From the NCBI GenBank assembly GCA_018400055.1, contig JAGYNK010000005.1, positions 1 to 26,778 on the forward strand: a DNA stretch of 26,778 nucleotides, in the 5' to 3' direction. A program made the translations under genes and the position numbers. Position 1 is the first letter of the stretch, and each line of letters opens with the position of its first letter. Under the pieces are notes generated by a model, which saw nothing but the letters and a program-made list of their open reading frames with translations, was not told the origin of the DNA and made no database searches. Below, piece after piece: positions 1-26,778 of the stretch. Source of the stretch: Candidatus Moraniibacteriota bacterium (GTDB lineage Bacteria > Patescibacteriota > Minisyncoccia > Moranbacterales > UBA9337).

Positions 1-17
1 AATATTTTAAACTTTTT

Positions 18-2099
18 ATGCTAAAAAATACACCCATTAATAAATTAAGAAATATAGGGATTATCGCTCATATTGACGCCGGTAAAACTACGACGACCGA
101 GCGTATTTTGTTTTACGCCGGCATTACACATAAAATCGGAGAAGTGCATGAAGGGGAAGCGGTTATGGACTGGATGGAGCAGGAAAGAGAAAGAGGTATT
201 ACCATCACCAGTGCGGCTACTACTTGCTATTGGAAAGAATATCAAATCAATATTATTGATACACCGGGACATGTTGATTTTACAGTTGAGGTTGAAAGAT
301 CGCTTCGGGTTTTAGACGGAGGTGTGGTTGTTTTTGACGGGAAGGAAGGAGTAGAACCTCAGTCGGAAACAGTTTGGCGACAGGCCGATAAATATAATGT
401 TCCTAGGGTTTGTTTTATTAATAAAATTGACAAGGAAGGAGCAGATTTTGAACAGGCGGTAAAATCTATTTGGAATCGACTAACTCCCAATGCTGTGGCC
501 GTTCAGGTCCCCATTGGTGAAAGAATGGATTTTAAGGGAGTGGTGGATCTTTTTAAAATGAAAGCTTATTATTTTGAAGGGGATAAAGGGGAAAAAGTTA
601 CAGAGAAAGATATTCCGGAAGAATTTAAAGAGAAGGCCAATGAATGGAGAGAAAAGATGGTGGAAAAAATAGCGGAAAGCGATGATAAACTGATTGAAAA
701 ATATTTAGGCGGAGAAGAAATTTCCGTGGACGAGTTGAAGAAAGCCTTGAGAAAGGCGGTTATAGAAGTTAAATTAATCCCGGTTCTTACGGGAACGGCG
801 CTTCGCAACAAAGGAGTGCAGCTTGTTTTGGATGCGGTGGTGGACTATTTGCCTTCGCCGGAGGATGTGCCTCCCATAAAAGGGATAGATTTAAAAACGG
901 AAAAAGAAGTTGTAAGAAAGCCTTTGGCGGATGAGCCTTTTTCCGCTTTATCTTTTAAGGTAGCGGCTGATTCTTTTGTGGGACAATTGACTTTTTTTAG
1001 GGTTTATTCGGGAGGAATTAAGACAGGTTCTTATGTTTTAAACTCAGCTAAAAATAGCAAAGAGAGAATAGGAAGAATATTAAGGATGCATTCCAATCAT
1101 CGCGAGGAAGTGGAGGAACTGCAAGCAGGTGATATAGGAGCGCTGGTGGGACTTAAAAATACCACTACCGGAGACACTTTGTGCGATGTGGATAATCCGG
1201 TACTTTTGGAATCAATAACTTTTCCGGAGCCGGTTATTGATATTGCAGTGGAGCCGAAAACCAAGGCGGATCAGGAAAAGATGGGATTGGCTCTTAAAAA
1301 ACTAGCTGAAGAGGATCCTACTTTTAAAGTTAGGACTGACGAGGAAACAGGACAAACCATAATTTCCGGAATGGGAGAGCTTCATTTGGATGTAATTGTG
1401 GACAGAATGAAAAGAGAGTTTAAAGTAGAGGCTAATGTGGGTAAACCGCAGGTAGCTTATCGGGAAACGATTAAAAAATTATCCGAAGCCGAGGGTAAAT
1501 ATATTCGCCAGTCTGGTGGACGCGGACAGTATGGACATTGCTGGATTAAGATTGAACCGAAAGAGTCAGGAGAAGGTTTTGAATTCGTAAATGAAATCAA
1601 GGGAGGAACTATTCCGCAGGAATTTATTCCGGCGGTGGAAAAAGGCGCGAAGGAGGCAATGGATAACGGAGTTTTGGCGGGTTATCCTCTGGTTGACATA
1701 AAGGTGGTTCTTTATGACGGTTCCTATCATGATGTGGATTCTTCCGAGGCCGCTTTTAAAATAGCGGGCTCAATGGCGCTTCAATCAGCGGTTAAAAAAG
1801 CCAATCCGGTTTTATTGGAGCCTGTTATGGAAGTTCAAATAATTACTCCGGAACAGTTTATGGGAGATGTTGTGGGAGATATAAATTCTCGCCGGGGAAT
1901 CATTAAAGAAATTAATGACAGAGGAGAAGGAAATGCCAGAGTAAAGGAAATAGAAGCGGAAGTTCCGTTAGCTTCCATGTTTGGCTATGCCACGCAATTG
2001 CGCGGTATGACTCAGGGCAGGGCCAGTTATTCCATGGAGTTTGGGCATTACGCGGAAGTTTCAGTCAGTGTGGCGGAAGAAATAATGAATAAGAAATAA
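18..2099 (+). CDS. fusA: Elongation factor G
   Basis: 693 aa; [48 protein letters not shown] motifs. Confidence 0.99.
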
Positions 2100-2156
2100 T
2101 TTTTGAATTGGCAAGAACGTTTTTTTTGGCAGACAGAAAAAACGGAAGAAAAAAAT

Positions 2157-2185
2157 TTGACAAAACAAAAACTCCCTGTTAGGAT
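2157..2185 (+). promoter_or_regulatory. Candidate sigma70 promoter P1 upstream of tuf
   Basis: TTGACA (2157-2162), 17-bp spacer, TAGGAT (2180-2185). Confidence 0.6.
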
Positions 2186-2323
2186 TAACAGCAATGTGAA
2201 TCTTTTGCCGATAAGGAATTGAAGAATGAAAAAATAATTCTGTGTTTGCCGGTGGTGGATTTTTTCGGAAAGGTTTGTCTAATTTCATCCAATATTTATT
2301 CACAGATGTTTTTTATTTCATTA

Positions 2324-2352
2324 TTGCCAAAGATGAAAATTTGTACTAGAAT
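2324..2352 (+). promoter_or_regulatory. Candidate sigma70 promoter P2 upstream of tuf
   Basis: TTGCCA (2324-2329), 17-bp spacer, TAGAAT (2347-2352). Confidence 0.6.
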
Positions 2353-2480
2353 AATTTTTGGAAGCTTAGGCATTAATAATTTATAATTTTTTAATTTTTA
2401 TAAAAAATAATTTGCGAAAAACTGAGGGTATTTTAAAATGATATTTCAACAGTTTTTTTGCAAAGGGAAAATGAAATTTT

Positions 2481-3671
2481 ATGGCAGAAGAATTTAAAAG
2501 AGATAAAACTCATGTTAATGTTGGAACAATCGGTCATGTTGATCATGGAAAAACAACTTTAACCGCCGCCATGTTACACGTTTTGAGCTTGAAGGGAATG
2601 GCTAAGGAAAAAGGAGTCAAGGAAATTGATAATGCTCCGGAAGAGCAAGAACGCGGTATCACCATTGCGACAGCTCACTGTGAATATGAATCGGAAAAAA
2701 GGCATTACGCTCATGTGGACTGTCCGGGTCATGCGGATTATATTAAAAATATGATTACCGGCGCTGCCCAGATGGACGGAGCTATTTTGGTGGTAAGCGC
2801 CAATGACGGTCCTATGCCTCAAACCAGAGAGCATATTCTTCTGGCCAGGCAAGTAGGTGTTCCGGCTATTGTTGTTTTTATTAATAAAGTTGACATGGTG
2901 GATGATCCGGAATTGGTTGATTTGGTGGAAGATGAAATAAGGGAATTATTGTCTAAGTATGAGTTTGACGGAGAAAATGCGGCTATTGTCAGAGGATCCG
3001 CTTTAAAGGCTTTAGATGCGAAATCGGCTGATGAAGATGTGGCTAAGCCTATCTGGGATATTTTAAAAGCTTTGGATGAAAAAATTCCGGAGCCGGTGCG
3101 CGATACGGAAAAACCCCTTTTAATGCCCATTGAAGATATTTTTTCCATAGAAGGACGAGGGACGGTAGCTACGGGAAGGATTGAAAGAGGCGTGGTAAAT
3201 ATTAATGACGAAGTGGAGATTGTCGGATTAAGAGATACTCAAAAAACAGTTGTGACCGGTATAGAAATGTTCAATAAATCCTTAGATAAGGGGCAGGCGG
3301 GTGACAATGCGGGAGTTCTTTTGCGAGGTACCAAAAAAGAGGATATAGAGAGAGGGCAAGTTTTAGCCAAGCCGGGTTCTATAACTCCGCATACTGAATT
3401 TGAAGGAGAGGTTTATGTTTTGACCAAAGAAGAAGGCGGAAGACATACTCCATTCCTAAAAGGATATAAGCCTCAATTTTATGTAAGGACCACTGATGTT
3501 ACCGGTGAAGTTGAGCTTCCGGAAGGAACCGAGATGGTTATGCCCGGAGACACGGTGAATTTGAAAATCAAATTAGTTTCCCCGGTAGCCATGGAAGAAG
3601 GAATGCGCTTCGCTATTCGCGAGGGAGGAAAGACGGTGGGAGCCGGAGTGGCTACTAAGATCATAAAATAA
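2481..3671 (+). CDS. tuf: Elongation factor Tu
   Basis: 396 aa; [51 protein letters not shown]. Confidence 0.99.
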
Positions 3672-3736
3672 TTCGGTTATAAGAAATAGAAATAAAATAA
3701 GAAAGGCAGAGTTTTTATTTATTTAAAAATTTAGAA

Positions 3737-4066
3737 ATGACAAAGAAAACGGAGGAAACACCACAATCAAGAATTAGGATTAAAATCAAGGCTTATGACA
3801 ACAAGGTCATTGACCAGTCAACAAGCAAGATTGTTGAAACAGCAGAAAGAAGCGGAGCAAAAATTTCCGGTCCGGTTCCTCTGCCTACCGAAATTCACAA
3901 AGTAACGGTTAATCGTTCTACTTTTGTGCATAAAGACGCCCGCGATCAGTATGAAATGAGAGTGCATAAAAGGCTGGTTGATATTTGGGATCCGAAGCCG
4001 AAAACTATTGACGATTTGACTAATCTTGATTTACCGGCGGGAGTGGACATAGAAATAAAAATGTGA
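3737..4066 (+). CDS. rpsJ: 30S ribosomal protein S10
   Basis: [45 protein letters not shown]. Confidence 0.98.
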
Positions 4067-4072
4067 TATTTT

Positions 4073-4153
4073 TTACGAATTACTAATCTATTACGAATAT
4101 ACCAATCTTTTAATAACTCATTCGTATATTGGTAAGGGATTAGTAATTCGTAA
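4073..4153. repeat. Long inverted repeat built from tacgaat/tactaat/taccaat units
   Basis: ttacgaattactaatc (4073-4088) is the exact reverse complement of gattagtaattcgtaa (4138-4153); inner arms 4091-4106 and 4120-4135 pair at 14/16. Confidence 0.85.
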
Positions 4154-4158
4154 TTATG

Positions 4159-4269
4159 TTAGTTCAAGTCCCATTTTTGCCTAAAAGCTAGCGTTATATG
4201 GGATACTAAACTAGCCAGAAATTTTTTAAAATCTTAAAAGGTTTAACTGGCTTGGATGACCAGTTTTTT
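4159..4269 (+). promoter_or_regulatory. Candidate structured leader or attenuator upstream of rplC
   Basis: Stems tagtt/aacta and tcccat/atggga; alternative pairings agccag(4213-4218)/ctggct(4247-4252) versus aactgg(4245-4250)/ccagtt(4260-4265) followed by a T run. Confidence 0.35.
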
Positions 4270-4285
4270 ATTTGCAATTAAAAAG

Positions 4286-4849
4286 ATGAGTAAGTTTATA
4301 CTGGGAAAAAAAATAGGGATGACTACCATTTACAGCGAGAACAAAAACGCTTTGAATGTAACTCTCATTGAATGTGAGCCTAATTTAGTTTTGTTAAACA
4401 GGACCAAAGAGAGAGATAAATATACCGCCACTTTATTGAAAGTGGAAAAGAATAAGAAGAAATTCCATCTCAAGGAATTTCGTCTGGAAGAAAAGGATAT
4501 GCCCAAGGAAGGGGATAAAATAACTGTGGACGTTTTCCAAGAAGGAGATAAAGTAAAAGTGAGCGGGATTTCCAAGGCGAAGGGTTTTCAGGGAGTAATT
4601 AAAAGACATAATTTTCATGGTTCTCCGCATTCCCATGGTCATAGACATGACTGGAGAGCTCCGGGTTCCATCGGAAGCGCTTATCCGCAACATGTTATGA
4701 AAGGCAAAAAGATGGCGGGCAGAATGGGAGGAGAAAGAGTTACGACAAAGAATTTGGAAATAGTTTATATAGACAAGAGCAAGAATTTATTGGGAGTCAG
4801 GGGAGCTGTGCCGGGAGTTAACGGAAGAATAGTTGAAATAGCGGGATAA
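4286..4849 (+). CDS. rplC: 50S ribosomal protein L3 (start moved to 4286, MSKFILGKK)
   Basis: GKKIGMT, KGFQGVIKRHNF, RAPGSIG, KGKKMAGRMG, GAVPG; the family N-terminus fits the 4286 ATG. Confidence 0.96.
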   Translation: MSKFILGKKIGMTTIYSENKNALNVTLIECEPNLVLLNRTKERDKYTATLLKVEKNKKKFHLKEFRLEEKDMPKEGDKITVDVFQEGDKVKVSGISKAKGFQGVIKRHNFHGSPHSHGHRHDWRAPGSIGSAYPQHVMKGKKMAGRMGGERVTTKNLEIVYIDKSKNLLGVRGAVPGVNGRIVEIAG

Positions 4850-4873
4850 TAATTTGAAGTTTAATTTATACAT

Positions 4874-5554
4874 ATGCTAAAGGTTTCCGTATATAATTTA
4901 AAAGGCAATAAAACAGAAGACATTAAATTATCCGAGTCTGTTTTTGGCTTTCCTTCAAACAATAGCCTGCTGCATCAAGTTTATGTCTCTATTATGTCCA
5001 ACAAGCGGAGGGTTATCGCTCATACCAAAGACAGAGCTGAAAGGTCGGGCTCGGGGAAAAAGCCCTGGAAGCAGAAAGGAACGGGAAACGCCAGAACAGG
5101 ATCAGTGAGAAATCCTATTTGGAGAAAAGGAGGCGTAGTTTTTGGTCCAAGCAAGGATAGAAATTTTAAAAAGAAAATTAACACTAAAATGAAAAGGAAG
5201 TCAATAGTGATTGCCTTAAGTGAGAAATTCAGAGCAGGAGAATTAGTGGTAGTGGATAAAATTAAATTGGATGAAAAGAAAACCAAGAAATTTGCCGAGA
5301 TATTGAAAAATTTGAATATTAAGAAGAGTGCTCTAGTTGCTTTTTCTCCAGAAGAAAAAGATTATTACCTGTTTTGTCGAAATATTAAAAAAACGGGCGG
5401 AACCCCCGTAAGCCAGCTCAGTGTTTTTGATATGCTTAACTATAAGCAGTTAATGCTCAGTAAAAAATCAATTGATTATTTGGAAAAAAAATACGGAGAA
5501 GAAGGCGCGAAGGTGCAAAAAACGGTTAAGAAGAAAATAAAGTCTAAGAAATAG
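4874..5554 (+). CDS. rplD: 50S ribosomal protein L4
   Basis: TKDRAERSGSGKKPWKQKGTGNARTGS, WRKGGVVFGP; short Lys-rich C-terminal tail. Confidence 0.97.
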   Translation: MLKVSVYNLKGNKTEDIKLSESVFGFPSNNSLLHQVYVSIMSNKRRVIAHTKDRAERSGSGKKPWKQKGTGNARTGSVRNPIWRKGGVVFGPSKDRNFKKKINTKMKRKSIVIALSEKFRAGELVVVDKIKLDEKKTKKFAEILKNLNIKKSALVAFSPEEKDYYLFCRNIKKTGGTPVSQLSVFDMLNYKQLMLSKKSIDYLEKKYGEEGAKVQKTVKKKIKSKK

Positions 5555-5565
5555 AATTTAAAAAA

Positions 5566-6069
5566 ATGGGTATTTTTCAATTTGGAAAAAAAGAAGAAAA
5601 AAAAGAGGAAAAGGAAAAGGTAGTAAAGAAGAAAGAAAAATCCGTCAAGAAAAGTTTTAAAAAAGAGGTGAAAACCGATAATTTAAAGGTGGTTAAAAAA
5701 GACACCATTAATGAGGCCGAGGAAGATAAAAAAAATAAAGCAGGTAAAAAAGATGAAAAAGAGCCGTTTGTGGAAGGTCAATCTGAAATTGCTTGCAAGG
5801 TTTTATCCGAGCCTTGGGTTACGGAAAGATCCCATAATTTAATGGCTTTAAATAAATATGTTTTTAAGGTGAACAGACAGTCTGAAAAGAAGCAAGTTAA
5901 AAAAGCCATTGAAGAATTATACGGTGTAAAAGTGATTAAGATTAATGTGATTAATATTCCTTCCAAGAAGAGAAATTTTGCCAGAAAAGCGGGGTGGAAA
6001 TCCGGTTATAAAAAAGCTATCGTAACACTTAAGGAAGGAGATAAAATTGAACTGTTTCAAGGTGCGTAG
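5566..6069 (+). CDS. rplW: 50S ribosomal protein L23 with an N-terminal charged extension of about 74 aa
   Basis: Core PWVTERS...YVFKV...VKKAIEELYGVKVIKINVIN...KKAIVTL; syntenic between rplD and rplB. Confidence 0.93.
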   Translation: MGIFQFGKKEEKKEEKEKVVKKKEKSVKKSFKKEVKTDNLKVVKKDTINEAEEDKKNKAGKKDEKEPFVEGQSEIACKVLSEPWVTERSHNLMALNKYVFKVNRQSEKKQVKKAIEELYGVKVIKINVINIPSKKRNFARKAGWKSGYKKAIVTLKEGDKIELFQGA

Positions 6070-6073
6070 AAAA

Positions 6074-6154
6074 TAGTTCACAGTTCACAGTTAGTAGTTC
6101 ACGGAAAATTTAGTAAATGAAATCCTTGAACTGTTAACTGTTGACTAATAACTA
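6074..6154. repeat. Heptamer-array hairpin, (t/c)agttca family
   Basis: tagttca cagttca cagttag tagttca (6074-6101) faces tgaactg ttaactg ttgacta ataacta (6127-6154). Confidence 0.8.
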
Positions 6155-6157
6155 AAT

Positions 6158-6991
6158 ATGGCTATTAAGATATATAAAAAAAATACAGCCGGAAGGAGAA
6201 ATATGTCAGTGGTAAAACCCGGTAAACTTACGGATAAGAAGCCGGAGAAGTATTTACTGGCAAAAAGTAACAGAAAATCAGGCCGATCCCATGGTAAAAT
6301 ATCAGTGAGGCACAAGGGTGGCGGACATAAGAGAAGAATTCGCTTAGTTGATTTTAAACAGGATAAAATAGGAATTTCCGGAAAAATAGTTTCTATAGAA
6401 AAAGACCCGAACCGCAACGCTTTGATAGCGCTGGTAAATTATAAAGACGGGGAAAAAAGATATGTTCTGGCTTCAAAGGGTATGGAAAAAGGAAAGGAAA
6501 TAATAACTGATGAAAAAACTTCTCTTAAAGACGGTAATAGAATGAAGATTAAAAACATTCCGACCGGAACGATTATTTCCAATGTAGAAATAATTCCGGG
6601 ACATGGTGGACAGATTATAAGAAGTGCGGGGACAGGAGCGGTTTTGATGGCGTTGGATAAAGAGATGGCGCAGATTAAAATGGCTTCCGGAGAAATAAGA
6701 GCTGTGAGAAAGGATTGCTATGCTACTTTGGGGCAAGTAAGCAATTTTGAATATAATGCTGTGAGAATCGGAAAAGCTGGGAGAAAACGTTGGATGGGAG
6801 TCCGTCCGACTGTGAGAGGAACCGTTATGAATCCCGTGGATCATCCGCATGGAGGAGGAGAAGGGCGTTCCGGAGCCGGAATGAAATATCCTAAAACTCC
6901 TTGGGGAAAGCCGGCTCTGGGAAAAAAAACAAGGAAAAGAAAAAAGTATAGCAATAAGTTTATAATAAGAAGAAGAGGAAAAAAGCGCTAA
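6158..6991 (+). CDS. rplB: 50S ribosomal protein L2
   Basis: RHKGGGHKR, DPNRNA, RPTVRGTVMNPVDHPHGGGEG, TPWGKP. Confidence 0.99.
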   Translation: MAIKIYKKNTAGRRNMSVVKPGKLTDKKPEKYLLAKSNRKSGRSHGKISVRHKGGGHKRRIRLVDFKQDKIGISGKIVSIEKDPNRNALIALVNYKDGEKRYVLASKGMEKGKEIITDEKTSLKDGNRMKIKNIPTGTIISNVEIIPGHGGQIIRSAGTGAVLMALDKEMAQIKMASGEIRAVRKDCYATLGQVSNFEYNAVRIGKAGRKRWMGVRPTVRGTVMNPVDHPHGGGEGRSGAGMKYPKTPWGKPALGKKTRKRKKYSNKFIIRRRGKKR

Positions 6992-7083
6992 TTAAAGAAA
7001 ATTTTTACCAATTGACACAAGTTGTATATTTGAACAAGATTATCAAAACCGAATTTGTTTAAATAGGCAATTTAAATAATAAT

Positions 7084-7425
7084 ATGGCGAGAAGCTTAAA
7101 AAAGGGTCCTTATGTGGATGACAGACTGTTAAAAAAAATAAGTGACAAAAAAGCAGGCGATAAAACTGTGATCAAAACTTGGTCAAGGGCTTGCACAATT
7201 ACTCCTGAAATGATAGGCTTTACCTTTGGTGTGCATAACGGTAAGGAATTTACGCCGGTGTATGTAACGGAAGATATGGTGGGACACAAGTTGGGAGAGT
7301 TTTCGCCTACCCGAAAATTCATGCGCCACGGAGGAAGAATGCAAAAAGAACAAGAGTTGGAAATAAAGCAGAAAGAAATGGAAGCGGCCAAGGTTGCCAA
7401 GGCGGAAAATGAACAAGCGATTTAA
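7084..7425 (+). CDS. rpsS: 30S ribosomal protein S19 with a C-terminal extension
   Basis: [34 protein letters not shown]. Confidence 0.98.
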
Positions 7426-7465
7426 ACATTTCAGTGATTAAAATAGTGATGATTAAAATATTATT

Positions 7466-8050
7466 ATGAAAGTTACAGCTCAGTTAAACAATTTAAGAAT
7501 ATCTCCGCGCAAAACCAGGTTAGTTGCCGATTTGATTAGAAATTGCGAGATAGACGAAGCTTTAGCGCAATTAAGGGAAACACTGAAAAGCTCGGGTTCG
7601 CGCTTGGAAAAACTTTTAAATAGCGCGGTTTCCAACGCGGAAAATAATTTCGGGTTGGATAAAGACAATTTATATATATGCGATATTCAGGTGGGGGAAG
7701 GTCCTACATTGAAAAGGTGGATGCCGAGGGCTCACGGACGAGCTACGCCTATTTTAAAAAGAACTTCCAAGATAAAATTGGTTTTAGAAGAAAGAATTGA
7801 AGGAAAAAACAGGAAGTCCAAAGAGCAAATGGAAAAAGAAAGAAAACAACGCGAAAAGGATAATGAAAAAATGGAAAAAGATATGACGGAAGGAAGCAAA
7901 AAAATAGAGAGTCAATTGGAAACGGAAGATGAGAAAAGCGAAAGGATTGCGGCTGAAAACAAGAAAGAACATCGCAAAATAGAAAGTGAAAGAAAACAAA
8001 GCCGCGAAAGCGGATGGGCGAAAAAGATATTCAGACGCAAGTCGGTTTAA
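7466..8050 (+). CDS. rplV: 50S ribosomal protein L22 with a C-terminal extension of about 84 aa
   Basis: RISPRKTRLVADLIR, SAVSNAENN, GPTLKRWMPRAHGRA, KRTSKI. Confidence 0.96.
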   Translation: MKVTAQLNNLRISPRKTRLVADLIRNCEIDEALAQLRETLKSSGSRLEKLLNSAVSNAENNFGLDKDNLYICDIQVGEGPTLKRWMPRAHGRATPILKRTSKIKLVLEERIEGKNRKSKEQMEKERKQREKDNEKMEKDMTEGSKKIESQLETEDEKSERIAAENKKEHRKIESERKQSRESGWAKKIFRRKSV

Positions 8051-8110
8051 GCTTGAAAAAGATAATTTTTCAACAATTATTTTATAAGACGAGAGAATTT
8101 AAATATAGCT

Positions 8111-8764
8111 ATGGGAAAAAAAATTAATCCAAAAAGTCTGCGCATAGGCATTACCACGAATTGGAAATCAAGATGGTTTGGTAAAAAAGATTACTCTAAA
8201 AATTTAAAAGAGGATGTTTTAATTCGCGGTTATATATTGGAAAAGTGGAAAGAAGCGGCTATTTCCGATGTGGAAATAGAAAGATTTTTTAATGTGATTA
8301 AGGTTATTATTTTCACCTCGCGCCCGGGAGTATTGATAGGAAGAGGCGGGACCGGTATTGAGGATATCAGCAAATTATTAAAAAAGAATTTTTTTGCCAA
8401 TAGAAAAACGGATCTTAAAATTGAAATTAAAGAAATAAAACGGTTTGAAGAAAACGCTTCTTTGGTTGCGCAGAACGTAGCGGAACAATTGGAAAAGAGA
8501 ATGCCATTCAGGAGAGTGCTTAAATCCGCTTTGGACCAATCCGAAAAGAATAAAAATGTGAAAGGAATAAAGATAGAAATCTCAGGACGTTTAGGAGGAG
8601 CGGAAATGTCCAGGCGGGAGTGGCTTTCACGAGGAACCATTCCTCTGCACACTTTAAGAGCGGATATTGATTATGCCAGAGTCACGGCAAAGACCACATA
8701 TGGTTCCATAGGAGTAAAAGTTTGGATATACAAAGGAGAAGTTTTTAATGATGAAAATCATTAA
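8111..8764 (+). CDS. rpsC: 30S ribosomal protein S3
   Basis: MGKKINPKSLRIG, RPGVLIGRGG, SGRLGGAEMSR, PLHTLRADIDY, GVKVWIYKGE. Confidence 0.99.
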   Translation: MGKKINPKSLRIGITTNWKSRWFGKKDYSKNLKEDVLIRGYILEKWKEAAISDVEIERFFNVIKVIIFTSRPGVLIGRGGTGIEDISKLLKKNFFANRKTDLKIEIKEIKRFEENASLVAQNVAEQLEKRMPFRRVLKSALDQSEKNKNVKGIKIEISGRLGGAEMSRREWLSRGTIPLHTLRADIDYARVTAKTTYGSIGVKVWIYKGEVFNDENH

Positions 8765-8848
8765 TCAATACGAATTATACTCTAAAAATCAATTACTGAT
8801 AAATTTTCATTTTTATTTGGGATTATTAGGGATAGATTGGTATGGATT
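8763..8848. repeat. Degenerate inverted repeat of the tacgaat/taccaat family
   Basis: aatcaatacgaattatactctaaaaatc (8763-8790) matches the reverse complement of 8821-8848 at 20/28, plus 2 G-T wobbles. Confidence 0.55.
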
Positions 8849-8866
8849 AGAGATTTATAAATTTAT

Positions 8867-9280
8867 ATGTTATTAATGCCCAGAAAAGTTAAACACCGAA
8901 AAATGCAGAGAGGCGGACGGATAAAGAAAATATCCAGCAAGGGAACGGAGATTAATTTCGGGAGCTTTGGAATTAAAGCTATGAACAGCGGTTTGATTTC
9001 AGCGCGCCAAATTGAAGCGGCCAGAAGAGCCATGACCAGATATATTCAAAGAGGAGGAAAAGTTTGGATTAGAATTTTTCCGGATAAGCCTATGACTGAA
9101 AAGGGAGCGCAAACTCCAATGGGAAAAGGAAAGGGCGGCGTTGATCATTTCGTAGCCAAAGTTAAAGGCGGTAAAGTTCTTTTTGAGATGGATGGTGTGA
9201 GTGAAGAAGTTGCCAAAAAGGCTATGAGCCTAGCTTCCTATAAATTGGGAGTCAAGACGAAGTTTGTTAAGAGAATTTAA
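8867..9280 (+). CDS. rplP: 50S ribosomal protein L16
   Basis: QIEAARRAMTR, GGKVWIRIFPDKP, MGKGKG, VLFEMDGV. Confidence 0.98.
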   Translation: MLLMPRKVKHRKMQRGGRIKKISSKGTEINFGSFGIKAMNSGLISARQIEAARRAMTRYIQRGGKVWIRIFPDKPMTEKGAQTPMGKGKGGVDHFVAKVKGGKVLFEMDGVSEEVAKKAMSLASYKLGVKTKFVKRI

Positions 9281-9325
9281 TAATTAATTTTAATTCAAAG
9301 ACGGCGAGGTAAATTTTAAAAAGAT

Positions 9326-9559
9326 ATGAAACCTGAAGAAATAAGAGAAAAAAGAACAAAAGAAAATAAGAGAGTTTTAAGAGAAAAGCGAATGTTAGCA
9401 AGGAAGCTAAGGTTTGAAATAGTTTCCAGGCAAACGAAGGAACACAGAGATTACAGAAAAACTAAAAAAGATATAGCCAGAATCTTGACTATTTTAAAAG
9501 AGGGCGATAAAAAAGTAAAAGTTGCCAAAAAGGAAATTAAGAATAATATTAACCATTAA
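9326..9559 (+). CDS. rpmC: 50S ribosomal protein L29 (divergent, with a C-terminal tail)
   Basis: LRF...KKDIARILTIL motif; syntenic between rplP and rpsQ. Confidence 0.88.
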   Translation: MKPEEIREKRTKENKRVLREKRMLARKLRFEIVSRQTKEHRDYRKTKKDIARILTILKEGDKKVKVAKKEIKNNINH

Positions 9560-9565
9560 TTTTTT

Positions 9566-9814
9566 ATGAAAGCTGAAGAAAAAACAAGTAAAAAAGCTGC
9601 CAAGAAGAAAGGTGTAGTTGTAAGCGATAAAATGGATAAGACGATTGTGGTGGCGGTAGAGAGATACAAGACACATCCCAGATATTTGAAGAAATGCCGT
9701 TTTACCAAAAAATATAAAGTTCATGACCGAGAGAATAAATACAAAGAGGGGGATAAAGTTGAATTTATTGAAGCTAAGCCGATTAGTCACGGTAAAAAGT
9801 TTAAAGTTGCATAA
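9566..9814 (+). CDS. rpsQ: 30S ribosomal protein S17
   Basis: GVVVSDKMDKTIVVAV, HPRY, KKYKVHD, GDKV, KPIS. Confidence 0.97.
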   Translation: MKAEEKTSKKAAKKKGVVVSDKMDKTIVVAVERYKTHPRYLKKCRFTKKYKVHDRENKYKEGDKVEFIEAKPISHGKKFKVA

Positions 9815-9878
9815 GCCATCAAGCGAGGTTAATTTATTCTGAATAATTATAAGGTGAAAGTAAAATAGTAAAATTATT

Positions 9879-10244
9879 ATGATACAAGCGGAAACAAAGT
9901 TAAAAGTAGCTGATAACTCCGGGGCTAAAACCATAGGATGCTTTAAGATTTTAGGAGGAAGCAAAAAGCGTTATGCTTATACGGGAGATGTGATAGTAGC
10001 GTCGGTTAAGTCTTCGGAACCGCGGGGTATGGTTAAAAAAGGAGATAAAGTTAAGGCGGTGATTGTAAGGCAGGTCCAGCCGATAAAAAGGAAAGACGGT
10101 TCCTGTATCCGATTTGATGAAAATGCTGCAGTTATTGTTGATGGGAAGGATCCAAAGGGAACAAGAATTTTTGGTCCTATCGCCAGAGAAGTAAAGGAAA
10201 AGGGGTTTAGTAAAATAGCCTCTTTGGCATTGGAAGTTTTGTAG
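9879..10244 (+). CDS. rplN: 50S ribosomal protein L14
   Basis: [50 protein letters not shown]. Confidence 0.99.
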
Positions 10245-10248
10245 ATTA

Positions 10249-10339
10249 CTGCGAAGTGCGAATTTTATCTTGACTACCGGAAGGCAGGCGAAATTATGAA
10301 TAAATTAAATTTTTTCGCCGTTTCATTCGTAATTTGCAG
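10249..10339. repeat. cgaat-family hairpin carrying a degenerate 20-bp GC-rich palindrome
   Basis: ctgcgaagtgcgaat (10249-10263) versus attcgtaatttgcag (10325-10339), 12/15 plus 2 wobbles; cttgactaccggaaggcagg (10269-10288) is 16/20 identical to 14441-14460. Confidence 0.6.
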
Positions 10340-10348
10340 GAAAATATT

Positions 10349-10657
10349 ATGAAGATTAAAAAAGGAGATCAAGTTCAAATAATTTCGGGAAAGGATCGGG
10401 AGAAACGCGGTAAAGTTTTGCGTGTTTTTCCCAAAATCATGAAAGTGACGGTGGAAAAGGTTAATATTATCAAGAAGCATGTCCGTCCCAAAAAAGAGGG
10501 AGCCAAAGGTCAGCGGGTGGAAATCCCGGCCCCTATGGATGTTTCCAATGTTATGTTGATTTGTCCCAAATGCGGGAAAATGACTCGAGTAGGTTTTAAG
10601 ACGGAAAATAAAAATAAATTCAGGATATGTAAAAAGTGCGGAAGCGAAATTGCGTAA
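10349..10657 (+). CDS. rplX: 50S ribosomal protein L24, CxxC...CxxC type (start moved to 10349)
   Basis: MKIKKGDQVQIISGKDR, VEKVNIIKKH, PMDVSNV, CPKC and CKKC. Confidence 0.96.
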   Translation: MKIKKGDQVQIISGKDREKRGKVLRVFPKIMKVTVEKVNIIKKHVRPKKEGAKGQRVEIPAPMDVSNVMLICPKCGKMTRVGFKTENKNKFRICKKCGSEIA

Positions 10658-10715
10658 GTCAGAAACGCAAGTGATAATAAAATGAAAAATATTTTTTGAA
10701 ATATACCAAAGACAT

Positions 10716-11276
10716 ATGAAAGTAAAGGCGCTTAAAATTAAATATGAAGAAGAGGTGATTTCCAAAATGAAGGAAAAGTTTGGCTATGAAAATGATTTGG
10801 CGGTTCCCAGATTTGAAAAGGCGGTAGTGAATGTGGGCATAGGAAAATTCAATGGCGAGAAAGAAAAGGTGGAAGAAGTGAAAAAAGATTTGCAGCTTAT
10901 AACCGGACAAAAACCATTAATGACTAAAGCAAAAAAAGCCATTTCCGGATTTAAAATTCGCGAGAATATGGAAATAGGCATAAAAACAACCTTAAGAGGA
11001 AAAAGAATGTGGGATTTTACAGATCGTTTGATCAACATTGCTCTTCCCAGAACGAGAGATTTTCAGGGAATTTCACCGAAGGCTGTGGATAAAAATGGAA
11101 ATTTGAATATTGGCGTTAAGGAGCATACCATTTTTCCGGAAATTTTTTCAGAAAAAGTTAAAAATATATTCAGCTTTCAAATTACGCTGGTAACCAGCGC
11201 CAAGAGCAAAAAAGAAGGTTTGGAATTTTTTAAGTCGTTGGGATTTCCGATAAGGGCAATCACGAATCAACGCTAA
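10716..11276 (+). CDS. rplE: 50S ribosomal protein L5
   Basis: VVNVGIG, ITGQKP, AKKAISGFKIRE, TLRGKRMWDF, LPRTRDFQG, GNLNIG. Confidence 0.99.
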   Translation: MKVKALKIKYEEEVISKMKEKFGYENDLAVPRFEKAVVNVGIGKFNGEKEKVEEVKKDLQLITGQKPLMTKAKKAISGFKIRENMEIGIKTTLRGKRMWDFTDRLINIALPRTRDFQGISPKAVDKNGNLNIGVKEHTIFPEIFSEKVKNIFSFQITLVTSAKSKKEGLEFFKSLGFPIRAITNQR

Positions 11277-11362
11277 TTTATTCCGAATAATTCCAAATAG
11301 AAACAATAAATTTTAACTGTTATTAAAGTATAATTTTTTAGATTAGGTATTGATTTAATTAT

Positions 11363-11548
11363 ATGGCAAAAGAATCAACACAAGCGAGAGCTCAAAAGAA
11401 ACCGAAATTTTCCACTCGGATTGTTCGGCGTTGCTGGAGATGCGGAAGGAAACACGGATATATGAGAAAGTTTAAAATTTGCAGAATTTGTTTTAGGGAA
11501 TTGGCGGAAAAAGGAGAAATGCCGGGAATAAAAAAGAGTAGTTGGTAA
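11363..11548 (+). CDS. rpsZ: 30S ribosomal protein S14, Zn-binding type Z
   Basis: 61 aa; RCWRCGR...CRICFRELA...PGIKKSSW. Confidence 0.97.
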
Positions 11549-11549
11549 A

Positions 11550-11638
11550 TAGTTTACGGTTCATAGTTCGCAGTTCACGGATTATGGCAATGCTAAAAAG
11601 CAAAAGTCCGTGAACTGATAACTATTAACCAAAAACTA
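11550..11638. repeat. Heptamer-array hairpin, (t/c)agttca family, sister of 6074-6154
   Basis: tagttta cggttca tagttcg cagttca cgga ... tccg tgaactg ataacta ttaacca aaaacta; perfect 11-bp inner stem cagttcacgga/tccgtgaactg. Confidence 0.8.
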
Positions 11639-11645
11639 AAAATTT

Positions 11646-12050
11646 ATGTTAGATCCAATAAGCGATATGATTACCAGATTAAGAAATGCCCAAATGGCCG
11701 GGCATAGGGATTTAATTATTCCTCATTCCAAATTAAAGTGGTCTATCGCCAAGATTTTGGAAGATAAAAAATTTATTGAGTCGGCTGCCAAAGAAAAAGC
11801 GGGCAACTTTGATGCGATTAAAATAGTCCTTAAATATAAAAAGATTTCCAATACCAAAAAAATGCCGGCTATAAGCGGAATAAGAAGGGTAAGCCGGGAA
11901 GGTCAAAGAATTTATCTGAAGAGAGGCAATATAAAAAAGGTCAAGAACGGTTACGGCATGGCTATTATTTCAACATCAAAAGGCTTGTTGCCGGGAGAAG
12001 AAGCTTATAAGAGAAAAATAGGAGGAGAATGCATTTGCGAAGTCTGGTAA
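11646..12050 (+). CDS. rpsH: 30S ribosomal protein S8
   Basis: DPISDMITRLRNA, RVSREGQRIY, GMAIISTSKG, GGECICEVW. Confidence 0.98.
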   Translation: MLDPISDMITRLRNAQMAGHRDLIIPHSKLKWSIAKILEDKKFIESAAKEKAGNFDAIKIVLKYKKISNTKKMPAISGIRRVSREGQRIYLKRGNIKKVKNGYGMAIISTSKGLLPGEEAYKRKIGGECICEVW

Positions 12051-12138
12051 AAATGTTCCAGTTGTTCTAATTGTTTAAGGTGTTTAAAATATTGAAAACG
12101 ATTTCGACAACTAAAACAAGCAAAGCGATAGAGCATTT
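12051..12138. repeat. Degenerate nonamer-array hairpin
   Basis: aaatgttcc agttgttct aattgttta aggtgttta faces a 9-nt periodic run ending in agagcattt; the outer 8 bp aaatgttc/gagcattt pair with one wobble. Confidence 0.5.
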
Positions 12139-12163
12139 TAAATATTCATAATATTTTATATAT

Positions 12164-12706
12164 ATGAGCAGAATAGGAAAAAAACCAATTAAAGTTCCGG
12201 AAAATGTCAAAGCGGAAATAGAAAACGGTAAAATTTCAATAACAGGCCCCAAAGGATCTCTGTCCTTTTTGCATCGCCCGGAAGTTTCAGCTGGTTTTTC
12301 CGAAGGCGAGATAACGGTTAAAAAGAAAAGCCATTCCAAAAAGGCTCCGGCTTTTTGGGGAACTACCGCCAGGATAATTGAAAATATGATAGAGGGAGTA
12401 ACGAACGGTTTTGAGAAACAGCTGGAGTTAAACGGGGTGGGATTCAGAATGTCGGTAAACGGAAACAAGATTGATATGGCATTAGGTTTTTCTCATCCGG
12501 TAGAAGCAAGCATTCCGGAGGGAATTGAAGCTAAAATTGAAGGGAATATTTTAACCGTTTCCGGCATTGATAAACAGAGAGTGGGACAATTTGCCGCTGA
12601 AATAAGGGCGTTGAAGCCGGCTGAGCCCTATAAAGGAAAAGGCTTTAAATATGTGGGTGAAGTGATAATAAGAAAGGAGAAAAAGAAGATGGCAGCAGCG
12701 GAATAA
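12164..12706 (+). CDS. rplF: 50S ribosomal protein L6
   Basis: MSRIGKKPI, GPKG, GVTNGFEKQLEL, LGFSHP, GIDKQRVGQFAAEIR, EPYKGKG. Confidence 0.99.
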   Translation: MSRIGKKPIKVPENVKAEIENGKISITGPKGSLSFLHRPEVSAGFSEGEITVKKKSHSKKAPAFWGTTARIIENMIEGVTNGFEKQLELNGVGFRMSVNGNKIDMALGFSHPVEASIPEGIEAKIEGNILTVSGIDKQRVGQFAAEIRALKPAEPYKGKGFKYVGEVIIRKEKKKMAAAE

Positions 12707-12722
12707 TATAATTTATACATGT

Positions 12723-13082
12723 ATGACTACAAAAGAATCAAGAAATAAATTAAGATTAAAGAGAAAAAAGCGCGTTACCGCCAAGATTTTTGGCACGGCT
12801 AAAAAACCGAGAATAACGGTTTTCAGAAGCTTAAGGAATATGTATGTTCAAGCGATTGATGATGAAAAAGGAGTAACATTAGTTAGCGCTAAAGCCGGAG
12901 AAATAGCCGGCAAAACCAAAAAAGGAAAAATTGAATTGGCCAAAGAGACAGGAAAATTAATGGCCAAGAAATGCGCCAAGATTAAAATTTCTCAAGCTGT
13001 ATTTGACAGAGGCGGATATAAGTATCACGGAAAAGTAAAGGCCTTGACGGAAGGATTAAGAGAAGGCGGGCTAAAAATGTAA
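12723..13082 (+). CDS. rplR: 50S ribosomal protein L18
   Basis: PRITVFRS, YVQAIDD, VFDRGGYKYHGKVKAL...REGGL. Confidence 0.97.
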   Translation: MTTKESRNKLRLKRKKRVTAKIFGTAKKPRITVFRSLRNMYVQAIDDEKGVTLVSAKAGEIAGKTKKGKIELAKETGKLMAKKCAKIKISQAVFDRGGYKYHGKVKALTEGLREGGLKM

Positions 13083-13157
13083 ATCACTAATCAAAGCAAA
13101 TTTTATCACGGATAATCTCGAATAAAAATAAAAAATCATTAGTGTTAATTAGGGATT
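13082..13157. repeat. Degenerate cactaat/attagtg inverted repeat
   Basis: aatcactaat (13082-13091) versus attagggatt (13148-13157), 9/10; extra attagtg at 13138-13144. Confidence 0.4.
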
Positions 13158-13166
13158 AAAATTATT

Positions 13167-13679
13167 ATGAAAAGATTCAATAAAAGAAGAGAAAAACCTG
13201 AGTTTGACCAGAAGCTTTTAGATTTGGCGCGAGTTACGCGTGTGGTTAAAGGAGGAAGAAGATTTCGCTTTAGAGCCACTTTGGTTATTGGCAATAGAAA
13301 GGGAAAAGTCGGAGTGGGAGTGGACAAGGGATCGGATGTGGCTGACGCGATAAAGAAAGCTTTTGATAAGGCCAAGAAAAATATGATAGAAATTGATGTT
13401 TCTAGCGGGACTATTTCGCATGATGTTTTGCAAAAATTGGGAGGAGCCAAGGTTCTTTTGAAGCCGGCTTCCAAGGGAAGAGGCATTATTGCCGGAGGAG
13501 CAGTTAGGGCAGTAATGGATTTGGCCGGTATAAAAGACATAGTTTCCAAGTCATTAGGCTCGTCCAATAAATTGAATGTGGCCAGAGTTACCATGGAAGC
13601 ATTGAAACAGCTTTCTATAACTCGCAAATTAAAAGGAGATTTATCCATCAAAAAGAAAGAGAAAAAAGCAGAAAAATAA
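13167..13679 (+). CDS. rpsE: 30S ribosomal protein S5
   Basis: RVTRVVKGGRRFRF, VVIGN-like LVIGNRKGKVGVG, LKPASKGRGIIAGGAVRAV, KSLGS. Confidence 0.98.
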   Translation: MKRFNKRREKPEFDQKLLDLARVTRVVKGGRRFRFRATLVIGNRKGKVGVGVDKGSDVADAIKKAFDKAKKNMIEIDVSSGTISHDVLQKLGGAKVLLKPASKGRGIIAGGAVRAVMDLAGIKDIVSKSLGSSNKLNVARVTMEALKQLSITRKLKGDLSIKKKEKKAEK

Positions 13680-13688
13680 GTTAATTTT

Positions 13689-14114
13689 ATGCAAATAAAC
13701 GAATTAAAAATTAATAAGAAAAAAAACCGCAAGAGAATAGGTCGGGGAGGCAGAAGAGGCACTTATTCCGGGAAGGGAATGAAAGGACAAAAAGCTCGTT
13801 CCGGAATTAAAAAAGATCTCTTGTTTGAAGGTGGGCAGACTTCCTTAATAGACCGTTTGAAAAAAACGCGAGGTTTTAAATCTGTTCATCCGAAAAAGAA
13901 CGTTGTTAATCTCAAGGATTTGGAGAATAAATTTAAAAGCGGAGAAGAAGTGAATTTGGAAAGTTTAGTCAAGGTTGGGTTAGTAACAAGAAAGAATATT
14001 AAAAACGGGGTAAAGATTTTGGGAGACGGTAAATTGACTAAAAAAATTACTGTAGGTAAAGGTATTTTGCTTTCCAAGTCAGCTAAAAAAGTAATCGGGA
14101 AAAGTAGTAAATAA
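13689..14114 (+). CDS. rplO: 50S ribosomal protein L15
   Basis: KRIGRG...GTYSGKGMKGQKARSG, FEGGQT, VVNL, KILGDGKL, SKSA. Confidence 0.97.
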   Translation: MQINELKINKKKNRKRIGRGGRRGTYSGKGMKGQKARSGIKKDLLFEGGQTSLIDRLKKTRGFKSVHPKKNVVNLKDLENKFKSGEEVNLESLVKVGLVTRKNIKNGVKILGDGKLTKKITVGKGILLSKSAKKVIGKSSK

Positions 14115-14162
14115 CATGTATTAAGTATCAAGCGAGGTTTTCGGTATGTTTTTAAAATATTT

Positions 14163-14189
14163 ACACACTGTTTCGGCAGTGTGTTTTTT
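14163..14189 (+). terminator. Intrinsic terminator after rplO
   Basis: Stem acacactg (14163-14170)/cagtgtgt (14177-14184), loop tttcgg (UUCG-like), then a T run to 14189. Confidence 0.8.
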
Positions 14190-14274
14190 ATTTTCTAAAA
14201 AATATTTTCATATAACCACATAAGGACACAATGAATGATATTGCAAGATTTATCAGAGCGCCTAAATATTATTT

Positions 14275-14310
14275 TAGAGGCATCTATAGATGCCTCTATA
14301 GATGCCTCTA
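14275..14310. repeat. 24-bp perfect palindrome with one 12-bp arm duplicated in tandem
   Basis: tagaggcatcta | tagatgcctcta | tagatgcctcta. Confidence 0.9.
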
Positions 14311-14432
14311 TTTTCAATAAATATTTCAATATTTTATTTTAATTATTACTGGTATTAGAATAGCTGCTCTTTTATATATTTTTTATTTATAAGAATTATC
14401 TGTGTTGCTTACGGTTTTCTAATTTTATTTTC

Positions 14433-14490
14433 TGTCATTTCCTGCCTGCCGGCAGGCAGGCGACCGAAACGAGCGAGGTACGAGTGAGTG
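14433..14490. repeat. REP-like element containing the perfect 20-bp palindrome cctgcctgccggcaggcagg
   Basis: Palindrome at 14441-14460, flanked by tgtcattt and cgaccgaaacgagcgaggtacgagtgagtg; a GC-rich island in an AT-rich spacer. Confidence 0.65.
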
Positions 14491-14553
14491 ATAAGTAATT
14501 AAAAATTTTAAAATAAGTCGGTCTGAGTAGCGCTTTTAAGGATATGAGAAAAC

Positions 14554-14582
14554 TTGAAAAAAATAATTTGACGCTGTATTAT
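14554..14582 (+). promoter_or_regulatory. Candidate sigma70 promoter for secY
   Basis: TTGAAA (14554-14559), 17-bp spacer, TATTAT (14577-14582); lies downstream of the rplO terminator. Confidence 0.6.
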
Positions 14583-14634
14583 AAAGAAGTGATATGTAAT
14601 TAGTAATAAAGGATTTTAAAGAAAAAGCAAAATT

Positions 14635-15918
14635 ATGTTTGAAAAAGCGATTAATAAGATAGCTCAAATTTTTAAGGTTAAGGAATTAAGAAATAAAATT
14701 CTCTTTATTTTGGCGATTTTGATAGTGTTCAGATTGGCGGCCAGTGTCCCTCTTCCGGGAGTGGATGCCGAACAGCTGAAAAGTTTTTTTGAAGGCAATG
14801 AGCTTTTCGGACTGCTGAATATTTTTTCCGGTGGAGGATTGGGAAATATTTCCATCGTTCTTTTGGGAGTGGGTCCCTATATTACCGCTTCAATCATAAT
14901 GCAGCTTTTGACTATGATTGTTCCGCGTCTGGAGCAGTTATATAAAGAAGAGGGAGAAGCCGGACGGCAAAAGTTCAATATGTGGACACGCTGGCTTACG
15001 GTTCCTTTGGGCGGAATGCAAACTTTCGGGATGATTTCTTTGTTGCGCTCTCAGCAAGTTTTCGGAGAACTTTCCTCTTTTGATATAGTTACCATAGTGA
15101 CGGTAGCTACGGCCGGAACAATTTTTCTGATGTGGTTGGGGGAGCTTATTACCGAAAAGGGAATAGGAAATGGAGTTTCTATGATAATTTTTGCCGGAAT
15201 AGTCGCCAGTCTTCCCGGAGGAGTTTCCCGTATGGCGGCCACTTTTGATTCCACCCAATTTTTTACTTACATTTTGTTTGTAGCCATAGCTTTGGTGACT
15301 ATTGCCGGAGTAGTTTTAGTTAATGAAGGTCAAAGAAATATTCCCATTTCTTATGCCAAGAGAATTCGGGGAAACAGGACTTATGGAGGAACATCAACTC
15401 ATTTGCCTTTAAAAGTGAATCAAGCGGGAGTGATTCCTCTTATTTTTGCCATTTCCATAATGCTTTTTCCGGGAGTAATCGCCAGTTTTTTATCTAACGT
15501 AAACAATGCTACTGTGGCCGGCGTGGCGGCTTCAGTGGCTGCCGTTTTCCAAAATCAGTGGTTTTACGGAGCCATGTATTTTATTATGGTGGTCATGTTT
15601 ACCTATTTTTATACAGCGGTAATATTTGATCCCTATAAAGTTTCCGAGAATTTGCAGAAGCAAGGAGGATATGTCCCGGGAATTCGTCCGGGAACTTCCA
15701 CTTCTGAGTATTTGTATAAAATAATGAACAGAATTACTTTGTCGGGAGCCATATTTTTGGGCATTATCGCGATCTTGCCTTTGATAGTCCAAGGACTTAC
15801 CGGAATTCAAAATCTAACTATTGGAGGGGCCAGCGTCTTAATTACCGTAGCGGTGGTTATTGAGACGGTTAAGCAAGTGGAAGGTCAATTGGTGATGAGG
15901 GATTACGAAGGGTTCTGA
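14635..15918 (+). CDS. secY: Preprotein translocase subunit SecY
   Basis: 427 aa, multiple hydrophobic segments; LGVGPYITASIIMQLL, FLMWLGELITEKGIGNGVS, LPLKVNQAGVIPLIFA, GGYVPGIRPG. Confidence 0.99.
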   Translation: MFEKAINKIAQIFKVKELRNKILFILAILIVFRLAASVPLPGVDAEQLKSFFEGNELFGLLNIFSGGGLGNISIVLLGVGPYITASIIMQLLTMIVPRLEQLYKEEGEAGRQKFNMWTRWLTVPLGGMQTFGMISLLRSQQVFGELSSFDIVTIVTVATAGTIFLMWLGELITEKGIGNGVSMIIFAGIVASLPGGVSRMAATFDSTQFFTYILFVAIALVTIAGVVLVNEGQRNIPISYAKRIRGNRTYGGTSTHLPLKVNQAGVIPLIFAISIMLFPGVIASFLSNVNNATVAGVAASVAAVFQNQWFYGAMYFIMVVMFTYFYTAVIFDPYKVSENLQKQGGYVPGIRPGTSTSEYLYKIMNRITLSGAIFLGIIAILPLIVQGLTGIQNLTIGGASVLITVAVVIETVKQVEGQLVMRDYEGF

Positions 15919-15968
15919 GTTAAAATTTTTAATTTTATAATTTTCAATTTTTAATAAACTTATCAATT

Positions 15969-16745
15969 ATGCAGACGGCTAGTGTTAAAACTAAAGAAGA
16001 AATTGACATTATGCGCGAAGGTTGCCAAAAAACGGCTGAAATGGTGGAAGAGCTAGGAAGAAAAGCGAAGCCCGGAATCAGCACTTTGGAAATAGATGAG
16101 CTTGCGGAAAGGCTCATTTTAAATATGGGAGGCAGACCGGCTTTTAAAGGTTACGGAAAAGAAAGCGGCTATCCTTTTCCGGCTACAATTTGTGCTTCCA
16201 TTAACAACGAAGTGGTTCATGGAATACCCAAGAAAAGCCGGATTTTACAAGAGGGAGAAATTTTTAAGATTGATACCGGAATGATATACAAGGGAATGTT
16301 TACGGATATGACGCGCGCTTTTGCAGTAGGCGAGATAAGCGATGAAAAACGGAGGATTATTTCCGTAGCTAAAGGCGCTTTTTATGCCGGTTTGAAAAAA
16401 ATAAAGCCCGGTAAGCTTTTAAGCGATTATTCCAAAGCGGTTCAGAAATATGTTGAAAAGAGAAATTTTTCAATAGTGCGTGATTTAACCAGTCATGGCA
16501 TCGGGAAAAATCTTCACGAGTCTCCGCAAATTCTTAATTTTTACCATCAGGGCTATGAAGATTTAGAATTAAAAGCGGGAATGACTTTTGCTTTAGAGCC
16601 GATAATCAATGCTGGAGGTCCCGAAATTGTTACCGGCGAAGACGGATGGACATTGGAAACTATGGATGGAAGTTTAAGCGGGCATTGGGAAAATACGATT
16701 GTGATAACTGAAAATGGAGCGGAGATACTGACAAAGACACAATAG
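15969..16745 (+). CDS. map: Methionine aminopeptidase type I
   Basis: ICASINNEVVHGIP, IDTG, DMTR, HGIG..LHE, ALEP, HWENT metal ligands. Confidence 0.96.
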   Translation: MQTASVKTKEEIDIMREGCQKTAEMVEELGRKAKPGISTLEIDELAERLILNMGGRPAFKGYGKESGYPFPATICASINNEVVHGIPKKSRILQEGEIFKIDTGMIYKGMFTDMTRAFAVGEISDEKRRIISVAKGAFYAGLKKIKPGKLLSDYSKAVQKYVEKRNFSIVRDLTSHGIGKNLHESPQILNFYHQGYEDLELKAGMTFALEPIINAGGPEIVTGEDGWTLETMDGSLSGHWENTIVITENGAEILTKTQ

Positions 16746-16809
16746 TCTTAGCAACTTCTGTAGTATTTTGCATATTTATCAGTTTAATCGTAACTATTAT
16801 TTTAACCGG

Positions 16810-16841
16810 CCTACTCCCATATATTAATATATGGGAGTAGG
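16810..16841. repeat. 32-bp perfect palindrome, copy 1; candidate operator or recombination site
   Basis: cctactcccatatattaatatatgggagtagg equals its own reverse complement. Confidence 0.95.
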
Positions 16842-16900
16842 AAAATAGAAAATATAGAAAATAGCAAAAATTATTTAAGTATTTTTGAATAAGTAAAAAT

Positions 16901-17323
16901 ATGTCAAAAGTGAAGCCTTACGGCTTAGATTATAGGGAAAAAAAGAGAATAGTTTTGGTAATGTTTGAAATCATTGGAAGATTGAAAACTAAAAAAGAAA
17001 TTATTGATTTTTTGTTGGGGCTTTTAACCGCCAGTGAAGCATTAATGATAGCGCGTCGGATTGAAATTGCCGTATTACTTTTAAAAAAAGAAAGCTTTAG
17101 TAAAATTAAACGAAAACTTAAAGTTGGTAATAATACTATTCAGCAGGTGGAAAGATGGCTTTACGATGGTGATGAAAAACAAAGAAAATGGTTGGCGGTG
17201 CATATCCTTCCGGAATTAAAATCAAAAGAAGGAACGAAAACCTATTCAAAACCCAGGTACACAGGCAGTATTCTTGATCGTTATTCACATCATCGTTTTT
17301 TAAAAGATTTGTTGGGATTATAA
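16901..17323 (+). CDS. TrpR-like (YerC/YecD-type) helix-turn-helix regulator
   Basis: DFLLGLLTASEALMIARRIEIAVLL...SFSKIKRKLKVGNNTIQQVERWL fits the Trp-repressor family pattern LLT.SE..M.ARR..IA..L....Y..I...L.V...TI..V. Confidence 0.75.
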   Translation: MSKVKPYGLDYREKKRIVLVMFEIIGRLKTKKEIIDFLLGLLTASEALMIARRIEIAVLLLKKESFSKIKRKLKVGNNTIQQVERWLYDGDEKQRKWLAVHILPELKSKEGTKTYSKPRYTGSILDRYSHHRFLKDLLGL

Positions 17324-17391
17324 CAGTTTAAGATCTAATAGATTTAAGCTTATGTGCACAGTTAGCAAATAAGCGCAAGTGGTATATCTAA

Positions 17392-17425
17392 TACTACTCC
17401 CATATATTAATATATGGGAGTAGTA
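17392..17425. repeat. 34-bp perfect palindrome, copy 2; 30-bp core identical to copy 1
   Basis: tactactcccatatattaatatatgggagtagta; core 17394-17423 equals 16811-16840. Confidence 0.95.
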
Positions 17426-17464
17426 GAATTAAAATTAAAATTAAAATTAAAAATAGTAAATTAT

Positions 17465-17878
17465 ATGAAGATTGGCATAATTGGTTCCATGCAGTTTACC
17501 GGAAAAATGCTTGAGGTTAGAGACAAGCTTAAGGAATTGGGACACGATGCTTTTATTACGGATTTGCATAAAGCGATGATCGGCAAGGATGAAAAGGAAA
17601 TAGAAAAAATAAAGCTTTATCAAAAATACAATAAGGATGCCATACGCGAATTCTGGAAAGCCATGCAAGGCGCTGATGCGGTTTTGGTTTTAAATTTGGA
17701 TAAAAATGGAATTAAAAATTATGTCGGTGGCAATACTTTGATGGAAATCGGTTTTGCTCATGTGCTTAATCAGAAAATATTTATGTGGAATCCTATTCCT
17801 GATATGAGTTATTGCGAGACTGAAATAAAAGCGGTAAACCCGATTATTATTAATGGCAATTTTTCTTTAATTAAATAA
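17465..17878 (+). CDS. Hypothetical 137-aa protein, probable nucleoside 2-deoxyribosyltransferase/DNPH1-like fold (start moved to 17465)
   Basis: KIGIIGS N-terminal strand, ADAVLVLN, GGNTLMEIGFA with Glu94, KIF; CDS is well supported but the fold call is tentative. Confidence 0.55.
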   Translation: MKIGIIGSMQFTGKMLEVRDKLKELGHDAFITDLHKAMIGKDEKEIEKIKLYQKYNKDAIREFWKAMQGADAVLVLNLDKNGIKNYVGGNTLMEIGFAHVLNQKIFMWNPIPDMSYCETEIKAVNPIIINGNFSLIK

Positions 17879-17889
17879 AGGATTATTTT

Positions 17890-18306
17890 ATGAAAGAAAA
17901 AAAGAAATATGAAGCATTTAATTATCTCGGACTTGATTGGGGAAAAACCAATATCGGGTTGGCTTTGGCGGACGGAGAAACTAGGATAGCCTTGGCTTAC
18001 GGAACTTTGAAAAATGAAAATAATTTTATGAAAGAATTGGAAAAAATAATCAGGGATAAAAATATTCGGGAGGTGGTTATTGGAATCCCTTCTTATATTA
18101 ATCGTGAAAGAGTGGAGTATGAAGGAGAAACTTTGGGTAAAATTATAGAGGCGAATTTAAATGTAGGTGTCCATTATCAAAATGAAATGTTCACCACTAA
18201 AATGGCACAAGCCAATCTTATTGAAAAAGGCGCGAAGAAAATAAAAAATTACGATGACCAGGAAGCGGCCAGGATAATTCTTCAGGATTGGCTGGATAAA
18301 AGATAA
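17890..18306 (+). CDS. yqgF: YqgF/RuvX-family RNase H-fold nuclease (pre-16S rRNA nuclease/resolvase-like)
   Basis: YLGLDWGKTNIGLALAD, VVIGIP, NEMFTT, DDQEAARIILQDWL. Confidence 0.88.
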   Translation: MKEKKKYEAFNYLGLDWGKTNIGLALADGETRIALAYGTLKNENNFMKELEKIIRDKNIREVVIGIPSYINRERVEYEGETLGKIIEANLNVGVHYQNEMFTTKMAQANLIEKGAKKIKNYDDQEAARIILQDWLDKR

Positions 18307-18311
18307 CTAGC

Positions 18312-18339
18312 AATCAATAATCAATAATCAATAATCAAC
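18312..18339. repeat. Tandem heptamer (aatcaat)x3 plus aatcaac
   Basis: Starts 5 nt after the yqgF stop codon. Confidence 0.85.
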
Positions 18340-18442
18340 CAAGCAATTAGCAATAAGAAGAAAGTGGCAAGCAGAAAGTAGGTAAGAAATAATTAGTGAA
18401 TGATAAAAGTAAAGGAAGTGGCTATTTTTTTGCCTGTTTTTG

Positions 18443-18451
18443 TGTTATACT
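18443..18451 (+). promoter_or_regulatory. Candidate extended -10 promoter for the GT2-galT pair
   Basis: TG-t-TATACT, 38 nt upstream of ATG 18490; no -35 at canonical spacing. Confidence 0.5.
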
Positions 18452-18489
18452 AAGAGTGTGTAATAAATAATTAAACTTAAAACAAACAA

Positions 18490-19257
18490 ATGGAAAACAA
18501 ACCTTATTTATCGGTAATTATTCCGGCTTACAAGGAGGGCGAGAGAATAGGACGCACTTTATTGGATATAGAAAAATATTTAAGCAGGAGAAATTTTGAG
18601 TATGAAGTTTTGGTGGTGGATGACGGTTCGCCTGACGATACTGCTAAAATAGTAAGGAATTATTCCGCCCAAGTGAGAAATTTGCGTTTAGTGGAAAATA
18701 AAGAAAATCACGGGAAGGGTTTTGTGGTGCGACAAGGACTGCTTAAAGCTGAGGGGGAATATCGGCTTTTTATGGACGCGGACGGTTCAACTTCTATAGC
18801 GCATTTGGATAAATTTTTGCCGGAATTTAAAAAAGGTTTTGATTTGGTAATAGGTTCGCGAGATATTGAAGGCGCTTTCATACAAATTCATCAGCCTAAG
18901 CACAAGGAGATGATGGGAGATATGGGCAATTGGGCGATTAGGATCGTTTTGTCTCTTTGGAAGTTTCCCGATACGCAGTGCGGATTTAAAATGATGACGG
19001 CTGAAGCCGCTGAAGAAATTGCCAAGAGGATGGTAGTTGATCGTTTCGGATTTGATTTTGAACTTATTATTTTAGCCAAGAAAATGGGATTTAAAATCAA
19101 GCAACTTCCGGTCAGATGGCTTAACGATGAAGCTTCAACTGTGGGTGGATTAACCGGACCCAACGGTTATATTCAAGTTTTAATTGATTTGTTTAAGACA
19201 AAGTGGAGATTGATTAAAGGAGAATATAAAATAAAAGACATAAGACATAAGACATAA
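18490..19257 (+). CDS. GT2 glycosyltransferase, polyprenyl/dolichyl-phosphate glucosyltransferase-like
   Basis: LSVIIPAYKE, VVDDGSPD, NHGKG, LFMDADGS, DTQCGFK, FGFDFE. Confidence 0.88.
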   Translation: MENKPYLSVIIPAYKEGERIGRTLLDIEKYLSRRNFEYEVLVVDDGSPDDTAKIVRNYSAQVRNLRLVENKENHGKGFVVRQGLLKAEGEYRLFMDADGSTSIAHLDKFLPEFKKGFDLVIGSRDIEGAFIQIHQPKHKEMMGDMGNWAIRIVLSLWKFPDTQCGFKMMTAEAAEEIAKRMVVDRFGFDFELIILAKKMGFKIKQLPVRWLNDEASTVGGLTGPNGYIQVLIDLFKTKWRLIKGEYKIKDIRHKT

Positions 19258-19262
19258 GATGT
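19235..19262. repeat. Tandem heptamer (aagacat)x3 plus aagatgt, overlapping the GT2 stop codon
   Basis: Encodes KDIRHKT*; the TAA at 19255-19257 spans the junction of unit 3 and the fourth, degenerate unit. Confidence 0.85.
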
Positions 19263-19268
19263 AAGGAG

Positions 19269-20339
19269 ATGGAGGTAGAAATAAAAAATAAAACAAAATC
19301 AAGGAAAGAGGAGACCGAAAAAACAAAAAAGAAAGAAAAAAATAATATTTCAGAATTAAGACAAGATTTGGTGACTGGAGACTGGGTGGTAATTGCCGTA
19401 GGAAGAGCCAAGCGGCCGGAGGAATTCGCTCAACTTGAGCGAGCGGAAGCAACGGATAAGGATGACATTGAAAATTGTTTTTTTTGCGAACCGGAAAAAA
19501 CAGGTCAAGAAAAAGACGTTTTGATTTATAAAACATCTCAAAAGGACTGGACTTTGAGAGTTTTTCCCAATAAATATCCCGCTTTTTCCAGAGGTAAAGT
19601 TCCGCAGTCTTTAGAGGAGGGTCCTTATTTTGCGATGACCGGAACAGGTTATCACGAGTTAATCGTGACTCGCGATCATTATAAACATCTGGCTTTAATG
19701 GATGTGGTGGGTGTGGCGGAAGTTTTTGATGCTTTTCAAGACAGATACTTGGCTTTGATGAACAGAAAAAGCGTTAATTTCATAAGTATTTTTCATAATC
19801 ATGGCAAGGAAGCCGGTGCCAGTATCGCCCATCCTCATTCGCAGTTAATGGCTATTCCGGTGATTTCTCCTTACATTAAATTGGAGCTGGACGGTTCCGA
19901 AAGTTATTACAGGAGCAACAAGCAGTGTGTGTTTTGTGTTATGTCTGAATATGAAAGCGAAGCCAAAAAAAGGATAGTTTATGAGAATGACCAGTTTGTG
20001 GCTTTTTGTCCTTTTTCCAGTCGCGCCGCTTTTGAGGTTTGGGTTATGCCCAAAAAGCACAGCCCTTATTTTGAGAGGATTACTCAGGATGAAAAGATGA
20101 AGTTGGCGGAAGTTTTTCAAAAAGCTCTCTATTCAATTTACAAAGCTTTAAATAATCCTTCTTATAATTTTTATATTCATACCGCTCCTTGCGATGGAAA
20201 AGACTATCCTCATTTTCATTGGCACATTGAAATTTTGCCGCGAACGGCTACTTGGGCGGGTTTTGAATTGGAGACCGGTATTGAGATTTCTGTTATACAG
20301 CCCGAAGTCGCGGCGGATTTCTTAAAAAAACAAATATAG
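19269..20339 (+). CDS. galT: Galactose-1-phosphate uridylyltransferase (GalT/HIT family)
   Basis: SELRQDLVTGDWV...RAKRP, CFFC, RVFPNKYPA, NHGKEAGASIAHPHSQL, CVFC, HWHIEILPR, GFELETG. Confidence 0.9.
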   Translation: MEVEIKNKTKSRKEETEKTKKKEKNNISELRQDLVTGDWVVIAVGRAKRPEEFAQLERAEATDKDDIENCFFCEPEKTGQEKDVLIYKTSQKDWTLRVFPNKYPAFSRGKVPQSLEEGPYFAMTGTGYHELIVTRDHYKHLALMDVVGVAEVFDAFQDRYLALMNRKSVNFISIFHNHGKEAGASIAHPHSQLMAIPVISPYIKLELDGSESYYRSNKQCVFCVMSEYESEAKKRIVYENDQFVAFCPFSSRAAFEVWVMPKKHSPYFERITQDEKMKLAEVFQKALYSIYKALNNPSYNFYIHTAPCDGKDYPHFHWHIEILPRTATWAGFELETGIEISVIQPEVAADFLKKQI

Positions 20340-20597
20340 TTTCTGTAAATCGATAATTTTAAGAAATTATGAAACCGTAAATTTTAATTTATCATAATGC
20401 TAAACAAGACTTTGTCTAATAATATAAAGTTGAAAAATATAATTTAATTGAGTTCAGTGCTACACTCATTGGTGAATTTTTCCGCATTATCTGTTTTTTT
20501 ATCGCTTTGCCGACAGTTAAAATTATATGTTTTTTTGGATAGTAAAAGCAAAATAGAGATTGAAAAAATAATTAAAGTCAGATAATTTTTACAAATT

Positions 20598-21101
20598 ATG
20601 CACGATATAATTATTTCATGGTTCCAATATTTTCCCCGAGAGCTGGCAACCTTTTTAATAGCGGCGATTCCGGTGACTGAATTAAGAGCTTCCATACCGC
20701 TTGCTTATGAGGCTTATGAAATGCCGGCTTTTTTTGCTTGGTTTTGGTCTGTGGCCGGAACTTTTTTTACGATGCTGGTAATTGTACTGGCTTTGGACCC
20801 AATCGCCAAATGGTTGTCCGGGTATTCCGAGTGGTTGAAAAATTTTTTCAGCTGGCTTTTTGAACATACCAGAAAAAGGACTAACGGCAAAATGGAAAAA
20901 TACGAGTCCTGGGCGATTTTTATTTTGGCGGCTACTCCCATACCGCTGGTGGGCGGGATGACGGGAGCGTTGGCGGCGTTTGTTTTTGGCATTTCTCTTA
21001 AAAAGTCTGTGCCTCTTTTACTGCTAGGAACCATGTTGTCCGGAGGAATAGTTTTATTTCTAACGGTGGGTTACGAAAAATTAAGATTAATTTTTTCTTA
21101 A
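20598..21101 (+). CDS. COG2426-like small multidrug-export-family membrane protein
   Basis: IPVTELRASIPLA, TPIPLVGGMTGALAAFVFG; several hydrophobic helices. Confidence 0.75.
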   Translation: MHDIIISWFQYFPRELATFLIAAIPVTELRASIPLAYEAYEMPAFFAWFWSVAGTFFTMLVIVLALDPIAKWLSGYSEWLKNFFSWLFEHTRKRTNGKMEKYESWAIFILAATPIPLVGGMTGALAAFVFGISLKKSVPLLLLGTMLSGGIVLFLTVGYEKLRLIFS

Positions 21102-21118
21102 AGCAATTCGATAAAAAT

Positions 21119-21880
21119 ATGAAATGGCTAATCGGAAATTTGAAGATGAATTTGATAAACTCTCAGGAAAGAGAAGATTATTTAAAGTTGTTTAAAAAAG
21201 AAAAAAAAGGTAAGCGACTGAAAAATGTGGAAATTATTTTATGCCCTTCGTTTACGCATTTGGAATCTTTTGCAAATTATTTCAAAGGAGAAGAAATAAA
21301 AATCGGCGCCCAGAACCTGTTTTGGGAAAAAAGCGGTTCTTTTACCGGGGAAGTTTCACCCGAAACGCTTAAAAGTTTAGGAGCTTCGGCGGTTATAGTC
21401 GGACATAGCGAGCGCAGAAAGTATTTTCAAGAAACGGATAAAATGATAAACTTAAAAATAAAGGCGGCAATTAAAACAGGAATTAGCCCAATTTTTTGTG
21501 TGGGAGAAAATGCGAAGGAGAAAGAGGCGGATTTGGCGGCGAAAGTTATAGCCAAACAAGTTATGGCAGGATTGGAGGGCATTCCCCGATCCCAACTTGG
21601 CAACATAATTTTTGCCTATGAGCCTGTCTGGGCAATTGGCACCGGCTTAACTCCTTGTAGCAATGAGATATTAAGTGCTAAGCTTTTGATCAGAAAGATG
21701 CTAGTGAATAAATTCGGTTTAAAGTATGCTCAAGCTCCGAAAATTATTTATGGAGGATCGGTGAATTTCAAGATAGCCGATCAGGTATGCATGGCTTCAG
21801 AAATGGACGGAGCTTTGGTGGGCGGCGAAAGCTTATCTCCTCATAGCTTTTTGAAAATAGCGGAAGTGTTAGATAACTAA
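21119..21880 (+). CDS. tpiA: Triosephosphate isomerase
   Basis: GNLKMN, GSFTGEVS, VGHSERR, AYEPVWAIGTG, YGGSV, DGALVGG. Confidence 0.97.
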   Translation: MKWLIGNLKMNLINSQEREDYLKLFKKEKKGKRLKNVEIILCPSFTHLESFANYFKGEEIKIGAQNLFWEKSGSFTGEVSPETLKSLGASAVIVGHSERRKYFQETDKMINLKIKAAIKTGISPIFCVGENAKEKEADLAAKVIAKQVMAGLEGIPRSQLGNIIFAYEPVWAIGTGLTPCSNEILSAKLLIRKMLVNKFGLKYAQAPKIIYGGSVNFKIADQVCMASEMDGALVGGESLSPHSFLKIAEVLDN

Positions 21881-21888
21881 CAACTAAC
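21875..21888. repeat. Tandem heptamer (aactaac)x2 overlapping the tpiA stop codon
   Basis: Same unit as 22773-22793. Confidence 0.55.
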
Positions 21889-21907
21889 AAATTAAAATTA
21901 ACAAAAT

Positions 21908-22771
21908 ATGATTACTAGCGTAAAGGAAATTTTAAATAAGGCCAAAGAAGGGCATTATGCCGTTGGAGCTTTTAACACGGCTAATCTGGAGGTTACTCAA
22001 GCGATTATAAAAGCGGCCAGCGAAATGCATTCTCCGGTTATTGTGCAAATAACCGAGAAGACTATGAATTATACCGGAGGAAGAGCGATTTTTAATTTAA
22101 TAAAAAATGTTGCCGAATTTTATTATCCGAAAATTCCCGTTGGTATACATCTGGACCATGGAAAAAGTCTGGAGATAATTCAAAGAGTGGCGGATATCGG
22201 ATTTAACTCCGTAATGTATGACGGATCAAGAGACAAATATGACGATAATCTTTCCGCGACTAAGAAAGTGGTTGATTTTTGTAAAAAAAGAAACATAAGC
22301 GTTCAGGCTGAGTTGGGAAGCGTTCCTTATTTTGGAGAAATAGGATTGGAAGACGCGGATTGGGATAAGTATATGACCAATCCCAATCAAGCGGAGGAGT
22401 TTGTTGAGATGACCGGTACGGACGCTCTGGCGGTGGCTATCGGAAATGCCCATGGGTTTGCCAAAGAGCGGGAAACTCCGGATTATGCCAGATTGGAGAT
22501 GATTAACAAAAAATTAAATATACCTTTAATTTTGCACGGAGCTTCCGATTGGGAAAGTGGAAGGGTGGAAGAAGTGATTAAAAGAGGAATTTGTTGTTTC
22601 AATGTTGATACGGCGATTCGCTTGGCTTTTGTCAATAATTTGGCTAATTCGCTAAAGAATAAAGGCGAGATATCTTTTGACATAAGAAAAGTTTTGGGAA
22701 GCGCCAGAGAAGCGGTAGAAAATGCGGTTAAAGAAAAAATAAAATTATTCGGAAGTGATGGAAAGGCGTAG
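21908..22771 (+). CDS. fba: Class II fructose-bisphosphate aldolase
   Basis: YAVGAFN, HLDHG, SVMYDGS, AELG, LAVAIGNAHG, LILHGAS. Confidence 0.93.
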   Translation: MITSVKEILNKAKEGHYAVGAFNTANLEVTQAIIKAASEMHSPVIVQITEKTMNYTGGRAIFNLIKNVAEFYYPKIPVGIHLDHGKSLEIIQRVADIGFNSVMYDGSRDKYDDNLSATKKVVDFCKKRNISVQAELGSVPYFGEIGLEDADWDKYMTNPNQAEEFVEMTGTDALAVAIGNAHGFAKERETPDYARLEMINKKLNIPLILHGASDWESGRVEEVIKRGICCFNVDTAIRLAFVNNLANSLKNKGEISFDIRKVLGSAREAVENAVKEKIKLFGSDGKA

Positions 22772-22772
22772 G

Positions 22773-22807
22773 CAACTAACAACTAACAACTAATAAATAA
22801 CAAATAA
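22773..22807. repeat. Tandem heptamer (caactaa)x3 plus taaataa caaataa
   Basis: Fills the fba-gap junction, from 1 nt after the stop to 4 nt before the ATG. Confidence 0.85.
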
Positions 22808-22811
22808 AAGT

Positions 22812-23813
22812 ATGGTGAAAATAGCTATCAATGGATTTGGAAGAATCGGTCGAGCGGCTTTTAAAATCGCTTTGGAAAAAAATAATCTGGAAGTGGTGGC
22901 CGTTAATGATTTAACGGATTCCGGCACGTTGGCTCATTTGCTTAAATATGATACGGCTTACGGAACATATGAAAAAAATATAGATTCGGCTGAAGGTGAA
23001 ATAACGGTAGAAAATAAGAAGTTTTCCATTTACGCTGAAGCCGAACCCGGAAAACTTCCCTGGGGTGATTTAGGTGTGGATGTTGTTTTGGAATGCACCG
23101 GACGTTTTGTGAAAGACGGAGCTGCCAGGGCTCATATTGAAGCCGGTGCTAAAAAAGTGATTATTTCCGCTCCGGCTAAAGGGGAAGGAAATATACCCAC
23201 TTTTTTGTTGGGAGTCAATGAGGATAAATATTCCGGGGAGGAAGTTATTTCCAACGCCTCTTGCACTACTAATTGCGTTGCGCCGATAACGCAAGTTATA
23301 GATACTCGTTTCGGTATTGAAAAAGCGCTTATGACAACGGTTCATTCTTACACGGCTGACCAGAATTTGCAGGACGGTCCGCATAAGGATTTAAGGCGAG
23401 CAAGGGCGGCGTCGCAAAATATAGTGCCGACTACGACAGGAGCGGCGATTTCAACAGCTAAGGTTATCCCAAATTTAGATAATCTTTTTGACGGCATGGC
23501 GATTCGTGTTCCTACAGTCGTGGTTTCTTTGTCGGATCTTACTTTTCTTTTGAAGAAGGAAGTTTCCGCCGATGAAATAAACAATGTTTTAATTGAAGCA
23601 TCTCGGGAGGAAAAAATGAAAAATATAATAAAGACTATTCAGGAGCCTCTTGTTTCCTCGGATATCATCGGAAGCTTGCATTCCAGCGTGGTGGATTTGT
23701 CTTTTACTAAAGTTATAGGAGGAAATTTAGTCAAAATAATAGCGTGGTATGATAATGAATGGGGTTATGCCAATCGTTTAGTGGAGTTGGCAGAGCATGT
23801 CAGTCAGAAATAG
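22812..23813 (+). CDS. gap: Type I glyceraldehyde-3-phosphate dehydrogenase
   Basis: INGFGRIGR, SNASCTTNC, DLRRARAA, WYDNEWGY. Confidence 0.99.
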   Translation: MVKIAINGFGRIGRAAFKIALEKNNLEVVAVNDLTDSGTLAHLLKYDTAYGTYEKNIDSAEGEITVENKKFSIYAEAEPGKLPWGDLGVDVVLECTGRFVKDGAARAHIEAGAKKVIISAPAKGEGNIPTFLLGVNEDKYSGEEVISNASCTTNCVAPITQVIDTRFGIEKALMTTVHSYTADQNLQDGPHKDLRRARAASQNIVPTTTGAAISTAKVIPNLDNLFDGMAIRVPTVVVSLSDLTFLLKKEVSADEINNVLIEASREEKMKNIIKTIQEPLVSSDIIGSLHSSVVDLSFTKVIGGNLVKIIAWYDNEWGYANRLVELAEHVSQK

Positions 23814-23845
23814 TTTTTAGAGGTTGGTATCGTGAAGGCAATATG

Positions 23846-23951
23846 TAATTTTTTAATTTTTAATTTTATAAATTCCCAAATAATTTTTTAGTTTGAATTT
23901 CTTGAGAATTTAGAATTAAAGTTTATTTAGAAAATTAAAAATTAAGAATTA
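23846..23951. repeat. A/T-rich heptamer-array hairpin (ttaattt/aaattaa)
   Basis: taattttttaatttttaattttataaat (23846-23873) versus atttagaaaattaaaaattaagaatta (23925-23951): 2 mismatches and a 1-nt indel. Confidence 0.6.
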
Positions 23952-23959
23952 TAAAGATA

Positions 23960-25531
23960 ATGTACGATGTAATAATAAAAAACGGAACAGTTATTAACGG
24001 CTTGGGCGAGCCGATGTTTGGAGCGGACGTGGGTATAGAGGAGGATAAAATTAGAAAAATTGGCGATTTAAGCGGAGAAACGGCGGAGAAAATCATTGAT
24101 GCTTCCGGACAATATATCGCGCCCGGGTTTATAGATGTGACTAACCATTCCGATACTTATTGGCGGATTTTTTCAAACCCCGAGCTTGAGAGCTTAGTTT
24201 ATCAAGGAGTTACCACTATAATTGGGGGAAATTGCGGATCGTCTTTGGCTCCTTTGGCTAATCATAATATGATTAAGTCCATAAGAAAATGGGCGGATGT
24301 CAGTCAAACTAACCTTAATTGGCTCAAAATGGGAGAATTTCTAAATGAAGTGGAGAGAAGCAGGCTATCCATTAATTTCGCCACTTTAGTGGGGCATGGA
24401 ACTTTAAGAAGAGGGATTGTTAGAGATGAAACAAGAAGCTTGAATTCGCATGAAATTGATGTTATGAAAGATATGTTGAAAGGAGCTTTAAAAGAAGGAG
24501 CCTTGGGATTTTCCACCGGATTGGTTTATACGCACGCGAAGCAAGCGGACAAAGAAGAAATAGCGGAGTTAGCTGAAATAGTTAAAAAGCGCAAGGGGGT
24601 TTACACGACGCATATCAGAGGAGAATCTTACGATTTAATAGAATCTTTGGAGGAGGCGATTGAGGTGGCGAGAAGCACCGGAGTAGCTTTGCAAATTTCT
24701 CACATAAAAGCTATGGGAGAAAAGAACTGGCATTTGATAGATGAAGCGATTAATTTGATTGAAAGCGCCAAAAGCGATGGTATCAATATTGATTTTGACG
24801 TTTATCCTTACACGAGTACCGGTTCGGTTTTATATATATTTCTTCCGGATTGGGTTACGGAAGGGGGAAGAGAAATGATGCTTAGTCGGCTTAGGGATTC
24901 TGAAATCAGGAAAGAAGTGATAGAGGATATGAAAAGAAATAATTTTGATTATTCCAAGGTCATTATTTCCATTTCATCTTTAAATAAAGAGCTGAATCGT
25001 AAAAGGATAGTTGACATAGCGAGAATTCAAGGAAAGTCGGTAGAGGAAGCTATTGTGGATATTTTAATTGCCAGTGGTGGGAGAGTGGTTACGATAATGG
25101 AAATTCTAAGCGAAAAAAATGTAAAGAAAATCATTCAACATCCTTTTTCTATTGTTTCTTCCAACGGAGCAGGTTATAATACGGATTATAAAAAATCGGG
25201 AGATTTGGTTCATCCCAGAAATTTCGGTTCTTTTCCGAGAGTGTTGGGAAAATATGTTAGGGAAGAGAAAATTTTAAGCTGGGAAGAAGCCATTTATAAA
25301 ATGAGCGGAAAGCCGGCAAAAAAATACGGATTGAAAAAAAGAGGTTCTTTAGAGAAAGGAAATTTTGCCGATGTGGTAATCTTTAATCCCGAAAAGGTTA
25401 AAGACTTATCCACAGTGGACGATCCTTATCAATATGCCAAGGGCGTTAGTTGGGTTTTTGTAAATGGTGAGATTATAATGGAAGAAGGAAAATTTAACGG
25501 ATCCAGAGCGGGCAGGGTCATAAGGAAATAA
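23960..25531 (+). CDS. N-acyl-D-amino-acid deacylase (D-aminoacylase)-like amidohydrolase with non-canonical active-site residues
   Basis: APGFID, GVTTIIGGNCG, GFSTGL.Y, YTTHIRGE, QISHIK, HPRNFGSFPR, AIYKMS, ADVVIFNP. Confidence 0.85.
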   Translation: MYDVIIKNGTVINGLGEPMFGADVGIEEDKIRKIGDLSGETAEKIIDASGQYIAPGFIDVTNHSDTYWRIFSNPELESLVYQGVTTIIGGNCGSSLAPLANHNMIKSIRKWADVSQTNLNWLKMGEFLNEVERSRLSINFATLVGHGTLRRGIVRDETRSLNSHEIDVMKDMLKGALKEGALGFSTGLVYTHAKQADKEEIAELAEIVKKRKGVYTTHIRGESYDLIESLEEAIEVARSTGVALQISHIKAMGEKNWHLIDEAINLIESAKSDGINIDFDVYPYTSTGSVLYIFLPDWVTEGGREMMLSRLRDSEIRKEVIEDMKRNNFDYSKVIISISSLNKELNRKRIVDIARIQGKSVEEAIVDILIASGGRVVTIMEILSEKNVKKIIQHPFSIVSSNGAGYNTDYKKSGDLVHPRNFGSFPRVLGKYVREEKILSWEEAIYKMSGKPAKKYGLKKRGSLEKGNFADVVIFNPEKVKDLSTVDDPYQYAKGVSWVFVNGEIIMEEGKFNGSRAGRVIRK

Positions 25532-25549
25532 GAATTTAAAAAGTAATAT

Positions 25550-26778
25550 ATGACAGACATTTTTTTAAAAAATAAAAAAGTAACGGTTTTCGGGTTGGGG
25601 CTTCACGGAGGAGGAGTGGGGACGGTTAAATTTTTAGCCAGCCAAGGAGCCAGAATAATAGTGACTGATATCAAAACCAGAGAGCAGTTAGCTGATTCTT
25701 TGGAAAAGCTTAAAGGAGTAAAAAACGTTGAGTATGTTTTGGGTCAGCACCGTCAGGAAGACTTTACCAAGGTGGATATGATCATAAAAACTCCAAGCGC
25801 GTCTTGGAGCAATAAACATATAAAATTAGCCTTGGAAAAAAATATTCCTGTGGAAGTGGACTCCGGGTTGTTTTTTAAGTTGTGCAAGAATCCGATTATT
25901 GGAGTTACCGGAACTAAAGGAAAAACGACCACGGCAACGATAATTTATGAGATTTTAAAATTGGCGGGGAAGAATCCGGTTAAAGTCGGTGTCGGACAGG
26001 TGTCCGCTTTGGATAAATTGGAAAGTCTAAAAAAGAATTCAGTGGTGGTGTTTGAACTTTCAAGTTGGCGCTTGTCGGCTTTGGGAAGAAACAAGCAAAG
26101 TCCGTTTATTGCGGTTTTAAGCAATATTTTTCCCGATCATCTCAATTATTACCAAACGATGGAAAGTTATATAAAAGATAAGAAAAACATTTTTGTTTAT
26201 CAGGGTCCGAAAGATTGGTTGGTTACCAATGAAGACGATGAAAATTTAAGGCTTATCACCAAAGAAGCCAAATCTCAAATTGTAAAATATTCTAAATTTC
26301 CGATGAAGAACGGTCATTCAATATTTATGGAGAACGAGGCTATTTATCTTAACGACGGGGTGGACACTGAAAAAATTGTATCACGAGAAGAACTTAAAAT
26401 AAAAGGGCGTCACAACATAGGGAATATTATGGCGGCTATCGGAGCGGCTTACGCTTATGGGGTTGAAATCGCGAAAATAAAAGAAGCGGTGAGTAATTTT
26501 AAAGGCATTGCTCATCGTTTGGAATTTGTTGACAAAATAAAGGAAGTAAGATTTTATAACGATACAGCGGCTACAATTCCGGAAGCAACCATATCCGCGC
26601 TTGAATCTTTTACTCAACCTGTCATTTTAATTGCGGGAGGCGCTGATAAAAATCTTGACTTTTCCCTTTTGGGCAGTATGATTGCCAAGAAAGTTAAAGG
26701 GTTGGTTTTACTTAAAGGAAGCGCTACGGAAGAATTGTTGAGGCAAATTAAAAAGAATTTACCGGAAGAAAAAAAAGA
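25550..26778 (+). CDS. murD: UDP-N-acetylmuramoyl-L-alanine:D-glutamate ligase, partial (runs off the window end; not in the ORF track)
   Basis: Manual translation from ATG 25550: VFGLGLHGGGVG, GVTGTKGKTTT, FELSSW, NIFPDHLNYY, HRLEFV, YNDTAATIPEAT, IAGGADK; frame checked at 25910 and 26759. Confidence 0.93.
   Translation, partial: MTDIFLKNKKVTVFGLGLHGGGVGTVKFLASQGARIIVTDIKTREQLADSLEKLKGVKNVEYVLGQHRQEDFTKVDMIIKTPSASWSNKHIKLALEKNIPVEVDSGLFFKLCKNPIIGVTGTKGKTTTATIIYEILKLAGKNPVKVGVGQVSALDKLESLKKNSVVVFELSSWRLSALGRNKQSPFIAVLSNIFPDHLNYYQTMESYIKDKKNIFVYQGPKDWLVTNEDDENLRLITKEAKSQIVKYSKFPMKNGHSIFMENEAIYLNDGVDTEKIVSREELKIKGRHNIGNIMAAIGAAYAYGVEIAKIKEAVSNFKGIAHRLEFVDKIKEVRFYNDTAATIPEATISALESFTQPVILIAGGADKNLDFSLLGSMIAKKVKGLVLLKGSATEELLRQIKKNLPEEKK

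Follow-up and report, generated by a model that had tools for sequence, protein, structure and literature searches.

Paired long palindromes around a TrpR-like gene of a Moranbacteria genome as probable operators of the encoded repressor

Why should a small regulator gene carry the same long palindrome on both of its sides, and does its product act on them? The locus lies in a window (the whole stretch of DNA that was analysed, 26,778 nucleotides) that is contig C5 of a Candidatus Moraniibacteriota assembly labelled G000 (738,431 bp, 121 contigs, 36% G+C, 89% complete). The perfect 30-bp palindrome CTACTCCCATATATTAATATATGGGAGTAG occurs there at 16811-16840 and again at 17394-17423, 583 bp apart and with 0 mismatches, and it has 0 matches in 100 dinucleotide shuffles of the window. 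The symmetry continues past this shared core to 32 bp upstream (16810-16841) and 34 bp downstream (17392-17425). The upstream palindrome is centred 75.5 nt before ATG 16901, and the downstream palindrome is centred 85.5 nt past the regulator's stop codon and 56.5 nt ahead of ATG 17465. These measurements bear out the preliminary description, which had reported two identical palindromes flanking a TrpR-like gene, symmetry extending beyond their core, and centres about 75 and 56 nt ahead of the two ATGs. The gene order is secY (14635-15918), map, site, PF01371 gene, site, NDT-like gene, ruvX and a GT2 glycosyltransferase gene, with these central features:

15969-16745, plus strand: map, methionine aminopeptidase (Pfam Peptidase_M24, E = 4.8e-46), the last conserved gene preceding the inserted block
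16810-16841 (core 16811-16840), no strand: upstream palindrome, a putative operator for autoregulation
16901-17323, plus strand: TrpR/YerC-fold DNA-binding protein, 140 aa (PF01371, 44.5 bits)
17392-17425 (core 17394-17423), no strand: downstream palindrome, a putative second operator, preceding the NDT-like and ruvX genes
17465-17878, plus strand: NDT-like (nucleoside-deoxyribosyltransferase-like) protein, 137 aa (PF05014, weak, E = 0.057)
17890-18306, plus strand: ruvX/yqgF (Pfam RuvX, E = 1.3e-25), beginning 11 nt past the NDT-like gene

We conclude that the palindromes are probably operators of the encoded repressor, which would give autoregulation together with control of the NDT-like and ruvX genes. 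The ruvX gene is probably co-transcribed with the NDT-like gene, and the latter is likely to be the regulated cargo.

A search of the whole genome at up to 3 mismatches returned two copies of CTACTCCCATATATTAATATATGGGAGTAG, both in the window, which disposes of the suggestion that it might be a generic REP-type repeat with hundreds of copies. The site-gene-site layout also appears in independent assemblies of three other lineages, so the duplication is unlikely to have arisen from misassembly. Among Logan contigs, the locus was found in the DNA of one sediment metagenome (two runs), where contigs end at the palindromes and none spans them; no RNA runs holding the locus were found. A promoter scan of the locus returned weak sigma-70-like matches only, no better than those in shuffled sequence.

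The regulator belongs to the TrpR family by its match to the Pfam Trp_repressor profile (44.5 bits, gathering cut-off 27). It scores 30.6 bits against TIGR02531, the HisR/YerC-YecD equivalog (cut-off 42.2), and 20.2 bits against TIGR01321, the TrpR equivalog (cut-off 67.25), and it carries a C-terminal extension of about 30 aa (residues ~109-140) with a conserved tail, LLDRYxHHRFLKDLLGL, that is absent from YerC/YecD and TrpR. The recognition helix conserved across its protein family reads 'xxTIxxVxxW'. The family profile matches PDB entries 3FRW, 3G1C and 3KOR with E values between 1e-18 and 1e-21, and for E. coli TrpR the value is about 1e-7. An AF2 monomer model has an overall pLDDT of 83, with block means of 88-97 over residues 11-102 (75 for the block that includes residues 101-102); it adopts the all-helical TrpR fold, with helices D and E as the HTH, and Foldseek aligns it with 3FRW, 3KOR and 1TRO at a probability of 1.00 and TM scores of 0.72-0.83. 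Scores below both equivalog cut-offs and the extra C-terminal tail point to a divergent subfamily that is neither HisR nor TrpR. The earlier YerC/YecD-like assignment is consequently withdrawn; no his or trp genes are found among the neighbours either. From its sequence and modelled fold, we place the 140-aa regulator in a divergent, expanded TrpR-fold subfamily. The site and ligand of YerC had been described as not known to be defined, whereas B. subtilis YerC is HisR, a TrpR-family histidine repressor that recognises a 20-bp palindrome with histidine as its co-repressor (PMC9413887).

If the palindromes are operators of this subfamily, other members should have sites of their own, and a check for long palindromes beside the other TrpR-like paralogs had been proposed. 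The genome encodes seven PF01371 paralogs, all above the Pfam cut-off, and a different long palindrome adjoins each. In a blind test, the 160 bp before each gene's start were compared with the 160 bp after its stop, leaving out the seventh paralog, which sits at a contig end; a common 12-mer or longer was present for 6 of 6 testable paralogs and for 27 of 604 other genes. Each testable paralog is thus bracketed by a private palindrome, and regulator-operator pairs become readable from sequence alone. The 27 other positive genes are mostly low-complexity, small GIY-YIG or RAYT transposase genes. The small GIY-YIG-type genes flanked by common 12-mers or longer lie at C70:1528-1809, C78:2877-3119, C87:6355-6684 and C88:1535-1798, and they may be mobile or homing-type elements. 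In all, the genome has 128 long palindromes (arms with 12 or more matched bases, no more than 1 mismatch and a loop of up to 4), compared with 7 in a shuffled genome.

The paralogs differ in their number of site copies, which is 2 for C5, 2 for C12, about 5 for C14, 3 + 2 (in two spacings) for C114, 5-6 for C61, 7 for C35 and 3 for C16. Having just its two flanking sites, the C5 regulator has the smallest site set. For the C12 paralog, the AATATAGATT palindrome family was considered as the site and rejected; this gene is bracketed by TCCATATATCCATTTATGGA. On C35, an imperfect palindrome of 35-40 bp (GCAACA.ATTACCATTATTAGTAGAATGGTAGTAAGTTGCAA) occurs three times in succession at 3381-4470, with 4 further copies elsewhere, and the C35 palindromes stand between a NUDIX gene, a MazG/PRA-PH-like gene, a 171-aa TrpR-like paralog and mreB. 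Another Moranbacteria MAG has the NDT-like gene in the equivalent neighbourhood (MazG-like/mreB). Palindromes of the CACCAATATATTAATATATTGGTG type, at C49:3312, C52:10106 and C73:2991, combine the AT-rich centre of the window site with CAATAT half-sites. They bracket none of the paralogs in the 89%-complete assembly, so the gene for their regulator may lie in the part that is not assembled.

We then ask whether the arrangement is conserved. Three further lineages (82-86% amino acid identity), making four in all, retain secY-map-site-gene-site-X-ruvX-GT2, and in each of the three the upstream and downstream palindromes keep their places. Gene order and orientation are identical across the four lineages in the 14 contigs read (10 + 3 + 1). 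The conserved core of the site is the 26-bp A-Y-TCCCATATATT/AATATATGGGA-R-T. Position -12 is C in 4 of 4 half-sites here and T in 12 of 12 half-sites of the other three lineages; the outer flanks are lineage-specific, yet symmetric and matching between both copies; and one orthologous downstream site has -8 altered on both arms. Taken together, these patterns indicate concerted evolution of the four half-sites. The downstream site follows the stop codon after a spacer of 24 to 88 nt, and in one orthologous lineage a NUDIX hydrolase gene takes the place of the NDT-like gene as X. Because spacer and X vary while the site persists, the palindrome is the conserved unit and its surroundings are not.

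In most genomes of the family, ruvX directly follows map, with neither a regulator nor a palindrome, which identifies the regulator and X as an insertion of this genus. The NDT-like gene is also found elsewhere in CPR without the regulator and without a palindrome. The Atlas neighbours of its product are unnamed, NDT and YtoQ clusters, and it has 2438 homologues; among the matches listed, identity is 76-87% across distant CPR- and DPANN-labelled MAGs. These are labelled Moranbacteria, Gribaldobacteria, Woesebacteria, Marinimicrobia and even Pacearchaeota, and the gene's contexts are unrelated (by MazG-like and mreB genes, by a NUDIX gene, beside a tRNA, beside an integrase). Map, by comparison, has an identity of merely 55-60% inside the family. 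The high identity of the NDT-like protein across such varied contexts suggests that this uncharacterised nucleotide enzyme is under very strong constraint and/or is often transferred horizontally.

The bracket is widespread in the subfamily. Inspection of loci in the family's 22 genomes shows a private palindrome on both sides of about 17 of 28 homologues; when pairing is automatic and follows a stricter rule, the figures are 19 of 29 (family loci and some phylum-level loci) and, in Moranbacteria MAGs, 22 of 44. Across the phylum, PF01371 is present in 96 of 301 genomes, most of which have a single unbracketed copy of ~100 aa, and no bracket was seen at the phylum's short classical TrpR/YerC genes of that length. 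In 7 further families of the phylum, longer paralogs (145-190 aa) have the bracket at 12 of 20 loci, with sites often touching the ORF ends. Related genomes have between 0 and 8 paralogs. At one locus (L012, G017:C45), a bracketed TrpR-like gene is inserted between hypD and hypE, interrupting a normally contiguous hydrogenase-maturation operon.

The sites themselves have the geometry of TrpR-family operators. Wherever sites are paired, the dyad is even, and the conserved half-site positions across 20 regulators are A-13, T-11, C-9, C/A-8, A-7, T-6, A-5 and T-4. In silico, C[C/A]ATAT emerges as conserved at -9..-4 over the 20 regulator-site sets, as in a palindromic operator of ~20 bp read ~4-9 bp from the dyad. 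TrpR reads GTACTAG and HisR reads cacTTTAn6TAAAgtg in this same register (PMC9413887). The CAATAT and CCATAT half-site classes track clades, with loci L169 and L179 as exceptions. We looked for the covariation between palindrome and recognition helix that had been proposed as a check, and no simple residue-to-base code was evident in 24 non-redundant regulator-site pairs; the recognition helices GNNTIQQVER and GNNNIQQVDR pair with CTCCCATAT and TTACCATAT, respectively. The distances between the centres of paired sites (505-583 bp) do not follow a helical phase.

A conserved sequence in a fixed register is unlike what a mere hairpin would show, and this bears on the reading in which the palindromes act as RNA hairpins (terminators, stabilisers or processing sites) independently of the protein and flank the gene by chance. 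If transcribed, each site would fold into a perfect stem of 14-15 bp at -22 kcal/mol (z about -6), and in many paralogs the sites lie just past stop codons, as such a role would have it. However, the hairpins are followed by GGAAAAUAG or UAGAAUUAAAA, with no U tract as in an intrinsic terminator, and a terminator scan of 16700-17500 found 0 terminator-like sites. Of the arm mismatches, 6 are of the sense, 10 of the antisense and 6 of another type, which gives no G.U bias towards the sense strand. The genome also has a separate family of canonical terminator-like hairpins, and a role in RNA would leave two features unexplained: that every TrpR-like paralog is flanked at both ends by a sequence of its own, and that C[C/A]AT keeps a fixed register across families. 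We regard a protein-independent RNA function as extremely unlikely. The separate family, (A)nTAGAGGCATC-TATA-GATGCCTCTA(T)n, is dispersed, occurring at 14275-14310 of the window and at 11 other places in the genome, often with an additional direct 12-bp unit and mostly between convergent genes or at contig ends; it has the appearance of a repeat that serves as an intrinsic terminator in both directions.

The preliminary description had offered a second proposal, that the palindromes are the recombination ends of a mobile, excisable or invertible cassette. They would then be crossover or hairpin sites, and the HTH protein would be a site-recognition factor. This would agree with the block's presence as an insertion between map and ruvX, which adjoin in other genera, with the range of 0 to 8 paralogs among relatives, with the exchange of the gene past the downstream site (NDT-like versus NUDIX), with the homogenisation of upstream and downstream copies inside each lineage, and with the RAYT and GIY-YIG genes of the same genome, which are likewise repeat-flanked. 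Against it, a Pfam search of the locus and the orthologous contigs revealed neither a catalytic domain in the regulator nor a recombinase nearby, there are only two site copies in the genome, and order and orientation never vary among the contigs read. The proposal had predicted empty-site (map-palindrome-NDT) or inverted alleles; none occurs among the 14 assembled contigs of the four lineages, no single palindrome stands in a gene-less allele, and a lone palindrome ahead of the NDT-like gene was found in 0 of 4 loci of other lineages. With the exception of G018, whose site is that of a regulator encoded elsewhere, the empty map-ruvX gaps of other genera are free of palindromes. Nor do the palindromes delimit the inserted block, since the NDT-like gene is not between them. 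Recombination ends are in our view very unlikely.

The exception in G018, which is of another genus, is informative about the operator reading. An exact 26-mer that brackets a paralog on this genome's contig C61, by tatD, is found again, standing alone between map and ruvX, on its contig C85, and such a solo copy of another paralog's site argues for operators that act in trans. In the family genome G009, one 24-mer is exact at a regulator bracket and at 3 solo places. The solo sites of G018, G009 and G000 mostly lie ahead of genes. Among the genes linked to sites are ones that encode NDT-like, NUDIX, MazG/PRA-PH-like, dUTPase (after tmk), UDG, Maf, CYTH, HD and TatD proteins, a DNA-alkylation repair enzyme, a cytidylyltransferase, NIF3 and RuvX, all related to nucleotides or nucleic acids, and also HypE, SDR, MreB and a glycosyltransferase. 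This gene listing is suggestive of a nucleotide house-cleaning theme among the targets of the paralog family.

The mechanism that we propose for the operators is as follows. One dimer would occupy each dyad, its recognition helices reading the C-C-A-T-A-T hexamers at -9..-4, and extra contacts or a second dimer would span the symmetric flanks to about -13. The upstream site would confer negative autoregulation. The downstream site would control the NDT-like/ruvX unit and/or block transcription leaving the regulator gene. With a site at either end, the regulator would form an insulated unit within a co-directional gene array, and the two sites may cooperate through looping. The targets of the paralog family suggest that the effector could be a nucleotide-related signal.

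The first proposal of the preliminary description, an operator pair, is therefore right in essence, and it applies far more widely than to the window alone. It agrees with the bracketing of every testable paralog, with the retention of the sites by the orthologues, and with the TrpR/HisR register. However, the downstream copy is not simply the operator of the next promoter, because in paralogs it hugs the stop codon and is sometimes located between convergent genes. Such convergent sites occur on C114 of this genome and at C3:85360 of G009, and a site in that position cannot act on a promoter there. The sister species G007 has no regulator of the C114 type and no solo palindrome after the orthologous 425-aa gene, where its contig stops 377 bp on. 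Other observations also sit poorly with operators. The perfect symmetry of 26-34 bp far exceeds the need of one HTH dimer. The concerted evolution of half-sites could also be produced by gene conversion or hairpin-templated repair. A range of 0-8 copies among relatives, with genes sitting as insertions (map/ruvX, hypD/hypE), is unusual for ordinary regulators.

These same observations lead us to retain, as the main rival, a boundary or roadblock module, in which the protein binds the palindromes chiefly to delimit a transcription unit and not to repress a promoter. A DNA roadblock and an RNA hairpin would jointly keep transcription of map from running on into the regulator gene, and that of the regulator from running on into the next gene. 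Downstream copies lie 15-26 nt past the stop codon in 11 of 19 pairs, regardless of the distance to the next start; certain sites separate convergent genes; regulator genes stand within co-directional operons (hypD/hypE, map/ruvX); and a transcribed site would supply a hairpin of -22 kcal/mol. The window's own downstream site, however, is 85 nt from the stop codon and 56 nt from the next ATG, as in a promoter-proximal operator, the solo sites of G018, G009 and G000 mostly precede genes, and neither a U tract nor a wobble bias accompanies the hairpin. As the chief function of the palindromes, a roadblock is improbable.

A more speculative possibility, which we consider doubtful, is that site-gene-site constitutes an autonomous, portable regulatory cassette of CPR, whose repressor would clamp both ends of its gene by a loop or a double roadblock and insulate it. 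Such a cassette would land between housekeeping genes and remain insulated within read-through operons, while adjacent and often exchanged genes for nucleotide house-cleaning (NDT-like, NUDIX, MazG, dUTPase, UDG, Maf, HD, TatD) would gain private control. Concerted evolution would keep its long palindromes symmetric and alike, avoiding cross-talk among up to 8 paralogs.

To our knowledge, the CPR/Patescibacteria cannot be cultured alone and their gene regulation is almost wholly unknown. If the operator reading holds, a single protein family would provide 7 regulators in a 0.74-Mb genome, each matched to its predicted site by the both-sides rule. This yields dozens of testable predicted regulator-operator pairs and a natural series for the divergence of HTH specificity among paralogs. 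There is also a hint that nucleotide-pool sanitation and salvage, which auxotrophic symbionts need, could be under dedicated transcriptional control. A full-text literature search found work on HisR and TrpR and nothing on palindrome-bracketed TrpR-like genes in CPR; sites at both ends of the gene are not a described feature of the TrpR family.

Finally, we compare the locus with known systems. In REP/RAYT systems, the RAYT is an HUH/Y1 enzyme and the REPs number from tens to hundreds. The locus resembles REP/RAYT systems in having a gene flanked by cognate palindromes, as the paralogs do with more copies elsewhere, but the window protein is a non-catalytic HTH protein with two site copies, which places it outside that class. 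The genome does have REP-like GC-rich palindromes, in GTAGAGACG...CGTCTCTAC and CAGACCC...GGGTCTG families, flanking RAYT-type Y1 transposase genes (C108:5167-6071, C101:1474-2142, C68:3976, C106:7614, C39:2008, C47:247), and some copies lie within long housekeeping ORFs, apparently in frame (peptide RDEALPRLY).

HisR is the nearest relative in sequence and fold; it has a palindromic operator with the same half-site register and often regulates its own gene through a site ahead of it. It differs in being a single-copy protein of ~100 aa that senses histidine and controls his genes from an imperfect 20-bp site. The CPR subfamily, in contrast, has proteins such as this one of 140 aa, up to 7-8 paralogs per genome, perfect palindromes of 26-48 bp and sites on both sides of the gene; his genes are absent from the vicinity, and most of the putative targets serve nucleotide house-cleaning. 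Neither the HisR regulon nor its motif (cacTTTAn6TAAAgtg) is found at the locus, where the core of the site is TCCCATATATT and not TTTA.

E. coli TrpR has operators at trpR, trpEDCBA and aroH. It shares the fold (TM ~0.8), autoregulation and a dyad operator read at about -9..-3, and its tandem dimer binding (1TRO, 1TRR) is a precedent for sites that exceed one dimer. It differs in its CTAG-based operator of 18-20 bp, present as one copy ahead of trpR, and in its tryptophan co-repressor; we know of no downstream operator copy for it. The looping repressors, lambda cI between OL and OR and lac at O1-O2-O3, have proven oligomerisation. They resemble the CPR locus in having a repressor at two sites hundreds of bp apart, with a gene inside the potential loop, but they belong to other protein families, and at the CPR locus looping is what we infer from the arrangement.
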